A stretch of 37,009 nucleotides of DNA. It comes from Guillardia theta CCMP2712 (taxonomy: Eukaryota; Protista; Cryptophyta). The DNA lies in assembly GCF_000315625.1 (NCBI RefSeq), contig NW_005434572.1, positions 40,631 through 77,639 on the forward strand, given 5' to 3'. A program made the position numbers and the translations under genes. Positions 1-37,009 of the stretch are shown one piece after another; positions within the stretch are counted from its first letter, which is position 1; every line of letters starts with the position of its first letter. The notes under the pieces are model-generated. The model had not been told where the DNA came from and did not search any database. It saw only the letters and a list, made by a program, of their open reading frames with translations.

Positions 1-620
1 CAAAAAGTGGGGGTAGTCAAGAGTGCTCCTCACTTTTCACATATCAACGTTGTAAGAGTGGGGGTGGGGTGGGTAGTGAATTCAATAAGATTGAATTCAC
101 TAGGGGGACAGGGGTAGATTAGGTACAATCAGGGGTGATGAAAGTAACAAGTGCTGAGTAGGGTAGGTAGGGTGGTCTTGAAGGACATCTGAGAATGGGG
201 TGGGGTAGTGAACGATTGAGATGCAATCTGTGATTGGGGGGTCATATAAGGGAAAGGGTGGGGTGATCTTGGGGCAAGAAATGGACGTGCTGGAGGAGGG
301 TGGGGTAGTTTTATTTTAGTCCCCAAGTTTTAATTCCGAGGGTCATGACTAGAGAGCCATTGGGAAACGAAAGGGTAGGGGTGGTAGGGGGTAGCGTCAA
401 AAATTTGGGCGATAGGGGTACGGCATTAACTTACAGGGTAGGGGTACTCAAGGAAGTCAGTTGGGTCGGGTGAAACACGACCAGTCTTCCTTGTAACAGA
501 TGTGGGTAGGGGTACTGAAGAAGGGAGGGTAGGGGGTGGTGTGATGTAGGGTGGTGGGGTGGCATTCTTCGAGCAAGGATATGCGACGAGTGCGAGTTGA
601 GGAGATGGTGGGCGAGGGGT
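1..620 (+). repeat. G-run-rich strand-asymmetric low-complexity tract (GGGGTAG/GGGTGGG words)
   Basis: Many ggggtag/ggggtgggg words, no credible ORF; similar texture at ~20510-20547 and ~34010-34190. Confidence 0.6.
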
Positions 621-943
621 CCCTTGCGACATTCAATGGCATCAGCATTCATTCTACCATTTCCTCGCTCGCTGCCTTGACCCCTGGCTCCCTCTAGCGC
701 TCCCACCCATGTTTGCTCGCTCGCTCGCTGGCTTCCTCCCTCGTACGAGCTGGTGGAAATTGCGTGGTAGGGATGAGCGAAGAATCAAGCTTGAGGGCAG
801 TGAAACAAGCGACCATGCATTAGAGTGAATAAGTGAATGAGCGAAAAAGAGAGCAGGGTGCAGACGAGGATAGATCGAGATGGGATCAATGGAGGGAGGG
901 TGCGTCGAACGAGAATCTGACAGGAGAGCTGCAGTAGAGTAGT

Positions 944-972
944 GATGCGATGCGATGCGATGCGATGCGATG
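944..972 (+). repeat. (GATGC)n microsatellite, ~6 copies
   Basis: Directly visible. Confidence 0.95.
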
Positions 973-1468
973 AGACCTGATTGGTCTATGATATGAAGTT
1001 AATGTGAAATGCTACGAGATGGTTCGAGATTCCCAGATGGTGTCTTGCAGTCGTGGTTGATCTTGTGAGAGATTGGAAGTTGGTGACTAAGGAAGAGCAA
1101 GCGACATCACAGTAGTTCGGCATGCGGTGCATGGCAGAAACGTTAGGGTGTGTGCTTGCTGGTCACGCATACGGCGACAAATTTATGCACCACTTTGATA
1201 GCGTGTAGATTTACAAACATGTCCATAATGTGACTTTTGTTTATTCAGAACTACTGGTGGCCTTGTCAAGTCAACAAATCAGTTCGAGCTGGCTGGAAGT
1301 GCGAGAACTGATTGCTGCGAAAATCAAGCATGTGCAGAGAAGGTGCTGATCTAGCATAATCTGTTTGAATACCTCAGATTCTGGGAAACTCTCTATCTGG
1401 GGTCATCCTGTATTCAACACAAGAGCTCTCGAACAAGCGGCCTCACCCGATCGGACCGATGCCAGCGC

Positions 1469-4214
1469 TTGATTGTTCTGCTTCAGTTTGAAAACTCGGT
1501 GGTGAACTCGTACAGCTCTGAAACATCTGTTTTCTTCATTCGAAATGGCTGCTGCTGTGGTGGCGTCGAGAGAGGGTTCAATCTTGGACAATTTTCCTAC
1601 AGGCGGCCGACTGTCTACAGTTTGCGATCTGAAACACAGAACAACTTGCCTGAAGCATCGGAGATCGTCAAAGAGAGTTTGCTTTCTAAGCAATCAGCAG
1701 GTACGGTGTGAACAGCCACTTCCCTTTGAGCGTTTACATCTGAAGAGCAATCGCAATGTTCAATTTGACTTGCTCTCACAGGTTTGAGCGGATTATGGCT
1801 TCCAAGAAAAGTGATGGTGTCGGACATGAAACTGTTTGTGTGTGATAATCAGTCGGGAGCTCTGCTCGAAAGCTTCTGGCTTGCGGACATCGTGGACATG
1901 GACGCGCGTCAGATCGTCGAGCGGGAGTGTCATGCCCCGAAGATGTCTCCCCTGCGAGCGTTGCAGTCTATCAAGGACTTGCTGGTCGGGCCCATGGAAC
2001 ACGCGTGCGACGACATCTACGACGACTCCACCCAGCGATCCTTCGCCATCTGCGTCTACAGCAGGAGAGAGAATCAGGTCCGCGCTCTCGCCTTCAAGGC
2101 CAGTAGCCCCCTTGAGCGTGTGGAATGGATTGAGTGCCTGACGGAACTCGTCACGGCTGCTAAGGCGAAGGAGCAACGGGCGCTGTCTAAGTTGGAGTGC
2201 TGGAATGCCAAGGTGAAGAAGGTCTACGACAGCTTCCCGTTCCAACTGTTCGTCATCCTCCTCATCTTCGTCAATTTCGCCTTCAACATTGCGGAGGCTG
2301 AGCTCAACACAGCACCAGACGATCCTCTCAATAATGTGAGTCGAGATTTTGGCTGATATCGATAGTGATAGAGTTGTTGGCAGCTCTTTCAGAACGCAGA
2401 TAATTTCTTCACCATCATCTTCACGGTTGAGGTGAGTCGTTCTTTGTTTGTCGCGTCTCGTCGCTGATTTTCTGTTTTCTGCTTTTCTTTGTTCACTTGG
2501 ACGTCTGCATGTCAAAGCTCGCTATCAACGTGACTGCAAACTGGATTACTCCGTTCCTGATGGATTCATGGAATGTCTTGGATACTTCTGTTGTTGTTGT
2601 CTCCCTGCTATCATTCTACGCCTCCAACATACCGGGAGTGAAGGGGTTCCGTATCCTCCGCGTCCTGAAAGTTGTGAGTGACTTTCGTTGGGACCCATTC
2701 TTGTCCTGTCTAACTGCCGTCAGGTCCGAGTGTTCAAGCGTTTGACGTCTCTCCGGATGATTATTACAGCATTGGCATCCTCCGTCATTCCTGTTGCCAA
2801 CGTGTTTGTCATCCTGTTGCTCGCGAACATGGTCTATGCCATCCTTGGGGTTGGGCTCTTCAGTCAGTCGTCTCCTGACTTCTTTGGAACCTTCTCGCGA
2901 GCTTTCTTCACCATGTTCCAGTGCGTGACAGGAGATGGCTGGGCGAGTTCCGTTGCTCGGCCAATGATGGATCCGCTGGGAGGGTACAGCTCGAGCATAG
3001 CCATCTTCTTCCTGAGCTACATCCTGATCGTCTCATGGATCATCGTCAACGTGGTGCTTGCTGTCCTGCTCGACGAGTTCCTCAAGGCGGCATCCGACGA
3101 GAAGGCTGCCATGCACAGGGAAAAGAACTCAAACTCAGAGTTGAGGCTGCTCTATACCACTCTAGATCCCCTCCTCTCACACCTCTCGCAGTTTCACAGC
3201 ACTGACGACCTTCTCCGGCGCCTCAGCGACCTCTTTCAAGTCCTCGTCGACAACGACGACGAGGTTCTCACGCTGTCAGAGTTTTCGGCTGGCTTGAGGA
3301 AGCTGGCGTTCCGTCCGATTGTGCAGATTGACAGTCATGGGCTCGTCGAGATGATGCGCGTCATGAACTCGCACGGTTCCAACCTGCTCGACGTCGAGCG
3401 CATCGCAGAGGAGGGCATGGACAGGCAGCAGTTCATGCAGTTCATGCGCTTCCACCTCCGCAGATATGTGCAGCGAGTGGTCTCGCGGACGATCGCGCTG
3501 GAGACGCACGAGGACAACGGGACATCTTCGATTCTCTTCATCCTCAAGTACGTTGTGACCGCTCTGGACGAGCTCTCCTACCTCGTTCACACACGAGGGG
3601 AGCCAGCAGCTACCAGGACGATGTCGGACAAGGAGCGGGGAGGCGCTCACGGCCCTCACTCGCAGCCCTCCCCAGAAGCATCAGCCCTAGAGGCGACAAT
3701 TCGTGGAGAGATCGACGAGTCTGGGGTGGAGCTGTCAGAGAAGACAGGAGCAAGGATGAGCGACCAGGCGCGGGGGATGCTAGAGGAAGTGGACTGTGAG
3801 TTTGTGGTGGAGAAGTTGGAGCGAGGTGGAGTGCTGGAGGCGGCAGACGTCGAGGCGCTCCGGAACGACGAGGAGCACTTCGACGACGTCATGGACAGGT
3901 GCGGGGTGACGAGGAGGGAATCGAAGCAACTATGGAAGGCTCTCCGCGATCACAGGCGTACTAATGGAGTGCGGAAACGCCTGCAGGAGGAAGAGGAGGA
4001 GGAGGGGAAGAGGCAGATCCCGGTGGTGGCTCCGGAGTACAGTGACAGGCGTTTTCCCCAAGCGAAGTCGGAGGGCAAGCAGCACGAGCTCCCTCCTTCG
4101 CTGCTGCCCGGTTTCAACGGTTTGATCAGGTCTGACTTCTCCCTGGGATGGAAGGCGAGAGCGATGGAGCTTGCTCAAGCTCGTCGAAGACTGGAGGCTC
4201 GCTTCTCTCCTTGA
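1469..4214 (+). CDS. Single-domain (6TM) voltage-gated cation channel with N-terminal PH domain and C-terminal EF-hand-like/SAM-like regions; spliced, 5' end uncertain (possible further exons ~1050-1460)
   Basis: GT-AG introns 1701-1781, 2335-2383, 2432-2517 and 2674-2722 join the ORFs in frame. PH: IVKESLLSKQSAGLSGLWLPRKVMV...LAFKASSPLERVEWIECL. S1 FQLFVILLIFVNF; S2 NFFTIIFTVELAI; S3 DSWNVLDTSVVVVS; S4 KGFRILRVLKVVRVFKRL; S5 FVILLLANMVYAILGVGLF; pore FFTMFQCVTGDGW; S6 IIVNVVLAVLLDEF. Confidence 0.9.
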
Positions 4215-5306
4215 CTTCACTCCTCTCCTTCACTTCGCTTCACCTCTGTACATCTCTTCGCTTCTTCACTTCGATTCTAAGTTTTTCCTCGCCTCTTGTA
4301 CTTGCGATGCTTCTGTGAAGGTTCTAATAATCAATTTTCAATGCTCTACTTGTCTCTGCGACAGTTGTGAATGCTTCGATGCTGCCAGGCTCTCTTCCTC
4401 CTGTCGCCCAACTTTGACTTCACACGGTTCGGTTCCATCCGCTCGGTGACTCTGTGAGGGCGTAAAAAGTGTTTATACGACCAAAGGAAGAATACCCAAT
4501 CACCCCGGGCCGGGCTCAGTGACTCAGTGCACCCGGTCCCCCCCGGCGATCGGACGGTCATTTGCCAATCATGAATGATTGCTTGACTCACTGAGTGACC
4601 GTCTGAGTCCGGCGTACCCCCGGCGTCCGACGATCGTCGGGCTCGGAATACCCGGTGTTCGGTTGCAGCGGCGCCGCTGCGGCCGCTGACTGAGGCTGCT
4701 GAGTCCGATCCGATGGTCCGACGGCCGCCCGGAAGTTTCTCAGTCACACGGAACTTGGGAATTCAGAGTCACGTCGGAAGGCCCGGGCCCGGGCCGCCAG
4801 TTTGACGGTCAATTCCCTAGTAGTGGGCTGGCACGGCGGCGGCGGGGCCCAGGCACCTCGGGCCAGCGCCCCCGGCGTACTGCGCGCCGGCCGCCCCCCC
4901 GGGCGCCCGTGACTGCCATCCGTGCCAGCGGCGTGACCGGCGGACTGAGCCGCGGCGGCAAGGGGGGCCCGCCGGCCTCCCCTGTGACATTACGTATGAC
5001 ATTACGTTCCCTCCGTGTGACTCCCGCGCCCGGGCCGCGCGCGGCCCGCCGCCCCCGGGGGGCCGGCGGCGGGGGTCAGTGACCACGGTATCGGACGACC
5101 GTGCGCGTGGCCGGTACTACCGCCCCCGTGACTGAGCGGACTGGGACTCGGAGTCCGAAGGCTCACTGGGCAGGCTCGCAGTGGCAGGTGAGGTTCCGAG
5201 CCACAAAGCCGCGGCGGCCCGCCGGCCCCCCCGCCCCCCGTGCCAGTAAGTTACTCGTGAGTATCCGGGACAGTATCCGATAATTATCCGGAACGGTATC
5301 CGCGCC

Positions 5307-5318
5307 ACCGCACGTGCA
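5307..5318. promoter_or_regulatory. ACCGCACGTGCA (E-box/G-box core CACGTG) 3 nt upstream of NOC2 ATG
   Basis: Exact 12-mer shared with the SAS10 upstream region; function inferred. Confidence 0.55.
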
Positions 5319-5321
5319 GCC

Positions 5322-8300
5322 ATGGGGAAAGTGTCGAAGGCAACGAAGAGGTTCAGCCAGAAGCGGCTGAGCGATGAGCTCAAGGCGAGGAAGATGAGGA
5401 AGAAGATCAACTACAGAGAGAAGAAGAAGTGGGGCGCGAGAAAGTCTCCTCAAGAGCTGGAGGCTGAAAGGAAGGGAAAGAGCGAGGAGGAGGAGGAGGA
5501 GGAGGAGGAGGAGGAGAGCCAGGAGGTGTCGAAGGAAAAGGTCCAAAGCAAGAAAGGAGACGATTATGATAAAGACGTTGAAGACTTCCTCGAGAAAGGA
5601 TTTTTTGAGGCTCTTGAGGAGGAAGAGCCATCTGAGGCAGAGAGCGATGGCGAGGAGGGCGAAGGGGAGGACGAGGACGAGGGCGAAGGGGAGGACGACG
5701 ATCTCTCAGACACAGATGCGATCTCGAAGCACAAGCAGGACCTTGAGAGACTGAAAGTGGAGCAGCCAGAATTCTACAAGTACCTCCAGGAGAACGATAA
5801 GGACTTGCTCAACTTTGACGACTCAGAGGACGAGGGGGGGGATGAAGGTCAGCAGGCTGAGGCCGGCAAGGAGGAGGGAGAGGACGAGGACGACGGGGTC
5901 CAGATCCTCACATTGCAGACTTTGGACAGGTGGAACAGGTCGCTGCTGGGAGGAGAATCTTTCAAGGGGCTCCGCGATCTGATCAGAGCGTTTGAAAGCG
6001 CATGCAACGTGGAGGATGTGGTCGATACCAAGGGTAAGGATGCGGAGGCTGTCGAACGGGCCAAGAACAAGTTCAAGTTTCGAATCGTCAGCGCACAAGT
6101 CTTCGAGCGGCTGATGCGCATGTGCCTGACGAAGATGCACATTTACTTGAGCCTCTACCTGAAGCTGAAGCCCTCGGAGGAAGGAGGAGCAGCCAAGAAA
6201 GCGAATCCTCAGTCAAGTGACAGATGGAAGCGAATTTCCCTCCCCATCAAAGCGTGAGAGACACTTGCAGGTCAAGTCCCAGCGGGTGTCTGACCACTCG
6301 TGGCAGGTACGTCAAGAGCATGGTAAACTTCCTCGAGACGCTGACGGACCCAACTATGACGCATCTGCTCCTCCGACATGCTGAGAGGCTGCTGGCCTAC
6401 ATCCGGTGCTCCTGCTTCTTTCTTCTCTTGTCCAGCTGACCTCCAGCTTGTGAAGCCCTTTCCCCAAGATCGCCAGGAAGCTGCTGAAGCTTTCCCTCCA
6501 AGTCTTCGGGAGCGTCGAGAGCAACCGCGTTCAGGCATTCTTCCTGGTCCGCCGGCTGGCAGTGGAGATGCCCTACCCCTTCATCGACGGCTGCTACAAG
6601 GGGCTCTACCTCACCTACGTGCGACACTGCAAGTTCACCAACCTCAACGTCATCGAGGGGCAGGTAACGAGCGACCTGGAGGGGATGGGGGAAGGGGGAA
6701 AGCTGAAGGGAGATGTGAGCGTAGGACACGAAAGTGCAAGGGGAGAGAGGAGCTGAGAGGAGCTGAGAGGAGCTGAGAGGAGCTGAGAGGAGCTGAGAGG
6801 AGCTGAGAGGAGCTGAGAGGAGCTGAGAGGAAGGGAGCAGGAGACGGAGAGGAACATGGCAGGCGGGTTCTGACTTGTTGCCAAGGCTTTCATGGCTCAA
6901 TGTGTCGTTGAACTCTTCGGGCTGGACAAGAACATTGCCTACGAGCATTCCTTTGTCTACATCCGCCAGATGGCCATCCAGCTCCGCTCAGCTATCACAA
7001 CCTCTGCCTCCAAGAGTGCCGGTTCCCTTCCCATCCTTTCCTGCGTCTCTTGTGCTCCTGCTCCTGCTCCTGCTCCTTCTCATGCTACTGCCACTGCTTT
7101 CGCTGCCGCTCTAGCTGCTGCTGCCGTTGCTCTCCCTCACCTCTCGCTCTTCGCCTCTGCTTCCTCTTCCTGCTGTAAGGCAAGTCATGAGGCCTGACCG
7201 GAGCTCGCAGACGCTCACAAGGTGATCTCGAGCTGGCAGTACCTCAACTCCCTCAAGCTCTGGGGGAGGATGCTCTCTTCCTACCCCGGCAAGGACGCGC
7301 TGGGCCCCCTCGTCTATCCCCTGGTTCAGATCGCCCTCGGTGTCCTCACCTACCTCAACGCCCCGAAGCATCTCCCGCTCCGCCTGCAGGTCTGCCAGGT
7401 TCTCGTGCGGGTCCAGCGGCACTGCGAGGTTTACATCCCCCTCTCTCCCCACATCCTCGACATCTTCACCAAGCGCGACCTTCACAACACCTCCGTCAAG
7501 GCTGGCTCGCACCCCCACGACTTCCAGGTCGGCATCAAAGTCAGCAAGACGGTCCTGTCCACCCGCCTCTACCAGGAGGCCGCCTTCGAGGAGACGCTCA
7601 AGACTCTGGTGCTGGTCGAGGAGTCGGAGGAAGAGGCTTCCTTACCCCTTCCTGTCAGGTCCTCTTCTACGGCTCCTGCTGCTACAGCCCGTCCTTCCCC
7701 GAGCTCGTCGTTCCCTGCATCATGCAGCTCAGGTTGTTCGCCAAGGCAACGCAGGTCTCGAGGTTTCGCCGTCAGGTCAGCTCCTTCCCTCCTCCCCTCC
7801 TTGTCGCTTCCTCTGTCTCTCCCCTCCTCCCTGCTTTCCCTGTCTCCCTCCTCACTCTCTCGCTTCTCAGGTCAAGGACGTGATCGAGCGTTTCGAGCGC
7901 AACGCCTCCTTCATCGCGAGGTTGAGAAACTCGTCGAGCATCTCGCCCCAGGAAGTTCTTCCTATTAATGCTCTCCAATCCGCCGACCCTCAAGGACAGG
8001 TCGTTCCTCTTCCCCTTCTCCCCCTCCTCCTCCTACCCTTCTTCTCCCTCCCCTCCTCCTCCTCCTCCTCCTCCTCCTCCTTCCCCCCCTTCTTCTCCCT
8101 CCCCTTCTCACTCTCGTTTGCCTACATTGCATCCTCTCCTCTCTTCTTCCCTCCTCTCTCTCATGTCCTGACTCTCCGCCAGGCCCCGCTTCGCTCAGCG
8201 TGGCTGCAGTCGGCGACAATCGGGGGAGACTTGAAGACGCTGATGGAGAAGAGAAACGCCAAGGTGAACCCGCTAAAGGAGGGAGAAGGCCTGACGACTG

Positions 8301-8605
8301 AGCAGGTGGAGGCCAAGGAGGAGGAGGACGATGATGATGATGAGGAGGAGGCGACTGGAGCTGAAGAGGACGGCAAGACAGCGAAAGAGCCGAGATGGAA
8401 GGAGGCGAGGAGAGAAAAGAGGAAGCGAGAGAGGCAGGAGAGGGCGGCAAAGAAGAAGGGAGAGGAGGAGAGCACGAAGAAAGAAACGGCAACGAAGAAG
8501 AAGACCAAGAAGAGCAAAGTAGGAGGAGTCGCCGCATCCCATCCCGTAGCGGACGACAAGGAGGACGAGGTGTTCGACTTGCAGCTCTCCGAGGACGAGG
8601 ATTGA
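5322..8605 (+). CDS. NOC2: Nucleolar complex protein 2 homolog (60S biogenesis); spliced
   Basis: MGKVSKATKRF start, HKQDLERLKVEQPEFYKYLQENDKDLLNF, FMAQCVVELFG..AYEHSFVYIRQMAIQLRSA, WQYLNSLKLW, LVYPLVQI, PLRLQ, YSPSFPEL are Noc2 family motifs; seven GT-AG introns restore the frame (e.g. 6664-6885, 8000-8182); basic/acidic C-tail. Confidence 0.95.
6745..6830 (+). repeat. 10-bp minisatellite (AGCTGAGAGG)x8 inside a NOC2 intron
   Basis: Eight perfect units 6751-6830 plus a partial unit. Confidence 0.97.
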
Positions 8606-8633
8606 ATGTATGTAACGCTAGACAACAACACCC

Positions 8634-10889
8634 TCACCACACCTTGCGCTGAGTTATCGCCTGCATGCAGATCTCAGCCCCTCCCTCCTCCTTTTTTCCT
8701 CCCCCCTCCCCCAGCACTTTCTTCCTCCCCCTCCCCCAGCACACCTTCAGCATGGTCTTGGACTGCTTTTCCTTGAGCTTGATATCCTTCACCTGCATGC
8801 CCGTCATCATGCGTGCTGAGGGGGGAGGATGGCGGACAGGAGGAGGAGGAGGAGGAGAAAAGTTGGAGATGGTTGAGATTTACCTTCTGCCATTGCTCTT
8901 GCAGCTCCTTCTTCTCGAACTCCATCCTCCTCTCTGCAGCTTCCTTCCCTTCTTCCCACGCCTGTTCCCTCGTCAGACGCAGCTGTCACGATACGCTTGC
9001 CGCACCTTCTCCAGCAGCTTCATGAGTTCTTCTCCCCCTACCATCCTCTGATCTCCGACCCCTCCTAGCTTGCCGCCCCTCCCTGCCCCGCTCCTCTTCG
9101 CTACTTGCTCCCCCTCCTGCGCTATCGAGCTGAAGCCGCTCGCCATGCCAACTGGACTCTTCCCTCTGGGGAGATCCGGCGAGTCCTGAAGCCTGAGGTC
9201 AGGACAAGAGGAGGAGGAGGAAGACAGACAGGTTGGGCGGGGGATGCGTCTCTCCGCGAGCTTCGCTGCCTCTCCTTCTCCATCGCTTGCTCGAGTTCCT
9301 TCTGCTGTTGGGTCACGAGGCACAGGAGGAGGAAGCACTTGACCTTTTCGTCCTCTAGCATCTTCACCCTCCTCCGCAGTCGCTCCGCCTGCTCCTTGTG
9401 CTCACTCTCGCTTGCTCGAACGGCCTCCAGCTCCTCGGACATGATGTGCAGCTCCAGTCTTGAGCTCTACAGGAAGAGTTGTAAGAGCAAGACGCAAAGA
9501 AGATGGATGGATGGACGGACGGACGGATGGATGGATGGATGGATGGATGGATGGAGGGAGGGAGGGAGGGAGGGAGGGGTTGGAGGAAGAAGAGTTCGAA
9601 CCTCAAGGTCGTGCACTAGCTGCCCCTCCGCCTCCTTTGAGTACTGAACCTGCAAACTGAATCATCCAAACTTCCTCTCCCCCCTCCCCCCGTGTTGCCC
9701 TCCCTACTCTCTTCTTCTCGCCCTCCCTTTCCTCCTCTCTCCCCATCTCTCTCCCCCTTCCCCGCCCTCTTCCCTTCCTGTTGGCTCCTCTACCTGTAGT
9801 CTGCACTCGGCGATGGTTCTGTCGGACATCTGCTGTAGGAGCTCGTTCCGTCGAACCTGCTCAAGCAGCTAGTCGCGTGTTTGTCAGATGCAGTCAGAGG
9901 GGAGAGAAGCATTTACCTCCTCCTCCAGCCTGCGGCACTTGTTTTCATCCCCAGCTGCCGTTGACTCCAACATATGGAGCGAGGGAGAGGCAGAGGAAGA
10001 TGCAGAGCGAGAGCGGAAGGCAGAGTCACAGGCTAGTAAACAAGAATCCAACGAGTCCATCAACTGCTGAGCCGAGAGGACGAAAGTCCCGACATGCTCT
10101 GAGATCCTCTGCAGTTCCTGTTCAGGATGATCACGGCGAGAGGATCTTGCATCCTTCAGCTGCCTCTTCCTAGCTTCATCCTCAGCCTCCTCGTCTCCTT
10201 CCCATCCCTTTGACTTCGCCGAATCTCCTTCCCATCCCTTTGACTTCCTCGAGGACCGTTCGGTCCTCGAGGAACTTCGCTTCAGCCAGTCGGGAGGAGG
10301 AAGACTTCTGAGCGCGTTGAGAAGCACAAGAAGGGAGCTGGAGGAGATGTTGGCTGCCTCCTCCCCTGACCCTCCTGCTCCTCCATCATCGTCCACGGGA
10401 GCAGGAGGAGAGGAGAGGGTCAGCGACTGAGCACAGCTTCTTCCCTCCAGCTCATCCCTAGCGTTCAGCGTGACCTCGGAGATCTTTCTGTACCATTCCA
10501 GCAGCTCCGCATTCCTTCCGCTTCCATCCCCCGCCACCTCTCCCCCTCCCTCCCTCCCGCAAGACTCTAGTTCAGATGACTCCACAAGTACTTCCCGATC
10601 GCTCGACACTTCAGGGACCTCCTCTCCCTCCGCACCATCCTCGGGCCCGCACTCACTGTCTCTCTGCCCCTGTGTCACTGCCAGAGCCCCTGCTCCTGCT
10701 GGCGGAGCGCTGGCAACCACGGTCCTCAACGACTCGAGCTCCTGCTGGACAGACTTGGCTCTCAAGAGCTGCGCTCGTATCATGCTGCTGCCGTTGAGGA
10801 GCTGCTGAGTGAGGTCCTTGAGTAGCTTCTCCAGATCCTCCTTCCTCAGCTTCTCATGGCCAGACGTCGCTGCTGAGTCAGCAGTGGAT

Positions 10890-10924
<35 letters not shown>

Positions 10925-13240
10925 GCATGAATCCTCCATGGCACCGTCTTTCAGCGCCTGAAGGAGCTTCTTCTGCAGGCTGAAGGCTTCCATGGCGGTG
11001 GAGTACAAGTCTTGGAGATCCCTGGCCTCCAGTCTGACGCTCGAAGGATCCACAGTATCGCTGTTGTCGGATGAAAGCGTCCCATCCTGATCCTGCCAGC
11101 ATCCGTCAGCCAAGAGGAGCACCAACGGCTCCTCTCACCCCTACATTCACCAGCTCAGCCCTCACGGAGAGGTCAGGGGGTGGTGAGATCATCTCCCTCA
11201 TTCCCCGGTCTACCTTGGGGGAGCTCAGCCTATCGCTGCTCGATCCTTCACGACGAGCAGGAGGCTCCCGTTTGACTCGCATCCTAGCGCTGGCGACCTC
11301 TTGACCTCCAGCTTTCTCCGACAGCTCACATTCGATCGGCACAGCACGTGGGACGACCTTGGTGCCGTTCTTGGACTTCCCCTTGGCTCCATTCATCTGG
11401 TGTCGACAACCATCACGTCAGGCATTCAAACATCACTCGTCCTCTCGGTCAGAGTCACCTTGGAGTCTGCCGTTGCTGCTCGACTCTGAGCAGGTTGGGC
11501 GTCCAGAGCATTCGGCCAAGATTCGGACTGCTTCTCAGAGGATTTCTTCTTGCCGGCGTTTCCCCGGGGGGGATTCTTCCGGCCGGCCTGATCACCACGA
11601 GCAGCAGCAACTTCAGGGACCACCGAGCTCTTCACAAGGGACACGATGTTGTCAACCGCTGCTACCATCATGTCCATCTTCTCATGACTTGTTGCTGAGA
11701 GACCATTCTCATTCGAACTTTCTTTGGTCATGGTCACGACCGGCTCCTCCTGCCTCTGCTGGTCGTTTGGGCTGTCCTGCCACAGCCTGTCGGTGCTGAC
11801 ACCTGCTGGGGGGGTGTAGACGGTCCAACGAGCTGCTTTTCCAGCTTCGGTTTCCCCTGCGTTCTCCTTTGCCGGTGGACCTTCAGCTGGAACAGGCGTA
11901 GGTTGAGAGTCGAGCTTCACGATCTCGTCTTTCACCCTGCACGTACTGTTGAGATTCGCAGCAGGTCTCAGAGCATCTGTGCATGTCTCTTCCCTCGCAT
12001 CCACTTGGACACTGTCCTTGGCTGGCTCTGCTCCTTCTCCTGGCCCAGTCTCCACGTCCACGCTGAGCGAGCTCTCTTCGTACGGCACTTCCTTGGCATC
12101 TCGTGGATCGTTCATGGACACGGCCCGAAGTGCATTGAAAGGCAGACTCCCAGCGATTGATCGATCCAACTTATCAGCCACCAACTCCTTGCCAGGGAGA
12201 ATGTCTGCAACTTTCATCACTATATTGTATCCCGTGACTTTCCCTTGCGAATTCCGCAGTATGGCCAAACTAAGTTCACTTGCACCTTCCATCTCCCGCA
12301 GGAAAGAAGGAATCGTGCGCTTAGCCACGGGTGCTCCATTCATCTTCACGACTGTGCTTCCAAGCACGATTCCAAGCCGGTCAGCTACAGTACCGGGCTC
12401 GACATACGTGATGGACCAATCTCTGTTGTCGATACACAGCCCAAACCCCGAGAGCAGAGCATTATCTTTCATCATCTCCACATAGAACTGCTCACGAAGA
12501 TGAGGATCCTGACAGTGCCAAGAGAGACTAAGGCCGTATGCTTCCCAAGTTGTACCCAGCCATCCCGATATACCTCTCTCGAGCTCCAAGTAGCACGGGT
12601 TTGTCACCAGCGCCCTTTCCACAGAATGTTGCCACAGAGACTCAAAGAACTCCTTCCATAGCATCCGTCGACCGTCAGTGCTCCATGACTTCACGGGACC
12701 AGGGGGGTCAACATCTACTCAGAACAGTCAGAACAATGCAGAGTCATCAGGTCAAAGAGGACTCACCCAACCAGTTAGCTGGAGCTTTGAAGATGGTGTA
12801 GTTGAACGCGATCACCCGATCGCCTTCTCGCGGGTAGTACCAGCCTGAGGATTCTGTTCCAGCTTTGCTCACAATCTTATGCGGTCGGATGTACATGTCT
12901 CCTCTCTCATGGCCTTTCTTTCCGGAAATCTCATCTCCGAGATTCGGATTTGCCGAGACGAGGAGAAAGCCTGACTGGATGTCGAACGACGCGTTCAAGC
13001 CTAGCTTGTTCTCACCCATGATATTTCAGATGTTACTGGTTCCAGACGGTCTTGGTTGGCTATTCTCCTCCAGCTACGGTTGCCTCATCTGTGCTAAGTC
13101 GTGCGCGTCAAGGGATATGATCAAGTTGACAAGAGCACTCTTGATTGAGAGGAGACAACAAACGCTCCCACCCATCATCATTTGTTTGAAACGTGTTTCT
13201 TCCTGATATCTATGTTTTGCTCTCTCAATATTCTTGCAGC
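8634..13240 (-). CDS. Hypothetical PDZ-domain protein with low-complexity middle and coiled-coil C-terminus; multi-exon, both ends uncertain
   Basis: ORFs 12747-13019, 11426-12694, 11106-11396, 9884-11125, 9467-9655 and 9122-9442 are linkable by GT-AG introns. PDZ-like [42 protein letters not shown] at ~12255-12452; poly-Q; E/K/Q/L-rich heptad segments. Confidence 0.7.
9504..9578 (+). repeat. Compound (GGAT)/(GGAC)/(GGGA) microsatellite, intronic
   Basis: Directly visible. Confidence 0.9.
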
Positions 13241-13621
13241 CTAAACACGCCCCACTCCCCACTCCCCCCCCCCATTAATATCCTATCAATATAACTTGGT
13301 TATCCTACTTGTTGATCACTAGCTGCGTCTTCCCTCACACCTCTATCTCTCTCGCTGTCTCTCTCGCTGTCTCTCTCTCTCGCTCTCGCTCTCTGCCTGC
13401 ATGTTCGTCCGTTCGTTTCTCCCCCTCCCTCCCTCCTCCCCTCCCCGCACTGCTCCCTGCATGACAAGAGAAAATAGAGTGTCGACAGTTACAGCGACAC
13501 TGGCTGTCGGTTACAACTCCCCAAGTTTGTAACTGATCTCTAGTGACCACCGGGCCCGGCCCGGGGGACTCCGGGCCCGAACCCACACAGCCCGCCTCAT
13601 CGCCAACACCAAAGCGTCAGC

Positions 13622-16600
13622 ATGGCAGGCGGGCAACCGGTGGCGCGGCGGAGAGGAGGAGGAGGAGGAGGAGGAGGAGGAGGAGAGACGCGCATGCTCA
13701 CAAAGAGTGGGTATCTTCACAGAAGATCCTTCAAGGGACACAAGGTTGATGCTTCCTCACTCGTTCTGTGTGTCAATTGTTCTTGTTGTTGCTTGTGCTA
13801 GCGACCGATGTTCGTACCTGACACGCCTGGAAGTGCATGCTCGCACTGACGTTTGTTTTGACCTCAAGGATGTTGTGAACTGTTTTGTTGTCGTCAAGAA
13901 GAAACGGGATGACGAGCGCGAACGGTTGATCACGGCCTCGAGTGACGGTACGACCTGCCTTGGCAGTTCCCTCTGTCGTGCACCTGCCTCGTGCCCGATC
14001 CGTCTGATATGCAGAGCCTGCAGGACTGATCAAGGAGTGGGACCTGGAGACAGGGAGCTTCATCACAGACTTCCGAGCCGTAGAAGTGAAGGGGAAGGAG
14101 GGCACAGAGATGAAGAGCCATGAGCAAGGTGTTTGCTGCCTGACCGTCAGCCAGGGCTTCTTGTACAGCGGATCATTCGACACGACGATAGCAAAGTGGG
14201 ACATCAAGGAGAAGACGCTGGTGGCGACGTACAAGGGACATTCAGAAGCCGTTTACCGGCTGGCGGTGAGGGAGAACTGGTTGATCTCTGCATCACGAGA
14301 CAAGACGGTGCGGGTGTGGAGGGAGAAAGATTCTAAGTGCGTTGCTGTGCTCAAGGGGCACACGGGCCCCGTCCTCTCTCTCGCTGTGCAGGAGGACATC
14401 CTCTTCACGGGAGCCGACGACTGCACCATCAGGCAGTGGGACTGGCTGTCTGGCTCGCAGCTGCGAGAGTACATGGGGCACACTGACTGCGTGACGGACC
14501 TCAAGGTGCAGGGCGACTCTCTTTACAGCTCCTCCTTCGACTCGACCATCCGCGTGTGGGACACGCAGACGGGCCAGTGCGTGCGGGTGTGCAAGGCGAA
14601 CGCGGGGATGCGAGGGATCACGCTGACGGCAGGGAAGATCTTTGGGGCAGGCAACGACGCGCACCTGTACGTGTGGGATCAAAACAGCGCGCAGACAGAG
14701 CCTCTGACATCCGATCAGTTCGCTCGAGCCGGTCTTACCATGGTGATGGTGGAGGGACATGTCGTCATCGCTTCCAGCGGCGATCGCACGTGCAGAGTGT
14801 GGGAGAAGGTCTCAACAGCGACGGTTCAGGCAAATGGGCAGGAGGAACATAAGAGCCTGACGACGACATCTAAGAAGGAACGATTCTCGTTCCCGCCAGG
14901 AGCGACTTCGTTCCTTGGCGACCTGATGGAGGACATGGAGGTCGGTCACCGCCCAGCGCCGCACGAGTCCTCGGAGACTCCGGCGAGTCAGTCGCTAGTC
15001 AACGTTTACAACGGCCTGCACGACGACAAAGTGCATGGCGTGGTGGTGTCGGAGGGCCTGGTGTTCTCTGCCTCCTCAGACCGCACTATCGGCTGCACCC
15101 CTCTCAACCCTTCCTCGGACGCGAAGCAGATGCGATGGAGCGAGCACAAGGACCGCGTGCTTGCCGTCACTGTGGCAGGGGAAGGGGAGGTCGTGTTCTC
15201 GGCATCAGCAGACTGCAGCATCAAGAAGTGGGACGTAGCGACCGGCCGGTGCCTCGAAACGCTGAGTGGGCACTCGGACTGGGTCTCCTGCCTGCTCGTC
15301 AGCGAGGGATCCTTGTTCTCGGGCTCCTGGGACAGCTCCATTAGGAAATGGGACGTGGCGACCTGCCGCTTCATCGCCGAGCTGAACGCCCACAACGTGA
15401 GGATTCTCCTGCACCTCCTCCTCCCCTTTCTGCATTTTTACAGCTCCTGCCCCTGCCCCTGCTCCTTCTTCTTCCAGCTACTGCCCATTCTCCTGCTCCT
15501 GTCCCCTGGACATGACTTTCGGTGATGTAGGACCCGATCTACTGTCTTGCCGCTGGTGTCGGCGTCGTCTTCAGCGGCTCAAGGGACTGCACGATCCGAG
15601 CATGGCGGACGGACACAGGGGAGTGCATCTTCGTGTACGAGGGACATACTGCCGTCGTTGCCTCCTTGGTAGTGGCCGACCCCTACATTTACAGCGCGTC
15701 CTGGGACAAGACCATCAGGTGGGTGCTCTACCCGCCGTCGCATGCCTCCTACCTCGCAATCCTCCTCTGAGTCGCCTCTGAGAGCTGCGTTTTCGTTGCT
15801 GTCTCACTGTGCCCCCCCCCCCCGCCCCCCTCGTTCCCTCCTCCTCATCCCTCCACTCTTGTTTCTCTTCCCTCCTTCCTTCCTTCCTTCCTTCCTCCTC
15901 CTCCTCCTCCTCCTCCTCCTCCTCCTCCTCCTCCTCCTCCTCCTCCGGACGCCCTCTCATATCGAACATCCTGCGGTGCAGGCGATGGGACATCGCTACC
16001 GGCCGCTGCACGCTCTTCTGCCCCCAGCTCTCCCAGGTCCTCCTCCTTTCCACCTGATCGCCAACGAGCTGACGCCCAGCTGTCTCAGCCTGTCCTCTGC
16101 CTCGCCGAGCACCGTCAGTTGCTCTTCGCAGGGACCGGCGACGGAGTCATCCGCAGCTACCTGACGGATACAGGGGAGGAGCTGGAGCCAGCGTTCTCGT
16201 ACCACGAGACAGCCGTCAACTCGCTCTTCGTGTACGACGATCATCTCTTCTCCTGCTCCAACGACTCCACAGTAGCGCAGGTAGAACCCTCCCGCTGCCC
16301 TGACTCCACTCCCCTGCTCCCCTTCCATTCTCTCATTCTCCCTCCATTCCCCTCCTGCTCTGCAACCCCGCCCACCGTTGTCCTTCATCCCCCCCCCTCC
16401 TCCCTCTCCTTCTCTTCGTTGTCGACGTTGCTGAACTTTGCGATGCTGTGCCAGTGGAAGATCGAACACAGCGACCTGGACAGAGGAGCGAGGCAGGTGG
16501 ACGTCAGTGTCGCCTCCAAGAGCCTCATCGACAGAATCATCGGTTCTTCTTCCCTCGTGGTGACTGAAACCCCTCCTGCCCCATCCCCAGCCCCTCCTCC

Positions 16601-16876
16601 CCCCTCCTGCTCCTGCTCTTTCTGCTCCTGCTCTTTCTGCTCCTGCTCTTTCTGCTCCTGCTCTTTCTGCTCCTGCTCCTGCTCCTCCTCCNNNNNNNNN
16701 NNNNNNNNNNNNNNNNNNNNNNNNNNNNNNNNNNNNNNNNNNNNNNNNNNNNNNNNNNNNNNNNNNNNNNNNNNNNNNNNNNNNNNNNNNNGCGATCACA
16801 GTTCCTGACTCAGACCGAGATCGACGACCCAGTTCCTTCCATGGTGAAAGGATGGCTGTGGAAACAGGTCTTGCAG

Positions 16877-16936
<60 letters not shown>

Positions 16937-17578
16937 CGCTCCCGCTCCCGCTCCCGCTCCTGCTCCTGCTCCTGCTCCTGCTCCTCGTCATCCTCCTCCG
17001 CTCAGTTGTTGACGTTGGTGTGCAGGGCTCACTGTTCCGTCGATGGAGCAAGCGCTACTACACACTCACCAAAGGCATTCTGCTCTACCATGCCGACGAG
17101 GTCAGCTCCAACTCTTCTCCGCCGCTACCATCACCTCTTTCTCCTCCTCCTCCTCCCTCCTCCTCCTCCTCCTCCTCCTCCTCCTCCACCACCACCTCTT
17201 GCTTCCCCTGGTGCTGGCCGTGCTCCTCACCGTCACCCTCTTTCAGCACACGCAGAAGCCGCTGGACCATCTGGTGATGAGCGACGTCATCTCGGTGGCT
17301 GAGGGGGACAAGGACGTGAAGAAACCTTTCTCCTTCACCCTCGTCACCATCAACAGGGTCCACCACCTCGCTGCTCCTGATGAGGAGGTATAACTACCTC
17401 CTTCCCTTCCTTCCCTCCCCGCCATCCCTCCACTTTCTCTTTCCTCTCGCTTCGTTGCAGAGGACGTGACAGGGTCGGGCAGGAGTTGCAGAAGTGGATC
17501 AGTGCGTTCACGACGTACATCGAGAACAACAACTTGCAGAAGAAGCTTGCTCAGAAGAGAGCAGCGAGGAGTTACTGA
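13622..17578 (+). CDS. WD40-repeat protein (about 14 repeats, probable double beta-propeller) with C-terminal PH domain; spliced, spans an assembly gap
   Basis: Repeated GH...WD units (GHTGPVLSL..IRQWD; GHTDCV..IRVWD; GHSDWV..IRKWD; GHTAVV..IRRWD). Spliced PH: MVKGWLWKQGSLFRRWSKRYYTLTKGILLY...KPFSFTLVTINRVHHLAA...ELQKWISAF. Start agcATGG 13622, stop TGA 17576-17578. Confidence 0.88.
16692..16791. other. Assembly gap (100 N)
   Basis: N run beside a simple repeat; true size unknown. Confidence 0.99.
16878..16985 (+). repeat. (CTCCTG/CTCCCG)n hexamer repeat in an intron splitting the PH domain
   Basis: Directly visible. Confidence 0.9.
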
Positions 17579-17769
17579 GGCGAGCAGAAGCCTGTGCTGT
17601 AGGACGAGAGAAGGAGAGGAGGAGAGAAGAAGAGGAGGAGAGTGAATGTGGAAGGCAAGTGAAGGAAGATGGAAGAGGAGAGGATGGGAAAGAACGAGCA
17701 TAGAGGAGGGAAGGGCCGATACTGGGTGGATATGAAGGGTTGTTATGATTACAAGCAGGCAAGTGAAGG

Positions 17770-19886
17770 CTACAACTTGCGGCTGCGGCTGATGTTTGAC
17801 TTGATGCCGGTCGTCTCCCCCCCGTATGCTGCCCTGTCGCTCCTCTCCTGCTCCGCATGTCAGCGACGTCAGAGCGTGACCGAGCAGGAGCACCTGCTTC
17901 CCGTAGAAGGACGTGCGCTCCTTCGTCTTGGACTTCTCGAACTTTCTTCGGTGCTTGACCCTGTCGATCAAACATTCTCAGCTCAGTTCCACCACATTCC
18001 CGGCTGTTACCTGGGGTTCTTCTTGAGCTTCGAGCGATGTGGGACGAGCCCGCGGTTGGCAGTGATGACTCGGCCTGCCTGTCGCTTCGAACCGACTTCA
18101 ACCTTCTCCTCCTCACGGTACGTGGCCTGGACGGCGGGTCAGGGGACAACAATAGGGTGAAGCAGCTCGGTACCTCCTTGACGACCTTCCGCGTCTTCTC
18201 CTCCTTGGACTTTTCCTTGGAGGCCTTGACGGCCATGTAATAATCGTCGTCGTCGGAATCGTTGCTGCCCTTCTGCCGCTTCGTGTCGTCGTCTGTGCGC
18301 TGCGATGACAACTTGAGCTTCCTGTTTTCCACCTGTTGGATGATCTTCCTGCGGTCCTTCACTGGGACATCCCTCTCCCCGGACTCGGCTTGCCCTGACT
18401 TCTTTGCCTTCCTCGCCTGCTCCCGAGTGTCCAAGTACTCGCTCAGAGCTCTCTTCTTGAGCACCTGCACTGCCCGCTGGTCCGCGGACGTGTCAATCGT
18501 CTCGTCGACATCTCCAACATCATCAAATGATTCCATTCGTCCTGTGTTGCTCCTCTTCTCCTTCCTCCCATCTTGATGGCTCTTACTGGCCTTCACCAGT
18601 TTCTCTCTTCCCGTCAATCTTGCTGTTGATGAAGAGGCGTTGTCAAACTCGTTTTCATCCTGAAACTCCTCGCGCTCTGCACCATCCTGAGAGATCCTCG
18701 CATTCTTCCCCTGCTTCTTGTCGCTCTTCTTTGACTTCTTCTTGCTCTTTGGAGCTCTCTCCTCCTCGTCTTCCTCGTCCATCATAAGGTCCTCGTCGTT
18801 GTCCTCATCTTCTTCCCCTTCATCCTCCTCCTCCTCCTCCTCCTCCTCCTCCTCCTCTGCATCCGACATGGCGAGGAGGAGGTCCATCTCCTCACTCAGT
18901 TTTGCATCCAGCGGCTTCATTTTCTCTAGGAGCGACCGGAACTCAACAAGCTTGTCGATTACAGGATGGTTCTTGACCGGGGAGCCCTCGGACTTGAGGA
19001 GGAGGTAGAAGGATACACAATTGCAGTACCCTAGCAGCACCCGGAGTCTGGAGTCAACGTAGGTGAAGCCTGGCGAGTTCTTCGCTCCTTGAGCCACCAG
19101 CTTCAACTTGACGGGGATCAGCTTGTTCTGCATCTCCTGCATGAACTTCTTGAAGTCTGAGATCAGCCCCAACAGCTCAGGTGCATCGTTCTCAAGCAAC
19201 TCCCTCTTCTCCTTCTCTGAAAGATCCGCCAGATCTCGCTCGATCTTCTCAACAGTGATGCCATCGAGGGCTTGCATTTCCTTGTTGAATTGATCGAGTA
19301 ATGTTCCATCATATCCAAGATTCTTTCCTGCTTTCTTCTTGCTTTCTTTCTTCTTTCCTGCCTTCTTGGTTGTTAGCTTTTCATCAGCCATAGCTCCCAA
19401 GGTATCGTCTTCATCGCTCGACACAACTTCCTCGTCCCCAAAGTCATCCTGCTGTAGTGCCGTGCTTCGTTTTGCTCGGATTTTCTCAGCTTCTTTCTCT
19501 TCTGCCTCCTCCTCCTCCGAATCCTCCACCATGTCGGCATCGTAATACTCACTCTTTTTCTTACCCCACCATGTCTGCTCATCGTCCTTCCTGTCTTCAT
19601 CTTCATCACTGAAGACATCTCGTGTAGCAACATGGTTCCCCTCGTCGTCATCGTCGTCGTCATCATCTTCTTCGTCATCCAGCCCGATAACATCGACGTC
19701 CTCCTCTCCGTCATCGTCGTCGTTCTCGTCATCGACGAGCTTAATCTTGTTCCTACCTTCCATGAACTGGTCGACCTCATCGTTCATCATTTCATCGTCC
19801 ATCTCAGCGTCGTCAGCACTTCTTCCTCTCCTCCCCCCCCCTCTGCCTCCTCGACCTCCTCGACCTCCTCTTGCCCCCCGCGCCAT
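17770..19886 (-). CDS. SAS10: Sas10/Utp3 SSU processome component; long first exon plus three short 3' introns
   Basis: WGKKKSEYYDAD, NDAPELLGLI, LLGYCNCVSFYLLLKSEG..HPVIDKLVEFR (Sas10/Utp3/C1D domain); spliced C-terminus ITANRGLVPHRSKLKKNPRVKHRRKFEK...YGGETTGIKSNISRSRKL* is the Sas10 C-terminal domain. Start accATGG at 19886. Confidence 0.95.
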
Positions 19887-19889
19887 GGT

Positions 19890-19901
19890 ACCGCACGTGC
19901 A
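19890..19901. promoter_or_regulatory. ACCGCACGTGCA (E-box/G-box core CACGTG) 3 nt upstream of SAS10 ATG
   Basis: Exact 12-mer shared with the NOC2 upstream region; function inferred. Confidence 0.55.
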
Positions 19902-20010
19902 ATAACCCAACTTCTCAATGAGCCCGCCTCAGAGATAAGCCGGTAGGTGGCCGGGCGCCGCCGGGCAGGCCGGGCCCGTAGTAAGCCCCCGTCACTAGGC
20001 TACTGTTAGG

Positions 20011-20643
20011 CTCTTTACTCAAAGTTAAGTTAAAAATCAGTACGAGGACAATCAGGAGAGTCGAGGAGGCTTGACCCTGCCACACTGTCGCACTGGCCGG
20101 GCCAAACGGCGAGACTCAGAAGAGCAAAGACTCTGACAGCGAGAAACAAACCTAATCCTGGCAACTGCTGTCCCCCAACTGGCAAACTTAACTGATCATT
20201 ACCTTCACTTGAGTCGGACCGGACACGCCGTAATCACTGACTCACTTAGTGAGGAATGAAACCGGGCAGGGCCACTTTATATTTTCACGTGACTCAAAGT
20301 TCAAGTAAGCCACGGTTTTAAAGATCAGACGAGGACAATCCTTCCAGGAGAGTCGAGGAGGCGTGACCCTGACACTGCCATTCTTTACTCAAAGTTAAGT
20401 TAAAGATCAGTACGAGGACAATCAGGAGAGCCATTCATGCCATATGCATGCATCTTTTTTTTTCTCCTTGGGAAGCATGAGCTACCCTGGTTTTTTGCCG
20501 CCCATTACTGGGGGGTAGTGAGACAGGGATAAAGTAGGGTGGGGTGATTGCGGCGTGACCGGAATGCTCCGGCGCTGTCCGATCAGCCAGTCACGCACTG
20601 TTACTGACCGAATGGTACTGATTTTAAGTCAACTTTGAGTAAA
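20011..20643. repeat. Local dispersed repeat (30-75 bp): three direct copies and one inverted partial copy
   Basis: tctttactcaaagttaagttaaa.atcagtacgaggacaatcaggagag at 20012-20060 and 20382-20430; diverged copy ~20292-20377; inverted gtactgattttaagtcaactttgagtaaa at 20615-20643. Confidence 0.9.
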
Positions 20644-20708
20644 CAATAGACCCGTGAATCTCTCTGACCCTTTTATTCTGACTCCGTCACGTCAACTCCG
20701 AGTCAGCC

Positions 20709-21548
20709 ATGCCGGACCGACCCCCCGTTTCACCGGCCGAGTCAGTGGGACTACCACCCGTGGGTGGTGACTCCGGGTCCTGTACCGTTGCGAGAAACGA
20801 CGAAAGGAGCGGTTGCTATTTGCTGCTGGAGAACGAGCTTCATCACTCCATCTTCTTCATCCCACCAGAGCAGGAGGTCACTGATTGTCTCGTCACATCA
20901 GAAGGCGCGAGAGCACAAGGCCTCGAGCCTTCAGCATAGACAGCAAGGAAGTAATCCCGCAGGATGGAGCTTGGAGATGCCATTGATGCTATCTTCTCTC
21001 ATCGCGAATCGTCCACGACCGAGTCAGGCACAAGGAAACGCTGACGTCGACGCGCAGCCGCTACCACTGATGAGCAAGGAAAGGTTGATCTTGCGCTCAC
21101 AAGAGAGCTGGAGAATCGTTTGTCGCAGCAAAGAGACGTCCCTCCTCCCCCTGGCGGCCAAGAAAACTGTCAAGGAGAGAGCGACGGGGCGCAGCAGCCA
21201 ACAGCGAGGTACAAGCAGCTCGAGGACAAACAAGCGGTCGATGGTACGGAAATTTGTTCAGGTGCTGCTGGGGGTCGAGCAGAATCGCGTCTGGACCCAG
21301 ATGCAAGTGAAAGTGAAGGCCAGCTGTTGAGAAGGTCGTGGTCAGCTGAGGAGCATGAGCGATTTCTCAGAGGCCTCGAGAAATTCTGTCCGCCAGCCTC
21401 TAGAGCTTCTGATGCAACCGACGGGCGTGTAAACGTCGGGCTGGGAAAAGGCGTCGCCTTCCTCATCTCGCGCGAGGTCGGTACTCGAACGCCCTCGCAG
21501 GTGCGATCGCATGCACAGAAATATTTCCGTAAGCAGATGCAGCCGTGA
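20709..21548 (+). CDS. Myb-related SHAQKYF-class transcription factor; 5' end uncertain (20709 or ~20977)
   Basis: RRSWSAEEHERFLRGLEKF...ISREVGTRTPSQVRSHAQKYF; intron 21209-21261 links the 20764 frame to the Myb frame. Confidence 0.88.
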
Positions 21549-23103
21549 AGACGGGCGAGGCTGTGTGTATCATGACCGTACGTTGTTGTCAAGCCTGAAG
21601 CATACTGAGGCAAGGAAAAGGGTTTGACTTAGATTGCTGGCAGACTCACAAGTCACTGAGTGCTGTGCTCAAGCCTGTAAATGATTCATTTACAGCTGTC
21701 AAACGGTCAGGCGGCTGCTGTTCAACAAGACTCTTGCTTTGCGATGGCAGTAACTCATTTCGGATCATGATAAACTCAAACTACCTCGAGTGTTTAGTGT
21801 AACGATTCAACGGGTCATCAGTGTTGCCCCTCCTGCCGACCGTACGGCCCGGCGTGCGGCGGCGGCGGCGTACCGCGCCTCAAGTTGATGGTCCGTCACG
21901 GTCCTGACTCAGTTGCAACTTGACGCCGGGTTGCGGCCCGGGCCAGTCACTGTCCGATCCTGTCCGATCGCCTTGCCACCGGCCTGAATCTCCGGCGGGG
22001 TCCGATCACCGAGTCACCGTGACGGTGACCACCGTACACCGTACGCCGGGGCAGAGAGCCTTGATCGGTGACCGTACCGTCCGGTCTCCGAGACAAACTT
22101 CGGCAGCGGCGCGTCGCAGATACTTCACGGTATTAGCCCGGCCGCTTTTAGCATGATTGAAGAGTCGGAAGGAGCCTTGAGCGGTGACTCGGATGAAACT
22201 TCGAGACCGTAGGGTCACCGTGACACCGCCGTGATACCGCCGTTCCACCTTCCGATCTCCGAGTCAGCAGTGGCCTGCCAGGGAGGCTCATCTTCGGCCG
22301 GGAATGAGGGCGGCCTCGCCGCGAGTTGTCCTCTCATGTCTGGATGCTTGGGTTTTCACATCCCAGTTTACAGTCTGATATCTCATGTGCTCCTCACAGA
22401 GTTAATTCTGGTTCAAGTTGTGTCACCCCCATTAAGGCTCGGTCTTGAGCCGCAGTCTAACTGGCAAACCGTCAGTTGTGCTCCGTCAGTCCTGATTACA
22501 CTGAGCTGCCAGTAGTAGCCATCACTGCTGATCGCGGGCCGCCGTTCCATGCTACACCGGGCTGAGGCTATATTCCGGCCGCAATGATTGTGACCCGGCG
22601 GGCCGACCCCCGGTGAGACTCGGTCCGATCCCGCGGCGGCGGCAGCCGGGCCCGGGCTCCGCCGGCTACCCACTGGCCGCGGGCAGTCGTCGGATCACCG
22701 GGCAGTGACGGGCCCCGCGGCGATGATCGGGACTCGTTGCCGTACAGTGAGGCAAGTCCGATCGCAGTGCCACCGGGTGATCAGATCACTCGCAGCCGGG
22801 CCTCCGAGCCTCGTCGGAGTGCCCGGGCGACTCCCGGAGTTTGGCACCCTGGGACCGGCCGCCGCCGTCTGCTAGCCCGCCTGCACTGCGGCAGGCGGGA
22901 CTCAGGGCCGAGTGACTCTGATGAGCCGCTCGGACCGTCCGAGACCGTACGGTGGCTTCGGAAACTTTTAACGGAAGTGTAACTGTCATTTAGACCGGAA
23001 ATAGCGCTGATGGCAGACAGCGCGGTGAAGTTGTGAAGGAGGAGGAGAGGGAGAAGGAGGAGGAGGAGGAGGTTGCTCGACCTTTCCTGCAGTCCAAAGG
23101 AAG

Positions 23104-26100
23104 ATGGAGGGAGGACTGCAAGACAGCCAGGGCTATGGCAGCATCGGTGCAAGCTCCAGAGAGAGCACCCAAGGTCCTGCCATCGTGCGCCAATAATCCC
23201 TACACTGACAACCGCACTCGTGGAGCAGGACGGAACCGAAGAGGACCTTTCCTCGTCTTTGCGGCACTGAGTGCTATGATCTTCCTTGCTGTTGTAGGGC
23301 TCAGGAACGAGCGCCATCGAGCTCCCTCGAATGCTCTTGCGATCAAATCGCTGGAAGAGAGGTCGGGAGGCAACCACGGCAATGGTGACACGTACTGTAG
23401 CATGTTCTCAGATCCATCTGGTCAGTATGCGTGCCTCGCACGGATCTCAACTCACATCAGTCTTGCCAGAATGCGAAAAACAAAATTCAGATGTGGTTAC
23501 GAGCGAGAAGTACTGGGGCCCAAGTGAAGTCAGGGGTGAGTTGTGGAAAACTATGAAAGCTCTTGCGGAGGTAAGACATCGCCTTTCATGCTGCTGTAGT
23601 TGTATCGTTGCACCATCCCTTCGTCTGCTTACTTCCTTTCAATCGCACTTCCTTTCAATCGCACTTCCTTTCAGTCGCACTTCCTTTCAGTCGCACTTCC
23701 TTTCAGTCGCACTTCCTTTCACATGAACCTGATTTTTCATAACAGCTCGAACTGCGCGAGAAGGCACAGCATGCACAACAGAGCGCCAAGTCGGATGAGC
23801 AGGAGAGGCTCTTCGAGCTCTTCCGGAAGACCATGTCGAAAGAGGTCAGCGATATCCACAGACTGCAAGAGGACATGCAGAAGAATCACACCCGAGCTTT
23901 CAAACTCCTCGCTTCCGAGATGCTCAAGGGTGCCGACGACTTGAAGAACCGGTCAGACATCGAGACGGCGAGCGTTCGACAGAGTCTGGGGGAGCTGTCA
24001 CAGCAAGAAATCAGCGACAAAGAAAGGTTCCAACTCCCTTGTTTTCGAGGGGTAAAGAGATTGACGCTCTTCTGTCGCAGGATACTCTCAGAAACTAACA
24101 CGAAGACTTCGGAATTAGAGCGGCATATTGAAAACATGCATGAAATTTCGATGTCAACTCTAAATGGAACCGAAGATTATGCGCGACAGGTCGAAGCAGA
24201 TGTGATGAGAGGAGACAGCGACTTGAAAGCAAAGATAGAATCTCTCAAGGAGGAGATTGAAGGGCTCAGTGCCGACGAAAGGGTGCTCCTGGCAAATGCA
24301 ACTCGGTCCTTGGAGCAGGCCTCCGATGAAGAGTCGAGGAATCATGTACTGTTGTTGTCAGATATTGATCGGCAGCTTGCAGATTTGAATTCTACTCTGA
24401 TGAGCCAGTTCTATGATGAGAAGGGTGAAGTTCGAGCGAATCTAAGTAGCACCATGAAAGTGCTCCTTGAAAGTGTGTCGACTTTGCTCAGCGCCTCTCA
24501 CTCAAGATTCGAGACCATGAAGGAAAATGTGGATGAAGTCAGAACAGAACAGGTCAAGAAGAATGAAGATGATGAAGCTGAGTTGTCAAGAATGAAAGCA
24601 AACTTTGTGAAAGATCAACTCAGGATCGATGATGACCTTCACTTCCTCGATGTCAGGATTCAGCAATCATTCTCTCGATTGAGCGAAGCCCAGCAGGAGC
24701 TGCAGCAGCAAGCTGAACTTGACCGTGCGTTTCTCCTGGGCCAGCTGGAAAGCAACGCATCGAGGATTGCTCACTCATCGCACCTCCTCTCCGTCTCAGC
24801 TCGAAATGCCCACAAACAGTTTCAGCAGCACCTGTCGCAGCAGGATGTTCGAGTCGCCGATGAGTCCGCACGCTTGACTTCTGAAGAGGCTGATCGGTTT
24901 CGGGAGAGCAGCGGGACAGTCACCAGCAGCACAGACCAGCTCAACACGAGCCTGGCGACTACCTTGTCCAACGTGCATTCGAAGCTCAGGAACCTTCTGC
25001 ATGGAAGTATGACTCTGGCTTCCCAATCGCTCTCCAGGTTGAACAGTTCGCTGTGGGATCGACATAAAGCCACTGGGCAGACGATGGCAACTTTTCGGTC
25101 CAACCAGGAAGACAACGACCAAGAGCAGGAGCGCGTTCTGCAACGCGTAAAGCAGGATGTGCAAGTCGAACGTGCGCTGAAGGAGAGTCGATACTTCCTG
25201 CTGCAGAACAATGTCACTGCTGCAAGGCTCTTCCTCCTGCGGCTGAAGGAGCAGCTCTTGAAGAGGCAGCACGATGATGTGGAGAGACTCTCAGTGGAGA
25301 AGGGGACAAGAATGACTGAGTCGGACCAACGACTTGAGCAATCCACAGACAAGACTTTCGAGACAGAGAAGAGGTTCTTTGGAGAGAAATCTGATCATGC
25401 AACTCAGAGAGCGAATGCGGTTCAGAACAAGGTTGAGGAGACGGAAAGCAGCGTTCGTTCAGGGGTGGAGCAACTACAGAGGATGCAGCAGAATCAAGAA
25501 ATCAGCATGACAGGAGGACGTCACGATCTTATCGGCAAGATGCAATCAGACTCCCAGGATATCAATTGGATGCTTGAGGAACGCGTGAATCAAATAGCCC
25601 AGCTGAAACAGCAGCTGCATGCCAGCATGGAGCAGGAGGAGCAGTCAATCAGCGCGGAGAAAGGAAAGTTGGATGTGAAGCTGGTAGAGGCATCGAACCA
25701 GACAACACAGGCCCTGCTCGAGAGGATCGCAAAAGTGGAGCAAGACATCAGGAGGGACATGTTGCAAACCATCTCCGCCCTAGTGTTCAAGTCTGACACG
25801 CTGAAGAATCTCTCCCTTGCTCATTCGGCCGCCCTCTCCTCCAACATGACAGCTTGGTCGAACGAAGAGGAGACGCAGTTCCTGCAGTCCGAAGCTTCGA
25901 TGGAGCACGTGAAGTTATCAGTGTCGACTTCCATGCAGGTAAGAGATCGGGTCGAGATGTGGACGAGCTGACGTTTTTTTCTCGCAGGAAGCCTCGAATC
26001 TCCTTGCGGCCATGCAGGAGAGCCTCAAGGCCTCCGACTCTCAGTTGAACGGTGTGCTTGTCACTCTCGAGCAGCAGCAGCGCAGCAGCGCTGCCCGAGT

Positions 26101-29100
26101 GAACCGATCGACCGTGAACGGGTTGGAGGACCTCTTGAAGGCGAAGATGGAGAAGGCGAGGGAGGAACACCTTGCGGTGATGGAGGCGCTGGCCGAGCGG
26201 TTCGGAGCGATGAGGAAGCGAGTGGATGTGTTGGAGGGGGCATGCAATCTCACCCTGAGCATGTCCAATGAGGAGATCGGGAAGTTGCGGTCGGAAGAGG
26301 AAGCGTTCATGCGGCGCCACGAGGGGCTGGTGGACTCTCTGAGGAGAGAGATCGAGAATGACGCGCACGCGATCGACAGCAGGTTGACAGCGTTGAGCAG
26401 TCAGCTGCATGCTGGGGGAGCGAAGCTCCTGCAGGAGACAGGAGAAGTAAAGAGAGTGCAGGAGCAGAGCATCAAGGACGTGGAGGGCTTCGTAGATCAT
26501 GCCGTGAATGCTTCCTCCAAAAACTTTACAGCTGCTCTTCTCCTCCAGAAGGCGGACTTGCATGCGGCACTTGTGCGTACGATCAAGTCCTGGAACGATG
26601 AGCTGCTGGAGGACGAGGAGGAGAACCACCAGAAGCTTGCGGACGCTGAGAGCAAGTTCGAGCAGCTAAAGTCGCAGCATGACCAGCATAGGCTCCTCAT
26701 ATCTGGTCGCCTGCAGCAGCTGCTGACTGCCCTTGAGACCAACCGAGATGCTGCCGAGGAGGCGATCTCAACGCTGCATGCTGGCATCGTGAACTTGCAG
26801 CGCCGGCTGAACGAGACGGCCGAGTCTGTGCTGAGGAAGCGCTCGACCGACAGCGCGATGATCAAGGAGGAGATCACTCGCGCTCTCAGCGGTGTGAAGG
26901 CAGGACTGATGGCGAGCATGCGAGACCACAAGAAGACGCTAGACGAGGACCTCAAGGAGCAGGCGACTCGTGTTAGTGACGGGATCGTACACCTCATCAG
27001 GGAGGAGGACGCGTCATCGGCGAGCCTCAACGCCTCCTGGAGGGCGCAAGTAAGCGAGCAACGCTCGCTGAACGCGCAGCTGGAGGTCAAGATGCAAGCG
27101 CTGAAGCTTCAGCTGAAGAGGATGAGGGATGATGCGCAGAGGGACGTGCTCCAGCTGACGTCTGCCTTGGAGGAGGTCAAGAGTGCTGCAGATACCAGCA
27201 GGACCCAACTGGCCGCAAACTCTCAGCAGGACCTCGACGACCTCTCGTCCAAGATCGAACGTGCCAAGATCTCGCTGCTCGCTGCCAAAGAGCAAGTGTC
27301 TGCTGATCTGCAGCAGAAGATCGCACAAGCTGGTGTGGACCTGGACACGATGGTGGGCAAGATCAAAGGAGCTGAGCAGCGGCTGAGGGAGAAACACGGG
27401 GCAGACACGGTGAAGTTGAAGCAGGAGCTCTCCTCCAGCCTGACCTCCCTGAGCTCCAAGGTCAGCAAGCAGATCCAGGACACCATCGATGGCATCCGGT
27501 CTTGGGTTGACCAGAAGACAGGGGCGCTAGAGAGCAACATCGCGAGTCTACAGAGTGAGGCAGAGGAAGCAGAGCTGGACCTGCGGACGAAGATCCGTGC
27601 GCTCGACGAGAGGGAGGCGAACAACGCTGCGCAGCAGAGGGAGGACGTCGAGAGAGCACGGCGAGACCAGCGGAGCTACAGGGGAGGGTTAGCGGAGAGG
27701 GTGCGAGCGCTGGCAGCCAACATCTCCAGTGCGGCAGCAGACGCAAATTCGAAGCTGTCGGAGTTGAAGTCGAACGTGAGGCGAAGGGACTCGGAGGTCG
27801 CTGCGCAGATCTCATCGGCCGTTGCGAGGACGAAGGAGGCGCTGGCGGGGCTCTTATCCCAGCTGATCCCCTCCTCGTCTAAGAAGCTCACTGATCGCCT
27901 GCGCGAAGCTGCAGAGAGCCTCGACCAGGAGGTAGCAGCTATGAGCAGCAAGCAGAACGAGCTGACGTCACGACTGAGCGGGCTTCAAGGAGGGAACGCG
28001 AGGAGGGAGAGGGAGTTCGAGCAGGACATCGAGGGGATGAAGGAGAAGATGTGGTTGCTGAAACGAGAGCTGTCGCACAACCAGACGGCTGTGAACGAGG
28101 AGGTCGATCACATCCTGGACGTGATTCACTCGCAGCAGGCGAACATCATCCGCAACCGGCAGCGCGAGTTCGAGACCTTCGGCCGCGCGTCGGCAAGGGA
28201 GGCCGACGAGCTGCAGGACAACATCACCAAGACGATCCAGCAGAGTTCCGCTCCCTCCAGTGACGTCGACCGGGCCCGGCAGGCTATCCAGGCCTCCATG
28301 TCGTCTCTGCGGGAGTACTTGCGGCAGATTGAGGGGAACGCGTCGTCGTTCGGGTCCGAGGAGCGGGTGGGTTTCCGCGAGAAGCGAGCACAGACTCTAG
28401 CTGTCAACTCGACAAGCAGGTCCTGGCAGGAGGCGACAACGAAGAAGATCGAAGACTTGGACAGAACCGTGGACGAGGTGACGTCACAGTCTCGCACCAA
28501 GAGGACGAGGATGAACGAGAAGCTCAGCAGCCTGCAGGCCATGCTGAAGAGGATCGAGTGGGGGCTGCGGCAGGTGGGCAACATGCAGGCAGAGCTGGAG
28601 CCGGTGAAGTCAAATATGGAAGCTCTGTCGAGGAGGATAGGAGAGGAGTACAGCGCTTCAGATGCACGGGTGGAGAGGGAGGTGGCGAAGCTTGTGCGAT
28701 GGAGGGAGGAGATGAGCTCGCTCAAGCTGAGGATGGAGGAGGCGGTGGAGCAGGAGGCGACGAGGCGCAAGGAGGCCAACGGGAACATCACCGGATGGCT
28801 GGAGGAGGCGAACGAGCAGATGGGAGAGATCGAGAGAGACATCCAGGCGCTTCAACGCCGAAGGGAAGAGTTCATCGAGTCTCAGCCTCCTCCTCCTCCC
28901 CCGCCCCCTCCTCCTCCCCCCCCTCCAGCCTTCGTGAGACCACCTCTCCTACCGGGTGTGACTCCTCCTCCCCTTCCTCTGCTGTGGTGGGACCGTCGCA
29001 CGGAGACGGACGGAGTGGAGCAGGTGGACGGCAAGGTCGTGCTGGGGGCGGCGACAACTGGGCAGCTGTCAGGGTCGATCGCTCTCTCCGCCAACGGCAA

Positions 29101-30539
29101 GTGGATCGTGCACGTAGTAGTGTACGCGTCCGATGGCGGGGACTCTGGGGACACGCTGCAGGTGACGATCAACGGGGTGCCCATGGAGGCCGTCAAGAAC
29201 AACCGGAGGAAGGGAGCGCCATGTGTGGGGACCACGTGCTTGAGCAAGAAGGGCATCTACATGCTCTCCACCTCCATCGTCGGCGATCAGGTCCTGCTCC
29301 TGCCCCTGCCCCTGCCCCTGCCCCTGCCCCTGCCCCTGCCCCTGCTCCTGCCCCTGCTCCTGCTCCTCCTGTACTTCCTCTCTCTCTCTCTCTCCTTCTC
29401 TCCCTCCTGTACCTCTTTGTCTTTACCTTTCCCTCCCACTAGTACTTTTCTTGACCGTCCTGGTCAGGTGGACTACAAGTTTCAGTGGCAGAGCTCTAGC
29501 GGGCAGGAGGAGAAGCACATGTTCCTCGGAGCAGGGGAGGCAGTCTTCGTGGGAGATCCCAGCGAGACCCCCGACGTGCCGTCAGCTCGCAACTACGGCA
29601 CCACGATTTCTGTCATCAATGGGGTGGACGGAAAGTCTCTGGGCAAGGGCAGGAAGTCATCGGATGGGGCGGAGGAGCGAGGCTTCGAGATGCCTAAGGA
29701 CCCTCGTCTCTTCCTACTCCTCGGGAAGGCGCTGGTGTGGGACGGCATCGTTGACGGGGCGGAGGCGACGCTGAATGTGCCTCCTCCTCCTCCAGGGAGG
29801 AAGTACACGTGCGTTGTGACTCAGGCGGGGATGATGTCGCTGTATCAGGAGAACTGCGACGTCGGGGTGGAGCGCAAAGCTGAGCTGTCCATGTCGCCCG
29901 TGCTGGCGCCCGGCTCAGCTCGCTTCATCCTCTCATGGGGCAAGCAGCCGTCCGATCTGGACATTCACATGCTCGTTCCGGGGGTGGGAGGAGCGTCCGG
30001 CTGCGAGGTGAGCTGGAGGAACAAGGACTGCTTCGGGGAGGCGCGACTGGACTTGGACAACACGCAAGGGTACGGCCCCGAGACCATCTCCCTCTCGAGG
30101 ATGCGACCAGGCAAGTACATCGTCTTCGTCAAGGAGTACAACGGAAACCCACGGGCTCCCATGTGGGGCGTCTCGTCTGCTACTGTCACCTACTACTCAC
30201 CAGACATCGGAAGGTCTGCCCTGCACCTCCTCCTCCTCCTTGAGGACTTGCAAGCTCAAGTGTCACTGTCACTGTCGTGTCTTGACCTCACTGTGATCCT
30301 TCTACTTCTTTTAACATCTGATTCCTCCTCCTTCTCATCTCTTCTCTTTTTATCTCCTCTCCTCTCCTCTCCCTCTCTCATCCTCCATCGTTGCTCTCTT
30401 CTGAGATGTTGGCAGCATGGTGTACAAGGTCGGACAGGACGGCTACGTCGACGGCATCCACTGGCTGGTCCTGACGGTCGACGGAACTTCCAAGTTTCCT
30501 GAGGCCTGCACGCAGAGCACTTGCCCAGCACAGACATGA
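23104..30539 (+). CDS. Giant type II membrane protein (~2,200 aa): short tail, one TM, ~1,700-aa coiled-coil stalk, polyproline, beta-rich domains, C-terminal YfaP/DUF2135-like domain
   Basis: Spliced N-terminus MEGGLQDSQGYGSIG..RNRRGPFLVFAALSAMIFLAVVGLR (intron 23174-23228 with a CTGAC branch-like site); further introns near 23421, 23571, 24028, 25939, 29291-29467 and 30214 join ORFs 23833-25971 and 26012-30502; C-terminal LSWGKQPSDLDIH..LDLDNTQGYGPETISL..PGKYIVFVKEY; last exon MVYKVGQDG..CPAQT*. Confidence 0.82.
23631..23721 (+). repeat. 16-bp minisatellite (ACTTCCTTTCARTCGC)x~5.5, intronic
   Basis: First two units carry A, the later three G at the variable site. Confidence 0.95.
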
Positions 30540-30740
30540 ACTTATTCTTTGAGGGGAGGGAGGGAGGGAGGGAGGGAGGGAGGGAGGAGGAGGAGGAGGA
30601 GGAGGAGGAGGAAAGGATCGGGATGTGTAGTATGAAGATGAAGTAGTACAAGGTGACTTGACTGCTTCGCGTCCTCTACTCTTGTCGTACCCTCGCTCTC
30701 CTCTTCCTTCCTCACTCCCCTCAGCCTCCTCGTCCTCGTC

Positions 30741-31465
30741 TCACACAAGCTGAGTTGTGTTGGCTGGCTTGCGGTTCAGCGTGACGGTGAAAACTTGAGA
30801 GGCGCGAGAGAGTTCTAGGGTGACCTGAAGTGATAGTGAGACAGAGGGGGAGACAGAGGAAGGAGGAGGAGGTAGGAAGAGGAGGAGATAGGAAGAGCAG
30901 GTAGAAAAAGGGGGGGGGGGGGCGAGGAGGAGGAGGAAGATGATGATGACTGGCATTGAGAAGATTCTTACCTCCGTCCCCTCCATTCCGACAAGATTCT
31001 GAAAAACTTCTTGCAAGTCCCCCATGACTTTCCCATCGATCTTCTCCAGGACGTCGTTGGGCTGCAAAGGAAAATCAGCCTCCTCCTTCCACCTTCACCC
31101 TCTCCTGCTCCTGCTCCCCTCTCCCCCAATCACTTCGGTCCTCCTTCTCCTCCTCCTCCTCCTCCTCCTCCTCCTCCCTCTCTTCCCCCCTCCGCCGGCT
31201 CTACCTGGATCTTCTTGCAATCTGCAGCAGCTCCTCCAGGAACAATGGACTGCACGAAGATCTTCCCCTCCAGCACTTGGTCGGTCTCGTCCTTGGCAAA
31301 GACGATGCCGACGCCGCAGCGAGGATTGCGAGGCGCGGAGGCTCCGAGCTTGACGCGCGACTTGGACAACTCGAGCTGGTTCCTGTTGCGAGAGATGAGC
31401 CAGGAAAGAAGAGCAGGAGACAAGAATGAGTACGAGGTATCGAGAGCGTTACAGGAAGAGGGGAG

Positions 31466-31523
<58 letters not shown>

Positions 31524-33309
31524 AGTGGTGATGATGATGATGGTGATGATGGAGATGGTGGTGGTGGTAGTGATGATGATGATGATGATGATGATGATAA
31601 GGAGGAGGACGGGAGGAGAGGAGGAGCAAAGGAGAGTAGGAGGAGGGGATAGAATCTACCTGAGCTCCTTGATGATCTCATCGCACTTCATGTGCTCGTC
31701 CCGCAAATTCTTGAGCTCTCCCTCAGCGCGGCTTCTGCCCTCCTGCTCCTCCTTGAGCTGCTTCTTCAGCCTCTCGATCTCCTCGTCTCTCGACTTGAGC
31801 GCATCCCCCATGCCCCTCAGCTGCGCCATGACCGTCAGGCGTACCGAGGGGAAGAAGGATACGAGAGCTGACCTTGGCAAGCTCTTCCTTCATGTCTGCA
31901 TTCTCCTTCTGCAGCTTCTCCAGCAGAGCGCTGTTCCCCTTCTCGGACTTGAGGTCGTCGGCGAGCTGTGATGGGCTTAGAGGCTAGCGGAAACTGAGGA
32001 TGAGAGAGGGGAGGGGAGGGAGGGGAGGGAAAGCAAGTGTGATAAGAGCAGGAGACATCAGGAGAACAAGGGGGAGACAAGGAGGAAAAACAGAGTCTCT
32101 GTCAAAGACGAGAGAACAAACAGTAGAGGAGGAGAAAGAGAATGAAGGACGAGGACTGTAGGGGTCGAAGGGATCGGGAGGAAGAGGAGCAGCGCGAACC
32201 TTCTGGAAGAACTTCATGTCCTGTACGTAGATGGCGCGGAGCTGAGCCAGGAGCTCCTTGAGCTTCTTGACGAAGATGATCCCCTCCAGCTGCATTGCCT
32301 GCACGTTGTCAACGATGGTCTGGTCGTGGACAGCGTCGGCCTCGAGCATGTTGGTCCACAAGGTGATGGACTCGTCGACGATGGAAGCGACGTCTCTGTC
32401 CTGACTCTTCACTGCGTGATCCTTGACGGCTGTGAAGAGCTCGAACATCTTCTTCTTGTCCGCCAGCTCCCCCGTCGCCATCCTCGCCAGCGCGACGTCG
32501 AATTCCTCCTGCCGTATCCATGCTCAGAAGAAACCTGCCCTTCTCCTAAACCTGCCCTTCTCCTTCTCCTTCTCCTTCTCCTTCTCCTTCTCCTTCTCCT
32601 TCTCCTCCTACTAACATCAGCAATCCCAACGACCTCTTGCTACTCATATCTCAACCTCTCTCTTTCTTCTTCCCTCTCTCCTCCTCCTTCCTCCCTTTTC
32701 CTTCCTCCCTGCTCCCTGCTCCCTGCTCCCTGCTCCCTGCTCCCTCCCGCTCTCTCCATCTTCCCTGCTCCCTCCTTTGCCGCCCTCACCCTGTTTCGCT
32801 GTAGGGTGAGCACCACCAGCGAGCCAGGAACATCCTCTCCTCGGAGAAGGTCGAGGACGTTGTCGGAGGTACAGCTCTTGCCATCAACTTTCAAGATCGT
32901 GTCTCCCTTCGCCATCTTCTTGCTGTTGGCCGCCGGCCCTCCAGTCAGAAGGTTGTCGATTACCACACCCTTGATCATAATCCCCACCTGCGTGCAAGTC
33001 AGCTCCTCTTCCTCCTCGCCACCCGCGCGCTGACGGTGGAGCGAGAGCCGGCGCTTGCGTTGGCGAATGTTTGCGTCTCGACCTGCTCCCGGGTGAGACA
33101 AGTGCGAGAGAGGAGGGCCGGGATGTTTTCACCGACAAGACGTCCTTCTCTATGAGAGTATGCATGAGATCGCAGTAGGACTCGCTCTTCTCGATCAGCT
33201 TCTCCAGCGCATACAGGCGGTCTTGAACGGAGTCTTGCTGCTCGAAATCACTTGGTTTCTGCTCCGTCGAGCTTTCATCCTTCTTTCCGAAGATGCCAAA
33301 AAGATCCAT
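30741..33309 (-). CDS. PDZ - coiled coil - PDZ scaffold-like protein; multi-exon
   Basis: PDZ1 VGIMIKGVVIDNLLTGGPAANSKKMAKGDTILKVDG..LRGEDVPGSLVVLTLQR; helical/coiled-coil middle (EIERLKKQLKEEQE); spliced PDZ2 CGVGIVF..IFVQSIVPGGAAADCKKIQPNDVLEKIDG..GMEGTEVTLELSR..FTVTLNR. Confidence 0.85.
31467..31597 (+). repeat. (GAT)n/(GGT)n microsatellite, intronic in the PDZ-CC-PDZ gene
   Basis: Directly visible; source of spurious poly-D/H/M/S ORFs. Confidence 0.95.
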
Positions 33310-33722
33310 GACTGCAACTGCCGAGTGAGAAAACTTGCGTCAGTCTTCACTCTCCTCATCGACGCATGCACATAACAAGCAATTATGGAGAAAACACCAG
33401 AGTGGAGATCTCTCCCTCCCTCCCTCCCTCCCTCCCTCCCTCCCTCCCGGAGGAAGGAAACAGTCACCGGGATCTCCTCAGCACTCGCTATCTCCTGGCG
33501 CTGAACCCGACGAAGGCCTCCAACCGACTTGCGGTGAGTGACTCGTATGTGGCGACAGGACGGGATAGAGTGAACGTCATGAGCAGCTGATGAAACTTGA
33601 CGAGGAAAGCTACGTCGAGGCCATGCTGGGGGATATGACACGCCTGCGGCGATGAAATCAGCTGCCTGGGTGCATCTCCTCCCTTCCTCCTCTTCTCACT
33701 TCCTTTCCATCTTGCCCTCCTC

Positions 33723-33822
33723 NNNNNNNNNNNNNNNNNNNNNNNNNNNNNNNNNNNNNNNNNNNNNNNNNNNNNNNNNNNNNNNNNNNNNNNNNNNNNN
33801 NNNNNNNNNNNNNNNNNNNNNN
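33723..33822. other. Assembly gap (100 N)
   Basis: N run flanked by CT-rich repeats. Confidence 0.99.
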
Positions 33823-34526
33823 TCCCTCCCTCCCTCCCTCCCTCCCCTCCCTCGCTCTGTCTCTGTCTCTGTCTCTGTCTCTGTCGTCGTCTCCGTCGCC
33901 CTCTCCCTCCCTCCTTCCCTCTCCCTCCCTCCCTCCCTCCCTCTTCCGCAACAGAGGTATCTTGTTCTCGGAGCAGACGGGTCGGAAGCCGGAGACCCTC
34001 CGAAATAAGTGGTAGGGGTACATAATGGTGGGGTGTAGGACACCTTTGGGATAAAAAGGAGGGGTACATGCAGTATATATGGTAGTAAATGATCTCTATT
34101 TAAGGTGGAATGTGAGGGTAGGGTTAATTATGGGGGTGGTAGTGGTATGAACGCGGGGGTGGTCCATATGCAAGGGATCACTGAAATCTCCATTGTAAGT
34201 ACAAAAAATGCTTTAGATTAGTTTAGCAGCACACGTAGCAGGAGGAGGAGGAGGAGCAGCAGCAGCAGCAGCAGGTCTCTCCCTACTGCTTCTCCTGCTC
34301 TTTATCCTTATCTCGTTGATCCACCTCATGCGAACAGGCTGACGTGAGTGCATTGATTCTACCATGTGGAAGTTGAACGATGCCGAGAGGAGCAGAGAAA
34401 CGGCAGAAGGACACAGCGGTGCTGGAGGAGTCGGCACATTCAAATCGACCAAGCAGGAGTGGATTGATCGCGATCGCATATGACAAAAGAGGGAAGGCTA
34501 AGAACGGATTGGGTGAGTTTACAGAT

Positions 34527-37009: not shown

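What the first reader, a model, noticed from the sequence alone, without database searches (positions are those of the whole stretch)
1469..4214. PH domain fused to a single-domain voltage-gated channel
Seen: a complete PH domain directly before S1 of a one-repeat 6TM channel with an intact S4 (K/R every third residue). Known: one-domain Nav/Cav-like channels include BacNav, CatSper and the EukCat channels of phytoplankton; PH domains bind phosphoinositides or G proteins. Inference: a tetrameric channel integrating voltage with lipid or protein signals. I do not know of a characterised channel with this architecture but cannot check.
Basis: partly seen in the sequence, partly recalled or inferred. 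Interest (0 to 1): 0.7.

Follow-up and report, generated by a model that had tools for sequence, protein, structure and literature searches.

The report
PH-domain voltage-gated channel, cryptophyte family
This is a real, expressed gene of the cryptophyte alga Guillardia theta for a one-repeat voltage-gated cation channel with a lipid-binding-type PH domain in front of its voltage sensor; about 40 sister genes in the same genome share this layout, which no paper I could find describes.

Summary
The window is Guillardia theta nuclear DNA and the gene is GUITHDRAFT_145375, named 'PH domain-containing protein' in UniRef.

- **One transcript.** A spliced transcript contig (1247-4346, four GT..AG introns) carries both the PH domain and the channel. 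Exon 1782-2335 alone encodes PH strands, the PH C-helix and S1.
- **PH domain.** Pfam PH scores 32.4 bits. The AlphaFold model has pLDDT 82, and all top 50 Foldseek matches are PH domains.
- **Channel.** Pfam Ion_trans scores 127.9 bits. S4 has six K/R at every third position and the F/E/D charge-transfer centre is intact. The filter is TGDGWAS. The closest solved structure is NavEh, a coccolithophore EukCatB channel.
- **Corrected start.** All three transcriptome assemblies carry one extra T after 1591. This puts ATG 1545 in frame, so the first 65 residues of the deposited model are an artefact.
- **Family.** At least 43 places in the genome have the same PH type directly upstream of a one-repeat channel. 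Hanusia phi and Cryptomonas paramecium have it too. Paralogs add EF-hands or C2 domains.

Proposed function (inferred, untested): a depolarisation-activated, Ca2+-permeable tetramer whose PH domain ties gating or location to inner-leaflet acidic lipids. The EukCat and NavEh papers do not mention a PH domain. I rate it a new variant of a known kind.

The parts
1247..1544 (+). 5'UTR; contains two short upstream ORFs (ATG 1331, ATG 1460)
   Evidence: Transcript contigs of three runs start at 1247/1248. The sequence was read.
1545..1700 (+). Coding exon 1: start codon, 41-residue N-terminal extension and PH strand beta1. The genome lacks one T of a T5 run after 1591.
   Evidence: All three transcriptome assemblies insert a T after 1591. 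Translations of 1545-1595 and 1592-1699 join in frame only with that T.
1701..1781 (+). Intron 1 (81 nt, GT..AG)
   Evidence: Joint 1697>1779, with the cut 3 places further right, in contigs of X1, X2 and X4.
1782..2335 (+). Coding exon 2: PH strands beta2-beta7, PH C-helix, S0 helix and S1, all in one exon
   Evidence: Open frame. Pfam PH on this exon alone scores 24.3 bits. The contigs cover it without a break.
1667..2149 (+). PH domain (P0001 residues 87-220), interrupted by intron 1, with a 47-residue low-confidence insertion between beta4 and beta5
   Evidence: Pfam PF00169. AlphaFold model and Foldseek.
2234..2305 (+). S1 transmembrane helix (P0001 residues 249-272)
   Evidence: Start of the Ion_trans match. 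Helix 184-207 of the full model.
2336..2383 (+). Intron 2 (48 nt, GT..AG)
   Evidence: Joint 2335>2384 in X1, X2 and X4.
2384..2431 (+). Coding exon 3: S1-S2 loop end and first half of S2 (LFQNADNFFTIIFTVE)
2432..2517 (+). Intron 3 (86 nt, GT..AG)
   Evidence: Joint 2429>2516, with the cut 2 places further right, in X1 and X4, plus one raw RNA read of X17.
2518..2673 (+). Coding exon 4: rest of S2, S3 and first half of S4
   Evidence: Pfam Ion_trans on this exon..
2641..2756 (+). S4 voltage sensor (K340, R343, R346, K349, R352, K355, R356, R361), interrupted by intron 4
2674..2723 (+). Intron 4 (50 nt, GT..AG)
   Evidence: Joint 2673>2724 in X1, X2 and X4.
2724..4214 (+). Coding exon 5: rest of S4, S5, pore loop, S6, cytosolic tail of about 370 residues, and stop codon TGA at 4212-4214
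   Evidence: Open frame. Ion_trans 69.3 bits on this exon. 100% identical to P0001.
2928..2948 (+). Selectivity filter TGDGWAS (P0001 residues 419-425; Asp at the high-field-strength site, Gly at position 4)
   Evidence: Sequence. Family consensus TMFQxVTGDGWAS.
3165..3596 (+). EF-hand-like helical pair after S6. The loop at 3246-3281 (VDNDDEVLTLSE) is degenerate here and canonical in the Hanusia phi ortholog (DHDFDGILTLDE).
   Evidence: Full model residues 433-576, block pLDDT mostly 80-93 to about residue 540 and lower beyond, with short beta bridges. Pfam EF-hand_6 scores 12.6 bits here, 19.1 bits in Hanusia phi and about 20-23 bits in paralogs.
3762..4013 (+). Conserved helical domain of unknown type in the tail (P0001 residues 697-780)
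   Evidence: Model helices 632-715, pLDDT about 79. Conserved in Hanusia phi. No Pfam match.
4092..4211 (+). C-terminal 40 residues, of which 39 are identical in Hanusia phi; the last part is a predicted helix
4215..4452 (+). 3'UTR (contigs end between 4306 and 4452)

Best explanation
The locus is an expressed nuclear gene of Guillardia theta. The corrected product has about 801 residues.

**Layout, N to C.**
- A 41-residue N-terminal extension.
- A cytosolic PH domain.
- A long helix running from the PH C-helix into a short S0 helix.
- A complete S1-S4 voltage sensor.
- A pore with filter TGDGWAS.
- S6, followed by an EF-hand-like pair.
- A conserved helical tail.

**Shown here.** The gene structure, its expression, the two domains on one transcript, the folds, and conservation across a large cryptophyte family.

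**Inferred from family knowledge.**
- Four subunits form a depolarisation-activated cation channel. With about 40 paralogs, mixed tetramers are possible.
- The filter has Asp at the high-field site and Gly at position 4. CatSper3/4 (TxDGW) have both features; CavMr (TLEGWVD) has the Gly. This makes the channel Ca2+-permeable rather than Na+-selective.

**Inferred with less certainty.**
- The PH domain hangs under the voltage sensor on a helical link. It contacts acidic inner-leaflet lipids (phosphoinositides) through conserved K94 and R106. It thereby either sets where the channel sits or shifts its voltage dependence.
- The EF-like domain adds Ca2+ feedback in the paralogs that keep canonical loops.
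For: **Identity and expression.**
- Exon 5 is 100% identical to GUITHDRAFT_145375 of G. theta CCMP2712, whose precomputed Pfam domains are PH + Ion_trans.
- A 2837-nt transcript contig spans 1247-4346 with four GT..AG introns. Contigs from two further studies agree.

**PH domain.**
- Pfam PH scores 32.4 bits.
- The AlphaFold model has pLDDT 82, and the top 50 Foldseek matches are all PH domains.
- The PH Trp W213 is kept in 22 of 23 family members. K94 is K/R in 13 of 21 and R106 is K/R in 18 of 22.

**Channel.**
- Ion_trans scores 127.9 bits.
- S4 has six basic residues at i+3 spacing. The S2 F..E and S3 D of the charge-transfer centre are present.
- The best one-repeat PDB matches are NavEh at 117.6 bits, a NaChBac chimera at 105.9 and NavAb at about 96.
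- Foldseek ranks NavEh first, at 29-35% identity.

**Ion selectivity, from the literature.**
- E305D in EhEUKCATB1 makes it Ca2+/Ba2+-permeable, and diatom EukCatAs with Asp or without the adjacent Ser are non-selective (bioRxiv 10.1101/2020.04.29.068528).
- Gly at filter position 4 determines Ca2+ selectivity in CavMr. CatSper3 and CatSper4 filters are TVDGWTD and TQDGWVD (PMC7041947).

**Family context.**
- At least 43 genomic places have the same PH type upstream of a channel.
- Single-ORF paralogs combine PH + Ion_trans with EF-hands or a C2 domain. All of these are lipid- or Ca2+-binding modules.
- The Hanusia phi ortholog keeps the PH-to-S1 stretch at 75% identity and the pore region almost unchanged.
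- Cryptomonas paramecium has the same layout.
Against: - No functional data exist for this protein or any family member.
- The phosphoinositide signature is incomplete. L104 stands where the first basic residue of (K/R)-X-R should be.
- The PH core is only weakly basic, with net charge +1, and its beta3-beta4 part is acidic. High-affinity lipid binding is therefore doubtful.
- The EF-hand loop of this particular gene is degenerate: Val at position 1, Glu at position 6, 12.6 bits.
- Placement in the EukCatB clade was not tested by a tree.
- The filter differs from every characterised EukCat, so selectivity is extrapolated.
- The position of the PH domain relative to the membrane was not analysed. 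The model is a monomer with pTM 0.47.
Confidence: 0.6

Rival explanations
1. The PH domain is a protein-interaction or intramolecular gating module rather than a lipid sensor. It would dock on the channel's own EF-hand-like domain or S4-S5/S6 region, or on a partner such as a G protein. The N-terminal eag/PAS domain of KCNH channels works in this way, docking on the C-terminal CNBHD.
For: - The phosphoinositide motif is incomplete and the PH core is nearly neutral.
- Most PH domains do not bind lipids with high affinity (general knowledge of the family).
- Both the PH domain and the EF-like domain are conserved between G. theta and Hanusia phi.
- Some paralogs have an EF-hand pair inserted inside the PH domain, which hints at PH/EF cooperation.
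Against: - K94 and R106, the canonical pocket residues, are the best-conserved basic positions of the PH domain across the family.
- Paralogs add C2 domains, which are also membrane-binding modules.
- No docking was modelled or tested.
Confidence: 0.25
2. The channel is a Na+-selective fast channel like the coccolithophore EukCatB/NavEh. The N-terminal peptide MAAAVVAS...R would then act as an inactivation ball on a chain that includes the PH domain.
For: - NavEh is the closest solved structure.
- NavEh inactivates through an N-terminal helix whose first two turns are small or hydrophobic residues followed by arginines.
- The corrected N-terminus starts with seven small or hydrophobic residues and then Arg.
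Against: - The filter has Asp, not Glu, and lacks the adjacent Ser. The E305D mutant of EhEUKCATB1 loses Na+ selectivity.
- There is no Arg cluster. A single Arg is followed by Glu.
- The N-terminus of the orthologs is not available for a conservation check.
Confidence: 0.1
3. The fusion is an artefact or a dead gene. Either two neighbouring genes were merged by the gene model, or the 1-bp frameshift at 1591 shows a pseudogene.
For: - The genome sequence as given has no in-frame ATG for the PH frame.
- The deposited model needs 19-nt and 27-nt 'introns' to get around this.
Against: - Exon 2 alone holds most of the PH domain and S1 in one open frame.
- One transcript contig spans everything, and all transcriptome assemblies carry the T that restores the frame.
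- The ortholog is under purifying selection.
- Dozens of paralogs have the same layout, several as single uninterrupted ORFs.
Confidence: 0.03

Closest known systems
EukCatB / NavEh (EhEUKCATB1) of Emiliania huxleyi; PDB 7X5V, 8J7F, 8J7M
   Same: - One-repeat 6TM voltage-gated channel of a red-plastid alga.
- Best one-repeat PDB match by sequence, at 117.6 bits, and by fold, at 29-35% identity.
- EF-hand-like domain after S6.
- TG-x-x-W filter frame.
   Different: - NavEh has a 13-residue N-helix in place of a PH domain.
- NavEh has a tall S5-P1 extracellular loop, which is short here.
- The NavEh filter is TGESWSE (Na+-selective); here it is TGDGWAS.
- Clade membership was not tested by a tree.
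Bacterial one-repeat channels: NavAb, NaChBac, CavAb, CavMr
   Same: - Same 6TM fold (TM by target up to 0.82).
- Very similar pore helices.
- Gly at filter position 4, as in the native Ca2+ channel CavMr.
   Different: - They are prokaryotic.
- They have no PH domain and no EF-like domain.
- Their filter has Glu, or engineered Asp rings.
CatSper1-4 (sperm Ca2+ channel)
   Same: - One-repeat subunits.
- Filter TxDGW, as in CatSper3/4.
   Different: - CatSper is an obligate heterotetramer with many auxiliary subunits and weak voltage dependence.
- It does not appear among the 60 best PDB sequence matches.
- It has no PH domain.
KCNH (EAG/hERG) channels and voltage-sensing phosphatase Ci-VSP (analogies from general knowledge)
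   Same: - KCNH has a globular cytosolic domain placed before S1 that tunes gating.
- Ci-VSP has a voltage sensor physically coupled to phosphoinositide chemistry.
   Different: - KCNH uses a PAS domain and is a K+ channel.
- Ci-VSP has no pore and acts on lipids rather than sensing them.
- Neither is homologous in the added domain.

Membership tests
Voltage-gated cation channel superfamily, one-repeat 6TM (Pfam Ion_trans PF00520) | Full-length Ion_trans match above the curated cut-off | tested here: met
   127.9 bits against a cut-off of 25, over profile positions 2-239 of 241.
Voltage-gated cation channel superfamily, one-repeat 6TM (Pfam Ion_trans PF00520) | S4 with at least four basic residues at every third position, plus the S2 Phe/Glu and S3 Asp charge-transfer centre | tested here: met
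   K340, R343, R346, K349, R352 and K355. S2 reads FTVE and S3 reads WNVLD.
Voltage-gated cation channel superfamily, one-repeat 6TM (Pfam Ion_trans PF00520) | Assembly of four subunits around one pore; voltage-dependent current | not testable with these tools
   Inferred from the family only. Electrophysiology is needed.
EukCatB (Helliwell 2019/2020) | Placement in clade B of the EukCat/BacNav/CatSper tree | not tested
   No reference EukCat, BacNav or CatSper sequences could be fetched as stored sequences, and the supplementary ID tables are not held. Indirect support: NavEh is the best one-repeat match, and cryptophytes are reported to have EukCatBs.
EukCatB (Helliwell 2019/2020) | Filter with Glu at position 0 and an adjacent Ser (TGESWSE), giving Na+ selectivity in the coccolithophore members | tested here: not met
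   The filter is TGDGWAS. The family consensus is TGDGWAS.
EukCatB (Helliwell 2019/2020) | C-terminal EF-hand or EF-hand-like domain (present in EhEUKCATB1/NavEh but not in all members) | tested here: inconclusive
   A helix-loop-helix pair is modelled with pLDDT of about 88. Pfam EF-hand scores only 12.6 bits here, 19.1 bits in Hanusia phi and about 20-23 bits in paralogs. There is no sequence match to the NavEh tail.
PH domain (Pfam PF00169) | Profile match above the cut-off; seven-strand beta sandwich capped by a C-terminal helix with the conserved Trp | tested here: met
   32.4 bits. Model. Top 50 Foldseek matches are all PH domains. W213 is kept in 22 of 23 family members.
Phosphoinositide-binding PH subclass | K-Xn-(K/R)-X-R motif in beta1/beta2 | tested here: not met
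   K94...L104-P105-R106. The first basic residue of the triplet is Leu (K/R in only 4 of 22 family members). K94 and R106 are conserved.
CatSper | Closest sequence kinship to CatSper subunits; heteromeric complex | tested here: not met
   Only the TxDGW filter is shared. No CatSper chain is among the best 60 PDB matches.

The most novel reading that the evidence does not exclude
Cryptophytes evolved, and expanded to about 40 genes per genome, a class of voltage-gated Ca2+-permeable channels. In this class a PH domain is hard-wired by a helix to the voltage sensor. In paralogs the PH domain is split by EF-hands or combined with C2 domains. Each tetramer would then read membrane voltage, inner-leaflet phosphoinositides and Ca2+ together. 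That would be a regulatory design not known for any Nav/Cav-type channel.
Probability: 0.3. Interest if true: 0.8.

Novelty: new variant of a known kind. Interest (0 to 1): 0.6.

Why it matters
**Background.** One-repeat voltage-gated channels of algae (EukCats) are the only eukaryotic counterparts of bacterial Nav channels. They have already given unexpected biophysics, namely Na+ selectivity and N-type inactivation in NavEh.

**What a PH-bearing branch would add.**
- A natural system for asking how a lipid-binding module placed on S1 influences a voltage sensor.
- A compact homotetrameric scaffold for structural work on lipid-voltage coupling.
- A likely major part of the excitability toolkit of cryptophytes, which are motile, phototactic, ecologically important algae whose Ca2+ entry channels are unknown.

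**Practical result.** The deposited model of GUITHDRAFT_145375 has a wrong N-terminus. It should be corrected before anyone clones the gene.

Tried and rejected
**Steps that could not be done or gave nothing.**
- **Reference tree.** A tree with EukCatA/B/C, BacNav and CatSper could not be built.
  - The three word-indexed protein searches returned only family members and a few four-repeat channels.
  - PDB chains cannot be used as stored sequences.
  - The supplementary ID lists of the EukCat papers are not held.
- **Exhaustive profile-free search.** A search with exon 2 gave only 17 weak hits, mostly fragments of the same family.
- **PDB by sequence, PH region.** The sequence search found nothing useful. 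The fold search was needed instead.
- **PDB by sequence, post-S6 tail.** The search found no NavEh EF-like match.
- **SAM-domain guess.** I guessed that the tail helical domain (P0001 residues 697-780) might be a SAM domain. Pfam gives no support, so I dropped the guess.
- **Phytophthora paper.** A zoospore proteome paper mentioning PH and Ion_trans describes separate proteins, not a fusion.
- **Complex prediction.** I did not run it. The report makes no specific binding claim that a pass would change.

**How sequences were handled.**
From residue 66 onward I used the stored database protein P0001 by reference. Its splicing is identical to the RNA-supported one.
- The corrected N-terminus, with the extra T, was only translated in two pieces by reference. 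It was never assembled or searched as a joined sequence.
Full report
**Identity of the window.** The translation of the last exon (2724-4211) is 100% identical to the 846-residue protein GUITHDRAFT_145375 of Guillardia theta CCMP2712. UniRef names it 'PH domain-containing protein', and its precomputed Pfam domains are PH, Ion_trans and PKD_channel. The window is contig C102:40631-77639 of that 87-Mb assembly. It is therefore nuclear DNA of a cryptophyte alga, not of a prokaryote, and the ORF list has to be read exon by exon.

**Gene structure and expression.**
- Contigs of three transcriptome runs from three studies were laid on 800-4700.
- One contig of 2837 nt covers 1247-4346 and skips four stretches with GT..AG ends. 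These are 1701-1781, 2336-2383, 2432-2517 and 2674-2723. The other two runs show the same joints.
- Exon 2 (1782-2335) by itself encodes PH strands beta2-beta7, the PH C-helix, the linker and S1 in one open frame. No gene-model error could have created the fusion.

**A correction to the public model.**
- All three transcriptome assemblies carry one extra T after window 1591, making a run of T5 instead of T4.
- In the genome as given, the PH frame has no ATG, and ATG 1545 is in another frame.
- With the extra T, ATG 1545 reads MAAAVVASREGSILDNF and continues in frame as SYRRPTVYSLRSETQNNLPEASEIVKESLLSKQSA into the PH domain.
- The deposited model instead starts further upstream and uses two implausibly small 'introns' of 19 and 27 nt. 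I take its first 65 residues to be an artefact of a homopolymer error in the assembly.
- The corrected product has about 801 residues. From residue 66 onward P0001 matches the RNA-supported splicing, and I used it by reference.
- I could not lay DNA reads. An assembly error is therefore the likely explanation, not a proven one.

**The PH domain.**
- Pfam PF00169 scores 26.9 bits on the whole protein and 32.4 bits (E 1.4e-7) on residues 77-243. The cut-off is 25.1.
- The AlphaFold2 model, built with 23 family sequences, has mean pLDDT 82.3. It shows strands 12-19, 27-34, 38-43, 49-54(-61), 108-115 and 120-127 and a long C-terminal helix. A poorly predicted 47-residue insertion lies between beta4 and beta5.
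- All 50 best Foldseek matches in the PDB are PH domains, among them SKAP55, Akt1/3, PDZ-RhoGEF, Btk, ASAP1 and TAPP1. Probability is 1.00 and TM by target reaches 0.79.
- A plain sequence search of the PDB found nothing, so this is a divergent PH domain.
- Across 23 family members the best-kept positions are:
  - the PH Trp W213 (22 of 23);
  - K94 at the end of beta1 (13 of 21);
  - R106 in beta2 (18 of 22 K/R);
  - R198 and K203 in beta6/beta7.
- R106 aligns with the key Arg of lipid-binding PH domains (Akt R25; my knowledge of that family). The residue two before it is Leu, so the K-Xn-(K/R)-X-R signature is incomplete.
- The PH core has a net charge of only +1. Basic beta1-beta2 and beta5-beta7 segments are offset by an acidic beta3-beta4 segment.

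**The channel.**
- Ion_trans matches residues 249-475 over almost the whole profile, at 127.9 bits.
- S4 carries K340, R343, R346, K349, R352 and K355 at strict three-residue spacing, plus R356 and R361.
- S2 has the Phe-x-x-Glu (FTVE) and S3 the Asp (WNVLD) of the gating charge transfer centre. The sensor looks fully functional.
- The pore loop reads FFTMFQCVTGDGWASSVARPMM, and the family consensus is TMFQxVTGDGWAS.
- Against the PDB, four-repeat Cav/Nav chains rank first only because four repeats add up. The best single repeat scores 71.9 bits.
- Among one-repeat channels the order is NavEh (7X5V/8J7x, 117.6 bits), a NaChBac chimera (105.9) and NavAb/CavAb (about 96).
- Foldseek on the full model also ranks the NavEh entries first, at 29-35% identity. 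NavAb-type entries have 24-27%.
- NavEh is EhEUKCATB1, the EukCatB channel of Emiliania huxleyi. The EukCat papers state that cryptophytes have EukCatBs.
- I therefore call the channel EukCatB-like. No tree was made.

**Predicted selectivity.**
- EhEUKCATB1 (TGESWSE) is Na+-selective. Its E305D mutant conducts Ca2+ and Ba2+.
- Diatom EukCatAs with Asp at that site, or without the adjacent Ser, are non-selective.
- In the native bacterial Ca2+ channel CavMr (TLEGWVD), the Gly at filter position 4 is the determinant of Ca2+ selectivity.
- CatSper3 and CatSper4 have TVDGWTD and TQDGWVD.
- The present filter, T-G-D-G-W, has both the Asp and the Gly. A Ca2+-permeable channel is the best inference, but it is untested.

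**The tail.**
- After S6 the full model shows a confident helix-loop-helix pair with short beta bridges, the hallmark of paired EF-hands (residues 433-576 of the model, block pLDDT mostly 80-93 to about residue 540 and lower beyond; overall mean pLDDT 74).
- In this gene the loop VDNDDEVLTLSE is degenerate (Pfam 12.6 bits). The Hanusia phi ortholog has the canonical DHDFDGILTLDE (19.1 bits), and paralogs score about 20-23 bits.
- NavEh likewise has an EF-hand-like domain after S6.
- Further on there is a conserved helical domain without a Pfam match.
- Of the last 40 residues, 39 are identical in Hanusia phi.

**A family, not a single gene.**
- A six-frame search of the G. theta genome with PH + channel found 105 matching pieces.
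- A profile of the family's PH region alone found 61 pieces.
- After merging the listed pieces by place, 43 places have the PH type directly upstream, on the same strand and within 3 kb, of a one-repeat channel match. This is a lower bound, and some places may be pseudogenes or duplicated scaffolds.
- Several paralogs are single uninterrupted ORFs:
  - L003 has PH + Ion_trans + EF-hand.
  - L006 has the same layout.
  - L007 has PH + Ion_trans + a C2 domain (54 bits).
  - L012 has PH + Ion_trans.
- In paralog L005 and in metagenomic P0041, an EF-hand pair is inserted inside the PH domain. In L005 it lies at the site of the long beta4-beta5 loop; in P0041 it lies earlier, between beta3 and beta4.
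- Of 23 family N-termini, 14 hit Pfam PH on their own.
- Named relatives are all cryptophytes. Hanusia phi has an ortholog with 75% identity over PH-to-S1 and a nearly unchanged pore region. Cryptomonas paramecium has a 607-residue protein with weak PH + Ion_trans + EF-hand matches.
- Many further members come from aquatic metagenomes of unknown taxon.
- The ESM Atlas holds clusters of 219 and 65 members with Ion_trans in which Pfam sees PH in 12-17% of members.

**What is known.**
- The two EukCat papers, the two NavEh structure papers' main text, a diatom channel survey and full-text searches for pleckstrin/PH together with voltage-gated channels give no mention of a PH domain on such a channel.
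- The architecture does exist as an automatic annotation, so it is visible in domain databases. It is undescribed and uncharacterised as far as this library shows.

**Mechanism and rivals.**
- Most likely this is a homo- or heterotetrameric, depolarisation-activated, Ca2+-permeable channel. I am confident about the channel and moderately confident about Ca2+.
- The role of the PH domain is the open point.
  - I favour contact with acidic inner-leaflet lipids that sets localisation or tunes the voltage sensor, at about 40%. The reasons are the conserved K94/R106, the helical link to S0/S1, and the recurrent addition of C2 and EF-hand modules in paralogs.
  - A protein-docking or intramolecular gating role, as with the KCNH eag domain, is the main rival at about 25%.
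- A Na+-selective, ball-inactivated channel like NavEh is unlikely given the filter and the lack of an Arg cluster.
- An artefact or pseudogene is practically excluded.

**Verdict.** The gene is a new variant of a known kind and the visible tip of a large, unstudied cryptophyte channel family.

Noticed in passing
window 1588-1600: The genome has T4 where three independent transcriptome assemblies have T5. The public model GUITHDRAFT_145375 works around this with 19-nt and 27-nt 'introns' and a false upstream start. The true start is probably ATG 1545.
   Followed up: partly
L005 (G000:C1:75616-79506), ORF 91-3198 minus strand; also protein P0041: A paralog and a metagenomic relative carry a strong EF-hand pair (39.8 bits in L005) inserted inside the PH domain. 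This makes a split PH domain in front of the channel.
   Followed up: partly
L007 (G000:C14:420502-424359), ORF 310-2922 minus strand: This paralog has PH + Ion_trans + a C-terminal C2 domain (54 bits) in one uninterrupted ORF. A metagenomic channel, P0047, also has a C2 domain directly after S6.
   Followed up: no
G000, about 43 places: There is a very large expansion of PH-bearing one-repeat channels in one small algal genome. Some scaffold pairs (C265/C420, C166/C292) give identical or near-identical scores and may be assembly duplicates.
   Followed up: partly
window 1331-1357 and 1460-1492: Two short upstream ORFs (8 and 10 codons) lie in the 298-nt 5'UTR of the channel mRNA.
   Followed up: no
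window 4092-4211: Of the last 40 residues of the protein, 39 are identical in Hanusia phi, although the preceding 60 residues are poorly conserved. This may be an assembly or binding motif.
   Followed up: no
window 1-600: This is a non-coding, G-rich stretch (GC skew +0.40) packed with GGGGTAGGG / GGGTGGGGT-like words upstream of the gene. A (GATGC)x5.8 microsatellite lies at 944-972.
   Followed up: no
window 4203: In raw RNA reads of run X17, 5 of 32 reads show T>G (Phe to Val in the third-last codon). It is probably a strain polymorphism.
   Followed up: no
window 5322-6257: The next gene downstream on the + strand is an acidic, Lys/Glu-rich ORF. By eye it looks like a nucleolar ribosome-biogenesis protein (NOC2-like). 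I did not test it.
   Followed up: no

Follow-up and report, generated by a model that had tools for sequence, protein, structure and literature searches.

A CACGTG word conserved upstream of NOC2 and SAS10/UTP3 in Guillardia theta and related lineages: a candidate promoter element of ribosome-biogenesis genes

Two genes with matches to ribosome-biogenesis protein domains lie in the window, i.e., the whole 37,009-nucleotide stretch of Guillardia theta CCMP2712 DNA that was analysed. The reading frame at 5322 opens with MGKVSKATKRF and shows Noc2 domain matches at 6892–7968; its RNA contigs are spliced at 6255, and its first exon is 80% (BLASTP) to 85% (alignment) identical to Hanusia phi, which marks the organism as a cryptophyte alga. 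The second gene is read from the opposite strand and shows Sas10/Utp3 domain matches. Thus, the first-pass annotation, which had named NOC2 and SAS10/UTP3 as ribosome-biogenesis genes from the letters of the sequence, was correct in both cases. The following features were considered:

4500–5240, unstranded: promoter island ahead of NOC2, rich in CpG and GC, from direct reading of the sequence; no alignment with the relative L002
5246–5306, plus strand: conserved block adjoining the E-box, with four (G/T)TATCCG words and a sharp upstream boundary, from alignment A1 with L002
5307–5318, unstranded: E-box 12-mer ACCGCACGTGCA, exact match, with its hexamer at 5311–5316; inverted relative to NOC2, 3 nt to the ATG at 5322
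5316–5318, plus strand: CAG, candidate spliced-leader trans-splice acceptor, 2 nt before the ATG
5322–7968, plus strand: NOC2 gene, 5' part, with exon 1 at 5322–6254/6255 and Noc2 domain exons to at least 7968
14783–14794, plus strand: 11/12 copy ATCGCACGTGCA, with one mismatch, inside a WD-repeat coding sequence
16692–16791, unstranded: assembly gap in a CTCCTG microsatellite, about 1 kb past the SAS10 3' end and 1.9 kb from the 11/12 copy
17773–19886, minus strand: SAS10/UTP3 gene, with a Sas10/Utp3 domain and a C-terminal Sas10 domain, the latter matching to about 17773
19890–19901, unstranded: the same 12-mer, exact match, read TGCACGTGCGGT in the SAS10/UTP3 sense, 3 nt to the ATG

Its position away from both genes and from the motifs means that the assembly gap affects no motif copy and neither gene.

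An identical 12-mer before both gene starts had been claimed, and it was recovered letter for letter. The NOC2 copy is followed by gcc-ATG and the SAS10 copy, in its minus-strand reading, by acc-ATG, with the A of the ATG at 19886. Only 0.12 matches to the 12-mer were expected in the window, and none of 100 shuffles reached three. Being asymmetric, and lying in opposite orientations at the two genes, the 12-mer leaves 5 nt between its CACGTG hexamer and the ATG of NOC2, as compared to 7 nt at SAS10. The third copy, which had likewise been pointed out, is present and encodes D-R-T-C-R-V-W. The surrounding WD40 gene was rejected as a candidate ribosome-biogenesis factor, its protein being generic and FBXW7/WDR5-like despite a borderline WDR3 Pfam match. 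Since the protein is generic and not a ribosome-biogenesis factor, the third copy was judged to be a chance coding match.

It had also been noted that the word was not seen at the other predicted gene starts. This was found to be the case in the window: none of at least seven other starts has CACGTG within 300 bp upstream, so that the word stands at 2/2 ribosome-biogenesis starts and at 0 of at least seven others. The remaining five CACGTG hexamers of the window were also searched, and no identifiable gene has one of them in the 300 bp before its start. Among the 8-mers common to both Guillardia promoters, only generic GC words were found besides the E-box.

A GC-rich palindrome could have fallen near two start codons by chance. 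The window contains no excess of the CACGTG hexamer (8 copies as compared to 6.2 expected), and the palindromic 8-mer GCACGTGC reached three copies in 1 of 100 shuffles. Conservation in related lineages, which had been proposed as a check, was decisive for this explanation. The sample comprised the window and 25 fetched loci, with the NOC2 relatives located by a metagenome scan with alignment A2; the relatives are uncultured metagenome contigs whose taxonomy was assigned by similarity alone. Promoter counts among the relatives covered two gene families, NOC2 and SAS10, and the relatives P0002, P0058 and P0081 were listed without DNA. CACGTG(C/T)G was present 11–88 nt upstream of the ATG in 5/6 NOC2 clades and in 3/3 SAS10 lineages. 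In the NOC2 relative L002 (92–96% identical), both the word and its spacing are identical, and about 73 of 75 bp just before the ATG are shared in alignment A1, while the sequence farther upstream is unalignable. In the other NOC2 relatives the word lies at −46 (L004), −28 (L009), −69 (L011), −15 (L013 and L014) and −88 (L022); in the SAS10 relatives it reads TTCACGTGCGCA at −14 (L001) and TTCACGTGTG at −18 (L023). The NOC2 lineage L025 showed no CACGTG in the available 170 bp, where only the one-mismatch form GCAAGTGCAG was found.

Apart from the word, the upstream regions are no more alike than shuffled sequences. Between clades, the proteins are 50–85% identical, while the 120 bp upstream are 48–58% identical, as compared to a shuffled mean of 54.5%. 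In 83.4 kb of non-redundant sequence, 18 CACGTGYG words were counted, of which 11 lie within 100 bp before NOC2 or SAS10 ATGs (11/12 promoters). The background was 6 words in about 81 kb, i.e., about 0.007 per 100 bp. With 7/8 replication promoters positive, a P of about 1e-14 was obtained (own arithmetic on CACGTGYG counts). In an unbiased 8-mer count, CACGTGCG ranked first, with 8/10 promoters as compared to a maximum of 2–3 in shuffles. The recurrence of the word at the same genes across lineages, in flanks that cannot be aligned, already refutes chance, to which we attach almost no probability. Thus, on the sequence comparison, the CACGTG word before NOC2 and SAS10 very probably functions as a gene switch.

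The comparison also defined the conserved unit. The consensus across lineages is T-(T/G)-CACGTG-(C/T)-G, about 10 nt in length, with the 3' YG flank present at 11/11 promoter sites and T-(T/G) as the 5' flank. The flanks follow (T/G)CACGTGC(G) at all sites except that of L023 (TCACGTGTG). The word is inverted at NOC2 in the window and in L013/L014 and direct elsewhere; at NOC2 it is thus seen in either orientation, depending on the clade. The assertion that the same 12 nt recur with the same 3-nt spacing holds as written for the two Guillardia copies, but it is partly coincidence, as only the unit of about 10 nt is conserved and its distance to the ATG varies. The opposite orientation of the copies, which had been taken to be expected of a double-stranded site bound by a dimer, agrees with the strand flips and the variable distance seen between lineages.

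As a side observation, frames that are open upstream of the true start in P0058, P0059 and P0061 encode the peptides F-T-C-G, L-H-V-R and Q-H-V-L. These are the expected translations of TTCACGTGCGG, CACGTGCG and GCACGTGC, which is suggestive; they stand outside the counts.

The position of the word relative to the mature mRNA was inspected for NOC2. The RNA contig of run X1 begins exactly at 5319 and that of run X2 at 5325, and no contig extends upstream. One raw RNA read reaches about 5313; assembled contigs and a single read cannot fix the transcription start. The contig starts place the E-box at the mature 5' end of NOC2 or immediately upstream of it. This position would also suit a general core-promoter or start-site-proximal word of a broad class of cryptophyte genes, such as growth or housekeeping genes, of which NOC2 and SAS10 would merely be two users. 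Such a word is further compatible with the fact that the examined families number only two. However, the starts of the PH-channel, PDZ, WD40, Myb, giant coiled-coil, Pol delta subunit-like and primase genes are among those that lack CACGTG within 300 bp, and the contrast of 2/2 with 0/7 starts corresponds to a Fisher P of about 0.03 (own arithmetic). The low background of CACGTGYG speaks against a general word as well, and we consider this explanation rather unlikely.

Alternatively, the word could act at the RNA level, either as part of the outron/acceptor region of spliced-leader trans-splicing or as a 5' leader element controlling translation. It is known for G. theta that spliced-leader addition 0–10 nt before the ATG is common, that the acceptors are YAG and that the leader-to-ATG gap peaks at 0–1 nt (PMC5619915). 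At NOC2 the last three bases of the 12-mer are CAG, and 5319, the base that follows, is the first of an RNA contig; this CAG, a YAG 2 nt before the ATG with the contig start right after it, may be a spliced-leader acceptor of the cryptomonad kind. L023, L004 and L009 likewise have an AG 0–1 nt before the ATG. On the other hand, cryptomonad acceptors are described as having a polypyrimidine tract ahead of them (Roy 2017, PMC5619915), and not an E-box as here. No AG occurs between motif and ATG in the SAS10 gene of the window, in L001 or in L013, and the distance from motif to ATG is far from constant. Moreover, the asymmetric flanks switch strand between lineages, so that the RNA would differ, and if NOC2 were trans-spliced at 5318, the motif would be lost from the mature mRNA. 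The spliced leader CTCGGCGGCTGGTCAAG was absent from the window sequence and no leader letters were found on the NOC2 RNA contigs, and an Rfam search around both sites returned no credible RNA families. A signal in RNA appears improbable, clearly more so than a general promoter word.

We therefore favour, as the probable though by no means certain reading, that the 12-mer represents the Guillardia version of an E-box conserved in a promoter-proximal position at the nucleolar genes NOC2 and SAS10/UTP3, read by a CACGTG-binding factor that couples their transcription. With its orientation flipping and its distance varying between lineages, the element looks like a site bound as double-stranded DNA by a dimer, with a bHLH factor as the likeliest candidate. 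According to this proposal, T-(T/G)-CACGTG-(C/T)-G, located within about 10–90 bp upstream of the NOC2 and SAS10/UTP3 ATGs of Guillardia and related cryptophyte-like lineages, would be recognized as double-stranded DNA by such a factor, with bZIP as the alternative class. Through the putative factor, growth or light may govern the transcription of NOC2 and SAS10, and probably of further ribosome-biogenesis genes. The nearness of the E-box to the ATG would be explained by the very short 5' leaders of G. theta, with no link to translation. No bHLH genes were found within the window.

The closest known counterpart is the E(CG) core-promoter signature of holozoan ribosome-biogenesis genes, which is bound by Myc:Max (Brown, Cole and Erives 2008, PMC2570694) and occurs at 50–90% of about 100 such genes. 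Myc and Max were not found outside Holozoa, and the E-box ribosome-biogenesis signature was described as holozoan and Myc-linked (PMC2570694). In the fly, the extended consensus is MAACACGTGYG, and the E-box is accompanied by a cluster of DRE sites (TATCGATA) (PMC2570694). Three likenesses were noted: CACGTG is tightly linked to the 5' ends of nucleolar ribosome-biogenesis genes in both cases, the Guillardia 3' flank equals the CACGTGYG of the fly, and the cluster of TATC-containing words before the Guillardia NOC2 E-box recalls the fly DRE cluster. In contrast, the cryptophyte 5' flank is T-(T/G) instead of (A/C)AA, the host is a cryptophyte, and two genes are documented here as compared to the large holozoan set.

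In fungi, the bHLH protein Cbf1 binds (T)CACGTG at ribosomal-protein genes, and PAC/RRPE marks the ribosome-biogenesis regulon. The cryptophyte word is similar to the Cbf1 site in that (T)CACGTG stands at translation-machinery genes, and several relatives carry the TCAC half-site (TTCACGTG). As with PAC/RRPE, a growth regulon would be served by a word of its own (cf. PMC2570694), whereas the words themselves are unrelated in sequence. Cbf1, in turn, is known from ribosomal-protein genes and not from genes of the NOC2/SAS10 type, and in every site here one half reads GCAC and then G, off the Cbf1 optimum. In plants, CACGTG is the G-box, bound by bZIP factors (GBF/HY5) and bHLH factors (PIF/MYC); telo-box and site II motifs are the elements linked there to genes for ribosome biogenesis and ribosomal proteins. 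The hexamer and the photosynthetic host are common to both systems, which makes regulation by light or the diel cycle plausible; unlike in plants, no site here has CCACGTGG-type flanks.

To our knowledge, the coordination of the roughly 200 ribosome-assembly genes outside animals and yeasts is largely unknown, and almost nothing is known about cryptophyte promoters and transcription-factor sites. A search of the available library revealed no study of cryptophyte promoters or ribosome-biogenesis motifs. A conserved 10-nt site at two nucleolar genes offers a testable entry point, being a word that can be counted genome-wide, and it can serve as a probe in DNA-affinity or DAP-seq screens of the cryptophyte bHLH/bZIP repertoire. 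It could also help to separate host ribosome-biogenesis genes from nucleomorph-directed paralogs.

More tentatively, and with somewhat less than even confidence, it is conceivable that cryptophytes possess a Myc-free E-box ribosome-biogenesis regulon, in which a non-Myc bHLH protein, perhaps of the bHLH-PAS type, would recognize T-K-CACGTG-Y-G at the 5' ends of numerous genes for nucleolar assembly and place ribosome production under the control of light, clock or nutrients. Should the element extend across the whole regulon, the idea that Myc and the E-box signature of ribosome-biogenesis genes evolved together in the common ancestor of animals and choanoflagellates would come into question. 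If the Myc-free cryptophyte regulon were true, the holozoan E(CG) signature would be either convergent, having arisen twice, or older than Holozoa.

The E-box 12-mer ACCGCACGTGCA, centred on CACGTG, is present in two exact copies in the window, each 3 nt before a start codon, as the first-pass annotation had proposed. The copy at 5307–5318 is followed by gcc and the NOC2 ATG at 5322, and the copy at 19890–19901, read on the minus strand, by acc and the SAS10 ATG with its A at 19886.

Sequence features before the two start codons.
5307–5318; inverted relative to NOC2 (plus strand); E-box 12-mer ACCGCACGTGCA, exact match, 3 nt before ATG
19890–19901; read in SAS10 (minus-strand) sense; E-box 12-mer, sense form TGCACGTGCGGT, exact match, 3 nt before ATG
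5246–5306; directly upstream of the NOC2 E-box; block of about 60 bp with four (G/T)TATCCG words, nearly identical in the relative L002

The frame from 5322 starts with MGKVSKATKRF, which we take to be similar to the yeast Noc2 N-terminus, and Noc2-domain exons lie at 6892–7968. The first exon shares 92% identity by BLASTP, and 96% in an alignment, with a protein from a marine metagenome, and 80–85% with Hanusia phi; we take the organism to be a Guillardia-type cryptophyte. The Sas10/Utp3 domain is in frame from 19886, and matches of relatives to SAS10 extend as far as about 17773 and take in the C-terminal Sas10 domain.

Allowing one mismatch, a third copy of ACCGCACGTGCA was found at 14783–14794; three copies compare with 0.12 expected, a count not attained in any of 100 shuffles. 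The palindromic core GCACGTGC occurs in the window only in these copies, and plain CACGTG is not over-represented there (8 found, 6.2 expected). The third copy, already noted by the first-pass annotation inside the WD40 coding sequence, encodes D-R-T-C-R-V-W and was rejected as a functional site; since it is coding and lies within a generic WD-repeat protein, we treat it as a chance match. The WD-repeat gene itself was rejected as a nucleolar factor, its product being generic and FBXW7/WDR5-like. The assembly gap (16692–16791), within a CTCCTG microsatellite outside NOC2 and SAS10, has no bearing on the motif; microsatellite of this type on both sides (16560–16920) is probably the cause of the break.

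Within 300 bp upstream of the other placeable starts in the window (PH-channel, PDZ, WD40, SHAQKYF-type Myb, giant coiled-coil, Pol delta subunit-like and primase genes), CACGTG was absent, consistent with the earlier reading that the word is missing from other predicted starts. The contrast between two of two ribosome-biogenesis genes and none of at least seven other starts is only suggestive of ribosome-biogenesis specificity. Between SAS10 and the divergent gene (20964–21540), which encodes a Myb-related protein with a SHAQKYF signature (R-S-H-A-Q-K-Y-F near 21500), there is another E-box at 20286, TTCACGTGAC, whose flanks differ. This intergenic region also carries dispersed direct repeats (20012–20430), one of 49 nt that recurs at 20012 and 20382 (98% identity) and one of 31 nt at 20053 and 20345 (94% identity).

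In contigs of relatives carrying a NOC2 or SAS10 first exon, we then read the sequence that precedes the conserved ATG. Since the word had been set beforehand, these relatives provide an independent test.

E-box words before NOC2 and SAS10 in the window and in loci of uncultured relatives (L numbers), with the hexamer start relative to the ATG.
NOC2, window: ACCGCACGTGCA, inverted; −11
NOC2, L002: same word and spacing as window; −11
NOC2, L004–L008: TTCACGTGCGCC; −46
NOC2, L009/L010: TTCACGTGCGCC; −28
NOC2, L011: TTCACGTGCGCC; −69
NOC2, L013 and L014/L015: ATCGCACGTGCAA, inverted like window; −15
NOC2, L022: TTGCACGTGCGCT; −88
SAS10, window: TGCACGTGCGGT, sense; −13
SAS10, L001: TTCACGTGCGCA twice, the second in a duplicated 35-bp segment; −14 and −194
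SAS10, L023: TTCACGTGTG; −18

Grouped by protein identity, the NOC2 loci form six clades, 50–85% identical to one another. The conservation check suggested earlier gave the word in five of the six and in all three SAS10 lineages. The 120 bp upstream are 48–58% identical between NOC2 clades, which is at the level of shuffled sequence (54.5%). In L025, CACGTG is absent from the 170 bp available upstream (L025 1–170); about 75 nt upstream of the ATG it has GCAAGTGCAG, one base off the Guillardia word, perhaps a variant or degenerated form of the site. In three further relative contigs (P0058, P0059, P0061), prokaryote-style gene calls begin ahead of the true NOC2 start codon, and their N-terminal extensions encode F-T-C-G, L-H-V-R and Q-H-V-L, as the E-box word would if translated, a hint that these three lineages are positive as well.

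Several local arrangements were also observed. The duplicated segment of about 35 bp with TTCACGTGCGCA in L001 recurs 180 bp apart (540–570, 720–750), and the word GCTTCGAA adjoining the E-box in L011 is common to L001. In the freshwater clade (L004 180–962, L005–L008; upstream of L009/L016), only about 100–140 bp separate NOC2 from a divergently transcribed 260-aa gene without a Pfam match, so that the E-box lies within a very short two-way promoter.

CACGTG(C/T)G words numbered 18 in 83.4 kb of non-redundant sequence: 11 within 100 bp before these ATGs, one at −194 (L001) and six elsewhere. With the background of about 0.007 per 100 bp, the binomial probability of seven positives among eight replication promoters is near 1e-14. 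In an unbiased count of all words, CACGTGCG was the top 8-mer, present in 8 of 10 promoters, and shuffled promoters never exceeded 3. A chance origin of the E-box at these starts is excluded, and we regard the word as very likely a real, conserved cis-element.

The sequence conserved across lineages is T-(T/G)-CACGTG-(C/T)-G, and the fuller form TGCACGTGCGGT is common to both Guillardia sites. One half-site reads GCAC followed by G at every promoter site except L023 (ACAC); the other reads TCAC or GCAC. The word is directed towards SAS10 in all three lineages, and towards NOC2 in four clades and away from it in two. The equal 3-nt spacing claimed before holds for the 12-mer as written but compares opposite word ends, because the word is asymmetric and its orientation flips; the hexamer-to-ATG gaps are 5 and 7 nt at the two window genes. 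The flips, and a distance that varies from 11 to 88 nt, fit the double-stranded dimer site envisaged by the first-pass annotation; neither a strand-specific initiator nor a translation-context signal nor an RNA motif fits this pattern. The element is probably a transcription-factor E-box.

RNA reads were examined over 4700–6300. Contigs assembled from two runs, each of a different study, are spliced at 6255, which identifies them as RNA, and start at 5319 and 5325; NOC2 contig sequence upstream of 5319 was not found in this interval, and a single raw read spans roughly 5313–5363. These ends indicate that the mature NOC2 5' leader is very short, with the E-box directly adjoining the 5' end. In a SAS10 relative, a transcript-like Logan contig (L024 1–60) starts just 7 nt before the ATG, which agrees with very short 5' leaders in the group.

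In G. theta, transcripts of at least a fifth of the genes acquire a spliced leader of 17 nt at a YAG acceptor, joined mostly 0–1 nt before the ATG and at ≤10 nt in 37% of cases (Roy 2017, PMC5619915). Since the NOC2 12-mer ends in CAG, 2 nt before the ATG (5316–5319), and one contig begins at the next base, trans-splicing at 5318/5319 is plausible, with this CAG as a candidate acceptor of the published kind; leader letters were not seen on the NOC2 contigs over 4700–6300. The motif as such was rejected as an acceptor feature, because SAS10 has no AG between word and ATG.

When the window is compared with the 96% identical L002, alignment ahead of the NOC2 ATG is confined to the final ~75 bp (about 73/75 identical), which comprise the four (G/T)TATCCG words and the E-box; the CpG-rich island farther upstream of NOC2 gave no alignment with L002. 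The (G/T)TATCCG words contain GGATA, the known binding core of SHAQKYF-type Myb proteins. The layout of this cluster before the NOC2 E-box recalls the DRE cluster beside fly E-boxes.

In flies, humans, a cnidarian and a choanoflagellate, genes for ribosome biogenesis carry an E-box core-promoter signature, with the fly flank MAACACGTGYG and clustered DRE words just upstream; it was linked to Myc, and neither was reported outside Holozoa, where the Myc search covered green alga, tree and ciliate genomes (Brown et al. 2008, PMC2570694). Our literature search turned up no study of promoter motifs in cryptophytes, nor any of an E-box at the ribosome-biogenesis genes of algae. The cryptophyte word resembles this signature in its hexamer, 3' YG and position at the 5' end but differs in its own 5' flank and non-holozoan host. 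We class the element as one that would act like the holozoan system at two genes, without counting it as part of that system. The regulon claim is drawn from two gene families, NOC2 and SAS10, and regulon-wide use is a tentative proposal that we lean slightly against. Most likely, a CACGTG-binding dimer would sit on the border of the promoter island, beside the mRNA start. A group-B bHLH or bHLH-PAS pair would be expected, a bZIP being less likely, and the bound dimer would set the transcription of NOC2 and SAS10.

What the first reader, a model, noticed from the sequence alone, without database searches (positions are those of the whole stretch)
23104..30539. Giant stalked surface protein: TM anchor, ~250-nm coiled coil, polyproline hinge and bacterial-type YfaP head
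Seen: a single hydrophobic segment after basic residues, a Cys pair (YCSMFSDPSECEK), then ~1,700 residues of Pro-poor E/Q/K/L/S helical sequence with many N-x-S/T sequons (NRS, NGT, NAT, NST, NLS, NAS, NTS, NSS, NVT, NQT, NMT, NLT, NFT, NET, NIS, NIT), a 14-Pro run (28886-28927) and beta-rich domains. Inference: a type II extracellular or lumenal glycoprotein fibre; at ~0.15 nm per residue the stalk is ~250 nm if unbroken. The layout resembles class A scavenger receptors or adhesin fibres but is far longer. Candidate component of a cell covering, fibril or capture structure. I recognise no named family.
Basis: partly seen in the sequence, partly recalled or inferred. Interest (0 to 1): 0.75.

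Follow-up and report, generated by a model that had tools for sequence, protein, structure and literature searches.

The report
Giant glycosylated stalk protein, cryptophyte alga
This is a real seven-exon gene of a cryptophyte alga for a 2,242-residue membrane-anchored protein with a very long sugar-decorated helical stalk and a three-domain tip, one member of a small uncharacterised family that probably reaches out from a membrane to bind something far from it.

Summary
The + strand at 23104-30539 carries one seven-exon gene (2,242 aa, all introns GT-AG). Every junction is collinear with uninterrupted ORFs of homologues.

The parts, in order:
- a 29-residue tail with a conserved Y-G-S/A-hydrophobic motif
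- one signal-anchor segment after a basic flank
- a conserved Cys-x8-Cys module next to the membrane
- about 1,700 helical residues with four prolines
- a 14-proline run
- a three-domain beta head

New here:
- The rod is about 12 tandem 127-residue repeats with a hydrophobic period near 3.63, not plain heptads.
- 17 of 24 aligned rod sequons coincide exactly with sequons of the Rhodomonas homologue at about 26% identity. Permutation gives a mean of 0.35 and a maximum of 3. This is strong indirect evidence that the rod is lumenal or extracellular and N-glycosylated.
- The last head domain is homologous to E. coli YfaP (hhalign 98.4%, E 6.6e-15), although Pfam's DUF2135 model misses it. In a model of a homologue it has a TerD-like fold, preceded by a transthyretin-like and a jelly-roll domain.

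Full-length relatives: one Guillardia paralogue, Rhodomonas, and two marine environmental sequences. I found no paper on the family. Location, oligomer state and ligand remain inferred. Exons were searched separately and never joined.

The parts
23104..23173 (+). Exon 1a: start codon and most of the 29-residue cytosolic tail, with the Y-G-S-I tyrosine motif.
   Evidence: The translation shows the motif Y-G-[SA]-[ILV] in the window, the C182 paralogue, Rhodomonas P0005, P0171 and P0172.
23174..23228 (+). Intron 1, 55 nt, phase 1, GT..CAG.
   Evidence: The paralogue has an intron at the same position and phase.
23229..23420 (+). Exon 1b: basic flank, signal-anchor segment (about 23246-23302), spacer, and the first Cys of the juxtamembrane module.
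   Evidence: KD19 2.47, the only window above 1.6.
23470..23570 (+). Exon 2: second Cys and the conserved E-L-W-K-T-M-K-A-L-A-E module that opens the rod.
   Evidence: The module is conserved in all full-length homologues and in the paralogue.
23746..25938 (+). Exon 3: first 731 rod residues, with 1 Pro, 13 sequons and about 5 copies of the 127-residue repeat.
25988..28885 (+). Exon 4, rod part: 966 residues, with 3 Pro, 12 sequons and about 7 repeat copies. The last 250 residues or so are nearer to heptad periodicity.
   Evidence: AF2 of 26078-27220 gives two long helices.
28886..28984 (+). A run of 14 Pro codons (28886-28927) and a further Pro-rich linker ending in the conserved T-P-P-P motif before the head.
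   Evidence: Pro-rich linkers of differing length occur in the homologues.
28985..29290 (+). Head domain A, first part (jelly-roll-like beta sandwich, starting at W-W-D-R-R-T-E), to the end of exon 4.
   Evidence: In the model of P0006 this is residues 1-122; the best Z of about 8 is not above background.
29468..29581 (+). Head domain A, second part (start of exon 5).
29582..29899 (+). Head domain B: transthyretin-like / CarboxypepD_reg-like sandwich.
   Evidence: Z 11.9, rmsd 1.4, 81 aligned, 5aq0_B. Relatives hit PF13620; the window's own piece does not.
29900..30213 (+). Head domain C, main part: YfaP/DUF2135-like domain with the invariant W, D-L-D and L-D-x-D-x-T-x-G-x-G-P-E-T.
   Evidence: invariant columns; hhalign against E. 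coli YfaP, 98.4%, E 6.6e-15; TerD fold, Z 11.7.
30416..30539 (+). Exon 6: last strands of domain C, the C-terminal C-x5-C-P motif (C-x4-C-P in homologues), and the TGA stop.
   Evidence: It is collinear, without any indel, with homologues.

Best explanation
This is one gene for a type II (N-in, C-out) membrane glycoprotein built as anchor, stalk, hinge and head.

How I think it works (steps are marked as shown or inferred):
- Tail (inferred function): a short cytosolic tail carries a conserved tyrosine-based Y-x-x-hydrophobic sorting motif.
- Anchor (sequence shown, role inferred): a signal anchor puts the rest of the protein into the secretory lumen.
- Juxtamembrane module (inferred): a conserved Cys-x8-Cys module next to the membrane, plus the first rod segment, probably sets and locks an oligomer.
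- Rod (shown): the rod is about 12 tandem 127-residue alpha-helical repeats. Each is about 35 helical turns with a hydrophobic period near 3.63, so it is a nearly straight mix of heptads and hendecads. It is predicted as continuous helix and carries about 25 positionally conserved N-glycan sites, with hot spots at two fixed repeat positions.
- Hinge (inferred): a polyproline run acts as a hinge.
- Head (folds shown on a homologue, function inferred): the head has three beta-sandwich domains, jelly-roll-like, transthyretin-like and YfaP/DUF2135-like with a TerD-type fold and five invariant acidic residues. It is held up to about 250 nm from the membrane, where it most likely binds a ligand, possibly with calcium.

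Shown: the gene model, the domain order, the repeats, sequon conservation, YfaP homology and the folds of the homologue's head.

Inferred: glycosylation itself, oligomer state, cell-surface location, calcium and ligand binding.
For: Gene model: all junctions are GT-AG and in frame, and collinear with uninterrupted homologue ORFs.

Topology: there is a single hydrophobic segment, and the N-flank is basic in all five members.

Sequons: they are enriched over shuffles. Coincidences with three homologues are 17, 13 and 12, against permutation means of 0.2-0.35 and a maximum of 3. Between the window and Rhodomonas, 17 of 20 conserved Asn are sequon Asn. In a four-way alignment, Asn is kept in 51-67% of homologues at sequon positions against 11-15% at other Asn.

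Repeats: autocorrelation peaks at 127 and 254 residues, with z up to 11.4. An iterated HMM finds 11-14 copies per protein. Sequon hot spots lie at repeat columns 22 and 109.

Periodicity: 3.6-3.66.

Rod structure: AF2 of three repeats gives helices 2-160 and 168-380 with no fold-back inside a repeat.

Head: the phmmer search gave 3,781 hits. The model has pLDDT 88.8. YfaP homology is, and the Atlas neighbour is a 'YfaP family protein' cluster at 0.95. The same head caps a different stalk, coiled coil plus Cys-rich repeats, in the P0034 family, which fits a head that does the binding and a stalk that is a spacer.
Against: No transcript, proteomic or localisation data for the Guillardia gene were available.

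The C-flank of the membrane segment also carries positive charges in the window's protein, so the charge rule alone is not decisive.

The AF2 rod model has low confidence (pLDDT 67, pTM 0.23) and was run as a monomer.

The head model is of a 40%-identical homologue (P0006), not of the window's own spliced head.

Pfam's DUF2135 and TerD models do not hit the locus. hhalign against a Guillardia TerD fragment is not significant.

The ligand is unknown, and YfaP itself is uncharacterised.
Confidence: 0.7

Rival explanations
1. The architecture is the same, but the protein lives in an internal membrane, for example ER or nuclear envelope, a Golgi-derived or ejectisome vesicle, or the outer plastid ER. 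There it would act as a lumenal spacer or tether, in the manner of CLIMP-63 or SUN proteins, and not as a cell-surface fibre.
For: Type II topology with a lumenal helical rod and a C-terminal beta-sandwich is also the layout of SUN proteins and CLIMP-63 (established knowledge). Conserved sequons only require passage through the ER. A tyrosine motif can direct a protein to internal compartments as well as to endocytosis.
Against: A 1,700-residue rod predicted as continuous helix is far longer than known lumenal widths of 30-50 nm. The B-C head module is typical of bacterial secreted or surface giants that carry PKD, FG-GAP, VWA, cohesin and T9SS sorting domains. There is no ER-retention-type signal at the C-terminus.
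Confidence: 0.2
2. It is a cytosolic coiled-coil tether held by an N-terminal anchor, with the rod in the cytosol like a golgin or a cytoskeletal linker. On this reading the sequons are accidental.
For: Long Pro-poor E/Q/K/L-rich helical rods are most common in the cytosol. The window's membrane segment has positive charges on both sides.
Against: The observed sequon coincidence of 17 was never approached in 5,000 permutations (maximum 3), and almost every conserved Asn of the rod is a sequon Asn. Conserved Cys pairs lie at both ends. The head domains belong to extracytoplasmic families. The N-flank is far more basic than the C-flank in the homologues.
Confidence: 0.05
3. The gene model wrongly joins two or more neighbouring genes: an anchor gene, a coiled-coil gene and a YfaP-like gene.
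For: No transcript data for this locus were available. Open frames run through introns 4 and 5 by chance, because both are stop-free.
Against: The same order of parts occurs in single uninterrupted ORFs of 2,254, 2,475 and 2,361 residues and in the C182 paralogue. Every junction is collinear with those ORFs, and four of them have no indel.
Confidence: 0.03

Closest known systems
E. coli YfaP / Pfam DUF2135 (PF09906)
   Same: Head domain C aligns to YfaP residues 142-231 with hhalign probability 98.4% and E 6.6e-15. It shares the pattern W...D-L-D...L-D-x-D-x-T-x-G-Y-G-P-E...G-x-Y...Y. The nearest Atlas cluster is named a YfaP family protein.
   Different: Pfam's 48-position DUF2135 model finds nothing in the window pieces, in the whole genome or in 25 relatives. 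YfaP is a small bacterial protein in the alpha-2-macroglobulin-type yfa operon. Here the domain is the tip of a 2,242-residue eukaryotic membrane protein. YfaP has no known function.
TerD (tellurite-resistance, calcium-binding beta sandwich; PDB 2qz7, 2kxt)
   Same: Fold of head domain C in the homologue model: Z 11.7 with 139 aligned residues, and Z 10.9 with 145 aligned. There is a shared local W-G...D-L-D motif.
   Different: There is no sequence-level support. The TerD Pfam model hits another Guillardia locus but not this one, and hhalign probability is 1.7%. Calcium binding is untested.
Bacterial giant surface proteins with CarboxypepD_reg + DUF2135-like pairs (PKD, FG-GAP, VWA, T9SS-tail proteins)
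   Same: The B-C two-domain module, with 35-43% identity over domain C. It often occurs in several copies per protein.
   Different: These proteins have no membrane anchor of this type, no 127-residue helical repeats and no domain A. They are bacterial.
Class A scavenger receptors and collectin-type type II receptors (SR-A, MARCO, CL-P1)
   Same: Type II anchor, helical stalk and C-terminal binding head.
   Different: There is no collagenous Gly-x-y segment and no SRCR or C-type lectin head (Pfam found nothing). The stalk is roughly ten times longer and made of 127-residue repeats.
Trimeric autotransporter adhesins (YadA, BadA) and the laminin long arm
   Same: A head-stalk-anchor fibre with non-heptad periodicities. 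BadA reaches about 240 nm. The laminin coiled coil is N-glycosylated (established knowledge).
   Different: Autotransporter adhesins are bacterial, with a C-terminal beta-barrel anchor. Laminin is secreted and heterotrimeric. No sequence relation was found.
Spectrin repeats and apolipoprotein A1/A4/E repeats
   Same: Tandem helical repeats of about 100 residues. Pfam Apolipoprotein gives weak hits (21 bits in the window, 38 bits in Rhodomonas).
   Different: The repeat is 127, not 106, residues, and AF2 shows no three-helix fold-back. The apolipoprotein scores are far below the 90-bit cut-off, and the rod lacks the proline punctuation.

Membership tests
DUF2135 / YfaP (PF09906) | A match to the Pfam DUF2135 model at or above its gathering score. 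| tested here: not met
   There is no hit at E<=10 for the window pieces. There is no hit in a six-frame search of the whole genome, while the E. coli control is found. None of 25 relatives hits it.
DUF2135 / YfaP (PF09906) | Homology to the founding protein, E. coli YfaP, over the domain. | tested here: met
   hhalign of the domain C alignment A1 against YfaP (L007:5368-6144:-) gives probability 98.4%, E 6.6e-15 and 90 aligned columns.
DUF2135 / YfaP (PF09906) | The motif D-L-D ... L-D-x-D-x-T-x-G-Y-G-P-E. | tested here: met
   Invariant columns are W52, L89, D90, D92, G98, P99, E100 and T101. L50, D58 and D60 are nearly invariant. YfaP has the same residues.
TerD superfamily | The TerD beta-sandwich fold. 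| tested here: met
   Model of homologue P0006, residues 237-394: Z 11.7 (2qz7_B) and Z 10.9 (2kxt). The test was made on a 40%-identical proxy, not on the window's own spliced head.
TerD superfamily | Sequence-profile relation to TerD (PF02342). | tested here: not met
   The PF02342 model hits only C132 in this genome. hhalign of A1 against that TerD fragment gives probability 1.7%.
TerD superfamily | Calcium binding by the acidic motifs. | not testable with these tools
   Five invariant or nearly invariant acidic residues are present.
CarboxypepD_reg / transthyretin-like domain | The fold and a Pfam match. | tested here: inconclusive
   The fold is met on the proxy model (Z 11.9, rmsd 1.4). 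PF13620 hits 8 of 25 relatives but not the window's own exon 5.
Canonical heptad coiled coil | A 3.5-residue hydrophobic periodicity along the rod. | tested here: not met
   The z of power at period 3.5 is near zero across exon 3 and most of exon 4. The best local period is 3.6-3.66, and 3.54 only in the last 250 residues or so. Autocorrelation peaks at 7, 11, 18, 22 and 29.
Class A scavenger receptor | A collagenous segment and an SRCR head. | tested here: not met
   There is no Pfam hit. No Gly-x-y run is visible in the translations.
Spectrin repeat | A repeat of about 106 residues folding into a three-helix bundle. | tested here: not met
   The period is 127. There is no Pfam hit. AF2 gives continuous helices across repeats, at low confidence.
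Cryptophyte giant stalk family (defined here) | A basic flank plus anchor, the Cys-x8-Cys and W-K-T-M-K-A-L module, 127-residue repeats, a Pro linker and the A-B-C head. | tested here: met
   All these features are present in the window, the C182 paralogue, Rhodomonas P0005/P0152, P0171 and P0172.

The most novel reading that the evidence does not exclude
The protein and its paralogue are the long fibrils of the cryptophyte cell surface. That would make them a new eukaryotic class of head-stalk-anchor adhesin or receptor. The stalk is a straight, glycan-sheathed helical bundle of 127-residue repeats. The YfaP/TerD-like tip binds a partner in a calcium-dependent way, such as bacteria, prey, mates or surface-plate material. 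This would give the widespread but uncharacterised YfaP/DUF2135 domain its first functional setting.
Probability: 0.3. Interest if true: 0.75.

Novelty: new variant of a known kind. Interest (0 to 1): 0.6.

Why it matters
Cryptophyte surfaces, meaning the periplast and its fibrils, are known almost only from electron microscopy, and very few of their proteins have been named. This family offers a concrete, conserved candidate for a long surface fibre, with a testable topology.

It also shows three things of wider use:
- A helical repeat of 127 residues that no library I searched describes.
- An unusually clean case of purifying selection on N-glycosylation sites inside a helical rod.
- A eukaryotic context for the YfaP/DUF2135 domain. 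The domain is abundant in bacterial surface giants, is missed by its own Pfam model here, and has no known function.

Tried and rejected
Searches that gave nothing useful:
- Pfam on all exon pieces gave only sub-threshold Apolipoprotein and Baculo_PEP_C hits in the rod. I rejected these as composition and periodicity look-alikes (21 bits against a 90-bit cut-off).
- The Pfam DUF2135 and TerD models against the locus gave no hit.
- A PDB sequence search with the domain C profile gave only weak transthyretin-like hits.
- Foldseek of the whole head gave only low-TM multi-domain adhesin and pilin matches. The per-domain VIA search was more useful.
- A word-indexed search with the rod (residues 10-950 of the stop-free frame 26012-30499) found nothing at E<=1e-5. 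That result is uninformative for low-complexity helical sequence.
- A first rod alignment with overlapping slices came out staggered (A3), so I replaced it with A4.
- Literature searches for DUF2135, YfaP, cryptophyte periplast glycoproteins, Guillardia surface coiled coils and eukaryotic TerD domains found nothing on this family.
- Earlier scan notes held nothing on it.

An idea I dropped: I first took ATG 23135 as the start. I corrected this to 23104 plus a 55-nt intron after comparing with the paralogue and the homologues.

A step I left out: the exons were never joined. The spliced protein was not searched or folded as one sequence.
Full report
WHAT IS THERE. The + strand between 23104 and 30539 holds one gene of seven exons: 23104-23173, 23229-23420, 23470-23570, 23746-25938, 25988-29290, 29468-30213 and 30416-30539. 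All six introns begin GT and end AG and keep the frame. The coding sequence is 6,729 nt, giving 2,242 residues.

I first took ATG 23135 as the start. Its short frame encodes a tail with the motif Y-G-S-I, which recurs in the paralogue and in all homologues. A 55-nt phase-1 intron (23174-23228) joins it to the frame of the membrane segment, and the paralogue has an intron at the same place and phase.

Introns 4 and 5 happen to be free of stops in frame. That is why a 1,519-codon open frame runs from 25943 to 30499.

I did not build, search or fold the joined protein. One search used the stop-free frame 26012-30499, which contains two translated introns, restricted by 'region' to one exon's residues.

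ORGANISM. Earlier notes of this scan name the genome as Guillardia theta. My own results fit a cryptophyte. The closest named full-length relative is from Rhodomonas abbreviata MMETSP1101. The assembly has 87.1 Mb in 669 contigs.

ONE GENE, NOT SEVERAL. The same order of parts occurs in single uninterrupted ORFs:
- Rhodomonas P0005/P0152, 2,254 and 2,263 aa.
- P0171, 2,475 aa, on a TARA Oceans metagenome scaffold.
- P0172, 2,361 aa, which fills a 7.4-kb JGI contig.

A second Guillardia copy lies on contig C182, minus strand, about 47-57 kb, with the same anchor, juxtamembrane module, rod and head. Each exon of the window aligns collinearly to P0005. The junctions 1b/2, 2/3, 4/5 and 5/6 fit without any indel.

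ANCHOR AND TOPOLOGY. There is one hydrophobic segment of 19 residues (Kyte-Doolittle mean 2.47). Nothing else exceeds 1.6. It follows R-N-R-R-G. In the four other members the N-flank is still more basic and the C-flank is neutral or acidic.

The tail motif Y-G-[SA]-[ILV] has the form of a tyrosine-based Y-x-x-hydrophobic sorting signal (established knowledge). That it acts as one here is an inference.

After a variable spacer comes a module conserved in all members: Y-C-x-x-F-[SA]-D-P-x-E-C, then W-K-T-M-K-A-L. The Cys pair could form disulfides between or within chains. That too is inferred.

THE ROD. Exon 3 (731 aa) and the first 966 aa of exon 4 contain four prolines in all. They are rich in E, Q, K, R, L, S and A.

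The rod is not a plain heptad coiled coil. Power at period 3.5 is at background through exon 3 and most of exon 4. The best local period is 3.6-3.66, falling to 3.54 only in the last 250 residues or so.

Residue-similarity autocorrelation peaks at 7, 11, 18, 22, 29 and 36. It also peaks sharply at 127 and 254 residues: z is 11.4 in Rhodomonas, 9.1 and 9.2 in P0171 and P0172, and 4.0 and 5.8 in the two Guillardia exons.

An HMM iterated from one 127-residue window converges on 49 copies, 12 in the window's two exons and 11-14 in each homologue. Runs of copies are spaced at exactly 127 residues, with occasional 185-residue spacings.

In the stacked repeats the hydrophobic columns follow 3-4-4 and 3-4 spacings almost without a break, and there is no Gly/Pro-rich turn column. 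Four heptads plus nine hendecads make 127 residues and 35 turns, a period of 3.63, which matches the measurement. That decomposition is my inference.

AF2 on three repeats (window:26078-27220, with a nine-row alignment A4) gives two long helices, 2-160 and 168-380, and no fold-back within a repeat. Confidence is low (pLDDT 67, pTM 0.23).

The rod is therefore best read as a long, nearly straight helical bundle. This is an upper bound, and the oligomer state is unknown.

GLYCOSYLATION SITES. The rod has 13 + 12 N-x-S/T sequons against 5.3 + 5.4 expected from shuffles (p 0.001 and 0.005). The head has none.

The stronger result is comparative. At about 26% identity, 17 of the 24 aligned sequons fall exactly on sequons of Rhodomonas P0005. 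In 5,000 circular permutations the mean was 0.35 and the maximum 3. The figures for P0171 and P0172 are 13 and 12.

Of the 20 rod columns where both proteins have Asn, 17 are sequons in both. The middle residue varies and Ser and Thr interchange. In a four-way alignment Asn is kept in 51-67% of homologues at sequon positions, against 11-15% at other Asn. Sequons concentrate at repeat columns 22 (13 of 42 copies) and 109 (8 of 42).

Selection has therefore preserved the sequons as such. That is hard to explain unless the rod passes through the ER lumen and is glycosylated. This is indirect but strong support for type II topology.

HINGE AND HEAD. Fourteen Pro codons lie at 28886-28927. A further Pro-rich stretch follows, ending in a conserved T-P-P-P motif. 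The homologues have Pro-rich linkers of different length.

phmmer with exon 5 against 1.84 billion representatives gave 3,781 hits at E<=0.001. The whole exon matches a smaller set of eukaryote-like proteins. Its second half matches very many bacterial proteins, often in several copies.

Pfam finds nothing in the window's head pieces.

I modelled P0006, a 396-residue natural fragment 40% identical to exon 5 that covers nearly the whole head. The model used a 45-row alignment that included the window's three head pieces as separate rows. It reached pLDDT 88.8 and pTM 0.88.

The VIA-align search gave:
- Residues 131-236: a transthyretin-like / carboxypeptidase-regulatory fold (Z 11.9, rmsd 1.4).
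- Residues 237-394: a TerD fold (Z 11.7 and 10.9).
- Residues 1-122: only generic jelly-roll matches near Z 8, which the tool's own notes place at background.

Intron 4 splits the first domain.

For the last domain, a 25-sequence alignment has W, L-D-x-D and G-P-E-T invariant and D-L-D nearly so. Compared with E. coli YfaP, taken from the annotated K-12 record, it scores hhalign probability 98.4% and E 6.6e-15 over 90 columns. The protein Atlas independently puts a 'YfaP family protein' cluster first, at 0.95.

The TerD link is at fold level only. The TerD model hits another Guillardia locus (C132) but not this one. hhalign against that fragment gives probability 1.7%, with only the local W-G...D-L-D motif aligned.

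In bacteria the transthyretin-like and YfaP-like domains occur as adjacent pairs in giant secreted proteins with PKD, FG-GAP, VWA, cohesin and T9SS sorting domains. The domain C profile finds six loci in the Guillardia genome.

A different protist family (P0034, 38 members in environmental assemblies) puts the same head on a type II anchor with a coiled coil and dozens of Cys-rich repeats. The head is thus reused on different stalks. That fits a binding tip carried on a spacer.

HOW IT MOST LIKELY WORKS. A signal anchor inserts the protein with the tail in the cytosol. The rod is N-glycosylated at about 25 fixed positions and assembles into a long, stiff helical bundle, started at the conserved module next to the membrane. 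The polyproline run lets the head swivel. The head presents a YfaP/TerD-like domain with five conserved acidic residues, possibly a calcium site, together with two further sandwiches. This places a binding surface far from the membrane.

I put 0.7 on this architecture-level reading. About half of that is for a cell-surface location. Rival locations and readings are given with their tests in the rival explanations.

KNOWN OR NEW. I found no paper on this family, on DUF2135, or on a function for YfaP. The layout is that of known head-stalk-anchor receptors and adhesins. The stalk repeat, the conserved glycan pattern and the head combination are not described anywhere I could search. I therefore rate it a new variant of a known kind.

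Noticed in passing
window 23571-23745 (intron 2): The intron holds about six tandem copies of a 17-nt unit ending in t-t-c-a-g or t-t-c-a-a. It therefore offers a ladder of possible 3' splice sites before the one that keeps the frame.
   Followed up: no
window 29291-29467 and 30214-30415 (introns 4 and 5): Both introns are CT-rich. Intron 4 has a (CCCCTG)n microsatellite. Both are stop-free in the exon frame, so a 1,519-codon open frame runs straight through them and gives a misleading Leu/Pro-rich 'protein'.
   Followed up: partly
window 30560-30615: A (GGGA)n then (GGA)n purine tract lies just after the stop codon.
   Followed up: no
G000:C182:47001-57000 (L010), minus strand: This is a paralogue with the same anchor, Cys module, W-K-T-M-K-A-L motif, rod, Pro linker and head. 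Part of its head region reads N in the stretch supplied.
   Followed up: partly
G000:C14:491781-492350, C85:114664-115176, C162:46512-46940, C148:91170-91661: Four further Guillardia loci carry a YfaP/DUF2135-like domain in other, unexamined gene contexts.
   Followed up: no
G000:C132:153462-153806 (L013): A true TerD-domain (PF02342) match, 33.7 bits, in the Guillardia nuclear genome.
   Followed up: no
protein P0034 (2,344 aa; 38 cluster members in ENA and JGI assemblies): Another protist type II protein with a coiled coil, then about 40 Cys-rich C-P-x-G-type repeats, then the same three-domain head. One cluster member is labelled as from a Promethearchaeia MAG, which is probably a binning error.
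   Followed up: no
protein P0001 (255 aa, ENA contig of 1.9 kb): It is 95% identical to exon 5 and reads on into the equivalent of intron 5. It is therefore genomic DNA of a close relative of this alga in an environmental assembly.
   Followed up: no
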